Positions 1-64,000 of a stretch of 64,000 nt of DNA are shown piece by piece. The notes under the pieces were generated by a model. The model searched no databases. It was not told the DNA's origin and was given only the letters and a program-made list of their open reading frames with translations. Each line of letters begins with the position of its first letter. Position 1 is the first letter of the stretch. The translations under genes were made by a program, and so were the position numbers. Origin of the DNA: Candidatus Nanohaloarchaea archaeon (GTDB taxonomy: Archaea; Nanohalarchaeota; Nanosalinia; Nanosalinales; Nanosalinaceae); NCBI GenBank assembly GCA_014297435.1, contig JACOQA010000003.1:64001-128000 (forward strand). Reading direction: 5' to 3'.

Positions 1-1
1 C

Positions 2-238
2 GTTATCAGAACTCGTTACAACGCTCAGGCTGGAGATGCATCAGATCTGACAACTGACGGAGTCAGAACGTCTTACCTACTGAGCTCAGTAGGAAACTCT
101 GGCGGCATGCTTGAGCCAGGTAACGCAGTCACGATCAACACTGCTGTAGAAGTTCCACAGGGTGTTGCTCAAGGTAGCGTTGGACAGGGTAAGTTAACTG
201 TCCTAATTACGGCTGACACATCTCAGACCACAAATTAA
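2..238 (+). CDS. 3' end of a secreted/surface protein (partial, starts before window)
   Basis: Frame 2 is open from the window start: VIRTRYNAQAGD...INTAVEVPQGVAQGSVGQGKLTVLITADTSQTTN*, TAA at 236-238, followed by a T-rich tract. Confidence 0.7.
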   Translation, partial: VIRTRYNAQAGDASDLTTDGVRTSYLLSSVGNSGGMLEPGNAVTINTAVEVPQGVAQGSVGQGKLTVLITADTSQTTN

Positions 239-354
239 GCTGATTAAGTCAGTCTGATCAAAACCATTTTCTTTTCTTCTTTATCTTCCGACTAAAGTTG
301 AAGGACCACTGTAGAAAATCGGTTTTTTATTCAGTCTTTCTCAAATCGTTAGAT

Positions 355-1365
355 ATGACTAACCAATACATGGAGCTCTCGGAGGAAGAGATGGCCGAGA
401 AGGCTGACGAGTTCCAAGAAAAAATCCGTACGATGGAGAAAGAAGTCCAGAAAGGATACATTGGGCAGGAAGACGTTATCCACAAAATCCTTCTATGCAT
501 GGTTGCGAACGGCAACATTCTGCTTGAAGGCGTTCCCGGACTTGGAAAATCATTCCTTGTCGAGACCTTAGCACGAGTCGTAGAAGGCACAGAGATGCAT
601 CGTATCCAGTTCACACCGGACAAACTACCTTCAGATATTGTAGGTACTGAGGCATATAACGAGGACAAAGGTTTCTACGTTGAGAAGGGACCGATCTTCG
701 GAAACTTTATTTTGGCGGACGAGATTAACCGTGCTCCGCCGAAAGTTCAGAGTGCGATGCTTGAGGCGATGCAGGAGCACAAAGTTTCTATTGGCGATGA
801 GACATTTCATTTACCGGAGCCTTTCTTCACTATGGCAACACAGAACCCTGTAGAACAGGGAGGAACTTATCCGCTTCCGGAGGCACAGATCGACCGATTC
901 CTTTTCAAGATCTACTTGGATTATCCGAAGAAACATAACGAGCAGAAGATTATCGACATGAACGCAAACATAATGGACGAGGAAGACTTCGATGTTTCTC
1001 CTGTAGTCACTAAACAAGATGTGTTGGATATTCAGGATTTCTCTCAAGTTGTAACTGTTTCGGATGAGATCAAGGCTTACATCGTTGACCTTGTCGATGC
1101 TTCAAGAAATCCTGGTGACTACGGTATGGAGTACTCAGAGTACATCGATTGGGGCTGCACGCCGAGGGCTTCGATCAACCTTGCCTTAGCGGGCAGGGCG
1201 AACGCTCTCTACAACGGAAGACATTATGTCACACCAGAGGATATTCGTGCCGTAATCAAGGACGTCTTCATTCACAGAATTATTTTGAACTACGAGGGCG
1301 AAGCACAAGGACTTGAGGTAGAGGACGTTATCCAGAATATTGTTGACAGGGTTCCGGTGCGGTGA
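355..1365 (+). CDS. moxR: MoxR-family AAA+ ATPase
   Basis: Walker A GVPGLGKS, RIQFTPD..PSDIVG, Walker B ILADEINRAPPKVQSAMLEAM, ATQNPVEQGGTYPLPEAQIDRF; ATG at 355 preferred. Confidence 0.95.
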   Translation: MTNQYMELSEEEMAEKADEFQEKIRTMEKEVQKGYIGQEDVIHKILLCMVANGNILLEGVPGLGKSFLVETLARVVEGTEMHRIQFTPDKLPSDIVGTEAYNEDKGFYVEKGPIFGNFILADEINRAPPKVQSAMLEAMQEHKVSIGDETFHLPEPFFTMATQNPVEQGGTYPLPEAQIDRFLFKIYLDYPKKHNEQKIIDMNANIMDEEDFDVSPVVTKQDVLDIQDFSQVVTVSDEIKAYIVDLVDASRNPGDYGMEYSEYIDWGCTPRASINLALAGRANALYNGRHYVTPEDIRAVIKDVFIHRIILNYEGEAQGLEVEDVIQNIVDRVPVR

Positions 1366-1369
1366 TACG

Positions 1370-2263
1370 ATGCCAGATGTCGAGGACTACATCTCAAGAA
1401 AAGAAATCAGGGACGAGCTAGACGCCGAAGTCAAACGGGTTTCATCACTCTTCCGCTTCGTTCTCAAATACCAGAGACACTTCCAACCGAGCGGGGTAGA
1501 GTTCTCCGGACTAAGACAGTACCTTCCTTCCGATGATGCTTCAAGGATTGACTGGAAGAACTCTGCGGGAAAGGAAGATCTGTTTGTTAAACAGTACGAG
1601 GAAGAGCTTGACATGGACATCTTCATAGTTTTTGACGCTTCAGATACAATGCTGTTCGGTACGGCAGAGAAACTGAAGTCGGAGTACGCCGCCGTGGTTT
1701 CTGCAGCACTTTCCTTTGCTTCGATTGAGGCAGGTATCAACGTTGGATTCGGGATGTGGGCTGACGGACAGCAGATCTTCATGACACCTCAAGGTGGACA
1801 CGATAGATATCAAAGAATACTGGACGAACTGACAAAGCAGAAAAATTATGGTGGAAGCTTCAACCTTGAAAATGCTATAAACGATGTTATCGGACAGATA
1901 AAAGAAAACACTGCTATATTTGTTGTCTCCGACCTGATCGATGTGGAGGGCGAATGGAAATCAAAGGTAACGCTAGCTTCGATGAAGTTCCGGCACACTA
2001 TGACAATAATGGTGAGAGACCTGAGAGATTACAAGCTTCCAGACTCCGGAAATATACGTTTCGAGTCGGCTGATGGAATGAAACAGATGGTTGTCGATAC
2101 GGGAAGTGTAAGAGAGAAATATAATGAAGAAGCCCAGAAGCAGGAAAACGCAATCGAGGAAAAAGTGGAAGGTGCTGGGTCAAGTTTTTTGAAAATCGAC
2201 ACTAGGAAGAAGTTCTCTTCAAGGTTCGCGGAGTTCTTTGACAACGACGAAGGTGAATGGTAG
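1370..2263 (+). CDS. DUF58 / vWA-like MoxR partner protein
   Basis: GVEFSGLRQYLPSDDASRIDWKNSA...LFVKQYEEE and DASDTMLFG; directly follows moxR. Confidence 0.9.
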   Translation: MPDVEDYISRKEIRDELDAEVKRVSSLFRFVLKYQRHFQPSGVEFSGLRQYLPSDDASRIDWKNSAGKEDLFVKQYEEELDMDIFIVFDASDTMLFGTAEKLKSEYAAVVSAALSFASIEAGINVGFGMWADGQQIFMTPQGGHDRYQRILDELTKQKNYGGSFNLENAINDVIGQIKENTAIFVVSDLIDVEGEWKSKVTLASMKFRHTMTIMVRDLRDYKLPDSGNIRFESADGMKQMVVDTGSVREKYNEEAQKQENAIEEKVEGAGSSFLKIDTRKKFSSRFAEFFDNDEGEW

Positions 2264-3216
2264 GAATGCAGCTAATTTTCACAGATCAGTACGCATCAAT
2301 CCTGCTCGTTATGAACGCTCTCGCCCTCCTTTTCTACTATGGAGCTAAGAAAAAGAAACGTCAGAGAGCTATGAAGTTCGGAAACTACTCGACACTTCAG
2401 AAGGTTGCAGGTAAGAACTTTCTCAAGTCAAGCAACGTTATACTGGTAACCCGGATGCTGGCGTTAACCGCTTTAATCGTAGGGCTCTCCCAACCTGTTA
2501 TAGTCCAGGAAACCATGTCCTCCAACTCAGATTATATTATTGCTATGGACTCTTCAAGCTCTATGCTTGAATCGGATCTCGAACCCACAAGATTCAGGTC
2601 ATCGAAAACAATTTCTCAGGACTTTATTTCAAGACTGTCGAACCAGACGAGGGTTGGCGCGGTAAGTTTCGCAGGAGAGGTGAATAAAGAATCAGGTTTG
2701 ACTTCTGAAAAGCAGCAGGTATCTATGGATATTGAAAACACTGAGATCGGTTCCACTGCAGGTACCGCTATCGGAGACGCACTATACACATCAAGTTCTA
2801 TGCTTCTTGAGACAAACCGTTCAAGAACCGTGATTCTGATTACGGATGGTCGTAACAACGTTGGAAGCCCTCTGAACGAGTCTGTTGAGTTTGCGAATAG
2901 TCATAACGTGGAGATTAATACTGTCGGGATAGGCGAATCAAACCGTTCGACAGAGAACTTTGGAACCGTTGATGGACAGAACGCTTCAAAAGCCGAGTTC
3001 CCTAACCTGAACGCATCTAAACTGAGAAATATATCCAACTCGACAGGAGGAGAATTTGTGACAGCCTCAAACAGTACGAGTTTAGAAAATGCTTTCCTCA
3101 GTTTTGAGCAGAAAGATGAGAGACGTCCAATATCCCGTTATTTCATCCTACTTGGCGCGGCTTTATTGCTTATCGAGTGGATTCTGGGAACAACCCGATA
3201 CAGCATCCTACCTTAA
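2257..3216 (+). CDS. BatA-like membrane vWA-domain protein
   Basis: N-terminal TM segments, MIDAS-like DSSSSM, GTAIGDAL, ILITDG, C-terminal TM. Confidence 0.88.
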   Translation: MVGMQLIFTDQYASILLVMNALALLFYYGAKKKKRQRAMKFGNYSTLQKVAGKNFLKSSNVILVTRMLALTALIVGLSQPVIVQETMSSNSDYIIAMDSSSSMLESDLEPTRFRSSKTISQDFISRLSNQTRVGAVSFAGEVNKESGLTSEKQQVSMDIENTEIGSTAGTAIGDALYTSSSMLLETNRSRTVILITDGRNNVGSPLNESVEFANSHNVEINTVGIGESNRSTENFGTVDGQNASKAEFPNLNASKLRNISNSTGGEFVTASNSTSLENAFLSFEQKDERRPISRYFILLGAALLLIEWILGTTRYSILP

Positions 3217-3247
3217 ACCCTTATTTAATACCTCATAATTATGGTTC

Positions 3248-4771
3248 ATGACTGAGGAAAACACCGAGAGTCTCGAGCCAGATGAAGTCATAAAGATCGT
3301 GAAGGGAACAGTTCCAGAACTAAAGGAAGAGTTAAGAGAAGAAGATTTTTCTCATCAGCAGCTTCAAAAAATACTCAGGTCTGAGAAAGCGCTTAAAGAT
3401 CGTAAAACAGCTAAGAACTTTATTAATAAACAAATAAATGCGCTAGAAGTTAAAGAAGAACTTAATGGAGCCGAGAAAGAAATCAAGAAACTTGAGGAAC
3501 GTCTTGGTAATATAGAAGATATAGAGGGCTTTCATACAGCGGCAGAAGCATCCGATATAGACTCTGAAGAACTGCTGGAGGTTGCAAACTCCACCGTTGA
3601 AGATTTAGAGGAGTTTATAGAAACTAAAAAGATAACTCGCGACAATCTGGAAACACTTCTCAGTATTGAAAAAGATGCCAAGAACCGTAGAACAGCGATA
3701 AAACTTCTAGAAAGAAAGATAGAGAAGAGGAAAGGTGAAGAAAAACTGGAGAAAGCCGAGGAAGATCTTGAAGAATTTGAAGAAGATCTCGAGGAAATTG
3801 ATCCAGAGGAGCTTGCAGATGAAGCACTTGGCGACATACCTGAAGATTCATATGATAAGGCGAAAACGGAATCTAAAGAGGAAAGCCAATCAAAAGAGAA
3901 AACAGAAAAATCTGATAAGACGGAAGAGAGGAGTGAGGAAGAATCAGAAGAGGCCGAAGAAGCTGATGAAGAGGATTCCGATGAAAAGGAGCAAAAGGAA
4001 GAGAATCTGGAAGAAGATGAACAGGTTTCCGAGAAAGAGAAGAAGCAGGAACTTGCTGAAGACATAGACCTTCCAGAAGGTGTTAACTTGGAAGATATCA
4101 GTCTTGAGGATCTTAAGGAGCTTAAAAATGAGAAAAATGAGCGTGAACAACTTATACAGGATTTGATGGAAGAAGGTCTGAACGAAGAAGAACTGCGTAA
4201 TACTTCAACTTCTGATCTTAAGACAATCAAGGATGAGATGTCTGATAAATCGGAGAACGAAGAACAGGAAGATGAAAAGCAAGAAGAGCAGGACAGTGAA
4301 GAACTGAAAGAGGAAGCTGAGCACGATCTTGAGATGCTGATGGGCGCTGTAAAAGATTCCGAAGATGCTTCCGATGAGGACTCGGGTCCGAGCGCCATGG
4401 ACCAGCTTAGAGACGTTAAATCAAAAGTTACGAATGTTTTCAACCGCGGAAGCAATTCAGAAGAATCTGACGAACGAATCGAAGCTGAAGACGTAATCGA
4501 GCTACTAGAAGACTACCGAGAGGAAGACAAGAGAGAGGCTGCTATAAAGACAGCGCAAATCATGAAAGGTTATCTAGAATATTCTAGAGGGATAGAGAGG
4601 GAGATGACTTACAAGGAGCTTTCTGAAAACCTTGAATCTGACTCAGATGAGATGGAGAAGCTGAAAAGCTTCTTTGAAAGAATGAATACTGATCAGTACA
4701 CCGGCAATATCAGAGAAGATGATATTGGCGAGGTAATTGACTGTGCGGAAGAAGTTGTGAACTCAGGTTAA
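3248..4771 (+). CDS. Very acidic coiled-coil protein with internal repeats
   Basis: 507-aa E/D/K-rich ORF with two copies of a TV.EL...E...K.R.TA module. Confidence 0.75.
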   Translation: MTEENTESLEPDEVIKIVKGTVPELKEELREEDFSHQQLQKILRSEKALKDRKTAKNFINKQINALEVKEELNGAEKEIKKLEERLGNIEDIEGFHTAAEASDIDSEELLEVANSTVEDLEEFIETKKITRDNLETLLSIEKDAKNRRTAIKLLERKIEKRKGEEKLEKAEEDLEEFEEDLEEIDPEELADEALGDIPEDSYDKAKTESKEESQSKEKTEKSDKTEERSEEESEEAEEADEEDSDEKEQKEENLEEDEQVSEKEKKQELAEDIDLPEGVNLEDISLEDLKELKNEKNEREQLIQDLMEEGLNEEELRNTSTSDLKTIKDEMSDKSENEEQEDEKQEEQDSEELKEEAEHDLEMLMGAVKDSEDASDEDSGPSAMDQLRDVKSKVTNVFNRGSNSEESDERIEAEDVIELLEDYREEDKREAAIKTAQIMKGYLEYSRGIEREMTYKELSENLESDSDEMEKLKSFFERMNTDQYTGNIREDDIGEVIDCAEEVVNSG

Positions 4772-4774
4772 AGC

Positions 4775-5296
4775 ATGAACCCTCCTAAGTATATAGAAGA
4801 TCTTGAAAGCTCTGAGAGACGAAAAAACTACTTTAAACATATTACAGTCTCTCTAAGTATAGTAGTTTCTTTTCTTATTGTCGGTCCTCTGGTTCATGAG
4901 GTCGCTCATCTGGGCGTATTAATTCTGCAGAACTGCAGCTATTCCACCAGCTTTAATCTTACTTTACTAAAAGGGATTTATGCTTCGGTAACTCCTTACT
5001 GTTCTCCCGAAACTCTTGGAGTATCGATATTTTACGCCTCGGGCTATGTGTCTACCCTCATTTTCTCCGGTCTTGCTCTCTTACCGAAAAAGTTTCGTGA
5101 ACATCTTTCAGGCATAGCTATAGGTTCAGCTCTCTCAGTACTTACAACTATAGGTTCGAAAGGCGATATCCAGAACTTATCTCAGTCAGCAGGAATCGAA
5201 AACACTATAGTCTTAATCTCGTTATTCATTATACCTGCTTTAGTTGTTAGCCTTCTTGGTGTGAAGAGAATTGTTGATCTAGAAGGGGAGGAATGA
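4775..5296 (+). CDS. Membrane protein with HExxH motif (M50-like metallopeptidase candidate)
   Basis: TM-embedded VHEVAH, several TM helices, later GD motif. Confidence 0.55.
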   Translation: MNPPKYIEDLESSERRKNYFKHITVSLSIVVSFLIVGPLVHEVAHLGVLILQNCSYSTSFNLTLLKGIYASVTPYCSPETLGVSIFYASGYVSTLIFSGLALLPKKFREHLSGIAIGSALSVLTTIGSKGDIQNLSQSAGIENTIVLISLFIIPALVVSLLGVKRIVDLEGEE

Positions 5297-7009
5297 AACG
5301 CTGAAGACCCCGTAGTAGCTCAATGTCATGTAAAGCAGTATGAAAACCTCTCCCATAAGCAAGAATACGAATGGGGCTCTTGCCAGAACCGAGTCTGCAT
5401 CCATTCTATTCTTCAGTATAGCGTAAAGAGCCAGAAGGATGGTCCAGATGATCGCCACTACCGGAGGTCTATCTTCCTGCGGGATTAATCCTTCTTCAGG
5501 TGTTATGCTGAAGTTGATGTTGCTGAATGAGTATGCTCCGTCCGCACTCGACACTATCATCGTTGCGTTACAGGTTTCTGCGGAGTTTGCAGCCTTTATA
5601 GAGAGATCAAGCGAACCTGACTCGTTTATACCCAGGCTGTCGATCGTTCCTGTCTCGACCACTCCACAGTCTTCAGTGTTCTGAAATCTTGCGGTAATGT
5701 TTTGTAGAGGTTTTCTACCGGTGTTCTGGATCAGTATTGGAAGAGGTTGGGTCGCATTAGTTTTTACTGAGACGGAACTCGGAGCTTCCTGTATTGAAAC
5801 CTTTGAAGTGAAGTTATCCTGCTTCACATCTACAGTGAAGTAGTCGAGATCTAGATCTGTTTGAGGGTTCGTTGCTCTCACAGGAATAATGTATCTGCCC
5901 GGTTCTTGATCTTCTGGGGGTCTAACAAAAACTTCACGTGTAACGTTTTCTCCGGCAGAGAGATTAGCGACCTCTGCATTCCTTACCTGCCAGTCGGGTC
6001 TTGTCTCAGTTATTTCAGGTGTTATCTCAATGTCGCTAGCAGTAGCATTACCTATATTCTGTACATAGAGTTGTGCCGGAGCGAAGCTTCCCTGTGTCGC
6101 GTCATAAGAGCTATTTACAGGCTCAATATCTATTTTTAGAACCGGCGCTCTTGACTGACCGGGATTAGGATTGTCTCCTGGCGTTGGTTCAGGTACTGGC
6201 TCCGGTTCCGGTTCCGGGACCGGTGTCTCTCCAGGATTAGGATTATCTCCTTCTACAGTAGTGTTTGATTCTTCTCCGGTCTGGTTAGCGTCTTGCGGCT
6301 GGGTTACATCGCTCGTAGAGTTACCTGTTTTGTTTCCAATTGTAGCGTTTGTGTCTCCAGTATCGTTAATATCTTCAGGGGTCGGTTCACCCGTGTTGTT
6401 TGCGGTATCGGTTCCTCCGGATTCGCCTAATGTATCAAGTATAGCAAAGTTAGCGAAACCCTCGTTGCTCTTCTCTTTAACTGTATTATTTTCGAATTGG
6501 CAAGTGTAGTTAAAATCCAGCCTTCCAGTATAGTTACCTCCGCCATAATCTGTGATTGCTCGGAACTGTCTCATGTAGAAGGCTTCGGTATCTTCATCTG
6601 CAGTAACATTCGCATCCTCTGAAGTGATGTAGTGTGGTATAAAGTAGGTTTCAGAGTACTCAACAGTATCGTTTGTCTGGTTGTTTAAGGTCTGCAGACT
6701 GAGGTCTATAGGCTCTCCCGTAGGCTCACCTGGCTCCCATACATCGGGTTCCCTTGTAACTTCCATCGAAACGTTAACAGAAATGTTAGCGTTTCCAGTA
6801 TTGAATATAGTTGTGCTGAAGAATCCTTTCTCTCCAATACCCATGTAAGAAGGTTCTGTCGATGTGTTACCAGGAGACGAAATATCAGTAAAGCCTATAC
6901 TGCAAGTGCTATCTGTGGAAACACCTACGTTCGAGTCTTCGGCCGAAGCTCCAAAGCTCATCAAAACAAGTACTAGTAGCACAGCATAGGTCAGTACAGC
7001 TTTTTTCAT
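5279..7009 (-). CDS. Secreted, C-terminally anchored multi-Ig-like (CARDB/NEW3-like) glycoprotein with Pro-Glu linker
   Basis: Signal peptide, repeated 'N.G' Ig-strand motifs (FNTGNA, VQNIGN, IQNTGR), PEPEPEP linker, many N-x-S/T sequons, two C-terminal TMs. Confidence 0.75.
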   Translation of the reverse strand: MKKAVLTYAVLLVLVLMSFGASAEDSNVGVSTDSTCSIGFTDISSPGNTSTEPSYMGIGEKGFFSTTIFNTGNANISVNVSMEVTREPDVWEPGEPTGEPIDLSLQTLNNQTNDTVEYSETYFIPHYITSEDANVTADEDTEAFYMRQFRAITDYGGGNYTGRLDFNYTCQFENNTVKEKSNEGFANFAILDTLGESGGTDTANNTGEPTPEDINDTGDTNATIGNKTGNSTSDVTQPQDANQTGEESNTTVEGDNPNPGETPVPEPEPEPVPEPTPGDNPNPGQSRAPVLKIDIEPVNSSYDATQGSFAPAQLYVQNIGNATASDIEITPEITETRPDWQVRNAEVANLSAGENVTREVFVRPPEDQEPGRYIIPVRATNPQTDLDLDYFTVDVKQDNFTSKVSIQEAPSSVSVKTNATQPLPILIQNTGRKPLQNITARFQNTEDCGVVETGTIDSLGINESGSLDLSIKAANSAETCNATMIVSSADGAYSFSNINFSITPEEGLIPQEDRPPVVAIIWTILLALYAILKNRMDADSVLARAPFVFLLMGEVFILLYMTLSYYGVFSVSFLPF

Positions 7010-7714
7010 TCAGATCATCCTGATTATGTAGATACCGGTTCCGATTATGCCTAAAACCAGTAGAAAGGTCAGATCTGACCCAGTATCTTCAGAAATAGTT
7101 TGACTCTCTCCGTCTTTATACCTTTTCGAGCTATTACTATCTGAACTCGTATTTTCCATAGTTATATTCTCTTTATCATCTTTCTCTTCGTAGGTATATT
7201 CGACCTCTGGATCCTTATAGCTATCCTCTTCGACCACTTTCGTATCCATAGGAACTAGTGGATCAACTTCTGCATCGAAAGTTTTATCGAGAACAGCTAC
7301 AACACGGTTGGATATAGAGTAAGAGGAATTGGTTTGTTTAAGACCTCTAACCGTTATAGGAAGTTTGAAGTTGTTATCGTTTCTGTAACGATTTACATCT
7401 AGATCTAAAGTTATGGTTCGGAGTTCGAAATAGTTGCCGTCTAGATAGTAAAGGTTTTCCGTATTCTCGGGGTTTTCTACAATACTTGGCTTTAGAGTTA
7501 TATTTTTACCTTCCAGGCTGAATTCTGAAGTGTTTCTGCTCTCTACAACGACTTGTAAAGGTTGCTCGCCAGTGTTAAGAAGCTGGAGATCCATTTTTGA
7601 GTCAAGACTGTTTATCCTTATGTTTGAGGAAGAATCAACGATTCCTAGGCTTGCTAAACCGGAAGAAATCATCCCTGGAATAAAGAGTATGATCAATATT
7701 TTTCGTTTATTCAA
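7010..7714 (-). CDS. Secreted Ig-like protein with C-terminal membrane anchor
   Basis: Signal peptide, LLNTGEQPLQV strand motif, acidic/Ser-rich stalk, C-terminal TM. Confidence 0.7.
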   Translation of the reverse strand: MNKRKILIILFIPGMISSGLASLGIVDSSSNIRINSLDSKMDLQLLNTGEQPLQVVVESRNTSEFSLEGKNITLKPSIVENPENTENLYYLDGNYFELRTITLDLDVNRYRNDNNFKLPITVRGLKQTNSSYSISNRVVAVLDKTFDAEVDPLVPMDTKVVEEDSYKDPEVEYTYEEKDDKENITMENTSSDSNSSKRYKDGESQTISEDTGSDLTFLLVLGIIGTGIYIIRMI

Positions 7715-7720
7715 AGCTAT

Positions 7721-9040
7721 TCAACCCGTTAAGTTGGCTTTAAAGTAGATTTTTCCGGTATAGTCGTCCTGTATTAATCCTTGAGGTATGTCAAGCCAGA
7801 AGTAGGAAATTATTGACGACCCTGGTTTTATTTGCTGATCTATTAGGCTGTAGTTCTGAGAAAGCGGGGTTTCCGTAGACACATCGTTGGTTAAACTATA
7901 TGATAGGTTGCCTGCGCCTATAGAATACTCGTTTGGTTTGCTATTTGATTTCAGAGGATCTGCTTTCGTCCAGAGCTTATCAACTGTATTGCTACGTTGA
8001 GGTACCGAGACTTCGTAGCCATCAGAATTATTGAGAGCTGGATTGTCCTCAGTTCCAGGCGATAAAGCTCCAAAGTCCATGCTGCTCCATCCCAAGTTGA
8101 TCAACGCAAGACCGGTTACCTCAACCAGCTTATCCGGCGAATCCTGTGAATCAATCTTTGAATAAGAAGAACTTGAGTTGATATCAAGCAGACGGAAACT
8201 TCCTCTCTCACCCGTCGAGTTTACATCCCAGCTCAAACTACAGGATTCTCCCGAAGACAGAGCACAGCTCTTTTCTGAAGAACCAGTCAAGTAGAAAGGC
8301 TTCGAAAACTTATCGGAAATTAGTGTATCTGCAGTCGAAGATTCGTTGTATCTGGGCGTTATGTAAACTGTGCCACAATCTCCATTAGAGCATGATATTG
8401 AAGCGTTAAGGTCGAATGTTTTGTTCTGCGTTACCGAGATATCATTCTTCGGATCCTCAAAAATGAGATCTATATTACCAAGCTTGGTTACATTAAGTTG
8501 ATGGTTTTCCCGACTTCCAGACATGTTAGACGAGTCATTAACCTCAAAGCTTTGATCATACAGTTGAGAAGACTGTGAAGATATGTTTACGATATATTTG
8601 GCATACATTACTTCTCCAGAGTTGAGCGTCCCTCCTTTCAAAGTATTCCAGGACACTTTTCCCGAATTAGAGGTTCCTGAGTCATAGTCTTGAGATATAT
8701 TATACCAGATCTTTTTCACATCCCAGGAGTTATCTAGACCGTCATGAAACAGGCTGTCGGACTCGTTTAGCTCCCATGACTGACCCCCCTCGTTTGTTAT
8801 ACGGAAATCGAACCTGTATAAGCCAGAGTAGCTCTGATTAAGTTCAAAGGTAGTGTTAAGACCTTCATCAATCTTGACGCCACCTGTCTCTTTCTGTGCT
8901 TCGGAGAGATATGTAACGTTGTGAACGCTTACTTGAGTTACGTTAGGCAGAGTGCCTTCAGTTGATCCAAAGGTATCTGCAGAGACACCGCCAGAAACCA
9001 GTATCGAAAGAAAGAGTAGAAGGCTTATCTTCTTATTCAT
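7721..9040 (-). CDS. Secreted Ser/Asn-rich multi-domain glycoprotein
   Basis: Signal peptide MNKKISLLLFLSILVSGGVSA, many sequons, paired Cys, C-terminal YFWLDIPQG...YTGKIYFKA strand; no TM anchor. Confidence 0.75.
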   Translation of the reverse strand: MNKKISLLLFLSILVSGGVSADTFGSTEGTLPNVTQVSVHNVTYLSEAQKETGGVKIDEGLNTTFELNQSYSGLYRFDFRITNEGGQSWELNESDSLFHDGLDNSWDVKKIWYNISQDYDSGTSNSGKVSWNTLKGGTLNSGEVMYAKYIVNISSQSSQLYDQSFEVNDSSNMSGSRENHQLNVTKLGNIDLIFEDPKNDISVTQNKTFDLNASISCSNGDCGTVYITPRYNESSTADTLISDKFSKPFYLTGSSEKSCALSSGESCSLSWDVNSTGERGSFRLLDINSSSSYSKIDSQDSPDKLVEVTGLALINLGWSSMDFGALSPGTEDNPALNNSDGYEVSVPQRSNTVDKLWTKADPLKSNSKPNEYSIGAGNLSYSLTNDVSTETPLSQNYSLIDQQIKPGSSIISYFWLDIPQGLIQDDYTGKIYFKANLTG

Positions 9041-9077
9041 CTGCTTAGAACACTTTTCTGCCTCGATCTTATTAAAT

Positions 9078-9518
9078 CTAGATGAAGCGTATCGAGATGC
9101 CGGCAACCTCCCCCATTATCGCCACAAGCGCCAGCCACTGATATGAAGTATAGTAGGCTTCCAGCCCTGATTCCGTTGTCTCAAGCGATTCGAAAGATGA
9201 TCCTGCCTCATTGATTCTTCTGGCCGCAGTCAGAATCCTTTCAGCAACTGGTGTGCCGGTACGTGAAAGAGCATCGAGATCTGACTGGAACTCGTTTGAA
9301 TTGATTATTGCCGTTGCCTCCGAAATCTTTGCGTTTGATGATTTCACGTCCTGTAAAGCAGAATTGAAACTTAATGCGCCGTGGATAGATACGATTAGTA
9401 GAGCGGTGGATGCAATTATAGTTATCTTGCTCAGTTCAAATCTTTCGATTCCATAGGTTTCGTGGACGTCCTCTAGCTTCCTCTCGATGTTTGAAAGCTT
9501 TGATTTCTTGGACTCCAT
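9078..9518 (-). CDS. Hypothetical 2-TM membrane protein
   Basis: 146-aa ORF with two hydrophobic helices, co-oriented with the surface-protein cluster. Confidence 0.6.
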   Translation of the reverse strand: MESKKSKLSNIERKLEDVHETYGIERFELSKITIIASTALLIVSIHGALSFNSALQDVKSSNAKISEATAIINSNEFQSDLDALSRTGTPVAERILTAARRINEAGSSFESLETTESGLEAYYTSYQWLALVAIMGEVAGISIRFI

Positions 9519-9601
9519 AACCCGGATTTATTTGTGGCGGTTTAAATTGTGCACGGCAAGACACCGGGGTCGTTTAAAAATTTCCAGCCGTTGTTAGTAT
9601 T

Positions 9602-10006
9602 ATGGGAATAAAGCTTTGGATGGTTTTCGAGGCAGTAGCCGCTGAGAAAGCTGATGTAGAGGAATCTTTAGAAGATCACGTAGACGCTATGAAGTCCGAA
9701 GACGATATAGATATAATTGAAATTGAAAAGGACGAAACAGAGAGGATGGAAGATCCGCATCCAAGTCTTGACGAAGGCTACTCTCAAGTATTAGAGATGC
9801 GGGCAGAGTTCGGATCCTTCCCCAAGGCAGTAGAAACAGTAATCAACTACGGTCCGACATACGTACAGGTCGAAGGTCCTGACTCCTACACTATGGATCT
9901 GGCAGAGTCACAGGAAAGTCTTCAGAGTGTCGCGAAGACTATGCATAAGTACGCGCAGATGGGTGCAGGAGGAGTGCTTATTTCCAAAGCCGGAGACGAA
10001 AACTAG
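9602..10006 (+). CDS. Acidic hypothetical protein
   Basis: 134-aa ORF with typical codon/acidic bias; YGPTYVQVEGP motif. Confidence 0.7.
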   Translation: MGIKLWMVFEAVAAEKADVEESLEDHVDAMKSEDDIDIIEIEKDETERMEDPHPSLDEGYSQVLEMRAEFGSFPKAVETVINYGPTYVQVEGPDSYTMDLAESQESLQSVAKTMHKYAQMGAGGVLISKAGDEN

Positions 10007-10031
10007 ACGGCTCAACACCGAGGTTTCACGA

Positions 10032-10922
10032 ATGAGGAAAACAGCGTTAATCGTAGGACTTATTTTTATGACAGCTGCAGCCTCAGCAACCATAGTTGAA
10101 TCCGAGGAGGTAAATGTTGATCTTGCATCCGGCGATGTCGAGGTCGATCTCTACATACAAGAACTTACCTCTTCCTCAATAAGCTACACGACGAGTTACA
10201 ATATTGAAGATGTTGAAGCCAGTATAAACGGTCAAGAACTTGATTGTTCTACTGAAAGCCTTCAGTTCGGATCTGAAATAAGCTGTGATACCGAAATGAG
10301 AGACAACTTTTCCGTCAAACTTAATTTCTCCTCCGACAACCTTGTCTCTACGAGACAGAATGCCAATATTCTAAGATACAGCCACTCTGTTTACAGACCT
10401 ACACAGGAATACAGAATGCGTGTTCTTCTCCCTCAAGGCACAGGACTTCTTGATGAAGACGAAGTCTCAATCCCTGTAGTATCCCCTGAAGATTACAGAA
10501 CAGGCAGCAACGGTCGCAGGATATTCGTGGAGTGGGATCAAAACCCTCAGCTTGGCGATACACTCAACTTTCAGATAGTCTATGATAAATACGAGAACTC
10601 GAACGGCTTCCCTGTGGCAATGGCTCTCTCAATACTAACGACTCTGATTGTTGCAGGACTTGGATACTTCGGCTACAAGAGACTGAACAGAGAGAGCGTG
10701 GAATCAGTCTATGACCAGCTTTCAAGTGATGAGATAGATGTGATTGAGCTATTGAGAGAAAATGAGGGAGAGATGCTACAGAAAGATGTTGTAGACCGAT
10801 CTGATTACTCAAAGGCTAAGATATCAGGAGTAGTATCCGAACTGGTTGATAAAGAGATAGTCACGAAGGAGAAAGAAGGAAGAAGCAACAAGCTACGAAT
10901 AGTCTCAAAATACTCTCATTGA
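10032..10922 (+). CDS. Membrane-anchored protein with extracellular domain and C-terminal winged HTH (COG2512-like)
   Basis: Signal peptide, beta-rich ectodomain, TM, then LSSDE..VIELLRENEGEMLQKDVV....YSKAKISGVVSELVDKEIVTKEKEGRSN wHTH. Confidence 0.8.
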   Translation: MRKTALIVGLIFMTAAASATIVESEEVNVDLASGDVEVDLYIQELTSSSISYTTSYNIEDVEASINGQELDCSTESLQFGSEISCDTEMRDNFSVKLNFSSDNLVSTRQNANILRYSHSVYRPTQEYRMRVLLPQGTGLLDEDEVSIPVVSPEDYRTGSNGRRIFVEWDQNPQLGDTLNFQIVYDKYENSNGFPVAMALSILTTLIVAGLGYFGYKRLNRESVESVYDQLSSDEIDVIELLRENEGEMLQKDVVDRSDYSKAKISGVVSELVDKEIVTKEKEGRSNKLRIVSKYSH

Positions 10923-10923
10923 A

Positions 10924-11217
10924 CTAACGGCTTTTAGCTATAGGAAGTATCTGAATATTCCCGTCTTCAATTTTCCTGCATACACACTCAAGTTCTGTAG
11001 CGTTTTCTACTCTTTCGGACAAGTCTACTTCGATAGAACCAGGAGGATAACAAGCTATTGAACCGTTGAAACTCTGGTTCTGCTGTATAGTATTCTCAAT
11101 CTCCTGGCAATTCGAGACATTTGATCCAGGAACCAATAAGACCGAAATCAACAACCCGAACAAAAGCCCTACTGAGCCAACGGCAACCACTAACCTACTC
11201 CGTTCCATTTTCTTCAC
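10924..11217 (-). CDS. Small membrane-anchored Cys-containing protein
   Basis: N-terminal TM, four Cys; overlaps the upstream gene in an operon. Confidence 0.6.
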   Translation of the reverse strand: MKKMERSRLVVAVGSVGLLFGLLISVLLVPGSNVSNCQEIENTIQQNQSFNGSIACYPPGSIEVDLSERVENATELECVCRKIEDGNIQILPIAKSR

Positions 11218-11962
11218 CTGTCGTGTTAGAGGTTAGGTTGTCTCTGGTAGAGTTCAGTATTTCGCGAATGTTTTCTGTACTTCTGTTAGTTGGTTCTGTA
11301 GCGTTGACTTGATTTGAAATAACATTTTCAAGTTCTTCTTTCGACTGGAAACCTCTGTAAACCTCTCCTTCGATTATAAGAGCCGGGTATGAGCTTACAT
11401 TATGATATTTTTGGACGAAATTAATGTGCTTCATATCTAGATCAGTGTCCAAGGGATATACTGCAAGCTTATCCTCGTACTCATCTCTTAGATAGGTAAG
11501 AACGGTTCCTTGGTCCTCACATGCGCCACAGTCTTTCTTAGTGTAGAGATAAATTACATCAACCATTTTCGAGTCGCAACTTTTCTCCAGAGTTCTTACC
11601 TCAATCAAGTTCTGCACAAGCAAGTTCATGTAACGCTTTTTCAAGGTCTGGTAATCTGATGCCTTGAACTTACTGGATCTTTCATGAGCCGCAACCTTCT
11701 TTCTGAGTTCTTCTATTTCAGGCTTTGAGGTATCAATCCAGTTTTCCATAGCTCGGCATTCGCTTGATTTAGCTTCTTCTGCAAGCTGGAGGCTTAATGA
11801 CTGAGATCTTTGTTCTACTTCAATCTGTTTAATGCTCTCTCTTAATTCAGCAGTCTTGTAATCTTGAAGTGTTATGCCCGCTGCAAGGATCACAGAGAAA
11901 ACTAGGGCTGTTGAAAGTACTGCAAGTATCAGATATTTCCAGTCAACTTTTCTGTCTACCAT
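11195..11962 (-). CDS. Membrane-anchored coiled-coil plus thioredoxin-fold protein
   Basis: N-terminal TM, CGAC motif, cis-Pro loop SYPALII. Confidence 0.75.
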   Translation of the reverse strand: MVDRKVDWKYLILAVLSTALVFSVILAAGITLQDYKTAELRESIKQIEVEQRSQSLSLQLAEEAKSSECRAMENWIDTSKPEIEELRKKVAAHERSSKFKASDYQTLKKRYMNLLVQNLIEVRTLEKSCDSKMVDVIYLYTKKDCGACEDQGTVLTYLRDEYEDKLAVYPLDTDLDMKHINFVQKYHNVSSYPALIIEGEVYRGFQSKEELENVISNQVNATEPTNRSTENIREILNSTRDNLTSNTTGEENGTE

Positions 11963-13173
11963 ATTTTCTTACCTCCTCTAATCTCCTCTAGAGCTGCCGA
12001 GATCCAGAATGCCGCGTAAAGCATTCCGTAAACGGTCAGGAACAGTATGTAGTGTACCTTTCTCTCCCACAGGCTTAAGTCCTCTTCCGATGTCCTGAGA
12101 CTGTAGTAAAGCATCACAAGTCCGGCTCCACCTAAAACCAGGTAGAATAAATGGAATATTGAAAGGGACTGAACTGATAGAGATAGACCTCCTATAGGTA
12201 TTGTACCTACCAGCATGAAGGTGTGGAACATCTGGATTATGCCTGTTATGATCTTGTAGGTCAGATGCGTAAGTAGGAAGACCGTGACCGTTATGAACAA
12301 TAGGTTGAACGGTAGTATAATCACCCCAAGATTACCGTATCTAGGATTGAACCAGAGCTCGTCGTATTCAATAATATTATTTATGTAGCCACGGTACCAG
12401 CGAGTTCTCTGTCTAAACAGACCTTTGAGTGTTGAAGGAGATGGCGTGTCAACGTATGCATTGGTCGAGTTCTTTATCTTCGCACCGTTCTTGTACATTC
12501 TGAACGCAACTTCCATATCCTCAGTAAGGGTTTCCTCATCCCACCCCCCTATTTCCTTGAGATATTCTGCATCATAAATACTGCCCGGTCCAGGCATTAC
12601 CCACTGAGAATCAAAGATTCCGAACAGCTTTCTCAAGAAAACATTGTATATGAACTCCGCCCACATGACTTTCTCCGACCACGTCTGAGGATTCTTAACT
12701 TTCATAGCAGGCGTTACACCCTTCACTCCATCTTCCTCGAAGTATCCGACCATAGCCTTTACCATTCCCGGTTCTGCAACTGAGTCAGCGTCCATGCAGC
12801 CTATAAGTTCGGTATCTACTTTTTCAAGCACTTGATTCATGGAATTTGCTTTGCCGGAGTTCTCCTTATCTACTATTTCAATACGGTCTTTGAATTGACT
12901 CATTTTCTCAAGTGTTGAGTCCTTTGAACCGTCGTTGATAGCTATAATCTCTAGATTGCCAGGATAATTCTGTTCAAGTAGAGAGTTTATGCACTCCTCA
13001 ACATATTCCTCTTCGTTGTAAGCCGGAACCAAGAACGTTACCGATGGAAACCTAGATGGAACCGGATCTGTATAGACGTCTTTCCTGTTCAAGAAATACA
13101 CTAATAGCCATAAAGATACCGAAAAAATCATAACTGCGAATATTCCGATGTATAGAATGTCGATTAACTGCAT
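11956..13173 (-). CDS. Processive GT2 glycosyltransferase (PgaC/cellulose-synthase-like)
   Basis: VPAYNEE, NDGS, GKA, DADS, TED, QRTRW motifs plus multiple TMs. Confidence 0.9.
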   Translation of the reverse strand: MQLIDILYIGIFAVMIFSVSLWLLVYFLNRKDVYTDPVPSRFPSVTFLVPAYNEEEYVEECINSLLEQNYPGNLEIIAINDGSKDSTLEKMSQFKDRIEIVDKENSGKANSMNQVLEKVDTELIGCMDADSVAEPGMVKAMVGYFEEDGVKGVTPAMKVKNPQTWSEKVMWAEFIYNVFLRKLFGIFDSQWVMPGPGSIYDAEYLKEIGGWDEETLTEDMEVAFRMYKNGAKIKNSTNAYVDTPSPSTLKGLFRQRTRWYRGYINNIIEYDELWFNPRYGNLGVIILPFNLLFITVTVFLLTHLTYKIITGIIQMFHTFMLVGTIPIGGLSLSVQSLSIFHLFYLVLGGAGLVMLYYSLRTSEEDLSLWERKVHYILFLTVYGMLYAAFWISAALEEIRGGKKIW

Positions 13174-13294
13174 CTCTACCGCTGTTTAAATGAGGTCGAA
13201 TCATCTTCTTAAAATAAATTATTCCGACCCCGATCCTGAGAAAAATATCGCCGGGGCTTTTTTGAAGAGAGAAGACATGAGAATCATACATCTC

Positions 13295-14362
13295 ATGAAA
13301 ATCTCCGTAGTAATCCCTGCATACAATGAGGAGGAGAAGTTGGAAGACTGCTGTGAAGAAGTGATCCAAAGAAAGACTGTAGGAGAAGTCTTGATAGTTG
13401 AGGACGGTTGCACAGATAGTACGCCCAAGATTGCTTCTAGAATTGCGTCAGAAAACGACAAAGTGAGACACATACATAAAGAAGAGAAACTAGGGAAAGG
13501 AAGAGCTATTGAAATAGGTTTTGAGAACACTTCATCAGACATAGTATGTTTCATGGATGCTGATCTTTCGACCGATTTGTCCGCACTTGAAAGACTTCTA
13601 GAGGAGTTTGAGGACGGAGCGGACCTTGTAATCGGAAGCCGTTACATGAAGGAGAGCAGATGTGAGAGAAAAGCAGTTAGATCGGGTCTAAGCAGGATTT
13701 ACAACATTCTTGCGTCAAAAATGTTAGGTAATTCAATTAAAGACCGTCAATGCGGGTTTAAAGCATTAAGAAAAAGTTCTTTTGAAGAACTGAACGACTC
13801 AATCCAATCTAATGGATGGTTCTGGGACACCGAACTCATCTATAGGGCTAATCAATCAGGGATGATCGTAAGAGAAATATCTGTAGATTGGAGACCTTCT
13901 GGAGAGTCTGAAGTTAATATCGGTTCTGCAAGCCTAGAGATGCTGAGAGGTCTTATAGGATTGAAGGAAGAGCAGCATCCACGTTTGGCAAAATATGTGC
14001 GTTTTGCTTCGGTTGGAGCAGTTGCAGGCGTACTCAATTCAGTAATCCTTTTCACACTGACCGAGTTCTTGAATTTACACTACCTAGCAAGCTCTGCAAT
14101 AGCTATAGAGACAGGGATAATATTCATGTTCTTCATAAATAATCATTTCACGTTTGAAACTACGAAAAAAGGATTGGAGAATGTTGTTGAGGGAATAATT
14201 CGTTCAAACCTCGTCCGGTCAGCAGGAATAGGTCTTTACTTCATAACGCTCTACGCTTTAACTGAAGCAGGAAGCTACTACCTAATCTCTAACGTCATAG
14301 CTCTTTTCATATCCTCCATTCTAAACTTCATAGGCGAGAAGCGATTTAATTGGAAGGAATAG
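13295..14362 (+). CDS. Dolichyl-phosphate glycosyltransferase (GT2) fused to GtrA-like flippase domain
   Basis: ISVVIPAYNEE, GKGRAI..G, DADLS, DRQCGFKA, WFWDTEL; C-terminal 4-TM GtrA-like part (RFASVGAVA, NHFTF). Confidence 0.88.
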   Translation: MKISVVIPAYNEEEKLEDCCEEVIQRKTVGEVLIVEDGCTDSTPKIASRIASENDKVRHIHKEEKLGKGRAIEIGFENTSSDIVCFMDADLSTDLSALERLLEEFEDGADLVIGSRYMKESRCERKAVRSGLSRIYNILASKMLGNSIKDRQCGFKALRKSSFEELNDSIQSNGWFWDTELIYRANQSGMIVREISVDWRPSGESEVNIGSASLEMLRGLIGLKEEQHPRLAKYVRFASVGAVAGVLNSVILFTLTEFLNLHYLASSAIAIETGIIFMFFINNHFTFETTKKGLENVVEGIIRSNLVRSAGIGLYFITLYALTEAGSYYLISNVIALFISSILNFIGEKRFNWKE

Positions 14363-15578
14363 AGAGATTATAGATCCTGTAGTTTATACATGAGTTTTCA
14401 AAGCTTTTAACAATCTTGTAGTCTTTTTCAGAACTCATAACTGCAAATGATGCATTTTCTTCAGCATTTAAATCCTGAAGGGATTTCCATGGAGAATAAA
14501 CTGATCTGTCAAGCTCAAATCCCGCTATAGCCCAGTTATCAGTTACAATACTGCCTTCCAGACCTTCAGCATAATCAAGCGCTTGATGAAGTGGTTCTCC
14601 GCACTCATTATGAGTATTGTAATTAGCAGTTACAGCAATTCCGGAAGTGAGTATCATTAAAGAGGATACTGCGATAAACAAGTTTCTGTCTAGACCTCTG
14701 TAGGCGATTAATATTACAAAGGGTAGTGAGGCAAGCCAGTAACGCTGGAATGAATTTCCTGAAAACAGAAGCATGAATAATGTGTATGATAAAAGCATGG
14801 ATTTCTCAACGATGGGCGAGTCTCTCCATCCGTAAGCGGTTGCAGGCAAAAGGGTTGAGAGCACAGAGATCATAGACATAATACTTGGAATGGTTGCAGC
14901 AAACATCCCAGAACTTGACCATTTAGTAACCCGGGTCACATACATGACAACCTTTGAGAATGGACTTCCGTATTCAACAAGGCTGTAACCCATAAACGGC
15001 AGAGCTCCAATGAAGCCACCTCCGATATAATTTATAATCCCTCTCCTGTTATCAAAGACGAACGCTAAAGCCATTCCTAAGGCAAAGATAAAGAAGAGGT
15101 AGCGGAACGTAGCAGCAACCGACAATAATATTCCTGCCGAAAGAAAATTTCTCTTCCTATACATGTAAAGCGATCCAAGTATGAATAACAATGCAGGAAC
15201 GTCAGTATAGACTCTAGCCGACCAGTGGAGCATTAATGGGGCGAGACCGAAAAAAGCAGTTGGCAAAACCGGATCGTCGAACTCTCTTTCAGCCAACCTA
15301 TAGAATACGAGTATAGAGGCAATTCCGAACATCATTACTGCGAGTCTTGCTGCAAGTACTGAGTCTCCTGTTATTGTCCATATTCCGGCAATAATAAAGG
15401 ATATTGCTGCAGGTCGACTCTCCTCAAAGTTCCCCTCCTGTCCCGAAAAATGCTCTGCATTCAGTAAAAATGAACCCTCATCCCACTCTAGGAAGCCGTT
15501 GAAAGCGAAGAAACCGGAAATAAGAGTGAAGAGAATTAATATGATGAGAAGACGGGAATTGATATTTCCTAGATCCAT
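14346..15578 (-). CDS. GT-C (PMT/ArnT-like) membrane glycosyltransferase
   Basis: WDEG motif in first loop, RP, multi-TM, YTDVP, RY motifs. Confidence 0.8.
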   Translation of the reverse strand: MDLGNINSRLLIILILFTLISGFFAFNGFLEWDEGSFLLNAEHFSGQEGNFEESRPAAISFIIAGIWTITGDSVLAARLAVMMFGIASILVFYRLAEREFDDPVLPTAFFGLAPLMLHWSARVYTDVPALLFILGSLYMYRKRNFLSAGILLSVAATFRYLFFIFALGMALAFVFDNRRGIINYIGGGFIGALPFMGYSLVEYGSPFSKVVMYVTRVTKWSSSGMFAATIPSIMSMISVLSTLLPATAYGWRDSPIVEKSMLLSYTLFMLLFSGNSFQRYWLASLPFVILIAYRGLDRNLFIAVSSLMILTSGIAVTANYNTHNECGEPLHQALDYAEGLEGSIVTDNWAIAGFELDRSVYSPWKSLQDLNAEENASFAVMSSEKDYKIVKSFENSCINYRIYNLSIPSN

Positions 15579-15610
15579 AGGTCTTTTTACTGGACTTTCC
15601 GTCTTAAACC

Positions 15611-16765
15611 TTAGTCGTTCTTCATTAGTTCTCTGAGGAAGACTGTGGCGTAGCTTCCTTTCGGAAGATCGAACTTTACAGTCATCTTGTTCTTGTTCAT
15701 GTTGAGGTCGTCGTCCTCTATCTCCAGAACCTCAAAGTTTCTGAAGTCGGCGAACGCCCTTCTGTAAGTTCCTTCCGACCTCAGTTCAGGGAAATCTTGA
15801 AGCCTGAAGTCTTCCTGTTTGACTCCTTCTTCCTCAAGCACTTCTTCGATCATGTTTTCAGGTTTGTTGTCCTTCAAGTCGGTTTTAAAGCCTACTAGAG
15901 GGATTTCGTACTCCGGATCAAACCAGTCCTCTTCCAGAAGCTTTGAGAGAACTCTGTTGAATACCCATGACTGGTATGCGTGGACAAATAGCTGCTGGAG
16001 ACCTTCTGGAAGTCTCTTGATAGCTCCTTTGTAGTCTCCTTCGTTCTTTGTTATGTGGTAGAGAAGTGCCTTCTCATATCTATACTGCTCAGGGAATTTT
16101 TCCGCAGCGTCTTCAGGATCTCTTGTTTCCCATAGCTCATCTCTGATCTTCCTTATCGACTTGTATTCTTCATCGTAAGGCTTCGCGATATAGGTCCATA
16201 CTGCTTCCTCGAAGTTTCCTTTAAGAATATGTCTTCCGACCTGGTGAGTGATAGGTCTCGCGGATCCGAATCTCTGTCTTCCGAAGTAGTTAGGGAACTT
16301 GCCTTCAAGTTCTTCTACAGTTTTGAGAGAACGGTTTCTCAGGTCCTCGATTGGGAACATTAGTTGTCTGACAGTGATCTCGAATCTATTGGCTGATAGG
16401 TTACCAAGCCCGATGTAGTCTCCTTTTCCAACAACCTCCAAATCAAACTCGTCCGTGAATACCTGGTTCACATCCATTTCATCGACGCCTTGGATTGAAA
16501 TGTACTGTTCTGTTACAGCTCTCTTGTCTTTGTTTCCTGCGTATCCTATTCTGTCTTTTGAGATGTGGAGCATGTTGGAGAGCTTATCTATAGCATCCAT
16601 AGTTGTCATGTTCTGTTTTCTAAGTTTCACGATTAGATGGTCGCCCTCTCCTGTGTCATGGGAAGCCATCTCGGTGACTATGAAGTCGTTCACCTGTTCC
16701 TTTATCTCTCCTTTAATTCCTGTTGTTTCAGTGTAATACTCTAGATTCATCACGTCGTCCATCAT
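15611..16765 (-). CDS. truD: tRNA pseudouridine(13) synthase TruD
   Basis: DFIVTE, YAGNKDKRAVTEQ, FPNYFGRQRFG, FVHAYQS, LPKGSYATVFLRE. Confidence 0.95.
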   Translation of the reverse strand: MMDDVMNLEYYTETTGIKGEIKEQVNDFIVTEMASHDTGEGDHLIVKLRKQNMTTMDAIDKLSNMLHISKDRIGYAGNKDKRAVTEQYISIQGVDEMDVNQVFTDEFDLEVVGKGDYIGLGNLSANRFEITVRQLMFPIEDLRNRSLKTVEELEGKFPNYFGRQRFGSARPITHQVGRHILKGNFEEAVWTYIAKPYDEEYKSIRKIRDELWETRDPEDAAEKFPEQYRYEKALLYHITKNEGDYKGAIKRLPEGLQQLFVHAYQSWVFNRVLSKLLEEDWFDPEYEIPLVGFKTDLKDNKPENMIEEVLEEEGVKQEDFRLQDFPELRSEGTYRRAFADFRNFEVLEIEDDDLNMNKNKMTVKFDLPKGSYATVFLRELMKND

Positions 16766-17109
16766 TCTATCAACCTCAATTCTCCAGTTAAACTATCAAT
16801 TTTGTCCGATTCTGCCGGTCCGATTGCTAGCGCAGTCTTGCTCCCGGGTTCGACTTCGGTGTGCCCGGCATCTTTTACTAGGTATGCCGGCAGTTTATTA
16901 TATTTCGCATCGGTAAGCAAATCCTCTAACTTCCGATCTCCGCTCCCTAATATGACTTTTTTAGCTCCCTTATTATCCCAATCTTCTCTCTTCTCAGCAC
17001 CAGCCTTTTTGTAGGCGCCTAGAGAAGCATGTGCTACTTGTGCTGCAGTTTTACCCTTGGATAGTCCAAGTTGTTCGTTCACCACTATTACTTGTTTAAG
17101 CTCTGACAT
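16762..17109 (-). CDS. pth2: Peptidyl-tRNA hydrolase Pth2
   Basis: KQVIVV...GKTAAQVAHAS, DAGHTEVEPGSKTALAIGP. Confidence 0.95.
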   Translation of the reverse strand: MSELKQVIVVNEQLGLSKGKTAAQVAHASLGAYKKAGAEKREDWDNKGAKKVILGSGDRKLEDLLTDAKYNKLPAYLVKDAGHTEVEPGSKTALAIGPAESDKIDSLTGELRLIE

Positions 17110-17268
17110 TGGTATTAATTGTATTTACATTACCTTTCAGATTTTAAGTACCTTTTGGTAACAACTATACTGACCTTGAAGTCAAGTACACTTGACCATT
17201 TTATCCCCAAATACTAAATAAACAATCCAAAGAACAAACCTCGAAAAGTAGCAATCGAAACAGAAAAG

Positions 17269-17374
17269 TGGGTCCACCCAGATTCGAACTGGGGATCTTC
17301 GCCTTGTAAGGGCGACGTCTTAGTCCAAAGCCAGCAGAGCTGAAACCTTGGATAACCAACTAGACCATGGACCC
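17269..17374 (-). tRNA. tRNA-Val(TAC) with 32-nt non-canonical intron (17320..17351) in the D-arm
   Basis: Reverse complement: GGGTCCA TG GTCTAGTTGGTTAT [32 nt] GACG TCGCC CTTACAA GGCGA AGATC CCCAG TTCGAAT CTGGG TGGACCC A. Confidence 0.92.
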
Positions 17375-17424
17375 TACTATACTGTGAAAAAGGAGATGAA
17401 CTCTTTTAAACCTCTACACAATCA

Positions 17425-19281
17425 TCAAATCTCCTTCCTTAATATAGGGTCGTAGACCTGATCGCCTTTCGAATAGTAAGGATAATATACAAGTTCAGGT
17501 TCAGGATATCCTAAAGCTTCCTCATCTTTCTGTTTCTCAATAAGTTTTTCGGCATCGACTCGTTCATCGACAAGCTCTTGGTCAAAGTAACTGTCTTCAA
17601 CCGCCAACTCTTTCTCTTTGACTTTGCCTTTAGCCCTCAACTTTTCTATTATTGATGCGACTTTTGAGATAGAGTCCTCACGCTTTTCAACAATTTCTTG
17701 CTTGTCCATACCTTTCTGGATCATCGAAGTAATCTCTTCTTCCTCGTCGGAAAGCTTGTTTTCCTCGGCTTTAACTTCGCCGTTAACTGCATCGATCAAA
17801 AGCTTTTTCTCGCCATCCTCTACCATGTAGAGCGGGTAGTAAGCTACATCGAACTTGTGACCTTTCTCGGTCTCAACCTCCTCCTTCGACCTTTTAGGCT
17901 TGAACATCTTGATCTTATCCTTTTCTTCGTAGTTCTCGGAAGTCTGTGTTACGCCACCGTGCTTTGACTTTCTGGTTCTTACATCGGTCATAACCGGGTA
18001 GTCGTTTCCAAGTATGAAGCAGACCCCTGGAGGGAGCGACTTGATCATGGACTCAACTTCACTCGTTATTCCTTCGAACGATTTCGAAATAGCTTTTAGG
18101 TCGTTCGGGTTAGTAACTCTCAGAATAAACTGGGTGTTACACTGAGAAAGAACGTTTTTGTCGATCCTTGCCGGCCTCTGGGAGATAACACCGAGACCTA
18201 AACCGAACTTTCTTCCCTCAGATGCGATCTTTCTCAGTATGTCGTTTGATAGTGCTTTGCCGAAGCCCTTCTCAGGTGCGAAGTTGTGAGCCTCCTCTAT
18301 AACCATTATGAAAGGCGGGATCAGATTCTTCTTCCTTAACTCGAACATTCTTTTCGCTAGCATGAACATAGTCATCTCAGCTGTCTCCGGTTCAACAGCC
18401 TTCAGGTTGATGACCGTGGCCTCTCCAGGAGTTAATAGTTCTTCAAGATCGGCCGGGTCCTCTGTAAACAGTCCGGACTCGTCGAGCTGTTCCATCGAAT
18501 TCAAAAGATTCCACTTAGCTGTAGAATCTTCCTGAGAAACCGCATCCATCAGACCGGTTAGTGTATAATCATCCTCTTTATCTCTCAACCGTTTTAATGC
18601 GTTGTAAAGAACTCCCATCTGCGAATTCGTTAAATTATCAGGAATAACATTCAGCAATTCTTTTTTCTCCATGTTAACCGATGAAAAGCTTAGGGGTAGC
18701 GCCTCCTGGTTGATATCGGTGTTTGGAGAATATTCCGTAACCTCGTAACCTCTGGAACCTCCATCCTCTTTCTCCGGGTTAGGAAGTTTAAGAGAGGAGA
18801 ATTCACCGTGAGGATCTATGACCATAATAGGCAGATCCTGCTCAAGCATCTCCTCACATAATACGCCCGTAAGATAGCTCTTTCCGGCGCCTGTCTGTGC
18901 TAGGACGCCAAAGTGCTTGTAGAAGTCGTCTTTGTTAACAAAAATGTCGATGTCCGGGTTCGTTTCAAGGTTACCGACCTGAAGACCTGAATCCTTCAGT
19001 CCTAATGTGTCGGAGATTAATTCCTGATCTGCTGAGTAGACGATCGATCCTGGTTCTATAACTCTTCTCGGTGCTTTGGTTAGTCCTTTGTCCCTGTATC
19101 CGATTATGTTGGCGTTTGCCATGGTCTCTCCATCAGGTTTCTTCGTTACCTGTTCAACCTGTCCCAGAATCCATTTATCGTTACTTTTAACCGAGATAAA
19201 GTCGAACTTCTTCACTTCTTCTGTAGCTCTAAATTTGAAGGATGATGTGTCGACGTTTCCTTCGATCGTCCCTAGCTTCAT
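17425..19281 (-). CDS. HerA-family (DUF87) ATPase with HAS barrel and C-terminal extension
   Basis: HFGVLAQTGAGKSY, IDPHGEF, IEEAHNFAP, EGRKFGLGL.VISQRPA.IDKNVLSQCNT. Confidence 0.88.
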   Translation of the reverse strand: MKLGTIEGNVDTSSFKFRATEEVKKFDFISVKSNDKWILGQVEQVTKKPDGETMANANIIGYRDKGLTKAPRRVIEPGSIVYSADQELISDTLGLKDSGLQVGNLETNPDIDIFVNKDDFYKHFGVLAQTGAGKSYLTGVLCEEMLEQDLPIMVIDPHGEFSSLKLPNPEKEDGGSRGYEVTEYSPNTDINQEALPLSFSSVNMEKKELLNVIPDNLTNSQMGVLYNALKRLRDKEDDYTLTGLMDAVSQEDSTAKWNLLNSMEQLDESGLFTEDPADLEELLTPGEATVINLKAVEPETAEMTMFMLAKRMFELRKKNLIPPFIMVIEEAHNFAPEKGFGKALSNDILRKIASEGRKFGLGLGVISQRPARIDKNVLSQCNTQFILRVTNPNDLKAISKSFEGITSEVESMIKSLPPGVCFILGNDYPVMTDVRTRKSKHGGVTQTSENYEEKDKIKMFKPKRSKEEVETEKGHKFDVAYYPLYMVEDGEKKLLIDAVNGEVKAEENKLSDEEEEITSMIQKGMDKQEIVEKREDSISKVASIIEKLRAKGKVKEKELAVEDSYFDQELVDERVDAEKLIEKQKDEEALGYPEPELVYYPYYSKGDQVYDPILRKEI

Positions 19282-19369
19282 CGATAAGAAACGGTTCTCA
19301 TACCATATTCAAAAAACTGTCTCGGGCAGGGGAATGGAATTTAAGAAGCTGGTTCATAACTGTTTGAAT

Positions 19370-19804
19370 ATGGAGATTGGCGAAGACCTGAAGAAGAACC
19401 TTATCTTTCTCGGAGCAACACTAGTTTTGATCTCACTGGTTTTCGCCGGAAAAAACGTTATTACGCCAGAAGACCCGGTAAAAGTAGGTTTCACAGAAGT
19501 TACAACTGAATGTACAGGTATTGATGCCGGAGTCTGTATCGGATTCCAGCAGAGAGATCACACAACCTATAACTATGACAACTATTCTGAAGCTGAACCA
19601 GGTACAGAGAACTACTACAGGAGGGTTGAAGCTGAACTGATGTACCAGGCTTACAGTATCTGCGATCAGGACACTAAAGGCATGGAATGGACAGATCAAG
19701 CATCTTATGACAACAAAACTGCCACCGAATGGATGGAGAACGAGAACGTCCAGCTATTGCCTTGTAAGGAGACTTTCTACAGACCTCTGAATGCAACGAA
19801 GTAG
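19370..19804 (+). CDS. Membrane-anchored secreted hypothetical protein
   Basis: N-terminal TM, four Cys; ATG at 19370 avoids overlap with the divergent gene. Confidence 0.65.
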   Translation: MEIGEDLKKNLIFLGATLVLISLVFAGKNVITPEDPVKVGFTEVTTECTGIDAGVCIGFQQRDHTTYNYDNYSEAEPGTENYYRRVEAELMYQAYSICDQDTKGMEWTDQASYDNKTATEWMENENVQLLPCKETFYRPLNATK

Positions 19805-19855
19805 GCTATTAAAAATCTTCTTCACCGATTTTCTGTTATAAGAGGTATTCAAACT

Positions 19856-20347
19856 ATGTCTGACGCAGAGTATGTTGAAAGAACTTTTGTCGCACTAAAA
19901 CCTGACGCAGTTAAGAGAGGTCTTGTCGGAGAGATCACATCCCGTTTCGAAGATGCTGGCTTCAAGATCATGGGAATGAAGATGGTTCAAGCCACAGACC
20001 AGCTTCTCGAACAGCACTATGCTGAGCACGTTGACAAGCCTTTCTACGATGGCCTAGCAGGATTCATGAAGTCAGGTCCTGTCGTCGCCATGGTTCTGGA
20101 AGGAGTTCATGCAGCCGAGAACCTGAGAAAGATTGTTGGAGATACAGACGCTTCAGAAGCACATCCAGCAACCATCAGAGGGCGTTACGGTCACATGTCA
20201 ATGGACTACGCGGACGATGCAGGAAGACACTACAAGAACCTTGTGCACGCTTCCGAGCCCGGAGAGGCAGAAGAAGAGATCGAGATCTGGTTCGAAGAAA
20301 GCGAGCTTCACGAGTATGACCACTCGCAGGACGAACACGCCAGATAA
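19856..20347 (+). CDS. ndk: Nucleoside diphosphate kinase
   Basis: ERTFVALKPDAVKRGLVGEI, HYAEH.DKPFY, NLVHAS. Confidence 0.97.
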   Translation: MSDAEYVERTFVALKPDAVKRGLVGEITSRFEDAGFKIMGMKMVQATDQLLEQHYAEHVDKPFYDGLAGFMKSGPVVAMVLEGVHAAENLRKIVGDTDASEAHPATIRGRYGHMSMDYADDAGRHYKNLVHASEPGEAEEEIEIWFEESELHEYDHSQDEHAR

Positions 20348-20379
20348 CCTTTTACATTTCACTTCTCATTTTATTCTAC

Positions 20380-20586
20380 ATGGCTGAAGATAATAGACTC
20401 TAAAGATCGGAAAGCGATAGAATTCTTGGAGGCGTATGTGGAGGTATAGCCGAAGTATACGACTTCGATCCTTCAATTGTAAGACTTGTAGCATTGGCTG
20501 CAATATTCTTTGGAGTCGGATCTCCTGTATTAGCTTACATAGTGGCGTGGATAATCATTCCTTCTGAAGGAGAGGTAAAACAATAG
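20380..20586 (+). pseudogene. pspC: PspC-domain protein interrupted by in-frame TAA
   Basis: MAEDNRL*RSESDRILGGVCGGIAEVYDFDPSIVRL...AYIVAWIIIP; TAA at 20401-20403 sits at the usual Tyr of RLYRS. Confidence 0.85.
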
Positions 20587-20617
20587 ATATTTGGAGAAGA
20601 AGGAGCAAAGATATCCT

Positions 20618-22261
20618 CTATTTCAACTTCCTTAATCTTTCTAGATCAAGCTCGAATCCTGCAGCCTTCTTCTCAAGCTTCCAGTTCTCTAGAACCTTCG
20701 AATCAAGCTCACCGATAAATCCTATTTTCTCGCCTCCAAGGAATACGTCCGCAGACCTTTTTGTTCTCATAAACGACTTTTCGTCCTCCTTTATCTCGAA
20801 ATCGATACCTAGGTCACGTTCAAGTACCTGAAGCTTCTGCTTCGCATCTGTGTAATCCACTTCTGAATCAGATACGATAAATGCAAGCTTTCTTTTGTTA
20901 GATGCGCCTGTTGCAGATTCGTCGATTTTGGAAACATCCGCAGTCTCGAAGAACTCCTGTGGGTAAGCCCGATGTTTATTCTCCTTCAGAACTTCTAGCA
21001 TGGAAGGTAGAAGCCAGCTTCTAAGTGTCGAATACTCTTCTGTTAAAGCATTTTCCAGCTTGACGTTGCCTTCGACGTTTCTTTCCATTCTGTCGAACAG
21101 TTTTTCTTCGCTCGATAAGGCGTGAGTATAGGCTTCCATAGCTCCGGCATCCGTCATCACATCTCTTATTAGATCTGATAATTCAGTAATAGATTTTAGA
21201 CCACCCTCTTGATCCACTTCTGGAGTTTCAGGTTCAATACTGTCGTATCCATGCGCGATAACAACATCTTCTATCAAGTCATACTGATGCATTACGTCGG
21301 TTCTGTAGCAGGGAACTTCGACCATGATACCCTCATCGTTTTTCCGGGCTCCGTACTTCATCATCTGCAGCCTCTGGACAATTTCGTCCTTGTCTAAATC
21401 GATTCCTGAAACCGATCTGAAGTATTCCTCGTCAAGCACCATTTCTTCCGGTTCAAGGTTAGGCATTTCCATCTCGTCAACCCGGACTTTCTCGATTGTT
21501 CCTCCTCTTTCTTCCAGAGCTGTTGCCAATATGTTCAAGGCTTTCTGAACGGTCTCTCTATGCTTTCCTGTAACATCTATGAATACGTCGGTCGTGTTTG
21601 GTTCGACTTCAGTTAATTGGTTGTTGATTATTGGAGGGAAGGATAGAACTTGATCTTCCGAGTCAACAATCACCGGATATTTCTCCTCGTCTTCAAGAAT
21701 CCAAGAGAACTCCTTTCCTTTCTTGTGTTCGCCAAGTATCTCTCCGAGTTGCATCTGCTTCTGTTTTTCCAAGGGTTTGAACGATACCGATTCAGGCTCC
21801 ACGGCTTTGTACGTAAACGGTGGTTCGAGCTCAGAAAGGTCGTGTAAACCGATCGCCAGCTTATCTCTTCTTCTACCCATAGTTTCATGCATTTTCTCCT
21901 GTAGCTGGATCAGTCCGTTGATCTTCTTTTCTGAAAGCTCAACATCTCTGATAACAGATCCTCCGATGAAAGGTCTTACCTCTGATACCGACGAGTCCAC
22001 TTCAACATTTATTTCAGGTTCTTCGGCAGTGTAGTTTTTTCGACCTGTCTCGATCTCGAAGAATCCTCTGTAAGCTCTTGCTAGTCCCTCTACTGAGAGG
22101 CAGTCAGGTCTGTTCGGATAAGTTTCAACATCACATACGTTTCCGTCGATGGAGTGCCAGTGGACCCCCATGAAAGATCCTTCCTCTATCAGTTTTTCGT
22201 TTTCGATTTCCTCTCCAACCAGTTCGATAAACTCTCTTCTATCTATCTCGATACTTGCCAT
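20618..22261 (-). CDS. pheT: Phenylalanyl-tRNA synthetase beta subunit
   Basis: PNRPDCLSVEGLAR, LSFPPIIN, YRTDVMHQYDLIEDVVIAHGY. Confidence 0.95.
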   Translation of the reverse strand: MASIEIDRREFIELVGEEIENEKLIEEGSFMGVHWHSIDGNVCDVETYPNRPDCLSVEGLARAYRGFFEIETGRKNYTAEEPEINVEVDSSVSEVRPFIGGSVIRDVELSEKKINGLIQLQEKMHETMGRRRDKLAIGLHDLSELEPPFTYKAVEPESVSFKPLEKQKQMQLGEILGEHKKGKEFSWILEDEEKYPVIVDSEDQVLSFPPIINNQLTEVEPNTTDVFIDVTGKHRETVQKALNILATALEERGGTIEKVRVDEMEMPNLEPEEMVLDEEYFRSVSGIDLDKDEIVQRLQMMKYGARKNDEGIMVEVPCYRTDVMHQYDLIEDVVIAHGYDSIEPETPEVDQEGGLKSITELSDLIRDVMTDAGAMEAYTHALSSEEKLFDRMERNVEGNVKLENALTEEYSTLRSWLLPSMLEVLKENKHRAYPQEFFETADVSKIDESATGASNKRKLAFIVSDSEVDYTDAKQKLQVLERDLGIDFEIKEDEKSFMRTKRSADVFLGGEKIGFIGELDSKVLENWKLEKKAAGFELDLERLRKLK

Positions 22262-22263
22262 TT

Positions 22264-23646
22264 TTATTTAGACCTCCATACAGGTGTTTCTTCGATCAGT
22301 TTTGTGTCGTTGCTGTAGAGATCTCTCAAATCATCTAATTCTGCAGCCATCATCCCGATCCTTCCGATTCCAAGACCCCATGCCAATACTGTTGCTTCTA
22401 CACCTATCATCGGTTCTACAACCTCGGGACGGAACAGTCCTGCTCCCCCCATGCCTAGCCATTCTTCCTCAACTTCATCCCAGACCTGTACCTCAACACT
22501 CATCTCCGTGTAAGGATAGTACGTCGGAATCAGCCTGAACTCATCATAACCCATCTTCTCGAAGAACTCTGAAAGATAGCCTTTGAGATGAGCGAAGTTC
22601 AGATCCTCTCCAACCACAATTCCCTCAGCCTGATCGAAGTCAGCAAGATGGGTTCTGTCAACGGTTTCATTCCTGAAAGCTCTTCCTATTACAAAGTATT
22701 TTGCCGGAAGATCTTCCTCATCAAGTTCATGAAGCTTTCTTGCGGAAGCTGCTGTAGTATGTGTTCTGAGAACGTTCTGCTCCGAATCCTCCCTTGACCA
22801 ATCGTATCCCCAGCCTTTAGAACCGGTTTCCCAGCCGTTCTCATGTGCATTCTTTATGTAGTCGACCTTATCACCGTACTCGGATAGATCGGATTTCTCA
22901 GGGTTCTCAACGAAGAACGTGTCCTGAAGATCCCTGGCAGGATGATCCTGGGCAATATAAAGTGCGTCGAAACATGTGAAGCCAGGCACTACATAACCTC
23001 CTTCCATCTCCTTAAAGCCCATTTCAATCCATTTCTGTTTGGCGTAATCTATTACCTCACGGTAGAAATGTTTCTTACCTGTTCTAGGTGTTTTCGCGGA
23101 AGCCTCAACGTTAAAGTCTTCCTTAATATCCTTGAGATCAGTATCTTTCCCTTTTTCTGTTAGTCTGACGTTCCGAATCTTGCTTGTTTGAACTTCGACA
23201 AGTCCTCTTTCCTCATCGGGCTCTTTGAAGTCTCCTACGTTCAGTCTTTCCTTCAAGCCATCAGTTCCTAGAGCTTCTCTGCCTTCCTGTGTTAACTCAG
23301 CTTCTCCCTGATCTATTCTTATCCAGCTTTTCTGTCTTGCTTTTCCAAGCGCCACATCGATCTCAAGATCCTGTAGTTCCGACATCTCCTTCGGTCCATC
23401 TTCCAATCTTTCAATTAAACGATGTTCCGGAGAACCGTTCTCAACAACTTTTTTGCCTTCCTCTGTAAGGGATCTTTCCAGTTCTTCCTCTTCTTCTACT
23501 TCAACAAGTTCTTCATCCTTCAGTTCAAGAACCGCTCTGTTGACCATGGACTGGTCGAAGCCTTCTTCCTCGAACTGTTGGATAGTCTTCGATGTATCGG
23601 ATTTCAGCTCTTCTAAGACTTTCTTAGCCTGCTTGGAAAGTTTCAC
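22264..23646 (-). CDS. pheS: Phenylalanyl-tRNA synthetase alpha subunit
   Basis: QDHPARDLQDTF, LRTHTTA, FRNETVD.TH, YYPYTEMS, GAGLFRPEV. Confidence 0.95.
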   Translation of the reverse strand: MKLSKQAKKVLEELKSDTSKTIQQFEEEGFDQSMVNRAVLELKDEELVEVEEEEELERSLTEEGKKVVENGSPEHRLIERLEDGPKEMSELQDLEIDVALGKARQKSWIRIDQGEAELTQEGREALGTDGLKERLNVGDFKEPDEERGLVEVQTSKIRNVRLTEKGKDTDLKDIKEDFNVEASAKTPRTGKKHFYREVIDYAKQKWIEMGFKEMEGGYVVPGFTCFDALYIAQDHPARDLQDTFFVENPEKSDLSEYGDKVDYIKNAHENGWETGSKGWGYDWSREDSEQNVLRTHTTAASARKLHELDEEDLPAKYFVIGRAFRNETVDRTHLADFDQAEGIVVGEDLNFAHLKGYLSEFFEKMGYDEFRLIPTYYPYTEMSVEVQVWDEVEEEWLGMGGAGLFRPEVVEPMIGVEATVLAWGLGIGRIGMMAAELDDLRDLYSNDTKLIEETPVWRSK

Positions 23647-23682
23647 ATCCCCGAGTTTTCGATGAAAGCTTTAATATTTACT

Positions 23683-24411
23683 TCAGGTCGTCTCAACTAT
23701 CGCGCCCATCAAAACCAGAACAGCTCCTAATAATACCAGTTTTAGGTAGTCCATCCAGGTTTCAAGATCGAAATGTTCTCTGTATAGAGCTCCTGATATC
23801 AGTGAACCTGCGATACCTGCAACGATAAATCCTGTCATCTCGAAGGATGCGTGAGGGATATAGCATAGAGGAGATGGTGTAGGCGTACATCCCAGTAGCG
23901 CTGTTGTTGACTGTGCCTGATTTATTAGGTAACCAAAGAAAACTCCGAGAACTGAAGCGTTCCATGTCAGGATAAAGGATCCTGCGCTTCCAATTATTGA
24001 AGCGACTGCAAGTATCGACGTATAGACTATCATGTTGTTTGCTAAAACACCTACGAAAGATACAGAATTCGTGGCGTAACCTGTAACCCCGATTATCTCA
24101 TTCTGGATACTGAATGCTTCCGGCATGTAGAAACCGAGGGCTGTGAATGCCGCAACTTCTCCTGCAAAGATAGCTCCGTAAACCATTATCTCGTCCATGT
24201 GCGGAGCATTGTTCTTTTCATCTTCAAGGAAAAACCTTGTTAGCGGATAAACCAAAGGTATCGCCGCAAATATTACGGCAAGAACGTCTGATTGAGTAGG
24301 GAAAAGAAGTTCTGCCGCAATAAAACCGATTATTGATGCGACTGCTCCTAAAGCGAATAGTAGGGGGAAGTTTTCTGTCTGCTCCTCACGGTAGATCAGT
24401 TCCGGCAGCAT
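23683..24411 (-). CDS. SpoIIM/DUF95-family membrane protein
   Basis: Multi-TM; NN, WNAS..G, PHA.FE, A.VE motifs. Confidence 0.75.
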   Translation of the reverse strand: MLPELIYREEQTENFPLLFALGAVASIIGFIAAELLFPTQSDVLAVIFAAIPLVYPLTRFFLEDEKNNAPHMDEIMVYGAIFAGEVAAFTALGFYMPEAFSIQNEIIGVTGYATNSVSFVGVLANNMIVYTSILAVASIIGSAGSFILTWNASVLGVFFGYLINQAQSTTALLGCTPTPSPLCYIPHASFEMTGFIVAGIAGSLISGALYREHFDLETWMDYLKLVLLGAVLVLMGAIVETT

Positions 24412-24447
24412 TAATCTAGAATGAAAGGGCGTGGTTTAAACCGGTTT

Positions 24448-24825
24448 TCAATCGACCTTAGCGTAATCCGATGGAGAGGCAGAAACCAACTGCTTATCTT
24501 CCGTGATGCGGTCAGCCCATTTGAAGACCGATTCTCTTCCTCCCGGTGAGAGAACACGTTCAGCATGATCTAGAACCAGTTCGTCCTCCTCACTTAGTTC
24601 GACATCCTCATCAACGTAAACTACCGCTCTGTTGTAATCTGTCATGACTTGTAGTTCTGTGTTGTCTGATTCGAGCGCATAATCGGCTTCTCCATAGATA
24701 TTATCCAAGTCGATATAGATGTCTATTTCCGTTCCAATCGGAAGACTGTGATCTGCATCCGTCTCTAGATAATCTTCGAAAGCGTATCTTGATTCCAAGG
24801 TTGAAAGCACCTTAGAAACGGTCAC
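24448..24825 (-). CDS. Acidic hypothetical protein
   Basis: 125-aa ORF with genome-typical composition. Confidence 0.6.
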   Translation of the reverse strand: MTVSKVLSTLESRYAFEDYLETDADHSLPIGTEIDIYIDLDNIYGEADYALESDNTELQVMTDYNRAVVYVDEDVELSEEDELVLDHAERVLSPGGRESVFKWADRITEDKQLVSASPSDYAKVD

Positions 24826-24852
24826 CGTTCAGTTTTAAATAAGAAATGAGGT

Positions 24853-25953
24853 TTAGTTGAAGTCGAAGTTCTCCTCAATATACTGTTCGACTTCTTCCGA
24901 TGCCTCCTCCCGCTTTCTCTGGTGTTCGGTAAGGAACTCCTCAATCTTCTCCTTTGCGATCTGCTTTAACTCTCCGGAAAGCATTTCTCCAGAAGAGTAT
25001 TCTCTCCGAATCCTTTCGAGTTCCTCATCATCTTTGATCAGGTGGAACGCCAGCAGCTCGAAGACCATGTCCTCCTCAACGTCAGCTCCTTTTTCTCTGT
25101 GCTCTTCAAGCGAATCTTTTCCTCCTGTCTTCGCCTGATCGATTTTCTCTTTGGCTTCTTCAACTGAGTCGGTTAGAGCGATGTAGCTTTTAGGTTTACT
25201 TGAACTCATCTTCCCTCCCTGCAAACCACGCATGAACTTGTTGTATGTTGAAGCAGGTTTAACGAATTCCTGATCACGGTACTTTCTTGCGACCTCACGA
25301 GTTAAACGGATATGAGGATCTTGGTCAATTCCCACAGGCACTACTGTCGGCTTTGAACCTCCGTTTTCCGAGAACTGAGGTCTCAGAATATCAGCGTACT
25401 GTACTTGGGCAGATGACATCTTTGCCGGGTCTGCATTCCCATAAGTAGCCTCCATCTCATTCTGCGTTAGATAGCGTCCGAACATCGCCGCCTTCGCTAG
25501 ATGGTCGTTGCCTGCTTGAGACTGGAAGTAGAAATCGATGTTTTCCAGATCGATTCCTAAAGCAACATAGTTTTTCAGGTACTCCTCGACTACGAGCTCT
25601 CTCGCTTCCTCAAGACTCATATTTCGAGTGTTGTATGCCTCTATATCTGCTGCGGCAATCGTTATCTCGGCTCCCATCTCCTGGTACATCTTGATCTGGT
25701 CGACGACGCATTTGTGTCCGAAGTGGAAGACCCCTGAAGGCATGATGCCCGTGATCATAGCAAAATCATCTCCCTCATCTCTCGCATCCAGAAGCTCGTC
25801 TAGGTCTCGATGTCCGAAGATGATGCCTCTACGGATAAACCTGTGATCGGGAAGTCTTTCCTCTATCTCCTCGATCGGTTCTATACCGAACTTATCCATT
25901 TTTTCACTGTAGTTACCTAGCTCGACGTCGCCCCATGGATCGATATCTGCCAT
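24853..25953 (-). CDS. trpS: Tryptophanyl-tRNA synthetase
   Basis: IDPWG start, RRGIIFGHRD, HFGH, PVGIDQDPHIRLTR, KMSSS. Confidence 0.95.
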   Translation of the reverse strand: MADIDPWGDVELGNYSEKMDKFGIEPIEEIEERLPDHRFIRRGIIFGHRDLDELLDARDEGDDFAMITGIMPSGVFHFGHKCVVDQIKMYQEMGAEITIAAADIEAYNTRNMSLEEARELVVEEYLKNYVALGIDLENIDFYFQSQAGNDHLAKAAMFGRYLTQNEMEATYGNADPAKMSSAQVQYADILRPQFSENGGSKPTVVPVGIDQDPHIRLTREVARKYRDQEFVKPASTYNKFMRGLQGGKMSSSKPKSYIALTDSVEEAKEKIDQAKTGGKDSLEEHREKGADVEEDMVFELLAFHLIKDDEELERIRREYSSGEMLSGELKQIAKEKIEEFLTEHQRKREEASEEVEQYIEENFDFN

Positions 25954-25954
25954 T

Positions 25955-26335
25955 TTATGTAGCCTCTTGGACGGTTTTTGATCGCGCATTTTCATATAAC
26001 TCATCGAAAACCTGTGTTTCCTCACCACGAAGCGTCATAAACTCCACTTCACCGAAGACTGTTGCCCTGTAATCACTGGTTTCCTGAGGTTTTACGGCAG
26101 CTTCTCCCTCAAAGTACGAGCTGAGAGCTCTTTCGATTTCACCGTAACCCGTGTTTGATCTCACTCCAACTATATCGTCCTCAAAGGTTTGCATGAAGCT
26201 GCGAAGACCTTCCTCAGAGCTCAGACTTGAATAAAGGAGTTCTCCATCTTTTTCCCGGCAAACCGCGTACTTCTGGTCTCTGAAGTGTATTCCGGGAAGT
26301 GATGGTTCTGTCTCATCAGAAAATCTATAGGTCAT
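25955..26335 (-). CDS. Hypothetical protein
   Basis: Acidic ORF coupled to trpS. Confidence 0.6.
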   Translation of the reverse strand: MTYRFSDETEPSLPGIHFRDQKYAVCREKDGELLYSSLSSEEGLRSFMQTFEDDIVGVRSNTGYGEIERALSSYFEGEAAVKPQETSDYRATVFGEVEFMTLRGEETQVFDELYENARSKTVQEAT

Positions 26336-26615
26336 CGTATCCCTCCACATAACATGGATCTTCAATCCCGAACTCCCTTTCTACCGCAGCCTCAGAAGCT
26401 TCAAGTGCATTGTAAGCCTCGCTTTCTGTAAGTTCATCTAGGAAAGAAGCGTTGTACGAGGGTTGCTCCGGATCTTCGAATGAAAGAATTTGAGCAGGTC
26501 TTCCGTCCGAAACCTCGGGAAAAGCGTCTGTTAAGACCGCATATTCAGATTTATTTGTCGAAGGAAAAGTTTCAACTTCGAGTTCTTCTACGTAGGTTTC
26601 GCCAAAAACATCCAC
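26325..26615 (-). CDS. Acidic hypothetical protein (5' end possibly frameshifted)
   Basis: 96-aa acidic ORF with GTG start; upstream ATGATGGAAACACAACTT lies one base out of frame. Confidence 0.5.
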   Translation of the reverse strand: MDVFGETYVEELEVETFPSTNKSEYAVLTDAFPEVSDGRPAQILSFEDPEQPSYNASFLDELTESEAYNALEASEAAVEREFGIEDPCYVEGYDDL

Positions 26616-26929
26616 CCTCTCGAGCTTTAAGTTGTGTTTCCATCATGATTCACGTCATCTAAAACATCATTCCAAAGCCTTAAATAGGTTATTTCCTGTA
26701 CTGCGGCTTTCTATGGCAGCATTACGTCTAGAAAAAAATTATAGAGCATATCTAGAAGATTGGAAACTGAAGACTGTGCCATGACTTCTCTAGAATTGAT
26801 GAAATACGGAAAAATATAGATAAACCTATATTAACAATCTTAGAGATAGCTCTGTCCGGTTTCGTTAGCCTCTCTTTTCCAAAAGCGTCCACCTTTCAGA
26901 GACATAATAAATGGTTAGAGGGAAGTTCC

Positions 26930-27688
26930 TTAAATGTTCATCTTCTCCGCCTTGAATCCAAGCATTCCCTCATAGCCATCATTCGACATCAAAATAGGGT
27001 AGAAGGATTCCTCAGCAACAAGTTCCTCACCATTTCTCTTGGCGAATACGGTTCCTTCCTTCACTAGGTCGAAGTTCGTGGCCTTGAATTCCCAATCCCC
27101 CTCCACTGTTTCGTAGTACTTGAAGTAGTTTGGATCTGAGAGTTCGAATTCGCGTTCGATTATTCCTTCTGCAGCAAGGTAGTTCAGTAGTACGTTGAAA
27201 CCATTTTCTACAGCTTGATCCGAGCCTTGTAGTCCGGTCTCGACAACTATGCCTGTGACCTCGCCGTTCAAGGTTCCGTTGCTTTCAGAGAAATAAACAG
27301 CATTTTCCACTCCTGCTTTCCTGCACATCTCCTTCGTATCTTCATTCAGATGTGAGAGAGTTGCGAATGGTTCGGGATGGGAACGAGTAGTGTGAAGATC
27401 AAGGACATTCATGCCTTTTACTTCTTCGAGTATTTTGGCAGCTAGTCTTTCCTCGTGTTTATCGCTTTCCAAATCTCCCGGGAAAGAACGGTTGAGATCT
27501 GCTTCCAAGTACCTTTTGTCTTTCTCTAATGCTTCTTCGTTAGCTATTACAAGTTTCAAAGGCTTCTTGACTTGTATATCCGAGTTAAGAAATCTTTCTA
27601 TCACTTTTTTACCGCAAGGTTCGTCACCGTGTATTGATCCGACAACGGCATGTTTCGGCTCGCCTTCTCCAAGTTTCTCTACTCTCAT
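26930..27688 (-). CDS. Succinylglutamate desuccinylase/aspartoacylase family (M14-like)
   Basis: GSIHGDE, DLNRSFPG, LDLHT. Confidence 0.9.
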   Translation of the reverse strand: MRVEKLGEGEPKHAVVGSIHGDEPCGKKVIERFLNSDIQVKKPLKLVIANEEALEKDKRYLEADLNRSFPGDLESDKHEERLAAKILEEVKGMNVLDLHTTRSHPEPFATLSHLNEDTKEMCRKAGVENAVYFSESNGTLNGEVTGIVVETGLQGSDQAVENGFNVLLNYLAAEGIIEREFELSDPNYFKYYETVEGDWEFKATNFDLVKEGTVFAKRNGEELVAEESFYPILMSNDGYEGMLGFKAEKMNI

Positions 27689-27711
27689 AGCTAAGGTTTG
27701 AAGGCTAACGA

Positions 27712-28884
27712 TTATGAATACTTTTCAAGTGCCTCGACAGCTTCCAACTTTTCGCCAGACATCAATCGGACAAAGGCACCTCCCGCAATAGATACATGGG
27801 AGAAGTCTTCAAGCTCATAACCGAAGCGTTCTACCAGTGAAGAAGTATGTCCTCCTCCGAGAACAGTGAAACCTCCATTCTCGGCGATACCATCTACAAC
27901 TTTTTTGGTTCCATCCTCGTGTTGTTCGAAAGCGCCCATAGGACCCTTCATGAGTACTGAGTCAGCCTCCTCTATAACTGAAACGTAGTTCTCGGTCGTT
28001 TCTTTTCCTATGTCCCACGCCATCGTGTCTTCAGGTACTTCGCCGGTTTCGAAGTTGCCCTCTTCTGTCGAGACATCTACTGGAACTACTATCTTTTCTT
28101 CGTATGTTTCTAGAAGTTCTTCTAACTCCTCTTGTTTCGAGTCGAAGCCTTTCTCCTTTATCCAATCGGCTTTACCACCAAGATCATATCCTTGGATAGT
28201 TAGTGCAAGTTCTCCAGGTATGCCTCCTAGAAGAACCTTGTCGACTTTTTCTATCATCTCCTCCAGCATTCCTACTATATCTGAAGGCTTCTCACCTCCC
28301 AGAACCAATACAGGATTATCTAATTCGTCCCTAACTTTCCGACAGTTCGAAAGCTCCTTTTCCATAACCGGACCGGCGTAAGAATCAAGCAGTGGCGCGA
28401 ATCCTACTATCGATCCATGAGATCTGTGAGCTGCTGAGAACCCGTCGTTCACAAACAGGTCGAACTCTTCAGCTATTTTTTCAACAAAAATATCGTTTGA
28501 ATGACCTTCCGGCGTTGCATTTCTCAGTTCTTCTGAAAGGAAACGAACATTCTCAAGTAACGCAATATCGCCGTCAGACATGGAATTAACTTCGTCCGAT
28601 AGTTCGTTCCCGAAGAACGATTCAACAAACTCGACGTCCCGACCAATATTATTTTCTAAGTGATCGGCGTGTTCCTCAAGCGATAGGAAATCTTTTCTTC
28701 CCGGTCTTCCTTGATGCGCTAGGACAAGTGTTTTGGCTCCTCGTTCAGATATCATCTCGATAGTTTCAAGGTATCGTTTGAACCGTACTGTCTCCTGTGG
28801 TTCTCCGTTTTCAACCGGAAGATTGAGATCTGTCCTGAGAACTACTTTTTTGCCTTCAAGATCGGCTTCTTCGAGAGTGTTCAT
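27712..28884 (-). CDS. pgk: Phosphoglycerate kinase
   Basis: RTDLNLP, AHQGRPG, LLENVRF, NDGFSAAHRSH, HVSIAGGA. Confidence 0.96.
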   Translation of the reverse strand: MNTLEEADLEGKKVVLRTDLNLPVENGEPQETVRFKRYLETIEMISERGAKTLVLAHQGRPGRKDFLSLEEHADHLENNIGRDVEFVESFFGNELSDEVNSMSDGDIALLENVRFLSEELRNATPEGHSNDIFVEKIAEEFDLFVNDGFSAAHRSHGSIVGFAPLLDSYAGPVMEKELSNCRKVRDELDNPVLVLGGEKPSDIVGMLEEMIEKVDKVLLGGIPGELALTIQGYDLGGKADWIKEKGFDSKQEELEELLETYEEKIVVPVDVSTEEGNFETGEVPEDTMAWDIGKETTENYVSVIEEADSVLMKGPMGAFEQHEDGTKKVVDGIAENGGFTVLGGGHTSSLVERFGYELEDFSHVSIAGGAFVRLMSGEKLEAVEALEKYS

Positions 28885-29105
28885 GCTGAAAGGTTCGTAT
28901 AGCTTGTTTTTGAAGCTTCCCGGACCGTATAAAAATCTTCTCTGATATTAGTTGATTAGGTGCCACGAATGAAAGGTGGATGTTTTGGACTGTCCTCAGA
29001 GACAGTCACGGTTTAGAACTCTGGAACCATCTAGAGTCTTCTATAAATACAGCTTAAAACCTTCAAAAAGATCGGTCTCGACTGTTTCTCCATGAGGTAT
29101 CTGAA

Positions 29106-30851
29106 ATGACTGAAAGTACTAGCGAGAAACTTGTCGAAGTTGCGAAGAGGAGAGGATTCTTCTCACAGACCGCTGAAAGCTACGGCGGTGTCGCAGGCTT
29201 CTACACCTTCGGACCTGAAGGCGCAGAACTAAAGAGAAATATCGAAAACCTGTGGAGAGACCGTTTCAACACAAAAGAGGGGCATCGAGAGATAGAAGCT
29301 CCTACGATTATGCCTGAACCGGTTTTCGAAGCATCAGGACACTTAGAAACGTTTGACGACATGATAATCGAGTGCCCGGAATGCCAATCGTCTATAAGAG
29401 CTGACCACTTGGTTGAGGACAACACGAACATAGAGGAGGCTGAAAGCTTCCCAACTGACAAAGTTGAGCAGATCATCGAGGACGAAGACCTTGTCTGTTC
29501 CTCATGCGGATTTGAACTATCGGGAATCGATGTAAACGATTTCAACCTAATGTTCGAGACCAATATCGGACCAGGAGACTCGAACCCTGGCTATTTGAGA
29601 CCGGAGACAGCTCAAGGTATCTTCGCGGAGTTCCCACGTTTCAAGGAATACGCGAGAAACCAGTTGCCTTTCGGAATCACCCAGATCGGTAAAGCCTACA
29701 GGAACGAGATATCGCCACGGAAATCGATTATCAGGGTAAGGGAGTTTACCCAAGCCGAGCTTGAACACTTTATCCATCCTCACGATGATGAACCTAACCT
29801 GGAGAAAGTTGAGGACGTTGAGCTCGTGCTTTACCCCGCAACTGAACAGCAGAAAGACGAGGGCGAGTACAAGAAAATGACGGTAAATGAAGCTGTTGAG
29901 AAGAACGTCATCGAAAGTGACTGGGTAGCTTATTATCTCGGTGTCGCGAAGCGGTGGTACAGCCGTGTCGGTATCGACATGACTCGATTCCGTTACAGAC
30001 AGCATCTTGAAGGCGAGAGAGCGCATTACGCCTCAGACTGTTGGGATGCAGAGGCTGAGATTGATGGCGACTGGATAGAGATATCCGGTTTCTCGGACAG
30101 AGGCTGCTATGACCTGAAAAAACACCAGGAACATTCGGAGGAAAGCTATGAGATCTTCGAGCAGTTCGATGAACCTGTAACCGAGGAAAAAGCTAAGATC
30201 GATCCTGACATGTCCTGGATGGGACCGACTTACGGAGATCACGCCTCAGAAATCCTAGAAGAGCTGGAGAGAATGGTTGAAGAAGAGCCTCAGATCTTCG
30301 AGAGAAAGTCTGAGCTAAGGATCGAGTTCGACGAGAAAACGTTTAACATCCCTGTCGACAAGCTTAACTTCGAAATCGTGGAGGAAGAAAAGAACGGTGA
30401 GAGACTTCTTCCTCACGTCATCGAACCTTCCTTCGGTGTCGACCGAATCCTTTACGCTGTTATGGATCACAGCTTTGAGGAGGATGAGGTTGATGGTGAA
30501 GAGAGAACCGTTCTCAGCTTTGAGACTGAGGTCGCGCCTTCACTTGTCGCCGTCTTCCCATTAATGGATAAGGACGGAATGGGAGAGAAAGCCCGTGAAG
30601 TAGCCGAGAACCTTAGAAGCAAAGGTTTCGAGACCCGTTACGACGACTCTGGTGCTATAGGCAGAAGGTACCGGAGGCAGGATGAGATCGGTACTCCTTA
30701 CTGTGTGACGGTCGACCACGAGACCTTGGAGGACGGAACCGTTACAGTCAGGGATAGAGATTCGACCGACCAGAAAAGAGTCGATCTTGAGGAACTTGAA
30801 AAAGTTCTTGAGAGGCTTGGAGAAGGAGAAATTAGTTTCTCCGACCTCTAA
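29106..30851 (+). CDS. glyS: Glycyl-tRNA synthetase (archaeal/eukaryal type)
   Basis: YLRPETAQGIF, YRNEISPR...RVREFTQAE, HVIEPSFGVDR, GAIGRRYRRQDEIGTP. Confidence 0.96.
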   Translation: MTESTSEKLVEVAKRRGFFSQTAESYGGVAGFYTFGPEGAELKRNIENLWRDRFNTKEGHREIEAPTIMPEPVFEASGHLETFDDMIIECPECQSSIRADHLVEDNTNIEEAESFPTDKVEQIIEDEDLVCSSCGFELSGIDVNDFNLMFETNIGPGDSNPGYLRPETAQGIFAEFPRFKEYARNQLPFGITQIGKAYRNEISPRKSIIRVREFTQAELEHFIHPHDDEPNLEKVEDVELVLYPATEQQKDEGEYKKMTVNEAVEKNVIESDWVAYYLGVAKRWYSRVGIDMTRFRYRQHLEGERAHYASDCWDAEAEIDGDWIEISGFSDRGCYDLKKHQEHSEESYEIFEQFDEPVTEEKAKIDPDMSWMGPTYGDHASEILEELERMVEEEPQIFERKSELRIEFDEKTFNIPVDKLNFEIVEEEKNGERLLPHVIEPSFGVDRILYAVMDHSFEEDEVDGEERTVLSFETEVAPSLVAVFPLMDKDGMGEKAREVAENLRSKGFETRYDDSGAIGRRYRRQDEIGTPYCVTVDHETLEDGTVTVRDRDSTDQKRVDLEELEKVLERLGEGEISFSDL

Positions 30852-30913
30852 ACTTTTTTTCTTTCTTCTCTAGAGTGCCTATATTGATAAAATAGGGTTC
30901 CGCATGGTTGCGT

Positions 30914-31813
30914 ATGGTCGAGTGTTCTGAATGTGGGAAGGAAACTATGAGCTTCACCTGCAAGTACTGCGGTGAGAAATACTGTTCAGAGCACCGGCTA
31001 CCTGAGAACCACAACTGTGACGGTTTAGAGGAAGAGATTGAGAAAAAGAAGGAGGAAAGCCAGAAATGGTTCGAGGAAAAAGAAGTCAAAAATCCCGCAC
31101 CCTCAAAGGCACAGCCAAAAAAGCCTTCACTGTTTGAAGACATACTAAGAACATTTAGAAATAATGCCACGCTAAGCATAATTACATTTACTACGTTTGC
31201 GTTCTTCCTGCAGACGATGTTTGGCGGAAGTCTGAACGAAAGCCCTCTAAGCTATTTCGTTCTACAGTCTCAGCTTTCCGATGTAATCGCACAGCCTTGG
31301 ACACTGATCACAGTCATGTTCATGCACGGAGGACTGTTCCATCTCTTTGCCAACATGATCACCCTGTATTTCTTCGGAGAACCTATAGAGAAGACTGTAG
31401 GATCATGGAACTTCCTCAAGTTCTACTTCCTGTCCGGACTAGCAGCAAGTATTGGATTTGTTGCGGTTAGAAACATCCTATCACTTTACCAGGGAGTAGG
31501 AGTGTTCGGACCCGCAGTCGGAGCTTCAGGCGCAGTAGTCGCATGCTTCGCGGCAGTAGCCATGCTTTATCCAAGAGCCGAAGTCCTACTTTACTTTGTG
31601 TTCCCGATGAAGATTAAGACTGCTCTCTACGCCTTCGGAGGACTTGAACTTTTCAACCTAGCAGCTAAAGCTGCAGGACATACTTTACCTGTCATAGGCG
31701 GTTTCGCATCATCAGCACACCTCACAGGCATGCTAGTAGGAATATGGTACGGAAGAAAATTGAGAGATAAGTATGCCAACCAAAGAGGAGTCTTCGACTT
31801 ATTTGGAGCGTAA
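30914..31813 (+). CDS. Rhomboid intramembrane protease with N-terminal AN1-type zinc finger
   Basis: CSECG...CKYCGEKYCSEHRLPENHNC; HLFANM, GASG, AHLTG. Confidence 0.92.
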   Translation: MVECSECGKETMSFTCKYCGEKYCSEHRLPENHNCDGLEEEIEKKKEESQKWFEEKEVKNPAPSKAQPKKPSLFEDILRTFRNNATLSIITFTTFAFFLQTMFGGSLNESPLSYFVLQSQLSDVIAQPWTLITVMFMHGGLFHLFANMITLYFFGEPIEKTVGSWNFLKFYFLSGLAASIGFVAVRNILSLYQGVGVFGPAVGASGAVVACFAAVAMLYPRAEVLLYFVFPMKIKTALYAFGGLELFNLAAKAAGHTLPVIGGFASSAHLTGMLVGIWYGRKLRDKYANQRGVFDLFGA

Positions 31814-31850
31814 GATTTTTAATTTCCGGACAAGAAACTAGTGAAGACTG

Positions 31851-32324
31851 GTGTCAAAACACGTGCTATATGATGATGGAGAAAAAATTCTCTTGCAAAG
31901 ACCTAACGAACTTCTATCAGATAACAGGTTCGTCGAACAGGCAAAATCGCCTTTGACACTTATTTCTGAGGCAGATCAGAGATATGCAGCACATATAGAG
32001 GAGTATCTCTCCGAAGACACAAGAGAACTCGAACCCAGACTTGAACTAAGGGTGAATCCGTCATCAATACAGTACTATCTTGAGCCCGGCGATGTAGGAC
32101 AGATAAAGAGAAATATTGATGGCGAGATACGAGTTAATGGAGATTCCTACCCTGTCAACGTCAGATTTGAATCCGAGATGTATGAAGGAGAGATGGACGT
32201 ATTTGTGTATTCAAACTTCCAGGATCCTCGGATAGAAGCCCTTGCAGGAGAATCAGCGACCGTCAAAATGGATGAAAATCCTGTAGAAAATGTTTTCAAC
32301 CCTCAGAAAAACATGGCGTTCTAA
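31851..32324 (+). CDS. Hypothetical protein
   Basis: 157-aa acidic ORF. Confidence 0.6.
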   Translation: MSKHVLYDDGEKILLQRPNELLSDNRFVEQAKSPLTLISEADQRYAAHIEEYLSEDTRELEPRLELRVNPSSIQYYLEPGDVGQIKRNIDGEIRVNGDSYPVNVRFESEMYEGEMDVFVYSNFQDPRIEALAGESATVKMDENPVENVFNPQKNMAF

Positions 32325-32866
32325 GGAGTAACACGGTCAACCTCGTAGTAGGTGACCTGTCTTTCGGAGTCTACTACCGCCCACATCATCGTCGCCCTGA
32401 TATTTTGAGCTAAACGCACAGCTCGGGACATCTCCTGATAAGCCTGGTTATAATTTTCGGGAACCGCATTAACAATCCACTTCGTATGTTCCCTATCCTC
32501 CTTCGGACCATCCTTGTAAGGGTTAACGCCTCTAGGATAGACTCTGAAGTGGGCGCCAAACTTGAACCCCGTCTTTACAATATAGCCTCTTTCCCTAAGA
32601 TCAGAGTAGACAGCATACTTTTGATCGAAATCATCGTCCATGCCGGAAAACTTCTGGAACATACTCTCACGACCCATAACCTCGTTATCGGAATCAACTA
32701 CCTCAAGTTCTTCACGGTCCACAAGATGCAATGCTTCAACTAGAGAAAGCTCTAGGTAATCATCGTCAATATATTTTCCGTAGTAGAACTCGGAATGAAC
32801 TGTTTCTGCATCTTCTTCATCCCAGACCTTTACTTTTGCGTCCGATAGTTTTCCTTCAGCAGTCAT
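32321..32866 (-). CDS. endA: tRNA-splicing endonuclease, catalytic-type subunit
   Basis: LELSLVEALHL, YAVYSDLRERGYIVKTGFKFGAHFRVY..., H, VDSERQVTYYEV; ATG at 32866 preferred. Confidence 0.93.
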   Translation of the reverse strand: MTAEGKLSDAKVKVWDEEDAETVHSEFYYGKYIDDDYLELSLVEALHLVDREELEVVDSDNEVMGRESMFQKFSGMDDDFDQKYAVYSDLRERGYIVKTGFKFGAHFRVYPRGVNPYKDGPKEDREHTKWIVNAVPENYNQAYQEMSRAVRLAQNIRATMMWAVVDSERQVTYYEVDRVTP

Positions 32867-32892
32867 ACCACAAAAGAAGTTTGGACAGTCTT

Positions 32893-33453
32893 TTAACTCA
32901 GCGGGTTCTCCCACTCGAAGCTGTGATCGTAAACTTCGTCCACTGCTTTGGAAACAACAGGATAAATTTTTCCTGACTCTAACCCTGTTTCCTCTGTTAC
33001 ATACCAGGAAGGATCCACTCGATTCTTAGTCTCTATGTAAATTTCAGAACTGTCGAAATCCCACCCATAGTTCTTGTTATCCATAAAGTAAAGTACATCG
33101 GTCAGTTCTGGCACTCTGACCTCCCTACCATCAATATTTACCTTTGAATTATTCTGAAGTTCTCCAGGCTCTAGTCTGTCCCATTTCTTCTCTCTACTTT
33201 GCTCTTTAGGGACATAGGCTTCGATTGTTTCGATTTCGCCTTCAAAACCATCGACGTGATCCACAAATTCCTTTACATTTCTTTCAGTCTCCCAGAAGAA
33301 TCTGTACACCGGCTCCCCGCCAAACTCCTTGGTTTTAACCGCTTCTATACTGAAAGGATCCGATTCTACTTCAACTATGAAATTTTCTCCGTTTTCATCG
33401 ATCCTGTCAGTCTTACGTTTATCGACCTCAAGTTCAGATTCTCGGATAGACAC
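32893..33453 (-). CDS. Hypothetical protein
   Basis: 186-aa acidic ORF. Confidence 0.6.
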   Translation of the reverse strand: MSIRESELEVDKRKTDRIDENGENFIVEVESDPFSIEAVKTKEFGGEPVYRFFWETERNVKEFVDHVDGFEGEIETIEAYVPKEQSREKKWDRLEPGELQNNSKVNIDGREVRVPELTDVLYFMDNKNYGWDFDSSEIYIETKNRVDPSWYVTEETGLESGKIYPVVSKAVDEVYDHSFEWENPLS

Positions 33454-33514
33454 AACACTACTATTACAGCTTAACAGTTATAATGTAGCACCCTATACGA
33501 CATGTAAAGCCTGA

Positions 33515-34174
33515 TTAGAAACTGTCAAGACCGCTTTGATCGGCTTCCTTAAGTATTCTCTCAGCAGTGCTCCATGACTCTCTCGTCTCCTCAGGCAGCT
33601 GCCCTTTCTCATCGACAAATTTCTCCAGGAAATTGATCGTTGGTTTGTCGTGGGGATAGCCCGACTTGAAATCGTAACCATACTTCGACTTCAACTCATC
33701 TACATGGTTTTCCCTAGCTGATTTTGCGATGATTGATGCTGCGGAAACAATCGGAAAGTTATCGTCCGCTTCATGTTCAGCAGTAAAGTCACGATCCTGG
33801 AAACGTGAAGGTAATTCTTTCTTCATCTTTCTGATGAAACGATCGCCGTCGGGTTCAGGAAGATCAACAATTATCTTATCCGCATCCGACCGTTCTATAA
33901 CATCTGTAAACCCTTGGATCTCTATCTCGTTTAACGACATTAACTCACGAAGCTCATCGATCTCAGACGCAGTTATCTCTTTAAGAAAAGGTTCTCCCAT
34001 CTCTCTAAGTTCTTCGGCGAGACGCTCTCTCTTTTTATCGCTAAGTTTCTTCGAGTCTTTGACTCCTATGTTCTCTACCTCTTCCAGTTTTTCTTCTTCG
34101 ACCATGAAGCCGCCGATAAACATCGATCCGATGACCGGACCTCTTCCTGCCTCATCAACCCCTAGAACTTTCAT
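33515..34174 (-). CDS. rnhB: Ribonuclease HII with C-terminal PIP box
   Basis: GVDEAGRGPVIG, VKDSKKL, VSAASIIAK, SGYPHD; terminal QSGLDSF. Confidence 0.96.
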   Translation of the reverse strand: MKVLGVDEAGRGPVIGSMFIGGFMVEEEKLEEVENIGVKDSKKLSDKKRERLAEELREMGEPFLKEITASEIDELRELMSLNEIEIQGFTDVIERSDADKIIVDLPEPDGDRFIRKMKKELPSRFQDRDFTAEHEADDNFPIVSAASIIAKSARENHVDELKSKYGYDFKSGYPHDKPTINFLEKFVDEKGQLPEETRESWSTAERILKEADQSGLDSF

Positions 34175-34291
34175 AGAACATTTTCGGTCACCATAGCTTT
34201 TAGACTTACCTGAACAGAACACTAGATAGGAAGGATTTCAACAGGGCTGTCATACTTTAAAAGATTCACCTGCTCTATTTTCTTTAGAGAC

Positions 34292-34366
34292 AGCGGGGTG
34301 GAGCAGCCAGGAGTGCTCGTCGGGCTCATAACCCGGAGGTCGCTCGTTCAAATCGAGCCCCCGCTA
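34292..34366 (+). tRNA. Initiator tRNA-Met(CAT)
   Basis: AGCGGGG...CCCCGCT A; A1-U72 pair; GGG/CCC pairs in the anticodon stem around CTCATAA. Confidence 0.95.
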
Positions 34367-34374
34367 TTAATCGT

Positions 34375-34924
34375 TTACTTGACTTTAGGCTTCTTCTCAG
34401 CTATCCTAAGGATATCAGGATAATCATCAACGCCAGAGATAGTAAGATAGTGTGAATCATCGCAATTTGGACCAGTGGTATTTGCTTCTACGTCGAGCTC
34501 GTTGAGAAGCTTCCTAACGCCTTCGAGCCCTCTTCTGTTCATGGACTTGACCCTCAACCTGTTATATTGGGGTTCGTAGTGACCTTCATCCCTGATGAAG
34601 GCTCTTAACCACTCAATCTTCTTATCCGCCAGTTCAAAGATTCTTGAACCCACAATCCATTTGTCGGACGAGAATTCGCCGACCTTTCGTTGGAGTTCTT
34701 CTACAATTGGGATCGATTTGACTTTTTACCTCCTCTTCATACCGATACATATCGACATCAAAAATTTTGTTCATATCCTCACGGAACTCTCTCAGATTTT
34801 CATCTACCACATTTGTGTAAACCACTATGGCTCTTCTGTTACAATCTCTTTCATTTGTCTCATAGAATGAAGCGTAACCGTCTCCCCAGAGCCTTGCATG
34901 TATTCTTACCAAAGCCGTTTTCAT
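34375..34924 (-). pseudogene. Two-motif LAGLIDADG endonuclease-like gene with a +1 frameshift
   Basis: Motif 1 IHARLWGDGY, YTN; removing one base of the T5 run at 34723-34727 joins it to VKSIPIVEEL...WLRAFIRDEGH (motif 2)...SMNRRGLEGVRKLLNELDV. Confidence 0.8.
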
Positions 34925-35241
34925 AACTAGAATAAGGAGGGACAATTACTCTTACTTTTAATCCGCAGAGTTCCGGCAATTCCGTTAGATATCTGTTCTT
35001 TATAGCTTGATTACGTTTTAAACAATTTTTAAAGATTTATTCGTTTGAATAAATTTACAAACAATTCTATATAGGCATAAAATCACGAAAAAACACTTTC
35101 ACCTATTCTCGATTGTCGGTGAACATTCCGGATGTTTCTGGATTCCGATCCGTTAACTTAAATAAGGTTGTTAGTTTTTGTATTCATGTTAGGACACTGG
35201 GGAGTGTTGTATCAAATGGCGGAAAGGTCGTAAATACAAAA

Positions 35242-35595
35242 ATGAAGAAACTCGGAAACGTCTTGATCGAAGTAATGCAGGACCTCTCTAGAGTCTCGAC
35301 TAACGGAGAGGCGACCGTCAAAGTCAACAGAACCATGTGCTCACCGGAAAGATTCGAACAGCTCTTCAACTACTTCTCGAAAGGAACGATACTAGAAAGA
35401 ATCAACCTCAACGTCCAACCGATGGACTCCAAACTTGAATGCGGTTGCGGATACGCCGAGGTTATCGATGAAGAACATAATGGATACGATCGCTGTCCGC
35501 AATGCGGAAGGTTCGCCGACATTAAAGACACCGACTATCAGCTTGTTGATCCTCACCCTGAGAAGGCGATGGAACGCAAAAGCATCCGATTCTGA
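35242..35595 (+). CDS. HypA-like zinc-binding protein lacking the N-terminal MHE Ni motif
   Basis: PERFEQLFNYFSKGTILE..NLNV......LECGCG...RCPQCG matches HypA architecture. Confidence 0.65.
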   Translation: MKKLGNVLIEVMQDLSRVSTNGEATVKVNRTMCSPERFEQLFNYFSKGTILERINLNVQPMDSKLECGCGYAEVIDEEHNGYDRCPQCGRFADIKDTDYQLVDPHPEKAMERKSIRF

Positions 35596-35843
35596 GAAGA
35601 GTTTAAAACTATTCGTTTCTCTATATTGTTTATGCTTTCGGCGATTAACATGAAAGTTTCTTGGATGACCGGGAGCATGACTGCTATCGTTTCGATTATT
35701 ATGCCGATCAACTAAGCTTTCTTTTGATCGGCCTCGTTGATTTTTCTGAATTTCGAGGTTGATACCAAAATGAAAACTAGAACACTACAACGCAACGCCG
35801 TACATAAAAAATCTAAGAAAAATCCCGATAAGGAGAGCTATCA

Positions 35844-36152
35844 ATGTCGCTAAGACAAGAAACACAAGAGAGTTATGTTAGACCTCTGGATCTCCAAGTC
35901 GATATAGACCAAACAGATTACGATGAACTGAAAGAATACGGAGGTTCCGAGGTACGTGATATCGCAGGTACTGAAGCAGTCGATCTTTATTCAGGGGATG
36001 ACTGGACCGATGCAGAGCTTACTGCGAGAGCTATAAATCTTGATGATGGCGCCTATATCCTTTCTGTCACCGAACACCAGGCAGATAGCTATACAGATTT
36101 AGAAGAGCTTGGACCTGTAGAAGATATCCTAGAAGGAAAAGGTTTGCCTTAA
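35844..36152 (+). CDS. Acidic hypothetical protein
   Basis: 102-aa ORF with GGAG upstream. Confidence 0.6.
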   Translation: MSLRQETQESYVRPLDLQVDIDQTDYDELKEYGGSEVRDIAGTEAVDLYSGDDWTDAELTARAINLDDGAYILSVTEHQADSYTDLEELGPVEDILEGKGLP

Positions 36153-36187
36153 AAAATTTCTTTCTTCTCTTTCAATTGTACCGGCAT

Positions 36188-36261
36188 GGGCCGGTAGCTC
36201 AGTCTGGCAGAGCGCTTGGCTCTTAACCAAGTGGTCGCGGGTTCAAATCCCGTCTGGCCCA
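36188..36261 (+). tRNA. tRNA-Lys(CTT)
   Basis: GGGCCGG TA GCTC...GAGC G CTTGG CTCTTAA CCAAG ... GCGGG TTCAAAT CCCGT CTGGCCC A. Confidence 0.95.
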
Positions 36262-36326
36262 AAATCATTCTCCAATCAAATTCTGGATAGAAACCGACCT
36301 ATGATACATGTGATATATTAATCTAG

Positions 36327-36643
36327 ATCGACCTTCTTCGAAGCCGCGAAGAAACTAACGGAATATCTATCTGGTTATTCGGTTCCTCCAACACTTATAC
36401 TTTCGGACATGAAGCACATCAGGACGATGACGATACAAAGTTCAAGGTTCTCTACCTGATAAATGAGACTTCCGAAAATCCAATTTCTCTGCAAAAGAGT
36501 ATCTCACCGGACCTTTCGCCCAGCCAATCGAACTTAAAGAAAACCGATTCAATGACTTGGAAGATACCTATCTTTATGCTGAAGGAATAGTCCGTTCAGA
36601 AGATTCAGATCCTGATACTTTAGAGAGATTGCTTGAAAAATAA
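36327..36643 (+). pseudogene. Possible decayed acidic gene remnant
   Basis: Two protein-like acidic frames (IDLLRSREETNG...NPISL and KEYLTGPFAQPIELKE...LERLLEK*) offset by a frameshift; no usable start. Confidence 0.35.
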
Positions 36644-36681
36644 AACGGGAACTAAAAAACTTTGAAAAGCCAAAAATTAGT

Positions 36682-37146
36682 ATGTCGGATTGGACAGAGG
36701 CAACGCTTCTTTTCATAGTTGAAGATGGAGAAATATTGCTTATCGAGAAGAAGCGAGGTCATGGAAAAGGCTTCTTCAACGGTCCTGGAGGCAAGGTTGA
36801 AAATGATGAGACTATAGGACAGGCAGCCGTACGGGAGACAGAGGAAGAGACAGGTTTGAAACCTTTGAAAGTAAAGAAGATGGCGGTTCTCGAGTTCTAT
36901 TTCGGCGAGGATCCTTTCCAACGTGTGCATGTCTTCAAAACAGATATCTTTGAAGGCGAACTTTCCGAATCCGAAGAGGCTCGACCAGAATGGTTCAAGC
37001 TTGAAGAGATTCCCTACAACAACATGTGGCCTGATGACAAGTACTGGCTGCCCAAAATTCTTAATGGAGAACAGTTCAAGGCTGTTTTTGAATTTGACGA
37101 AGATGGAGATGAAATACTTGATTATGAATTCAATCAAGGAATCTAG
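36682..37146 (+). CDS. Nudix hydrolase, MTH1/8-oxo-dGTPase-like
   Basis: KKRGHGKG.FNGPGGKVE...AAVRETEEETG, SEEARPEWF, MWPDD.YW. Confidence 0.92.
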   Translation: MSDWTEATLLFIVEDGEILLIEKKRGHGKGFFNGPGGKVENDETIGQAAVRETEEETGLKPLKVKKMAVLEFYFGEDPFQRVHVFKTDIFEGELSESEEARPEWFKLEEIPYNNMWPDDKYWLPKILNGEQFKAVFEFDEDGDEILDYEFNQGI

Positions 37147-37164
37147 ATTATACAGAAATTTGGA

Positions 37165-39093
37165 TTAAGGGAAACCTATTACCTCTGTCTCGTACTCTCC
37201 GCCTTCACCTGCAGCGTTGAATCCATACTCTTGGGAGAGTTCGATTAACTCTTTTACAGATTCTTGATCCAACTTCGTTCCCTCCCAAGAATCTTCCAAT
37301 CCTCTTGCAGCTACACGAGTAATCTTCACCTCGAAGCCTTCTCTAATCAACCACTTCATGTATCTTTCCTGATTTTCTTGCCAAAGTGGAGCGAAAACTT
37401 TCAAGCCAAGTTTTTCAGCAATTTTTTCCACGCGGTCACGCTGGTAAGTTGATTCTATGGCTCCAGCGACAACACCCTCAACTCCGAACTCATTCTTCGC
37501 TTTTCTCAAACCTTCCTCAAGATCATCCAGTTCTTTCTCTTTCTCACCTTCAGTCTTCTGAACGATAAGAGGCGCACCTATCTTCTCAGTCTGTCTTTCA
37601 ATCGAAGATTTCTCTTTCCTTGAGTCGAACATGTAGCTATCCTTATTACTCGATCTCAATGTTAGCAGACAAGAGAATTCGTTGTTTCTCCTCTTCATCC
37701 TGTAAATTGCGGCGTTCGAATCCTTTCCTCCGGAAGTTAGACCTACGAGCCTTCTGTTCGGTTTGTCTCTAAAGGAGTTTAGATATTCCTGTTTGTGGTC
37801 GAAGCCCCTCTCTTTTGAAAGGCGCGATATTGCTTTGTCGAAGTTTGAGCCGTATTGTGCAGCCGTCTTCTTTCGCCAAGCCACTTTTTCCGGAACTCCT
37901 AATTTCTCAGCGGCTTTACGCAAAACATACTTCCTGTAATCATCCTTTACTTTGTAATCTTCCGGTAAAGTCAAAGCATGTCTAATTAGTTCGTGATCGA
38001 GGAATGGAAGCCTCAGCTCATAACCGTTCCTAAGACTGACTACATTGTCCCTGTATAGATCGCCTTCAAAAATTCTTCTCAGCCCTGATAGACACTCCTT
38101 GTTGAGGTAGCCCTGTTGTCTGTGGTAGCCGGCGTAGAGCTGTTCAGAGCCGAGACCAGACATAACTACTTTTTCTTCGCCATTCAGAGCAAAATGAAAC
38201 GGAAGTGCGACACCGTTCTTTACTACTGATGTTGAAGATATCCAGTCCGAGATTTTGGGAAGAGCTTTCTCAACTTCATTTAGATCAGCCTCGTAGCTTT
38301 CAACCTCGAGTCCCATGTCTTCGGCGATCTCTTCCGCCCACTCCATGTCTCTCGGTGCATTGACATTTCCGTGCTGTATTCCTGCAGTATAGGCTTTGAA
38401 ATCTTTACCTAGTTCCTGTAAAGTTGCTGCGATCAAGGTTGAGTCGACTCCTCCGGAGAAAAGCAGTCCTAAATCTCCTTCTGGAATCCTTTTCTCAACC
38501 GCTTCCAAGAATTTTTGTTTTATCTCTTCGGCGGCATCTTCGATATCTTTCCGCTCTTCAACATCTATCTCAAAGAACTCTCTCTGCTCAAAGGCGATCT
38601 CCTCTGTCTCTATATTATATTTTAGTATTTGTCTTGGATGGAGTTCGCGGGCTTCTAAACCCTGTTTCTCGAGAGCCTGTTTTTCAGAAGCAAATACGAA
38701 AGGCTCCTTTGAATACCAGATAGGGTTCACTCCTAACAGGTCGCGTGCCAATATTATTTCCTGGTCTTCTCTGTATGCGAATGCATAGATTCCATCTACG
38801 TCATCAAGTGCTTCAAGACCTTTTCTTTCTAGAAGTGCGTGGAGAAGCTCTGCATCGTTATCAACATCTATACCATATTCTTCCGCAAGCTCTCTCCAGT
38901 TGTAAATCTCGCAGTTAGCAGTAAGAACGCCTTCATTTTGGAGAGGTTGTTCTACTTCGCCTACTACTGAGTGAAGCACATGTCCAAGCGAGAAGTCTGC
39001 ATCGTTTAATTTGGTTGAGCTACCTCTATGACTCTGTTCTTCAATTATCTTTTCTACAGTTTCAGGATTTTCTGCTCCTGCTATTCCACACAT
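37165..39093 (-). CDS. Fusion of asparagine-synthetase-like enzyme (Ntn glutaminase + synthetase) and diphthine-ammonia ligase (Dph6)
   Basis: MCGIAG, NCEIYNW, FSGGVDS, SGLGSEQLYAGY, RLPFLD; then SGGKDS, SYMF, GAIESTYQRDRVE, PLW, GEGGEYET. Confidence 0.88.
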   Translation of the reverse strand: MCGIAGAENPETVEKIIEEQSHRGSSTKLNDADFSLGHVLHSVVGEVEQPLQNEGVLTANCEIYNWRELAEEYGIDVDNDAELLHALLERKGLEALDDVDGIYAFAYREDQEIILARDLLGVNPIWYSKEPFVFASEKQALEKQGLEARELHPRQILKYNIETEEIAFEQREFFEIDVEERKDIEDAAEEIKQKFLEAVEKRIPEGDLGLLFSGGVDSTLIAATLQELGKDFKAYTAGIQHGNVNAPRDMEWAEEIAEDMGLEVESYEADLNEVEKALPKISDWISSTSVVKNGVALPFHFALNGEEKVVMSGLGSEQLYAGYHRQQGYLNKECLSGLRRIFEGDLYRDNVVSLRNGYELRLPFLDHELIRHALTLPEDYKVKDDYRKYVLRKAAEKLGVPEKVAWRKKTAAQYGSNFDKAISRLSKERGFDHKQEYLNSFRDKPNRRLVGLTSGGKDSNAAIYRMKRRNNEFSCLLTLRSSNKDSYMFDSRKEKSSIERQTEKIGAPLIVQKTEGEKEKELDDLEEGLRKAKNEFGVEGVVAGAIESTYQRDRVEKIAEKLGLKVFAPLWQENQERYMKWLIREGFEVKITRVAARGLEDSWEGTKLDQESVKELIELSQEYGFNAAGEGGEYETEVIGFP

Positions 39094-39147
39094 AAAAACC
39101 GTTTTTCGATCGAAGATTTTTATTCGAACCTAGCAATTTCATACTAC

Positions 39148-39345
39148 ATGAAGGAAAGACTTGAACATGCACTACATGAGAACGGCGAACTCATGGTTCT
39201 AACCGACTCAGGCGAAGAGCACGAACTCCATAAACATAATTGCGAGTTCCACGACGACGGTTTTATCGAGATTGATGCTGCCGAGAAAGTTCACTGGTTA
39301 AACTGCGAGAAAATTGAACGTTACTGGATTCACAAGGAGTTTTAG
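39148..39345 (+). CDS. Small His-rich hypothetical protein
   Basis: MKERLEHALHENGELMVLTDSGEEHELHKHN...IERYWIHKEF, 65 aa. Confidence 0.65.
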   Translation: MKERLEHALHENGELMVLTDSGEEHELHKHNCEFHDDGFIEIDAAEKVHWLNCEKIERYWIHKEF

Positions 39346-40130
39346 TCCTCACTGTACTGTGCGCCGAAGTCGCTCAGACCTCTCTGGGAGTTATCGACTC
39401 CTTCGTAGCTCGCTATAACATCCTCCATATCGACCTCGACAAACTCCAGCCCTCTTTCCTCCAGGTAGTCGAGAATCTTCTCCGTCATCTTCGGTGCTAC
39501 TAAGATACCCCTAATCTCTCCAGAAAACTCTTCTTCTATCTCTTCGACGTATCTTTGAAGTTGGAGAACTGTGTTGTAGTCCGGATTTCTCTTCACCTCA
39601 ATAACCGTGTAGTTTTCGTCTTTGTCTCTGGCAAAGACATCGATGAATCCGGCAGGAGACTCTTTTTCACGCTCGACAACCTTTAAGCCCTCTTCAACGA
39701 TTCCCGGTTCTTCCTCTATCGATTCGTGTATGTCGACTTCGTGACCTCTTATCTTGAGATCGCTTTTGTCGACTAGCTGGGTTACTATAACTGTTTCGAT
39801 CTCCTCGAATCTTATTTCGACGAGTTCATCCGGATTCTTTCTCCGCGCTTCAAGGAGAAGCTCTTCGTTCTCTTCGTCTACTTCGACAGAGTATGAGTCT
39901 ACTTCAGGCTGCCAGTTTTTTGGCTGGTAGTTCTCCGGACCGTGAACAAGTAAGGCCGAGTCCTGTTTCTTGATGACAAGTCTCTCTCCTCTATCAAGCT
40001 TTGAGGATGCTCTTCCTTTATAATTGACAGAGCAAAGACCATTGACCTGTACCGTTACGTCTCTTATAAGGTATTCTTCCAGAGCTTCTTTAGCCCGTTT
40101 TAGATCGGGTTTTTCAAGGAGTTCTTTCAC
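39342..40130 (-). CDS. nucS: Mismatch-specific endonuclease NucS/EndoMS
   Basis: CSVNYKGRASSKL..GERL, QPKNWQP, IDVFARD, IEVKR, QLQRY, RGILVAP; PIP-like QRGLSDF. Confidence 0.93.
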   Translation of the reverse strand: MKELLEKPDLKRAKEALEEYLIRDVTVQVNGLCSVNYKGRASSKLDRGERLVIKKQDSALLVHGPENYQPKNWQPEVDSYSVEVDEENEELLLEARRKNPDELVEIRFEEIETVIVTQLVDKSDLKIRGHEVDIHESIEEEPGIVEEGLKVVEREKESPAGFIDVFARDKDENYTVIEVKRNPDYNTVLQLQRYVEEIEEEFSGEIRGILVAPKMTEKILDYLEERGLEFVEVDMEDVIASYEGVDNSQRGLSDFGAQYSED

Positions 40131-40279
40131 AGTACATCAAAGGGTTCACCTAATAGTTATATTGGGTTTGCTGTCAGAGACCTCTTCCCTAGGAACTAGG
40201 TGTGTCGTTGAATGTTTCTTCTAACCTGTTTTGGTGTGAAGAGCTGGTTTTAAGCCAACGTTACGAATCTTCTCAACCC

Positions 40280-40951
40280 ATGGACTACAGGATCAAGGAT
40301 CTGCCCGAATCCGAACAGCCGAGACAGAAACTTCAGGACCACGGAGTAGATTCACTGACCGAGGCAGAACTCCTCTCACTAATAATAAGAACCGGCACCG
40401 AGGGCAAAAACGTTGAAGAGTTATCCTCCGAGATCCTTAGCTCATACCATATCTCGAGCTTAGCTGACAGAAAGCTTGAGGAACTGAAACAGTTCCGCGG
40501 AATTTCGGATGTAAAAGCTTCACAGGTTCTAGCAGTAGGAGAATTATCAAGAAGAATGAAGAACGAGCCCAGACAGAAGATCGACTGTCTGTCCGACCTA
40601 GAAGCACTTGTGCAGGACATGAAATATTTAGAGACAGAAGAGCTCAGGCTTTTTCTTTTATCTTCCGGCAACGAAGTCCTCGGAAAACACACCTTTGAAG
40701 GGCGTGTCGACAGCGTTAACTTCAGTTACCGGGAAATATTCAGAGAGGCTGTAAGATCAAATGCGGCAGCCGTGATAATGGCGCACAATCATCCTTCAGG
40801 CTACTCAAGACCTACTGAGAAGGACGTCAAGACAACCAAGCAGATGATTGAACTGGGCGAGAAACTTGATGTAACACTCCTGGATCATGTTATAGTAGGG
40901 GAGGATGTGTCGAGTATGAGGCGGTCGAACCGGCTCGAATTCGGAGACTGA
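40280..40951 (+). CDS. radC: RadC-like JAB-domain protein
   Basis: IKDLP..E.PR.KL...G...L...ELL..IIRTG, AHNHPSG...P...D, LLDHVIVG. Confidence 0.92.
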   Translation: MDYRIKDLPESEQPRQKLQDHGVDSLTEAELLSLIIRTGTEGKNVEELSSEILSSYHISSLADRKLEELKQFRGISDVKASQVLAVGELSRRMKNEPRQKIDCLSDLEALVQDMKYLETEELRLFLLSSGNEVLGKHTFEGRVDSVNFSYREIFREAVRSNAAAVIMAHNHPSGYSRPTEKDVKTTKQMIELGEKLDVTLLDHVIVGEDVSSMRRSNRLEFGD

Positions 40952-41063
40952 AGTACCTCCTTTAATACCTTTCGGATATATCCTCCCACCTATATAAAGT
41001 TTACTTAGGTCATTCTTGAACGTAGCTTCTCAAAATACGATATCTCGCGCGAGGCTTTCAAAC

Positions 41064-41300
41064 ATGGCAATGGATGTATCAGATCACGAGGCAGTTCCAC
41101 AACACAGAAAACTCGAGGAGGACGAAATTGAAGAAGTTCTCGAAAAATACGACGCAGACAGGAGCGATCTACCTAATATAGAAAGGACGGACGCTGCCTT
41201 AAAGCAGATGGACGTTGAAGTAGACGACGTCATCGAGATCGTACGTGAAAGCCCAACCGCAGGAGAGTCAGTCTACTACAGAGTTGTAGTCGAGCCGTAG
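41064..41300 (+). CDS. rpoH: RNA polymerase subunit Rpo5 (H)
   Basis: HEAVPQH, LPNI...D, IVRESPTAGESVYYRVV. Confidence 0.95.
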   Translation: MAMDVSDHEAVPQHRKLEEDEIEEVLEKYDADRSDLPNIERTDAALKQMDVEVDDVIEIVRESPTAGESVYYRVVVEP

Positions 41301-41308
41301 GTGACACA

Positions 41309-42766
41309 ATGCAGAGAGAATTCCTAGACCAGCTGATCAATCGCAACATCGTCAAACACCAAGTAGAATCATACAACCGTTTCGTCGAAGAACGAGTTAC
41401 CGCAATTCTTAACGAAGTCGGCGAGATCAAACCGGAGCTTCCGGACGGCGAAGAACTTGTAATCAAGATCGTCGACGTAAACATTGAAAGACCGAAGATC
41501 AACGAAGCCGACGGCTCAGTAAGAAAGATTACCCCGAAAGAAGCCCGAATGCGCGACCTAACATACTCCTCAGAGATCAAAGTCAAGATGACACCGATCT
41601 TCGAAGGAGTACAGCAGGAATCTGAAGAAGTCACGATCGGAGAGATCCCTGTCATGGTCGGCTCAGACCTTTGCTGGTCAAGCGACTGGGACGAAGAAGA
41701 GAAAAGAGAGCATGGAGAAGACCCAGAGGATCCTGGAGCATACTTCATCATCAACGGATCAGAAAAAACACTGATCTGTATGGAAGAAATGGTTAACAAC
41801 AAGCCAATCTACCAGGACGACGACGGAGAGCAGACATGCAGAATTAACTCCGAGAACCAGGGTTATGTTCAGAGACACGTTCTCAGAAGAGATGGAGACG
41901 TCGTAAACATTTCATTCGCAAACGTCAAGAAAACACCGGCAGTCTCACTTCTAAGAGCACTAGGACTCGAAACCGACAAAGAAATAGTTGAAGCAATCGG
42001 CGAAGAGTACGCTTCCGAAGTCTACCTAAACATGTACGAAACAGGAGCATCAAACAAGGAAGAAGCCTACGAGTACGTAGCCAACCAGGCAGGAATCACA
42101 AATGACATCGAGGAAAGAGTCGACTCGATTCTTGACGAATATCTTCTACCACACCTAGGTCAAGAACCTGATATGAGAGAAGAGAAAGCAGAGTTCCTCG
42201 CAACACTGCTCAGGAACACTATCGCTCTCGGTAAAGGAGACATCAAAGAGGACGACATGGACCACTACGCAAACAAGAGGCTCAACCTTGCAGGAGAACT
42301 TCTTGAGATGCAGTTCAGATCCGTCTTCCTTGGAAAATGGGGTCTCCTGGCACGAATGAAATACAACTTCAGAAAATCCGCTAAGAGAGGAAGACTTCCA
42401 TCCCTACAATCCACTATCGTTTCAGATACACTAACAAAACAGATTATGGGCGCTATGGCTACCGGAAACTGGGTTGGCGGAAGAACAGGTATCTGTCAGA
42501 GACTTGACAGAGGAAACAGAATCAAGACACTTGCCCACCTCAGAAACGTTGTCTCGCCGCTCAGCTCGGAAAGACAGCACTTCGAGGCAAGAGATCTACA
42601 CCCAACACAGTGGGGTAGAATCGGACCGATCAAGACGCCGGAAGGTATGAACATCGGACTTCGTACCCATCTGGCTATGTCCGCAAACGTCTCAACAGGA
42701 CTCAACGACATGGAGAGGAACTCGTTGAAAGCCCAGCTCGCTGACATCGGGCTGGACACCATGTAG
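41309..42766 (+). CDS. rpoB2: RNA polymerase subunit Rpo2N (B'')
   Basis: P.EAR.RDLTYS, DPGAYFIINGSE, DHYANKRL, ARDLHPTQWGR. Confidence 0.96.
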   Translation: MQREFLDQLINRNIVKHQVESYNRFVEERVTAILNEVGEIKPELPDGEELVIKIVDVNIERPKINEADGSVRKITPKEARMRDLTYSSEIKVKMTPIFEGVQQESEEVTIGEIPVMVGSDLCWSSDWDEEEKREHGEDPEDPGAYFIINGSEKTLICMEEMVNNKPIYQDDDGEQTCRINSENQGYVQRHVLRRDGDVVNISFANVKKTPAVSLLRALGLETDKEIVEAIGEEYASEVYLNMYETGASNKEEAYEYVANQAGITNDIEERVDSILDEYLLPHLGQEPDMREEKAEFLATLLRNTIALGKGDIKEDDMDHYANKRLNLAGELLEMQFRSVFLGKWGLLARMKYNFRKSAKRGRLPSLQSTIVSDTLTKQIMGAMATGNWVGGRTGICQRLDRGNRIKTLAHLRNVVSPLSSERQHFEARDLHPTQWGRIGPIKTPEGMNIGLRTHLAMSANVSTGLNDMERNSLKAQLADIGLDTM

Positions 42767-42778
42767 GTGATCAAGAAA

Positions 42779-42859
42779 ATGAGAAAAAATACTATGAACA
42801 CGAAACTAGAAGCCACTGAAAATTTCAGAAACCAAGCAGAGGTGAACAAGCTTGACTAA
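42779..42859 (+). CDS. Possible 26-aa mini-ORF between rpoB'' and rpoB'
   Basis: AGGTGA SD then ATG 42779, MRKNTMNTKLEATENFRNQAEVNKLD*; stop overlaps the start region of rpoB'. Confidence 0.35.
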   Translation: MRKNTMNTKLEATENFRNQAEVNKLD

Positions 42860-44657
42860 AGTATTCTTGGACGGAGAGATCGTCGATGAGATCGACGAAC
42901 CTGAAGAGATCAAGGAATCTCTTATTGAAAAGAGAAGATCCGGAGAGATCGACAAGCAGGTCTCAGTCTACTATGCAGAGGACAAGGATGAAGTAAGGAT
43001 TAACTCCGATGCAGGAAGAGTACAGAGACCGGTAATTATTGTCGAAGACGGAGAACCTCAGATGGGAGAAGAGCAGGAAGAAAAGCTCAAGAAAGGTGAG
43101 ATCACACTACAGGATCTCGAACAGGAAGGCGTTATCGAATATATTGACGCTGAAGAGGAAGAAAACACCTACGTCGCTATGGACGAAGACGAAGTAACTG
43201 AAGAACATACACACATGGAAATTGATCCGGCGATCACGCACGGACTTTCCGCATCACTAGTTGTCTTCCCTCAGCACAACAGAGGAGACCGTGTCAACTT
43301 CGGAGCAAAGATGTCCGGTCAGGGAATCGGAATGCACACCAGAGAGTTCCACCAGAGATTTGACACGAACGCAAACGTTCTCAGCTACCCACAGCAGCCG
43401 ATCACAGAAACACAGACATACGACACGCTACTCGAGAACCATCCAATCGGACAGAACATGGTTGTAGCGATCGCTTCGTTCGACGGCTACAACATCGAGG
43501 ACTCGGTAATCATGAACCAGTCCTCTGTCGACAGAGGTCTTGCAAGATCAACATACATGCGTACCTACAAGACAGAAGCACAGAGATTCTGGGGAGGCCA
43601 GAAAGACGAGATCGGAGTCCCTAACAAAGATGTTAGAGGTTACAGATCTGAAGACGCTTATTCACAGCTAGATCAAGACGGAATCGTCAACCCCGAAACA
43701 GAAGTTGATTCGGATGACGTACTAGTCGGTAAGACTTCGCCTCCAAAGTTCCTTGGATCGGGCAGCACCAGCGACGAAGTAAAAATGGGGCTGGCAGACA
43801 GAAGAGAGACCTCTCTAACAGTAAGACACGGAGAAACAGGAAAGGTCGACCACGTCATGGTCTCAGAGACCGGCGAAGGCGACAAACTGATCAAGATGAA
43901 GCTCAGGAACTACAGAATACCTGAACTCGGCGACAAGTTTGCGACAAGGCACGGACAGAAGGGTGTTGTCGGAATGATCGCACCTGAAGAAAACATGCCT
44001 TTCACCAAACAGGGAATAACTCCTGACATGATTCTATCAACACACGCTATCCCAAGCCGTATGACAGTATCACAGCTGATCGAGATTATCGGAGGAAAAG
44101 TCGGAGCACTGCGTGGAGAGAAAGTTGACGGAACAGCATTCCACTCAGAGGACAAAGACGACCTCAGAGATCAGCTTGAGGACCTAGGATTCGAATCAAA
44201 CGGCAAGGAGGTCATGTACGATGGAGTTACCGGCGAGAAGATGGAAGCCGAGATCCTTATCGGACCAGGATACTACTTGAAGCTAGACCACCAGGTCGGA
44301 GACAAGATCCACGCAAGAGCAAGAGGACCTGTAACACTCCTCACAAAACAGCCTACAGAAGGACGCTCACAGGAAGGAGGACTCAGACTTGGAGAGATGG
44401 AAAAGGACGTCTTCGTAGGACACGGAGCATCCCTACTTCTCAAAGAAAGATTCGGAGCCGACTCCACAGAGATCTATGTAGACGACGAAACAGGGGAGAT
44501 CGGTTACTACGACAAGGAACAGGACATACGTGTCAAGCCTGGCGGAGAACCAGGAGACCTCGACAAGACCGAGGTACCACACGCATTCCTCCTGCTGTTG
44601 AACGAGTTGAAATCACTCATGATAGACACAGAACTAAACCTGGAGGACGAAGAATAG
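42852..44657 (+). CDS. rpoB1: RNA polymerase subunit Rpo2C (B')
   Basis: GYNIEDS, GDKFATRHGQKG, HAIPSRMT, QPTEGRSQEGGLRLGEMEKD; TTG start after GAGGTGA. Confidence 0.96.
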   Translation: MTKVFLDGEIVDEIDEPEEIKESLIEKRRSGEIDKQVSVYYAEDKDEVRINSDAGRVQRPVIIVEDGEPQMGEEQEEKLKKGEITLQDLEQEGVIEYIDAEEEENTYVAMDEDEVTEEHTHMEIDPAITHGLSASLVVFPQHNRGDRVNFGAKMSGQGIGMHTREFHQRFDTNANVLSYPQQPITETQTYDTLLENHPIGQNMVVAIASFDGYNIEDSVIMNQSSVDRGLARSTYMRTYKTEAQRFWGGQKDEIGVPNKDVRGYRSEDAYSQLDQDGIVNPETEVDSDDVLVGKTSPPKFLGSGSTSDEVKMGLADRRETSLTVRHGETGKVDHVMVSETGEGDKLIKMKLRNYRIPELGDKFATRHGQKGVVGMIAPEENMPFTKQGITPDMILSTHAIPSRMTVSQLIEIIGGKVGALRGEKVDGTAFHSEDKDDLRDQLEDLGFESNGKEVMYDGVTGEKMEAEILIGPGYYLKLDHQVGDKIHARARGPVTLLTKQPTEGRSQEGGLRLGEMEKDVFVGHGASLLLKERFGADSTEIYVDDETGEIGYYDKEQDIRVKPGGEPGDLDKTEVPHAFLLLLNELKSLMIDTELNLEDEE

Positions 44658-44669
44658 AGGTGATCAAGC

Positions 44670-47138
44670 ATGAAGAACATTGAAAGCATCGACTTTGGAA
44701 TTCTGAGCTCGGAAAAAGTTCAGAGAATGGCCGTAAAAGAAATCACAAAGGCAGAGGTCTACGACGCCGACGGATATCCTGTAGAGGACGGCGTCATGGA
44801 TCCTGCACTAGGAGTTATCGATCCTGGCATGACCTGTCCAACAGACGGACAGAGAGCCAGAGAAACAAACGGTCACTTCGGAATGATCACGCTCTCACGT
44901 CCAGTAGTCCACGTACTTCACAACAAGAAGGTAAGAAACCTTCTCAGATTTACATGTCATGAGTGCCACACACTGGCTATTAAGGACGAGAACAAGTCAC
45001 TTAGAAAGTCCAACATGCCTAAGGAGTGTCCTGAATGTGGTACAGAGACCGAGGACGTTGATTTAGACAAACCTTATACTTACTATGATGAAGATGGAGA
45101 GGAACTGAAGCCTGAAGACATCGAGGAACGTTTCGAAAAGATCAGCGATGAAGCAGCAGCAACGCTTGGAGTTGAAGGCGGAAGACCTGAAGATCTAATC
45201 ATTTCGCATCTTCCTGTACCGCCAGTAACGATGCGTCCTTCAATCACACTTGAGACAGGAGAAAGGTCTGAGGACGACATCACACACAAGCTTGTTGATA
45301 TTATCAGGATTAACAAGCGTCTTCAGAACAACATCGAGATCGAGGCACCGGAGTTCATTATCGACGACCTACACGAACTCCTACAGTACCACGTCTCTAC
45401 ACTGTTCTACAACGACATGAGCAACGTACCGCCGGCAAGGCACAGATCCGGAAGATCCCTGAAATCACTTATTGAAAGAGTTCAGGGCAAGGAAGGACGT
45501 TTCAGGCAGAACCTGATCGGGAAGAGAGTTAACTTCTCCGCCCGTACAGTTATCTCGCCAGACCCTAACATCGGGATCAACGAGGTAGGAGTGCCTTACG
45601 AGGTCGCGAAAAAGCTTACTATCAAGAGACAGGTCTCGGAAGACAATATAGAAGATGTACAGAAATGGATTGAGAACGGGAAAGAAGAGCATCCCGGCGT
45701 CAACTATGTCTTCCAGCCTGACGGAAGAAGGAGAAGAGTAACCGAAGAGAACAAGGAAGATCTTCTTGAGACTATCGAGCCTGGAGAAGGCTGGGAAGTC
45801 GAAAGACAGTTGATCGACGGCGACGTCGTACTGTTCAACAGACAGCCTTCACTCCACAGAATGTCGATCATGGCACACAAGGTAAGAGTGCTGCCTTACA
45901 GAACATTCAGAATCAACCCGAACGTCTGCGCGCCTTACAACGCAGACTTCGACGGTGACGAAATGAACCTGCACGTTCCACAGACAGAAGAATCGAGGGC
46001 TGAAGCAGAGGAACTTTTGAAGGTACAGGAGCACGTCAAGTCTCCTAAGACTGGAGGACCGATCATCGGCATGCTTCAGGACTATGTCTCCGGACTTTAC
46101 CTATTGACACAGGAGGATCTTGAGCTTTCCAGAGAGAAAGCGTTCAACCTTCTTGCCGAGGCAGGAGAACACGAGAAGTCGCTTCCTGAAGGAGAGACGA
46201 TTACAGGAAGAGAACTTGTCTCTATCTTCATACCTGACGACATTTCCATTACAATTAATGAGGGAGAGGCAAACGAGATCGTTATTGAGGACGGAACACT
46301 TGAGAAAGGTGTTCTTGAAGAAGACGCTCTCTCAGACTACGGTGGAGAGATTATTCAGCAGCTTAAGATCGAGTACGGATCAGACAAAGTTGCGGAGTTC
46401 CTCAACCGTGTCTCAACTATTGGAGCAGTATTCCTTACACGTAGAGGATTCTCTATCTCGATCGACGACCTCGAAGTTCCAGACGAAGCAACTGCAGATA
46501 TCAGAGGTCTTGTAGACCAGACGGTGGAGGACGCAGAAGAAGTAATTGGAGACTACAGGTCTGGAGAGATGGAGCCGATCACAGGTAAAACCCTTGAAGA
46601 GACGAGAGAAATCAGAGTGACACAGACACTCAACGAAGTCTTCACAGACATCGGAGAGATCATCCGAGACAATGTGGATGAAGAATCTTCAGCCTACATC
46701 ATGGCAGACTCCGGAGCTAGAGGTTCCATGGAGAACGTTACAACCATGGCCGGACTGCTTGGACAGAACTCTGTACGAAGCCAGAGAATTAACAGAGGTT
46801 ACAAGGAAAGAACAACCTCTCACTTCAAACGTGGAGAGCTAAGTCCAAAATCAAGAGGCTTCGTGGCTTCGAGCATCCTAGAAGGGCTTGATGCACAGGA
46901 GATGTTCTTCCACCAGATGTCACAGAGAAAGGCGCTGATGGACAAGTCGCTCCGTACGAAGACTTCCGGATACATGTATCGTAGGCTTTCCAACTCCCTG
47001 CAGGATCTGACGGTTCGAGAGGATCAGACAGTCCGGAACGCTCAGGATGATATCATCCAGTTCCGTGCAGGAGAGGACGGAGTCGATCCACAGAAATCCG
47101 ACAGAGGAATAATCTCTACGGAGATCGAAACCAACTAG
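44670..47138 (+). CDS. rpoA1: RNA polymerase subunit Rpo1N (A')
   Basis: GKRVNFSARTVISPD, NRQPSLH, catalytic YNADFDGDEMN. Confidence 0.97.
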   Translation: MKNIESIDFGILSSEKVQRMAVKEITKAEVYDADGYPVEDGVMDPALGVIDPGMTCPTDGQRARETNGHFGMITLSRPVVHVLHNKKVRNLLRFTCHECHTLAIKDENKSLRKSNMPKECPECGTETEDVDLDKPYTYYDEDGEELKPEDIEERFEKISDEAAATLGVEGGRPEDLIISHLPVPPVTMRPSITLETGERSEDDITHKLVDIIRINKRLQNNIEIEAPEFIIDDLHELLQYHVSTLFYNDMSNVPPARHRSGRSLKSLIERVQGKEGRFRQNLIGKRVNFSARTVISPDPNIGINEVGVPYEVAKKLTIKRQVSEDNIEDVQKWIENGKEEHPGVNYVFQPDGRRRRVTEENKEDLLETIEPGEGWEVERQLIDGDVVLFNRQPSLHRMSIMAHKVRVLPYRTFRINPNVCAPYNADFDGDEMNLHVPQTEESRAEAEELLKVQEHVKSPKTGGPIIGMLQDYVSGLYLLTQEDLELSREKAFNLLAEAGEHEKSLPEGETITGRELVSIFIPDDISITINEGEANEIVIEDGTLEKGVLEEDALSDYGGEIIQQLKIEYGSDKVAEFLNRVSTIGAVFLTRRGFSISIDDLEVPDEATADIRGLVDQTVEDAEEVIGDYRSGEMEPITGKTLEETREIRVTQTLNEVFTDIGEIIRDNVDEESSAYIMADSGARGSMENVTTMAGLLGQNSVRSQRINRGYKERTTSHFKRGELSPKSRGFVASSILEGLDAQEMFFHQMSQRKALMDKSLRTKTSGYMYRRLSNSLQDLTVREDQTVRNAQDDIIQFRAGEDGVDPQKSDRGIISTEIETN

Positions 47139-47150
47139 AGGTGTTCAAGA

Positions 47151-48269
47151 ATGACAGACAACCAGATTTCATGGAAGGAAAGAGCAGAAAAACTGCCTGA
47201 AACTTACGAGGGCAGAGCTGACTCTGAAGATGAGAAAGAAAAACTGAAAGAACGTTACAGGCAGATGCAGTACGAGCCAGGAGAATCCATCGGTATTGTA
47301 GCCGCTGAGTCTCTTGGTGAGCCTGCCACGCAGCTTACTATGGAAACGTACCACGCAGCTGGTGCGGCACAGGTTTCGCTTACCGCAGGACTTCCAAGAC
47401 TCGAGGAAATTGTGGACGCAAGAAGAAATCCAAAGACACCAGCTATGGACGTCTACCTCCATGAAGATTACAACTCTGAGGAGGAAGCCAAGAAAGTTGC
47501 AAGAAAACTGAGAGAAGTTAAGTTCGGCGATCTAATTAAGAAGGATACTCTTGACATCATGCAGCTCAAAGTCGAGTACGAACTAAACAAAGATCTTCTT
47601 GAGGACTATGACGTCGACCTTGAAGACGTAAAGTCTCGGATCAAGGAGAAGGCGAAGAGAGCCAAGATATCCACAGAAGGAGATACGAAGCTTGTACTTG
47701 AATCGAACGAGGACGACTACGACCTCAGAGACCTGAAGGACTTAAAGACAAAGTCCGAAGATGCCCGAATTAAGGGAATCAAGGGTATTGAACAGGTTGT
47801 TGTTAACGAACAGGATGATGAGTGGAGACTTCAGACTGCAGGAACCTCGCTCAGAAAGACCTTGAAGATCAAGGAAGTAGATGAGAACAGAACGATTTCT
47901 AACGATCTTTACGAGGTCAAGTCTGTACTCGGAGTTGAAGCCTTGAGAAAGAGAATTATCTCCGAGATCAACGACACTCTGGACGCCCAGGGTATTGGCG
48001 TGGACGATAGACACATCATGCTTCTTGCAGATATGATGACGAAGGAAGGAGAACTCAACGGAACCACAAGATACGGAATCGTGGGTAACAAGGAGTCAAT
48101 CCTTGCAAGATCTGCGTTCGAGGAGACGAAGAAGCATCTCACAACCGGTTCTCTCAGAGGAGAGAAGGACGATCTCGAGGGAATCAACGAAAACCTAATG
48201 GTAGGACAAGCGGTACCAGCCGGAACCGGTCTAATCGACCTAAAGCCTGGGTTCAGCGATGATGAATAG
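47151..48269 (+). CDS. rpoA2: RNA polymerase subunit Rpo1C (A'')
   Basis: PGESIG.VAA.SLGEPATQLT, GLPRL.EI, RHIMLLADMM, LARSAFEET. Confidence 0.96.
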   Translation: MTDNQISWKERAEKLPETYEGRADSEDEKEKLKERYRQMQYEPGESIGIVAAESLGEPATQLTMETYHAAGAAQVSLTAGLPRLEEIVDARRNPKTPAMDVYLHEDYNSEEEAKKVARKLREVKFGDLIKKDTLDIMQLKVEYELNKDLLEDYDVDLEDVKSRIKEKAKRAKISTEGDTKLVLESNEDDYDLRDLKDLKTKSEDARIKGIKGIEQVVVNEQDDEWRLQTAGTSLRKTLKIKEVDENRTISNDLYEVKSVLGVEALRKRIISEINDTLDAQGIGVDDRHIMLLADMMTKEGELNGTTRYGIVGNKESILARSAFEETKKHLTTGSLRGEKDDLEGINENLMVGQAVPAGTGLIDLKPGFSDDE

Positions 48270-48348
48270 CGCAGAACCAGGTAATGGTTTATAAAAGCTG
48301 GGTCCGTATCTAAACCTACAAACTTCACATATTTCTAGAGGATACGAC

Positions 48349-48768
48349 ATGGCAACAGTAACATACGACACCGAAAACATCCGAGCGATGAGCCTTTTCG
48401 AATCCATTACCGGAGTCGAAGCAAGAGACGTCATCCTGGAGGACGACGATGCATACTTCATCGTACCTGAAGGGAAGGCAGGAATGGCAATCGGCAAAGG
48501 AGGAAAAGTAGTAAAGAAAGTTCAGAACAACCTAGGCAAAAACGTCAAAGTATACGAGTACAGCGACAACCTAGGAAAGTTCCTCAACAACATTGTGCCG
48601 GTCAACCTAAGAGGAGTCGACATCGAAGACGAAGACTCCAAAGAAGTAGAGATCTCCGTTGCAAGGGACAAGAAAGGCAGAGTTGTCGGAAAGAACGGTA
48701 ACAAGATCGACTCGATCCGTGACATCCTGCAGAGGACTCATGGCGTCGACGAAGTTTCAGTAGAGTAA
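48349..48768 (+). CDS. nusA: Archaeal NusA (KH domains)
   Basis: FESITGV...D, AIGKGG, VGKNG; conserved position after rpoA''. Confidence 0.92.
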   Translation: MATVTYDTENIRAMSLFESITGVEARDVILEDDDAYFIVPEGKAGMAIGKGGKVVKKVQNNLGKNVKVYEYSDNLGKFLNNIVPVNLRGVDIEDEDSKEVEISVARDKKGRVVGKNGNKIDSIRDILQRTHGVDEVSVE

Positions 48769-48804
48769 AGACGTAAAAGTACCGGTTCTCCATGTAAACT
48801 CTAC

Positions 48805-49107
48805 ATGGTAGAAACTCAACGCTTCTGTCCTAACTGCGGTTCAACGGACGTAGGACCGGATATGCGGAAGACCAACCTACTGGGAGAAGCCGTATTCAAC
48901 CAGAACAAATGGCTCTGCAACGAATGCGGTTATACAGGTATAATGCCGGAGGGCGATCCTGAAGACGAATCTTCTCAGGAGATGGATTTTGAACCGCCTG
49001 AGGACTACCCGCAACAGGACTTTGATGCCGGAAGAGCCTACTTCAAGTACTTCATCTACATATCTATCCCGGCTCTAATAATCTACTTTCTGTATCTTCA
49101 GCTGTAA
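48805..49107 (+). CDS. Zinc-ribbon protein with C-terminal TM
   Basis: CPNCGS...CNECGY; hydrophobic tail. Confidence 0.7.
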   Translation: MVETQRFCPNCGSTDVGPDMRKTNLLGEAVFNQNKWLCNECGYTGIMPEGDPEDESSQEMDFEPPEDYPQQDFDAGRAYFKYFIYISIPALIIYFLYLQL

Positions 49108-49137
49108 CTTTTATTCGAGCTATTCGAACCAAAAGAT

Positions 49138-50694
49138 ATGCCCGGAAGAATAGAAGAGATGGAGAGATTTGAACATATCCTGAAGGTTCTAGCAGAGGAA
49201 GGCTTCGGATCTGCACTCGACAGGATGGATCTGATGCATCACGTACCTGTCGCAAGAAAGATGTCAACACGACAGAAAAAGCCGGGTCCGGAAAGACTTA
49301 GAGAGACCTTCGAAGAGCTGGGTCCTGCATTCATCAAGTTCGGACAGATAATGTCGGAGAGACCTGACCTGATACCTGAAAAATATACCGAAGAGCTAGA
49401 GAAACTGGAAGACTCCGCCCCCAAAGTAGATTACGAAGAGATAGAAAAAATAGTTGGTGACGAGATCGGACTCGAAAAGTTTGATAGATTTGAGAACGAG
49501 CCTATAGCCTCGGCATCTATAGCTCAAGTACACAAAGCTGTTTTGGATGGGAAGGAAGTTGCTGTTAAAGTTAGGAGACCTGACATACAGGAGCGGATGG
49601 ATGAAGACCTGCGTATAATCAGGTACCTAGCTACGAAAGCCGACAAACAACTTGATATAGGAGGAAACATGTTGAAGAAAGAGGCTGAGGAGTTTGCCAG
49701 ATGGACGAGGGACGAGCTTGATTTCGAGAAAGAAGCAAGAAACCTTGAACGATTCCAGAAAAATCTGGAGGACGAGGAAAAGATATTTGTTCCAGATGTT
49801 TATACAGATATTTCTACACGAAAAGTTCTGGTGATGGAGTATGTTGACGCCTTAAAGTGTGACAATACTGAAGCGATGCAGGATCTGGATGTCGACCAGA
49901 AAGAAATCGCAAGAACCGGACTCCGCTCATTCCTCAAACAGCTTCTGCGGGACGGATTTATTCATGTAGATCCTCATCCCTCCAACTTTATGGTAAAAGA
50001 CACAGGAGAACTTGTCTACCTTGATTTCGGCATGATGGCGGATATATCGCCCTCGATGCAGAAAGATATCGGCATGCTGATGATTCACACCTACAACGAG
50101 GACGTTGATCGATTCATGAATACGATAACAGCTATGTCAACTGTTGAGGAAGATGCCGATCTTGAATCGCTCAGGAAAGAAGTTGAGAGAATGGTCATAG
50201 ACTTGAGAGATGCGAAACTCGAGGAAACAAGTATTTCAACGAGTTTGATGCACATAGCAAAGACAGCCGCCGACAAAGGAGTCTACCTTCCTACAAGGTT
50301 CGTCTTGATAGGCAAAGGACTTGTGACCATGGAAGGCATCGGATTAAAGATATATCCCGATTTCGAGTTCAACGACGAGTATCAGAGGATTGTCGAGGAA
50401 CAATTAGCAGAGAACACAGCGAATCCCTCAGAAATCAGTAAATCGCTAGCGTTCAATTTGGTAGAGAACAAGGATCTAGTAACAGATCTGCCAGGGAAGC
50501 TTAACAGAGCGCTTGAACAGGCAGGAAAACCGGATAGAGTTAAGGTCGAAAGTCAGACCCCGGATCTTGTTGTTCCATCTCTGATTGTTGGTTCTGCTAT
50601 AGTTCTTTCAAGCTCCATGAAGAATCGGATGGCTGTCGGTCTCGGAATTCTAGGTTTAGGATATGCCTCACTCCTCTACATGAAGGAACGTTAG
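49138..50694 (+). CDS. AarF/UbiB/ABC1 atypical kinase-ATPase
   Basis: LGPAFIKFGQ, ASASIAQVH.A, VAVKV.RP, HVDPHPSN, LDFGM; C-terminal TMs. Confidence 0.93.
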   Translation: MPGRIEEMERFEHILKVLAEEGFGSALDRMDLMHHVPVARKMSTRQKKPGPERLRETFEELGPAFIKFGQIMSERPDLIPEKYTEELEKLEDSAPKVDYEEIEKIVGDEIGLEKFDRFENEPIASASIAQVHKAVLDGKEVAVKVRRPDIQERMDEDLRIIRYLATKADKQLDIGGNMLKKEAEEFARWTRDELDFEKEARNLERFQKNLEDEEKIFVPDVYTDISTRKVLVMEYVDALKCDNTEAMQDLDVDQKEIARTGLRSFLKQLLRDGFIHVDPHPSNFMVKDTGELVYLDFGMMADISPSMQKDIGMLMIHTYNEDVDRFMNTITAMSTVEEDADLESLRKEVERMVIDLRDAKLEETSISTSLMHIAKTAADKGVYLPTRFVLIGKGLVTMEGIGLKIYPDFEFNDEYQRIVEEQLAENTANPSEISKSLAFNLVENKDLVTDLPGKLNRALEQAGKPDRVKVESQTPDLVVPSLIVGSAIVLSSSMKNRMAVGLGILGLGYASLLYMKER

Positions 50695-50725
50695 TTTTAT
50701 CCGTAAGAGTGTGTTTCTCAACTAT

Positions 50726-51871
50726 ATGTCGAATCCTTACGGGGAAAGATTCAGGGAAGACGACGAAAAAGAAAGAGAGATTCAAGAGGATGTGGAGGAG
50801 AAAGAGCAGAAACTGAAGTCATACGAGGAAGATATTGAGAGTAAGGAAAAAACCGTGGAGAAAGAAGAGCAGAACCACGAGAACCCTGAGAAAGTTGCAG
50901 AGCAGGAATATCAGATCGACCAGGAGTTGGAATCTGCCGAAGAACTTGCTCAAGAGATACTGAAAGAAATCAAGGAAGAACTCGGTTTAAGTCTTGAGGA
51001 AGAAGAGATACTCGAGAGCGAGGAGGAAGAGCTAAACCAAGAATTGTCGGATGCAGCTGAAAAGCTCTGGGAGCTCGCACAAGAACTCCAAAAAGATCTA
51101 GACACTGACAATAACAGAAGTTTCAACTTCAACTCATTCTCAAACAGACTAGAATCTGCTTTAGAGGAAGTTGAAGATGGTATGCGCAAAAGCCGTGAGA
51201 TAGTCGAGGAGATTGAGGAGCTCGTTTCCGAACTTGAAGAGGTTGAAGCGGAGGAGACCCAGATATGGGAAGAGCTCGAAGAAGAGGAAGTAGAGGTAAA
51301 GCACGCCGAGAAGGAAGTAAAGGTCGAAGCAGAGGAAAGCCGTAGAGCCTCCGATTCCAAAGCTTTCGATGAAGCGAAACAGGAGAACCAGATGGTCTCC
51401 AAGTTAGAAGCAATGCAGGAAGAGAACGAACATTTCAGTATTGAGCTCGAGACTCAGCTTCAGACCGAAATAACTCGGCTAGAAGAGTTAGCTGGAATGA
51501 TGGATGCAGTTATACAGTCAAAGATGGGAAGCCGTCAGAAAGAGAAAGGCATAATGTACGATCTCGATGTCATCCACAAAGAGCTGACAAAGCTTGCGGA
51601 GAGACAGAACAGGCGTATGAAAAGAAAGATCAAGCAGTTGATTGAAAGGGTTGAGGAGGTCTTTCAGGAGCTTCAGAGGATTGAAGGTACGGAAGAGGAA
51701 GAACTGAAGAAGATAGACCGGGAGATAAAGAAAACCGAGTCTCAGAACAGCAAGTTAATGAAGGCCTCAAACGCCGCAAGCAAGGCAGGAAGCGGAATTA
51801 AAGCGGTAGCCAGCATAGCGATAGTTATCGGCATCTCGGTAGTTGTGATTTCTCAACTCGGTATCCTGTAA
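50726..51871 (+). CDS. Long acidic coiled-coil protein with C-terminal membrane anchor
   Basis: E/K/Q-rich heptads throughout; single terminal TM. Confidence 0.7.
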   Translation: MSNPYGERFREDDEKEREIQEDVEEKEQKLKSYEEDIESKEKTVEKEEQNHENPEKVAEQEYQIDQELESAEELAQEILKEIKEELGLSLEEEEILESEEEELNQELSDAAEKLWELAQELQKDLDTDNNRSFNFNSFSNRLESALEEVEDGMRKSREIVEEIEELVSELEEVEAEETQIWEELEEEEVEVKHAEKEVKVEAEESRRASDSKAFDEAKQENQMVSKLEAMQEENEHFSIELETQLQTEITRLEELAGMMDAVIQSKMGSRQKEKGIMYDLDVIHKELTKLAERQNRRMKRKIKQLIERVEEVFQELQRIEGTEEEELKKIDREIKKTESQNSKLMKASNAASKAGSGIKAVASIAIVIGISVVVISQLGIL

Positions 51872-51910
51872 CCGCCCCTGTATAAAAAGGTTAACTTCAA
51901 CTTCTGCCAC

Positions 51911-52333
51911 ATGGGTTTGTACAACGCGCGCAAAGTTAGAAAGAAGCGGCAACAGTACCGCTGGAGCGACATCGACTACAAAAGAAGAATGAACAACCTG
52001 AAGGAGAAGTCCGACCCTTTGGAAGGATCCCCTCAGGGAAGAGGAATCGTACTAGAAAAGAGAGGTATCGAGGCAAAGCAGCCTAACTCCGCTATCCGTA
52101 AATGTGTGCGTGTACAGTTGATCAAAAACGGTAAACAACTAACAGCTTTCGTTCCTGGCGACCAAGCAATCGACCACATCGACGAACACGACGAAGTCCT
52201 GATTGAAGGAATCGGAGGAGCAGACTCCGGACCGAAGGGAGACATCCCAACAGTCAGATACAAAGTAATCAAGGTAAACGGCGTATCACTCGAAGAACTG
52301 GTCGAAGGAAACCAGCAGAAGCCAACACGGTGA
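51911..52333 (+). CDS. rps12: 30S ribosomal protein uS12
   Basis: [29 protein letters not shown]. Confidence 0.97.
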
Positions 52334-52339
52334 TATAAT

Positions 52340-52966
52340 ATGAGCGACGCAGCAACACTAGACCTAGAAGACGAACTTCTCACCATGGGAAGATGGGATG
52401 CATCCGAAGTAGAGATCGAGGACGACGGACTTGTAAGATACGTCAATCTTGACAACATCCTTGCACCACGTTCTAAAGGAAGACATACAGAGAGACAGTT
52501 CTACAAAGCAGATGTCCCAATCGTGGAACGCCTAATGACACGGCTTCAGGTCGCAGGACACAGAGGAAAGAAACACTACATTACTTCCGGACACAACACC
52601 GGATCCGCAGAATCAATCTGGAACATGATTGAGGAAGCATTCGAGATAATCGAAGACGAGACAGGCGAGAACCCGATCCAGGTACTAGTCAACGGAATCG
52701 AGAACTCTGCACCCGCAGAAGAAGTTGTTACATACCAGAGAGGTGGCGCAAGAGCCAGGAAAGCAGTACTGGTCTCACCTCAGAGAAGAGTTGATCTAGC
52801 TCTGAGACTTCTCGCACAGGGAGCCTACGAGAAAAGACTTGCTGAAGGAAACGACGCAGCAAACGTTCTAGCGAACGAGATTATCCTTGCAGCCAACGGA
52901 GACGACGACGCTCGCTGTGTACGCGAGAAAGAGAGAAGAGAAAGAGAAGCAGAAGGCGCACGTTAA
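52340..52966 (+). CDS. rps7: 30S ribosomal protein uS7
   Basis: PIVERL, NPIQVLV..IENSAP.EE, VSPQRRVDLALR. Confidence 0.96.
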   Translation: MSDAATLDLEDELLTMGRWDASEVEIEDDGLVRYVNLDNILAPRSKGRHTERQFYKADVPIVERLMTRLQVAGHRGKKHYITSGHNTGSAESIWNMIEEAFEIIEDETGENPIQVLVNGIENSAPAEEVVTYQRGGARARKAVLVSPQRRVDLALRLLAQGAYEKRLAEGNDAANVLANEIILAANGDDDARCVREKERREREAEGAR

Positions 52967-53190
52967 AAACCTCTTCTATCTCTCCTCCATTTTCCATGTA
53001 ACTGACTAATTGTTTTTCTCATCTAAATTCAGAATCCCTCGATAGGATAAGGATGAAGATTAGTTGACCTAAATGGGGTCTCTGAGGCAGGAGAAGCAGA
53101 TTTTAGTGAACAGTGGGCTTCCGTCCTAATAATCCTTTTTTAAAACTTGGAACTTGTTTCTCATACATATAACCTGAGGTTATACTAAAA

Positions 53191-55380
53191 ATGTCTGACA
53201 AAGAGCTTGACGCAATTAAAGGCGTGATCGAAGATCCTGAACACATCAGGAACATCGCGATCGCCGCACACATCGACCACGGAAAAACAACACTAACTGA
53301 CAACTTACTGGCCAGAGCTGGCATGATCTCCGACAAGCTAGCCGGGGACCAGCGCTTCATGGACTTCGATGACCAGGAAGCAGAGAGAGGCATCACGATT
53401 TATTCTGCAAACATCTCTATGGTCCACGAGTTTGATAATGAAGACTATCTTGTAAACCTTATTGACACACCAGGCCACGTTGACTTCGGTGGAGACGTTA
53501 CACGTGCTATGCGTGCTGTCGACGGAGTTCTAGTTCTTGTCGACGCTGTCGACGGAGTTATGCCTCAGACAGAGACCGTTATGAAACAGGCACTTCAGGA
53601 GGGCGTCAAGCCGATCCTATTCATCAATAAAGTAGATCGCCTAATCGAAGAGATGCAGTTGACCCCTGAGGAAATGCAGGAAAGATTTACAGAAATTATT
53701 AGAGGAGTTAACGCAGCACTCAGAAAGTACGCAGACGAAGAAACAGCAGAAGAATGGAAGATGAGCGTACAGGATGGAACAGTTGCATTCGGTTCCGCAC
53801 TGATGAACTGGGCTATCTCGATGCCTTACATGCAAGAAACAGGTATCACCTTCTCAGACCTTATTGACAGAGTAAACGAAGGGGACCACGAAGGACTCAA
53901 GGAAGACGCACCTATTGAGGAAGTAGTACTTGACATGGTTGTCAAGCATCTTGTCAACCCTCAGGAGTCTGCGGAATGGAGAATACCTGCTGTATGGCCG
54001 GGAGATGTATCAAGCGCAGTAGGAGACGACATGATGGAACACGACCAGGACGGAAGACTGGTCGGAGTTGTCACGAACGTTGAAGACGACGAACATGCAG
54101 GAACAATCGCAACCGCACGACTCTTCTCCGGAACAGTACACGAAGGAGACGAACTCTACGGACTAGGAAGCCAGAAGACTGAAAGAGCTCAGCAGGTCGG
54201 AATTTACTCCGGTCCAAGAAAGCTTACAGTCGATTCAGTTCCTTGTGGAAACATCGCAGCGATCACCGGACCTGACTTCTCAACGGGAGAAACATTTATC
54301 CTGAAAGGCGATGATGAGATCCAGCCGTTTGAGCAGATCGAACACGTCTTCGAACCTGTCGTCACAAAGTCGATCGAACCAAAGAGAACATCCGACCTTC
54401 CAAAGCTTATTGAAACGCTAAGAAAGCGTGCGAAGGAAGACAACACGATCAAGGTTGACATCGACGAAGAGACAGGAGAGACACTTGTCTCCGGACTCGG
54501 AGAGCTACACATCGAAGCAAAGATTGAAAGACATCTCGAGGAGAAAGGAATCGACATCGACGTCTCTGAACCTATCGTTGTATTCAGAGAAGGTATCGAG
54601 GATGAGAGTGAAGTCGTAACAGGCAAGTCGCCTAACAGACACAACCAGCTTGAAATCTCAGTAGAGCCTATCGACGAAGACGTCAGAAAGTTCCTCAAGG
54701 AAGACTATGAAGAGATAAAGATGCAGGCGGACGACGAGACAGAAGTTCGTGACGCACTTGTCGATGCAGGGCTTGACCAGGACGAGGCAGACAACATCAT
54801 GGACGCTTACGAGGAGAACCTGTTCATCAACTCTTCAAGAGGTATCAAGAACTTGAGAGAGATCCAGGAGTACCTTGTAGATGCATTCCACGAGTTCTGC
54901 GATGAAGGACCTATGGCAGGAGAGCCAGTTATCGGATTGAAGGTCAAGCTTCACGATGCGAAGCTGCACGAGGACGCGATCCACAGAGGTCCATCCCAGA
55001 TGATTCCAGCAACCAAGGATGCGATGACAAGAGGTTTCCTCGAGTCAACACCTAGAGTAATCGAACCTGTTCGAATCCTCAGGATCGACACCCCGACAGA
55101 CGTTATGGGTGACGCTATGACAGAGGTCTCAAACAGAAGAGGAGACGTACAGGACATGGAGGAGGAAGGAGACTCAACCATCCTGACATGTAAGATCCCT
55201 GTCGAGGAGATGTTTGGGTTCGAAGCTGCATTGAAAGGAGCTACGAACGGAAAAGGCTTCTTCAACAACAAGGACATGATCTTTGAACCACTACCAATGA
55301 ACCTCCAGGAAGAAAAGATCATGGAGATCAGAAAGAGAAAGGGAATGAAGGAAGAAATGCCTTCACTCGAAGAGGAGTAA
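53191..55380 (+). CDS. fusA: Elongation factor 2
   Basis: AHIDHGKTT, RGITI, DTPGHVDF, NKVD; diphthamide loop HEDAIHRG. Confidence 0.97.
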   Translation: MSDKELDAIKGVIEDPEHIRNIAIAAHIDHGKTTLTDNLLARAGMISDKLAGDQRFMDFDDQEAERGITIYSANISMVHEFDNEDYLVNLIDTPGHVDFGGDVTRAMRAVDGVLVLVDAVDGVMPQTETVMKQALQEGVKPILFINKVDRLIEEMQLTPEEMQERFTEIIRGVNAALRKYADEETAEEWKMSVQDGTVAFGSALMNWAISMPYMQETGITFSDLIDRVNEGDHEGLKEDAPIEEVVLDMVVKHLVNPQESAEWRIPAVWPGDVSSAVGDDMMEHDQDGRLVGVVTNVEDDEHAGTIATARLFSGTVHEGDELYGLGSQKTERAQQVGIYSGPRKLTVDSVPCGNIAAITGPDFSTGETFILKGDDEIQPFEQIEHVFEPVVTKSIEPKRTSDLPKLIETLRKRAKEDNTIKVDIDEETGETLVSGLGELHIEAKIERHLEEKGIDIDVSEPIVVFREGIEDESEVVTGKSPNRHNQLEISVEPIDEDVRKFLKEDYEEIKMQADDETEVRDALVDAGLDQDEADNIMDAYEENLFINSSRGIKNLREIQEYLVDAFHEFCDEGPMAGEPVIGLKVKLHDAKLHEDAIHRGPSQMIPATKDAMTRGFLESTPRVIEPVRILRIDTPTDVMGDAMTEVSNRRGDVQDMEEEGDSTILTCKIPVEEMFGFEAALKGATNGKGFFNNKDMIFEPLPMNLQEEKIMEIRKRKGMKEEMPSLEEE

Positions 55381-55521
55381 ACTCCCTCCCACATTTTTCT
55401 TTTCCAGATAAATATCTAAGTCTAGCTTTTTGAGCACAATTATCTTCTATTTAGGTCTAGTTAGTCGAACCCACTCGAGAGCAAGCAGGTTTTTATAACC
55501 TTTACATGACAACATAAGAGC

Positions 55522-55857
55522 ATGACGGACGACCACGATTATCTACTTGAGGCCGAAGAAGCCCTGAGAAGAACAGGATACCTCGAAGGAGTCTACCTAC
55601 AGGGACCGGAAGTGACACTAACAGCTGCCAACGTAGAAGAGGCGCTGGAAAAAACCGGAGAACAGGACGAGAACATAGACATTATGTTGAAATGTGACAG
55701 GAACTACAGCGGAGATACAGGCGTCTGGGTATACGAGGACGATGATGGAAACGGTCTTGGAGTGGAGGCGCTACCACCCCTACCCGAGGGAGCTGAGGAA
55801 GTAGACAAGGTCAGAGAAACGCTCGAAGACTGGGGAATAGAAATCGATTACAAGTAA
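55522..55857 (+). CDS. Acidic hypothetical protein
   Basis: 111-aa ORF with TTTATAA box upstream. Confidence 0.65.
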   Translation: MTDDHDYLLEAEEALRRTGYLEGVYLQGPEVTLTAANVEEALEKTGEQDENIDIMLKCDRNYSGDTGVWVYEDDDGNGLGVEALPPLPEGAEEVDKVRETLEDWGIEIDYK

Positions 55858-56024
55858 TCGATCCCAAACCCAAAAAGAGCGAAAAACTAAAATTCCGAGA
55901 TCGACCCGGTTTAGGAGAGCGATCTTGACGAGCATCACCCCTCCGTTTATGGTGTCAAAAAAATATTCCGGGATAGAGCTGAACCATAATATTAGTTTTA
56001 ACAGTCAGAGGACTACTCCCCTAT

Positions 56025-56298
56025 GTGAACTCTTTTCTTGACTACCTGAAACCTGACCGAGGAAAACCTTCTTTTAACACTAGTAATGGGTGCTGTATTT
56101 TTCTCAGTTGCAACTCTTGTCATGGTTTTACTTGAAGTAGTCCTGGTCGGAGAGTTTGTTGATCCGCCGACCGCGGAGACCCCAGAGATGGAGTTCCTAC
56201 TGGTTTTCTCGCCCTTAATAGGCATGCTGGCAGCTTTCTACTTCCAGGTCTGTGTGGCGCTTTACTGGGTTAGAGAGCGTTTTGATGAAGCATATTAG
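56025..56298 (+). pseudogene. Small 2-TM membrane protein, apparently +1 frameshifted near 56064-56068
   Basis: GTG 56025 MNSFLDYLKPDRGK joins LLLTLVMGAVFF... if one base is removed; otherwise a 70-aa ORF from 56086. Confidence 0.45.
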
Positions 56299-56367
56299 AC
56301 CATTCACAAACCCTTTTTAAAGTTTAATCGGGTTAACCGAGTTATACGCTGTAGGTGCAAATCAATA

Positions 56368-57654
56368 ATGGCAGATAAACCACACGTTAACTTAGTATTC
56401 ATCGGACACGTTGACCACGGAAAGTCGACCACAATCGGTAGACTTCTGTGGGACACAGAAAACCTTCCAGAAGAAGAGATGCGAAAGCTCGAAGACGCAG
56501 CTGAAGAAGCTGGCAAAGAAACCTTCGGATTCGCATTCGCTATGGACTCACTTGAAGAGGAGAGAGAAAGAGGAGTTACAATCGACCTCGCTCACAAGGA
56601 GTTCGACTCAGACAACTACTTCTTCACAATCATCGACGCTCCAGGTCACAGAGACTTCATCAAGAACATGATCACAGGAGCCTCTCAGGCCGACGCAGGA
56701 GTTCTAGTTGTTGCGGCTGACGACGGAATCCAGCCACAGACAAAGGAGCACGCATACCTCGCGAAGACTCTTGGAATCGACCAGCTAACAGTAGCTGTCA
56801 ACAAGATGGACCTGGCTGACTACGAAGAAGACGGATTCAACGACATCAAAGGCGATGTCGAGGAGCTGCTTAAGGGCGTAGGATTCGACCCAAGCGACAT
56901 CGACTTCGTACCGATCTCCTCGTTCGAAGGAGAAGGAGTCGCAGAGACTTCCGACGAAATGCCTTGGTACGACGGACCTTCCCTACTTGACTCCCTTGAC
57001 AGCCTAGACGAACCTGAGAAGCCTGAGGACCTACCTCTCAGAGCTCCAATCCAGGACGTCTACAACATCTCCGGAATCGGAGCTGTCACAGTCGGTAGAG
57101 TCGAGACAGGAGAGATCTCACCTGGCGACGACGTAACATTCGAGCCAGCCTCCACAAGACACAACGGAAACGTCGGTGGAGAAGTCAAGACAATCGAGAT
57201 GCACCACGAAGAAGTCGACCACGCAGAAGCAGGAGACAACATCGGATGGAACACAAGAGGCGTAGGTCAAGACAAGGTCAAGAAAGGCGACGTCGCAGGA
57301 CCAAGCGACAACCCTCCAACAGTTGTCGAGACCTTCGAAGCACAGATCATCGTCCTCAACCACCCTAACGTAATCTCCGAAGGATACACACCTGTATTCC
57401 ACGTCAACACGGCACAGGTATCATGCACCTTCGAGGAGATCAAGTCGACGATGAACCCTAAGACAGGAGAGACACTAGAAGAAGACCCAGACTACATCAA
57501 ACAGGGTCAGGCAGCAAAGGTCACAATCAGACCACAGCAGCCTCTCGTCATCGAATCTAACGACGACATCCCACAGATGGCACGTTTCGCCGTCAGAGAC
57601 ATGGGACAGACAGTCGGCGCTGGACAGTGTCTATCCGTAAACGAGAAGGAATAA
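56368..57654 (+). CDS. tuf: Elongation factor 1-alpha
   Basis: [50 protein letters not shown]. Confidence 0.97.
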
Positions 57655-57753
57655 ATTCCCTCCTTCTCATCTCTCTTTTTCAATTTCTATCTATCAGAAA
57701 ACTTGCTTACAAGGTAATCGAAATATATAATATTTCAACTTATTGCTGTAACT

Positions 57754-58014
57754 ATGCCAGGATATACTTCTGTCTTAGCCGGAGCAAGCTTGCTTGGCGC
57801 AGGACTTTTAGCCGTTAGAAGACGTTCTGGAGATGAAGAGTATGAAACTCGGGATCTCGAACCAGCTGAGTTAGGACTCAGTGATTATGAGGACTATCTT
57901 GTTTCTAAAGAAAGAGTGGAAACTCCCGAAGTTTCGGAGGTTATGGACACTCTTGACTCACTTCACACGGAAGAAAGTTACGTGGAACGATTACTGGAGC
58001 CAGAATACGAGTAA
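57754..58014 (+). CDS. Small N-terminally anchored acidic protein
   Basis: Hydrophobic N-terminus then acidic domain. Confidence 0.6.
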   Translation: MPGYTSVLAGASLLGAGLLAVRRRSGDEEYETRDLEPAELGLSDYEDYLVSKERVETPEVSEVMDTLDSLHTEESYVERLLEPEYE

Positions 58015-58086
58015 TAAGTTACGAGAAACCTTTCATCGTCGAGAGCTTAAACACCATTTATAAGATTTAACTCGTGAAGAATTGGT

Positions 58087-58395
58087 ATGAAGAGAGCACG
58101 TGTAAAGCTCAGGAGCACAAGCCAGGACAAGATAGATGAACTGGCGGATGAAATCATAGAGATCGGAGAAGAATACGAGGCAGAAATCTCAGGACCAGTA
58201 CCACTACCAACGCAGACACTGAGAATTCCAACAAGGAAAGCTCCTGACGGAGAAGGTTCCGAAACTATTGAGCGCTACGAGATGCACGTCCACAACAGAC
58301 TTATCGATATTAAGGAGTCTGAGAGAGCGTTGAGACAGGTAATGCGTGTCCACGTTCCTGAAGGCGTCGACATCGAGATCGAGCTTGAAGAGTAG
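58087..58395 (+). CDS. rps10: 30S ribosomal protein uS10
   Basis: SGPVPLPT...IPTRKAPDGEGS....YEMHVH.RLID. Confidence 0.96.
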   Translation: MKRARVKLRSTSQDKIDELADEIIEIGEEYEAEISGPVPLPTQTLRIPTRKAPDGEGSETIERYEMHVHNRLIDIKESERALRQVMRVHVPEGVDIEIELEE

Positions 58396-58492
58396 ATTCT
58401 CAATAATATTTCTTTCTAACTCATTTCTAGTTTAATTGCTAGCTGTGGTCAAACCACAGAGATATTTAAAAATTACCATTTCCAAGTAACAA

Positions 58493-59224
58493 ATGTTAGG
58501 TGGTAAAATGGAAAATAATGGCAAAAATAAAGCAGCCAGAGCTTTACTTGACATAAAAACCAGTGTTGCAGCAAAAACTGAAGGACATGTCGACAGACTT
58601 CAAACAGCAATAGCTCCGGACACGGAAGACAGAAGTATTGACTACAAAATTGAAGACAGAGAAGATCTAACAGTTTACAGAGGACCTAAATCAGTAACCG
58701 TCATGGAGGCATTAGACGCCGATCATTACTCATCAGGCGAACAGTTTGATACAGATCTCAAGCCAATTTCTGAGGACGACATTGAGATCATCGAACAGGA
58801 GACTTATCAAGAGCATAAAAAGTTAGATCCAGAGGAAGTTCTCGAAGCAGAAGAGAAGATTTACACCCAAAAAGCCAGTAGAGACGATGATAAACTCCTA
58901 GAACCGGATGCCAAATACCCTCATGATGATAAACTAGTATGGGACGTGTCTAGTGATGTTAGCAATTCCGTAACAGGGATCTACAACTCCATAGACGAGG
59001 CAGAACTTGAACTCGAATTTACCAAGGACATAACTGATGTAGAATTAGAAAAGGTACAGATCTTGGCAGAAAACATCCACAACCAGGACGATACATCAAC
59101 CTCCCTTCAAGACACTGTCGACTACTCAAAGTTTAAGTCCGAAGATACTTACGACAGGCTTCCAGAAGACATTGAGACCGGGATAGAATTAGATACGGAT
59201 TATTCGGACAGATTTGAGCTATAG
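58493..59224 (+). CDS. Acidic hypothetical protein
   Basis: 243-aa D/E-rich ORF. Confidence 0.65.
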   Translation: MLGGKMENNGKNKAARALLDIKTSVAAKTEGHVDRLQTAIAPDTEDRSIDYKIEDREDLTVYRGPKSVTVMEALDADHYSSGEQFDTDLKPISEDDIEIIEQETYQEHKKLDPEEVLEAEEKIYTQKASRDDDKLLEPDAKYPHDDKLVWDVSSDVSNSVTGIYNSIDEAELELEFTKDITDVELEKVQILAENIHNQDDTSTSLQDTVDYSKFKSEDTYDRLPEDIETGIELDTDYSDRFEL

Positions 59225-59374
59225 AATGTCACCAGGGGAGGTTTCCCCTTCCCTCTCTAAATATCGAGAAGGTTTCCAACCTAATTTAAAGTTTCTACCA
59301 GCTTCTAATTTTAGACGGTTCAACAGAGCGCTTCCTATTCCGGAAGGGCTTGACTGATTAAACTCGAGTTTGTT

Positions 59375-59460
59375 GCCGAGGTGACTGAGTGGCTAAAGGT
59401 GCCACCCTGGAAAGGTGGTGAGCGTTACAGCTCTCCTGGGTTCAAATCCCAGCCTCGGCG
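59375..59460 (+). tRNA. tRNA-Ser(GGA), probable provirus integration site
   Basis: GCCGAGG...CCTCGGC G; CCACC CTGGAAA GGTGG; long variable arm GAGC..GCTC. Confidence 0.95.
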
Positions 59461-59564
59461 TTTTTCAGCCGTTTCAGGCTCTAACGCCCGGTTTTAGTTC
59501 TCAACTTCTTCAAAATCCTAAAACTTCTCTAAACACTTCAATTCTTACTTAAGGGGTTTCTTTG

Positions 59565-59789
59565 ATGCCTAAGACAGATAGAGATGTTTATATGGAAGAT
59601 AGGGGACGTAAAGGTAAGCAAGATCGTCTTGATAGTTATGCGGATAGTCTAAAAGAATCCGAAGAGGAAAACTTGGATTTAGAAGAAGAACCAACTTTAG
59701 AAGAATCACTTAGTCCTGAAGAGCAACAGGCATTTCTTAAAATGGGCGAGAACGCCAAGAAACTGATTAAAGGTGATACGGATGCCTGA
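59565..59789 (+). CDS. Small proviral protein with PIP-box-like motif
   Basis: 74 aa; KQDRLDSY followed by an acidic tract. Confidence 0.6.
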   Translation: MPKTDRDVYMEDRGRKGKQDRLDSYADSLKESEEENLDLEEEPTLEESLSPEEQQAFLKMGENAKKLIKGDTDA

Positions 59790-59934
59790 GTGTCCATATT
59801 GTGGTGAAGAATTTGAGTCAGAACATAAAGAAGGCGTTCATAGATCGAAAGAGCATGTGAATGAGGATAATATTACTCGCAAAAAGCAAACAGCGAGCAA
59901 AGGCGTATTTTACAAGAACAGCAACGGTGAATAG
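59782..59934 (+). CDS. C2H2 zinc-finger protein (50 aa, not in ORF track)
   Basis: AGGTGA SD; MPECPYCGEEFESEHKEGVHRSKEH... Confidence 0.75.
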   Translation: MPECPYCGEEFESEHKEGVHRSKEHVNEDNITRKKQTASKGVFYKNSNGE

Positions 59935-59935
59935 C

Positions 59936-60253
59936 ATGAAAGAACAAGAAGACAATCTAGAACAGCTTTTTATCAACGAAAAACCCTACAAAATGATTAT
60001 AAAACTGCTTAGAAACCGTCTAAAGGACGATTTATGTAAACATGATCTTTCTAAGGCGGTTGATTCCACTTATTCACACACAGTTAAAGTGGTTGATCGT
60101 TTTGAAGAACTAGAACTTATCGAAACCAAAAAAGAGGGTAGAAAAATGGTTATTACCCTAACATCAAAGGGTGTTGAGGTTGCTAAGGCTCTCGAAAACC
60201 TGGAATCTGTAAAAACAAAAAAGCTGGATTTAGAAGGAGTTGAATCTGCATGA
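59936..60253 (+). CDS. Winged-HTH (MarR/ArsR-like) regulator
   Basis: DLSKAVDSTYSHTVKVVDRFEELELIETKKEGRKMVITLTSKG. Confidence 0.85.
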   Translation: MKEQEDNLEQLFINEKPYKMIIKLLRNRLKDDLCKHDLSKAVDSTYSHTVKVVDRFEELELIETKKEGRKMVITLTSKGVEVAKALENLESVKTKKLDLEGVESA

Positions 60254-60363
60254 AAAAGGATTCAATCGCTCAACGTATCTATAACGATTGTAGAAGAAGT
60301 GGATTAGGACATAGCCATTCAATCCGTATAGTTAAAAGCCGTATTGGAGGTATTAAGCAGTAA
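60250..60363 (+). CDS. 37-aa basic proviral peptide (not in ORF track)
   Basis: ATGA overlap with previous stop; MKKDSIAQRIYNDCRRSGLGHSHSIRIVKSRIGGIKQ*. Confidence 0.5.
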   Translation: MKKDSIAQRIYNDCRRSGLGHSHSIRIVKSRIGGIKQ

Positions 60364-60527
60364 TGTCTGGTTTCTACCGAACCTGTTATTTATGCGGTGC
60401 AGAGATTGACCAAAAGAAAAATTCTAAGCGTTTTGAAATAGAAGGGGAACCTTCTGGAATTCTTTATGGTCATAAACATGAAGTAGAGCGGAAAATCCGG
60501 AGAAACGATAAATATGTAGAGGTTTAG
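60363..60527 (+). CDS. 54-aa CxxC protein (not in ORF track)
   Basis: GGAGGT SD, TAATG overlap; MSGFYRTCYLCGAEID...GHKHEVER... Confidence 0.6.
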   Translation: MSGFYRTCYLCGAEIDQKKNSKRFEIEGEPSGILYGHKHEVERKIRRNDKYVEV

Positions 60528-60531
60528 GAAC

Positions 60532-60975
60532 ATGGAAGAGGTTTCTAGCCTTAAAAGTCCTGAAGCTAGAATTGAATCTCTTGAAAAAGCTGTTAGGCAT
60601 TTGAAGGATAAAGTCAGAGAGTTAGAAGAACAAAAAGCCGATTTAAGCGATAGAGTACAGTTTCTTGAAAACAAAGAAGGAAAAAATCAGCCTAACAGAA
60701 AGTTTAAAGTTTCTAAAAGAATTACTAACGACAAAGGAGAATTAGAAAGAGATTTTTATGATGAAAGAGCTAAAAATGTCGCTAAAGAAGTTATGAAGCG
60801 TGGCAAAGCGAGAAGCGGCGAATTTGATAAAATACTCAGAGAACATGATGTCGACGTAAGTAACCCAACTAAATTGAATATAATGCGAAGATATGGCAAA
60901 GCCTTTGATTTTTTCAAGTTTAAAGGGCAGAAAAAAGGCGTTAGAAAGGAATCAGCTTTAATCCATACCCCTTAG
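60532..60975 (+). CDS. Coiled-coil plus basic putative DNA-binding proviral protein
   Basis: GAGGT SD; N-terminal heptads, K/R-rich C-terminal domain. Confidence 0.7.
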   Translation: MEEVSSLKSPEARIESLEKAVRHLKDKVRELEEQKADLSDRVQFLENKEGKNQPNRKFKVSKRITNDKGELERDFYDERAKNVAKEVMKRGKARSGEFDKILREHDVDVSNPTKLNIMRRYGKAFDFFKFKGQKKGVRKESALIHTP

Positions 60976-61006
60976 AACCCTATTTAGCTCATTATTTTTA
61001 GGTCGA

Positions 61007-61336
61007 AAAAACCTTAATTTTACACGTTTCTGAAAGAAAGGCATAGCCGGAAGTTTAAGGTTTTTGCGATATTGAAAACCTTAAACTATGTAGCTGGCTG
61101 GTTCTTCTTGTAAAATTCGGTTTTGTCTAGAAGTGTGAAAAAGCGGATTTAATGTTTAAGGTTTTCTAAAATATAACACCATTATATAACACTGTTATAC
61201 TTTAGAAGTACACTTACAGACTCTTAACGTTAATTTTTTGGCGTAATGACTAAACAGTAAAAAACAGCGTTAAAGCCTAAAACCTTAATCTTCGGGGGGT
61301 TGGGGTCTCTAAGAAACGTGTAAAATTAAGGTTTTT
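61007..61336. repeat. Perfect 25-bp inverted repeat enclosing alternating AAAACCTTAA decamers and a 13-bp hairpin
   Basis: AAAAACCTTAATTTTACACGTTTCT (61007-61031) / AGAAACGTGTAAAATTAAGGTTTTT (61312-61336); decamers at 61008+, 61055-, 61075+, 61156-, 61279+, 61326-. Confidence 0.9.
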
Positions 61337-61347
61337 AGCACGGACTT

Positions 61348-61368
61348 AATTATAACGCCGTTATAATT
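61348..61368. promoter_or_regulatory. Palindromic operator-like site in front of the structural operon
   Basis: AATTATAACG C CGTTATAATT, ending 11 bp before ATG 61380; related sites at 61172-61186 and 61185-61199. Confidence 0.6.
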
Positions 61369-61379
61369 TAGGACTAACT

Positions 61380-61814
61380 ATGAAACTATCAAACTTAACT
61401 CCCGGAAATTCGGACAGCTCCGGGGCGTTACTCGATTCCGGTGGTCGGGTCGCTGGTTCAATATTTCTTTTAGCGACTATGGCTCTTTTTGGCGGATTCG
61501 AACACGTCACGGGGTATTTAACTAGCGAGGCTTTTACTGTAGCCGGAGTTACCATGCTTTGGGCAGAAGTGGCGGTTATAGCGACTTCACTCTACGCGGT
61601 TGCTAACGCACAGACGACAAAGACAGGTATAAGCACGGCAGGAGCAACTTTACTTGTTTCAAGCGTGGCTTTTGTCTTTTCGAGCGGCTTGACTTCTTGG
61701 GTTAGTGGTTCTGCATCCAAGAGTCTTTTAATAACGGCTATTACGGCAGTAATCTATATAGCAACTATTGAAGGACGAGAGATAGGAGGTGCTGTGAAAA
61801 ATGTCACGAACTAA
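61380..61814 (+). CDS. Multi-TM protein, putative pleolipovirus internal membrane (matrix, VP3-like) protein
   Basis: 144 aa, about 4 hydrophobic helices, first gene of the operon that contains the spike-like gene. Confidence 0.65.
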   Translation: MKLSNLTPGNSDSSGALLDSGGRVAGSIFLLATMALFGGFEHVTGYLTSEAFTVAGVTMLWAEVAVIATSLYAVANAQTTKTGISTAGATLLVSSVAFVFSSGLTSWVSGSASKSLLITAITAVIYIATIEGREIGGAVKNVTN

Positions 61815-62826
61815 ACTGATCTTCGGCTCACTTGCCGTCCTAAGCCTCATAGGAATGGTTTCGACATCAACCGCCTACCTTTCAGCAACCGACAGCGGAT
61901 ACGACACCAGCAACTACATAACGATCACAGAACCGATCAACAAGACCACAGTTTTCTACGGCGATCTAGAACAAGGAGAAAGCGACACAATAAGTTTTGA
62001 AGCAACTGTAGACCTTCAAGCAATCGCAAACGACAAAGGCTACAATTCCCCAAGCGACTTGCATGTTGGAGCCGTAGTAGCCAACGGATTCGGAGACAAC
62101 CAAACAACCGCAAGCCTAGACAGCTACGGAACCATAAACAGAAACCTAACAAACGGAACGATGACAGTAACCGGTCAAATGCCACTTTACAACCTTAAAG
62201 ACCAGTTAGGAGACGCATTATGGAGCGAAGGCTACGGCTTCACAATATCGGCATTCAACGCCACGGACGGCTTCACAGAAGCCGACCTCACAAAGCTTGA
62301 AGCACGACATTCACACGCCTTCAAACTTGAAAGAGCACAAGACACACTCTTACAAGCAAACACCACAGAATCATGGAATTCAGCGGTCGAGACAACCACA
62401 GACTTCAAGTTTGAGAACGATTCAGCGAAAGCAACAAGCAAAAACGCATCACTACAGTTTAATGAAGTTCCAGCACAGATTTACGAAAGCCTAGAGATCG
62501 AAGTAAGCAAACAGGACGCCAACTCGAACGTAGACGCACAGATCGAATACCTCAACACCGGAAACAGCCGGACGGAAGCACTTAGTGACGGGTTGAACAC
62601 AATCGACCCGAATGTTCCGGACAACACGGAAGAGGTAAGAATCAGCATAGAAACCGACTCAGAGAACGTATCAATCGACTCTGTCAATCTATACGGCAGA
62701 TTCGACAATCTACAACTTACGCCTATAGGAGCTATAGGCGGTTCGGAGATCCCGATCATTTCAGATCTGTTGAACGGTCTGGAAAATCTGTTTAACGCGG
62801 TCTTGGAGTGGATTCCTTTCGTATGA
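61801..62826 (+). CDS. Secreted proviral glycoprotein (possible second spike/adhesin)
   Basis: Signal peptide, many sequons, beta-rich body, amphipathic C-terminus IPIISDLLNGLENLFNAVLEWIPFV. Confidence 0.65.
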   Translation: MSRTKLIFGSLAVLSLIGMVSTSTAYLSATDSGYDTSNYITITEPINKTTVFYGDLEQGESDTISFEATVDLQAIANDKGYNSPSDLHVGAVVANGFGDNQTTASLDSYGTINRNLTNGTMTVTGQMPLYNLKDQLGDALWSEGYGFTISAFNATDGFTEADLTKLEARHSHAFKLERAQDTLLQANTTESWNSAVETTTDFKFENDSAKATSKNASLQFNEVPAQIYESLEIEVSKQDANSNVDAQIEYLNTGNSRTEALSDGLNTIDPNVPDNTEEVRISIETDSENVSIDSVNLYGRFDNLQLTPIGAIGGSEIPIISDLLNGLENLFNAVLEWIPFV

Positions 62827-64000
62827 AGCGAAAGGTCGCCACTCTGACCCTAATTTCTCTTATCCTCATCAGCACCGCATCAGCCTTAGCTTTATCTTCT
62901 GTTGCCGTAGCCTCAGGTATTGGAGTTTGTGCTATTGATGCAGTTGCCGGAGACGGATGTTTCGGATTCGGCGGAGACGGAGAAATTGACGGAGCAACAC
63001 CAGACGAAGTTAAAAACAGCATATACGGCAACGGAGTATTTAGGGAAGATCAAAGACAACGCATGGTTACGCAGGTTTCTAGCTATGCGAATCAGAGCTA
63101 CGGAGTTTCGATGGGTCAAGCCAAAATGTACGGCATAGAAGCCCACAACAACGGTTCAGCGAAATCTGTAGCCTATAACAAGATCCAGAGCGAGGTAAAC
63201 GACTTTTACGCAACATATCAGCTTTCACTTATCAGAGACAGAAACACCGAAGCCCTCAAGTTCAACGAATCACTTAACACGATCCAAGCAACGAATGAAC
63301 TCAGCACAGAAGATGTTTTCAGAGTCAAAGCATCCTCTGACAGCCACTCAGGAAACGTCCATAATGCCGAGATCGTCGAGGAATCGGTAACTCTAGTCAA
63401 CGGATCAGAAATTAAAAGTTATCAAGTAAACGTAAGTTTCACAGATGGTTATACAGATAGTGAGATTGTTGAAGAGGTCTACACAGAACTAGGCAAGTTT
63501 AAGAGCGACCTATCCGATCCCGAAGCAGTCATCGGCAAGGACAGCGATGGCGATACTGCAAGATTTCTTGATAACAGCGATTACAGCGAAGCATGGAACG
63601 AAATTAACGGACATCGCCAAAGAGCGATTGACAACGTGAACAACGTCATCGACAAGGTTTACAGCCAGTACGACCCCGGAGAAATCGATTTGAAGGACAC
63701 GATGACCCCACTAGAACTCTTACAGACAGCATCAACCAACTACGAGGACACGGGCTATTACGGCTATGCGTCCCTTTCGTTGGAGTACATGGGTCTTTCA
63801 AGCAACGAAAGCTATGCGTTCAACGTGACATGGAACAACCAAGGTGTAGACGAGAAAACCGGGCACGGACAGTTATTTGTCAACAAGGACGACTTTAGCA
63901 ACGGTCTCGAAGTTGACACGACTTATGACGCATCGAATCGACCGGCTTGGTTCGTCCACAGCAACGACAACGGAAAAGCCCAAACAACACGCCTCAACGG
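62823..64000 (+). CDS. Pleolipovirus spike/fusion protein homologue (VP4/VP5-like), partial
   Basis: Frame is open from ATG 62823 to the window end; signal peptide, Gly/Ala-rich N-terminus, AKMYGIEAHNNGS...EVNDFYATYQ, TLVNGS, VYSQYDPGEIDLKDTMTPLE, GLEVDTTYDAS. Confidence 0.8.
   Translation, partial: MKRKVATLTLISLILISTASALALSSVAVASGIGVCAIDAVAGDGCFGFGGDGEIDGATPDEVKNSIYGNGVFREDQRQRMVTQVSSYANQSYGVSMGQAKMYGIEAHNNGSAKSVAYNKIQSEVNDFYATYQLSLIRDRNTEALKFNESLNTIQATNELSTEDVFRVKASSDSHSGNVHNAEIVEESVTLVNGSEIKSYQVNVSFTDGYTDSEIVEEVYTELGKFKSDLSDPEAVIGKDSDGDTARFLDNSDYSEAWNEINGHRQRAIDNVNNVIDKVYSQYDPGEIDLKDTMTPLELLQTASTNYEDTGYYGYASLSLEYMGLSSNESYAFNVTWNNQGVDEKTGHGQLFVNKDDFSNGLEVDTTYDASNRPAWFVHSNDNGKAQTTRLN

Follow-up and report, generated by a model that had tools for sequence, protein, structure and literature searches.

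A very probably complete provirus of the pleolipovirus lineage, of Nanopleoviridae type, at a tRNA-Ser(GGA) gene of a nanohaloarchaeon

The window, the whole 64,000-nt stretch of DNA analysed, ends in what is very probably the left half of a complete integrated temperate virus, pleomorphic and of the membrane-vesicle type, which belongs to the pleolipovirus lineage, has the nanohaloarchaeon itself as its host and is therefore a Nanopleoviridae-type provirus. A pleolipovirus-like provirus at this tRNA-Ser(GGA) gene was what a sequence-only reading had proposed; the features that it described are all present at the positions it gave, and the spike, the downstream core genes, the integrase and the att repeat have all been found. 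The provirus is 9,205 bp long (G000:C9:123462-132666), and the 207-kb contig that carries it is part of a 99%-complete genome of 1.0 Mb (G000). Its first 4.5 kb alone are inside the window; beyond the window's end are the rest of the VP4-type spike, an ORF6-like gene, an ORF7-like gene, a VP8-type NTPase, a tyrosine integrase and the repeat of the tRNA 3′ end. That the host is a nanohaloarchaeon is given by its kinship to one MAG, the Candidatus Nanohaloarchaea genome G011 of the same taxonomic family, together with the 1.0-Mb genome; this kinship, and an NTPase that falls in a nanohaloarchaeal clade, bear out the earlier suggestion of a virus of the symbiont itself. The features are as follows.

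59374..59461, plus strand: tRNA-Ser(GGA), the integration target, intact after integration (ARAGORN; G001, a genome of the same genus, has this tRNA too, 3′ part included)
59448..59461, plus strand: attL core, 14 nt, CCCAGCCTCGGCGT, the tRNA 3′ end (repeat search; alignment of attL, attR and G001)
59562..59789, plus strand: acidic ORF of 75 aa that opens the low-GC (early/regulatory) module (ORF list; 22 D+E versus 12 K+R)
59773..59934, plus strand: 53-aa zinc-finger-like ORF, CPYC...H...H (weak zinc-finger/zinc-ribbon matches, all under curated cut-offs)
59861..60253, plus strand: predicted 130-aa winged-helix DNA-binding protein (Pfam HTH_27, E 3e-4, just under cut-off)
60363..60527, plus strand: 54-aa ORF with a CxxC motif (ORF list)
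60532..60975, plus strand: basic protein of 147 aa in which a long helix at the N terminus precedes a C-terminal alpha/beta domain (ORF list, AF2)
60976..61379, no strand: AT-rich non-coding region, GC 0.33 (repeat and composition analysis)
61380..61814, plus strand: 144-aa multi-pass membrane protein (hydropathy scan)
61801..62826, plus strand: predicted 341-aa acidic secreted or anchored protein (N-terminal hydrophobic segment, nine N-x-S/T sites)
62808..64000, plus strand: VP4/VP5-type spike (membrane fusion) protein, 397 of its 499 codons in the window (phrog_2231)
L001 7307 = G000:C9:128307, plus strand, outside the window: end of the spike gene (genome sequence)
L001 11653-11666 = G000:C9:132653-132666, outside the window: attR core, identical to attL (repeat search)

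The ORF first described as spike-like matches pleolipovirus VP4/VP5 spikes by profile (phrog_2231, E 6.2e-71), by sequence (tblastn to 27 pleomorphic-virus records, with a spike gene under each match) and by comparison with the solved VP5 chain 6qgi_A of the PDB (E 6.3e-16). It has matches in all six of the six reference virus genomes, and its hydropathy profile shows a signal-like segment at the N terminus and, towards the C terminus, a TM segment at 462-480. The NTPase cluster looked for downstream is present, with ORF6-like, ORF7-like, NTPase and tyrosine integrase genes in canonical order. The 171-aa ORF6-like product is matched by phrog_1938 (E 8e-18), by His2 ORF30 and, profile to profile, by the haloarchaeal ORF6 set (Prob 98.7, E 2e-16); the same type of comparison relates a 277-aa ORF to the ORF7 set (Prob 98.0, E 1.5e-13), and the NTPase matches phrog_1979 (E 2e-54), 6/6 reference viruses and 35 pleolipovirus records. 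The integrase, whose gene is at the right end, matches PF00589 (E 5e-20) and has the R...HxxR...Y residues as R170, H264xxR267 and Y300. Integrase, NTPase and attR had been expected outside the window, and are 0.3-4.7 kb past its end; a Rep, expected there too, is a different matter, with no replication gene found in the provirus by profile searches.

Modules related to the provirus are present in G004, G011, G057 and one metagenome contig. In a tree of NTPases (a ‘quick’ tree that includes 43 haloarchaeal rows, has long branches and drew warnings on composition) the six nanohaloarchaeal copies form one clade, with SH-aLRT 98, apart from haloarchaeal and Archaeoglobi viruses, and the identity of the provirus NTPase to haloarchaeal NTPases is only 21-27%. 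The separateness of the clade speaks against recent virus exchange between host and symbiont, a question that the sequence-only reading had raised.

Four tRNA genes are detected in the window by ARAGORN, tRNA-Ser(GGA) among them, and the direct repeat of its 3′ end that was sought downstream is present, adjoining the integrase gene. The identical 14-nt att core sits within a 21/24 direct repeat that is imperfect beyond the core. At the corresponding site in G001 the left side is common to attL and the right side (GGCGTCC) to attR, with the left flank stopping precisely where the tRNA does and the right flank resuming 588 bp on, versus 9.26 kb in G000. This virus-free site is imperfectly empty: a small gene that is missing from G000 stands between the tRNA and the right flank. 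With the provirus absent from both same-genus genomes searched, its insertion is probably recent. The integrase would have recombined viral attP with the tRNA 3′ end in a way that left the tRNA intact, and could presumably reverse the reaction.

Two alternatives meet this evidence directly. Misjoining of a haloarchaeal pleolipovirus contig to a nanohaloarchaeal one at the tRNA, in assembly or binning, would yield the abrupt change of composition at 59461, and tRNA genes are common places for misjoins, but it is scarcely credible given host genes on both sides of the one 207-kb contig, flanks that are adjacent in G001 and an att core duplicated as integration predicts. Besides, provirus GC is 0.41 (host contig, 0.445), far under the 0.54-0.64 of five haloarchaeal virus contigs, and the NTPase groups with nanohaloarchaeal copies at the low identity to haloarchaeal ones given above. 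A chimera at 59460, earlier named as a danger, is ruled out by the synteny of both flanks in G001, which lacks the element. The other alternative is a cryptic or defective provirus, integrated as proposed and now unable to excise, replicate or form particles, that persists as a genomic island. While the lack of a recognised replication gene and the exactness of the att repeat over 14 nt only are in its favor, 13 of the 13 ORFs are open and of full length in comparison with relatives (integrase, spike and NTPase included), the catalytic residues of the integrase are kept, and the probably recent insertion also counts against decay. Published Nanopleoviridae and some pleolipoviruses are, as described, likewise without a recognisable replication gene, and a defective state is on balance unlikely.

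For the very probably complete virus, the genes nearest the tRNA form a module of distinct composition. As had been noticed, the DNA directly after the tRNA is AT-richer: GC in 500-nt windows, 0.41-0.54 at 50000-59499, drops to 0.374-0.336 at 59500-61249 and is 0.43-0.50 from 61250. Describing its small ORFs as ‘often basic’ was fair, because K+R exceeds D+E in three of the five early ORFs, the remaining two being acidic. Searches of Pfam, PHROG and NCBIfam gave nothing above noise for the 75-aa ORF and no family match for the 54-aa ORF. The 130-aa protein has NCBIfam wHTH-type matches, under their cut-offs, and 43-46% identity to a pair of wHTH genes that the host carries on contig C8; from its sequence it is a candidate regulator of lysogeny or transcription. 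A relative of the 147-aa protein (38% identity, E 1.7e-22) is encoded at 6061-6468 of L065, a related metagenomic element, there too just upstream of the repeat region. Its AF2 model (pLDDT 78) has a helix at 10-51 and a beta-alpha domain, and the best Foldseek matches are winged-helix proteins, none at E <= 0.001; the modelled C-terminal domain resembles a winged helix.

Small regulators with host paralogues would also suit an integrated plasmid-like or vesicle-forming element, not strictly a virus, that had borrowed a pleolipovirus morphogenetic module, as would the lack of a replication protein, and replication modules in this virus realm are said to swap freely with plasmids. Set against this are the complete canonical structural block, in virus order, and a size and content that match DNPV-1 as described (9.1 kb, same module, no Rep), and such an origin is quite improbable.

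Between the early module of the presumed virus and its structural genes is the repeat-rich non-coding region noted at the outset, where a 10-mer, AAAACCTTAA, recurs beyond chance: six copies in 330 nt, arranged as three convergent pairs, for an expectation of 0.14 in the 20-kb locus and with 0 of 200 shuffles reaching six copies. The region also contains an inverted repeat of 31 nt and, at its centre, a palindrome with 22-nt arms. Elsewhere, of the loci compared, only L065 has the 10-mer, with two copies in its equivalent intergenic region; the 64 others have none. These sequence features make the region a candidate operator/promoter of the structural operon, replication origin, or both.

The 144-aa protein, earlier put down as having four TM segments, has three clear hydrophobic helices and a weaker fourth. 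Membrane proteins of similar size are at the same position in the G004 element and L065 (157 and 151 aa). Neither sequence nor profile similarity to VP3 sets was detected, in a comparison whose control fails likewise, and the AF2 model is unusable (pLDDT 38); by analogy of position, size and hydrophobic helices the protein is a candidate VP3-type matrix/internal membrane protein. The secreted protein of the earlier description stands as the 341-aa product of an extra gene between those for matrix and spike, on the evidence of its N-terminal segment and N-x-S/T sites. It is an orphan that, among 1.84 billion representatives, matches itself and one 1124-aa repeat protein only, with no match in Pfam, PHROG or NCBIfam and no usable Atlas match. 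The G004 element has a 274-aa protein in the corresponding position, with only weak similarity (E 0.001). Judged by sequence, a second envelope glycoprotein is a candidate role.

In the life cycle that can be proposed, the small DNA-binding proteins of the low-GC module (zinc-finger-like, winged helix, and coiled-coil with winged-helix-like domain) would control the lysogeny switch by acting on the AT-rich region with its six 10-mer repeats, from which the structural operon would probably be driven and which may be an origin. The operon, in the order membrane (matrix) protein, secreted glycoprotein, VP4-type fusogen spike, ORF6-like, ORF7-like and VP8-type NTPase, would yield enveloped virions, released by non-lytic budding and entering cells by membrane fusion. 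With no recognisable replication gene, the virus would depend on host factors to replicate.

Among known systems, the Pleolipoviridae of Halobacteria (HRPV-1, HHPV-1, HGPV-1, HRPV-10, His2 and SNJ2, as annotated) have spike, ORF6, ORF7 and NTPase genes colinear with those of the provirus, and the solved VP5 fusogens are related to its spike. His2 gives the top scores for spike, ORF6-like protein and NTPase, and its ORF28, a signal-peptide glycoprotein according to the record, is directly upstream of the spike gene, as is the secreted protein here. However, identities are 21-29% only, the NTPase does not join the main haloarchaeal clade (41 of the 43 rows; His2 and SNJ2 are elsewhere in the tree), all three genus-typical replication genes are absent, GC differs as given above, and the integrase is not of SNJ2 type (E 0.12). 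The best viral integrase matches are instead from the Thalassapleoviridae of Archaeoglobi (ThalV2 and Geoglobus acetivorans pleomorphic virus 1), at 32-33% identity over 92-96% of length, with E 1e-37 to 2e-38 (1e-44 to 1e-45 in a local comparison). These viruses share a VP3-like/VP4-like module and an integrase at one genome end. In alignment, their integrases carry an additional C-terminal segment, with a zinc-ribbon-like CxxC motif, that is absent from the provirus integrase; their NTPases group in a very distant clade of their own; and they encode a rolling-circle Rep, whereas none was found in the provirus.

Closest in description are the Nanopleoviridae, a family under which pleomorphic viruses of nanohaloarchaea, an integrated provirus among them, are already published, in keeping with an earlier caution on novelty: the metagenomic 9.1-kb DNPV-1, and ANPV-1, a related provirus integrated in a nanohaloarchaeal MAG (Zhou et al. 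2025, bioRxiv 10.1101/2025.02.15.638363), with J Virol 2026 (PMC13595969) giving the family as accepted. As described there, the likeness extends to host phylum (Nanohaloarchaeota), a size of ∼9 kb, the canonical module of VP3-like, VP4-like, ORF6, ORF7 and AAA+ ATPase, the lack of a detectable replication protein, and a merely distant kinship to haloarchaeal pleolipoviruses. Because DNPV-1 and ANPV-1 were compared by description and not by sequence, the present provirus may be another member of the family or may be the one already published. The text of section 9 of Zhou et al. 2025 makes no mention of a tRNA-Ser(GGA) target, 14-nt core, unoccupied congener site, six-copy 10-mer region or extra secreted protein, and what is added here to the Nanopleoviridae is incremental: the att sites, the empty site, the region with six copies of the 10-mer, and a secreted orphan protein that is conserved.

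The element between tRNA-Ser(GGA) and a downstream repeat of that gene's 3′ end is genuinely a pleomorphic provirus of a nanohaloarchaeon, with clean borders. Its host genome (G000; 998,768 bp in 15 contigs, GC 0.44, 99% completeness) is in the same family as G011, a Candidatus Nanohaloarchaea archaeon MAG, and it is through this kinship that the host falls in the phylum Nanohaloarchaeota, whose 70 genomes in the comparison are all of 0.5-1.7 Mb. The provirus lies on a 207-kb contig (C9) that continues beyond the window (C9:64001-128000), and positions in the continuation are those of the stretch L001 (C9:121001-141000), equal to the window position minus 57000. Counted from the base after attL through the end of attR, the element is 9,205 bp with GC 0.406 and, judged from its sequence, apparently intact; host genes flank it, with EF-1alpha and the tRNA on the left and a cytidylate-kinase-like gene, archease and RtcB on the right. 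The features from which the sequence-only reading had started, i.e. a tRNA-Ser(GGA) (window 59374-59461 by ARAGORN), a GC drop after it, small ORFs, a repeat-rich gap and then membrane, secreted and spike-like ORFs, are all present. GC per 500-nt window is 0.41-0.54 before the tRNA, 0.34-0.37 at 59500-61249 and 0.43-0.50 from 61250. The NTPase cluster and tyrosine integrase that were to be sought downstream are both found past the window end, and the layout is as follows.

Features of the provirus, in order from the tRNA
After the tRNA, plus strand: five small ORFs of 75, 53, 130, 54 and 147 aa (from the ORF list)
Between the 147-aa and 144-aa ORFs: non-coding gap of 404 nt
Plus strand: 144-aa hydrophobic protein, then 341-aa protein, hydrophobic segment at its N terminus
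L001 5808-7307 (window start 62808, running past the window end), plus strand: spike, 499 aa, phrog_2231, E 6.2e-71
L001 7310-7825: 171-aa ORF, phrog_1938, E 7.6e-18
L001 7831-8664: 277-aa ORF, no family match
L001 8645-9736: 363-aa NTPase-like protein, phrog_1979, E 1.9e-54, with a weak nSTAND3 NTPase match
L001 10209-10436: 75-aa ORF, no match
L001 10433-11407, minus strand: 324-aa tyrosine integrase, PF00589 E 5.4e-20, phrog_1 E 5.4e-29

In composition the element is bipartite, the early module being at GC 0.37, the intergenic region at 0.33 and the integrase end at 0.37, with the structural operon host-like at 0.44.

A repeat search for the tRNA-Ser 3′ end at the far border, another of the checks proposed at the outset, was also successful. 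The 3′-terminal 24 nt of the tRNA recur at L001 11643-11666 with 21 of the 24 identical, and the exact att core, the same at both ends, is the final 14 nt of the tRNA, CCCAGCCTCGGCGT, its right-hand copy being 246 nt from the start of the integrase gene. The possibility that the junction at 59460 is instead a chimera of assembly was raised from the beginning, and bearing on it is a search of 16 kb across the locus against five related genomes. In the same-genus genome G001, the left flank is 90% identical and stops at query 2461, precisely where the tRNA ends, and the right flank picks up at query 11724, 588 bp on in G001 versus 9.26 kb in G000. With the two flanks this close together in G001, a misjoin of unrelated contigs is ruled out, and a chimeric assembly at the tRNA is rejected. 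When the sites are printed side by side, that of G001 is as in attL to the left of the core and as in attR (GGCGTCC) to its right, and this three-site comparison matches the prediction of site-specific recombination. The 588-bp interval is not quite empty, as it has a small gene absent from G000 (contig C11 of G001, stretch L013, 2918-3440), which, judged by eye, we take to have a zinc-ribbon start and a Nudix-box-like motif. Within its genus the insertion is specific to G000, as judged on two other genomes (G001, 88% complete, and G002, 77%).

The integrase beside the att site has its catalytic residues, R170, H264-x-x-R267 and Y300, in place when aligned with related integrases. Integrase, far-border repeat and unoccupied site together fit the temperate tRNA-integrating elements that use a tyrosine recombinase. 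Its best viral relatives are those of two Archaeoglobi pleomorphic viruses (32-33% identity, E about 1e-38); with the SNJ2 integrase, of the temperate betapleolipoviruses, there is no relation, blastp giving only E 0.12 over 53 residues. Elsewhere in the genome are two other tyrosine integrases. One, outside the window on the same contig (C9:166196-167515; L071 8196-9515), is of 439 aa (PF00589 E 7e-23) and 32% identical to that of the provirus, about as close as the Archaeoglobi virus ones, with a C-terminal CxxC extension as in those. The genes next to it (235 aa and 493 aa) match nothing in Pfam, and it may be a sign of another mobile element. The other (C8:247639-248928; L072 13639-14928) is of 429 aa (PF00589 E 2e-11), 79 nt downstream of tRNA-Arg(GCG) (L072 13489-13560), with the contig ending about 1 kb away, a layout expected of another tRNA-integrated element that broke the assembly.

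The pleolipovirus-like interpretation of the gene content stands, with spike, ORF6-like, ORF7-like and NTPase genes in virus order on the evidence of profiles, tblastn and hhalign. The reference pleolipovirus genomes, as annotated, have their matrix-like, spike, ORF6, ORF7 and NTPase genes in the same order. For the spike, whose profile match was itself one of the points to be checked, tblastn against a phage collection gives 27 records, all of pleomorphic archaeal viruses, at 21-29% identity and E down to 1e-19; under each of the 27 matches is an annotated spike gene (VP4, VP5, VP2, VP1 or 'spike'), and none covers 80% of the query. It also matches solved VP5 chains (6qgi_A, E 6.3e-16; 6j7v_A, 4e-7; 6qgl_A, 2.5e-6). 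Its N terminus is signal-like and a TM segment lies near the C terminus; it is a VP4/VP5-type membrane fusion protein. The NTPase matches 35 records, all haloarchaeal pleolipoviruses. In a local tblastn against six reference genomes both spike and NTPase were found in 6 of 6, the 171-aa ORF matched His2 ORF30 only, and the 144-, 341- and 277-aa ORFs had no match. With small alignments of the nanohaloarchaeal copies set against haloarchaeal ORF6 and ORF7 sets in profile-profile comparison (hhalign), the 171-aa family matches ORF6 (Prob 98.7, E 2e-16) and the 277-aa family ORF7 (Prob 98.0, E 1.5e-13), so that ORF6-like, ORF7-like and AAA+ NTPase (VP8-like) genes follow the spike in that order.

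The morphogenetic module by which Pleomoviria are recognized comprises, according to PMC13595969, an archaea-specific fusion protein and a membrane-embedded matrix protein, and the same source describes matrix proteins as highly divergent in sequence. The 144-aa protein has 3-4 hydrophobic helices and is positioned upstream of the spike as a VP3-like matrix protein would be, with counterparts by position in G004, another genome of the phylum, and in L065, a metagenome contig with a related element. Against three VP3/VP2 sets hhalign gives Prob 0.4-0.9%, and the control comparison of alpha- with betapleolipovirus matrix sets likewise gives 1.0%; since accepted matrix proteins also fail to match each other, the profile comparison says nothing either way. 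An AF2 model from 3 sequences (pLDDT 38.5) is too poor for use.

The protein encoded between the matrix-like and spike genes, of 341 aa, is acidic and has 9 N-x-S/T sites. It is without a family match in Pfam, PHROG and NCBIfam, an Atlas search by features gave nothing usable, its Atlas structural neighbours are all at TM below 0.4, and an exhaustive HMMER search of 1.84 billion representatives yielded 2 matches, itself and one 1124-aa repeat protein. In the latter (P0006), 11 repeated stretches match residues 248-332 of the 341-aa protein. There are thus hints, at the level of sequence, that the C-terminal part is a repeat-type and perhaps adhesin-like domain. At the equivalent place the G004 element has a 274-aa gene, with similarity at only E 0.001, and L065 probably also has such a gene there. 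In L065 the frame of the spike stays open over some 80 codons before the likely start, and the secreted-protein gene ahead of it may there overlap the spike or be fused with it. In the His2 record a protein with a signal peptide and multiple glycosylation is directly upstream of the spike gene, and because of that annotation it is reasonable, by analogy, to regard the 341-aa protein as a candidate second envelope glycoprotein.

In the 404-nt gap upstream of these genes, AAAACCTTAA is present 6 times, as three convergent pairs, where 0.14 are expected and none of 200 shuffles had at least 6; the same gap also holds an inverted repeat of 31 nt and, centrally, a palindrome. The gene just upstream of this 10-mer-bearing intergenic region, both in G000 and in L065, is that for the 147-aa protein, which is kept in L065 at 38% identity (E 2e-22). 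Its AF2 model (pLDDT 78) has a long helix and then a small alpha/beta domain. Foldseek against the PDB gave 0 of 363 matches at E <= 0.001, the top weak ones being winged-helix DNA binders at TM 0.43-0.49 by target, and the resemblance of the modeled C-terminal domain to a winged helix is suggestive only. Another early protein, of 130 aa, is a winged-helix protein for which contig C8 of the host encodes two regulators of 43-46% identity, suggesting an exchange of genes between the virus and its nanohaloarchaeal host. The host regulators, also winged-helix proteins, of 94 and 105 aa, are in tandem (C8:142554-143271; L073 6554-6838 and 6954-7271). A Rep had been expected outside the window; no replication gene was found among the 13 ORFs scanned with Pfam and PHROGs or the 10 with NCBIfam, antisense ORFs being outside the scan. 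When the provirus was compared with the remainder of G000 by short-word blastn, no spacer-like matches outside the element appeared.

Relatives of the element are sporadic. The NTPase profile has matches in 5 of the 70 genomes of the phylum, G000 counted, and in one of these (G052) the match is weak with no other provirus gene matching, and in G004 it is cut by a contig end. The same gene block is in G004, in G057 (also of the phylum) and in L065, at 27-37% identity. G011 has two different NTPase copies on separate contigs (L010, C82 and L012, C81), 37-39% identical to that of the provirus, which points either to a pair of related elements in the genome or to a bin that mixes strains. Among species-representative genomes there are 36 NTPase loci, 2 in the nanohaloarchaeal MAG that is G011, at 36-38% identity, and 34 in Halobacteria at 21-27%. 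A word-based protein search, with 2,887 candidates, returned the query itself, two proteins at 46-47% (their contigs measure 9.0 and 10.7 kb) and a further one at 29%. From the metagenome scan L065 was the single relative. At 7,672 bp and GC 0.39 it is near-complete, sharing the gene block and, in the corresponding intergenic region, the 10-mer; a terminal overlap, the sign of a circular contig, was not found in it. Searching IMG/VR with the NTPase alone gave no relative, and with a 5-row NTPase alignment gave 6 loci, all at 23-26% identity and, in the five for which it was computed, GC 0.54-0.64. These were rejected as close relatives, being haloarchaeal-type viruses by identity and GC.

The prospect of virus exchange between host and symbiont, brought up in the sequence-only reading, is one on which the NTPase phylogeny bears. 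In a quick ML tree of 54 NTPases, from which two short rows were dropped and for which there were warnings of long branches and uneven composition, the 6 nanohaloarchaeal rows make up a single clade (SH-aLRT 98) that is separate from the 43 haloarchaeal and the 4 Archaeoglobi rows; the sampling is without the unclassified pleomorphic viruses of Methanonatronarchaeia. The GC of the provirus is 0.41 versus 0.54-0.64 in haloarchaeal-type virus contigs. Tree and GC together oppose recent exchange, and argue for a virus lineage proper to nanohaloarchaea, not one recently acquired from their haloarchaeal hosts. A haloarchaeal origin of the provirus is rejected on the same two grounds, the separate NTPase clade and the low GC. 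They give independent support to the view, as put forward in the published account, that these viruses stayed with nanohaloarchaea with no to-and-fro with haloarchaeal hosts.

From a broader perspective, viruses of DPANN symbionts constitute a third layer, that of a virus whose host is itself a parasite of another organism, and with an enveloped budding virus in a reduced-genome cell the source of the envelope lipids and replication factors is a pertinent question; both points are already in print in a 2025 preprint (10.1101/2025.02.15.638363). What the present provirus offers is a cleanly bounded example with exact att sites, a tRNA-Ser(GGA) target and the unoccupied site of a congener, together with two features worth follow-up, namely the conserved 10-mer repeat region and the orphan putative glycoprotein conserved by position. 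A joint reading can be composed in which the provirus would be active and self-sufficient in ways undescribed for its family. In its first part, the 10-mer and palindrome region with the conserved 147-aa protein, seen as a coiled coil plus a winged-helix-like domain, would be a new Rep-less origin-initiator or lysogeny-switch pair; in its second, the orphan glycoprotein would be a second, fast-evolving receptor-binding envelope protein; in its third, budding from a cell thought to borrow haloarchaeal lipids would make the envelope third-hand host lipid. That the whole combination holds is improbable. A bolder variant, with the viral fusogen being used by the symbiont in host contact, is disfavored because the module is sporadic, in at most 5 of the 70 genomes.

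With respect to known families, the provirus is not a member of Pleolipoviridae sensu stricto, the viruses of Halobacteria classified as Alpha-, Beta- and Gammapleolipovirus. Its NTPase is in the separate 6-row clade, its identity to haloarchaeal copies is 21-27%, and neither Rep nor PolB was found in the ORFs scanned with Pfam, PHROGs and NCBIfam; the replication genes typical of the pleolipovirus genera are HUH Rep, Rep-Arvir or protein-primed PolB (PMC13595969). With the Archaeoglobi pleomorphic viruses the link is through the integrases, theirs being the nearest viral relatives of that of the provirus. The novelty that had been hoped for is forestalled, as nanohaloarchaeal pleomorphic viruses and a provirus were published in 2025 as Nanopleoviridae. 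In that account (Zhou et al., 10.1101/2025.02.15.638363), DNPV-1 is a 9.1-kb pleomorphic virus assigned to Nanohaloarchaeota, and its close relative ANPV-1 is a provirus in a nanohaloarchaeal MAG; the two share the module of five genes seen here, no replication protein was detectable in them, and they were placed outside the haloarchaeal Pleolipoviridae in a proposed family, Nanopleoviridae, which later work treats as established (PMC13631441, PMC13595969) and which has since entered the taxonomy. Because of this description, the kind of element, the host and the main conclusions have been in print since 2025. The additions are incremental: the att core, tRNA target and congener's unoccupied site (the figures or supplement of the preprint may already show the att sites and tRNA), and likewise the conserved 10-mer region, the orphan putative glycoprotein conserved by position and the integrase link to Archaeoglobi viruses. 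The likeness to DNPV-1 and ANPV-1 is by description only, in size (about 9 kb), gene module and the absence of a Rep, and the G000 provirus may be a further member of Nanopleoviridae or the published ANPV-1 itself.
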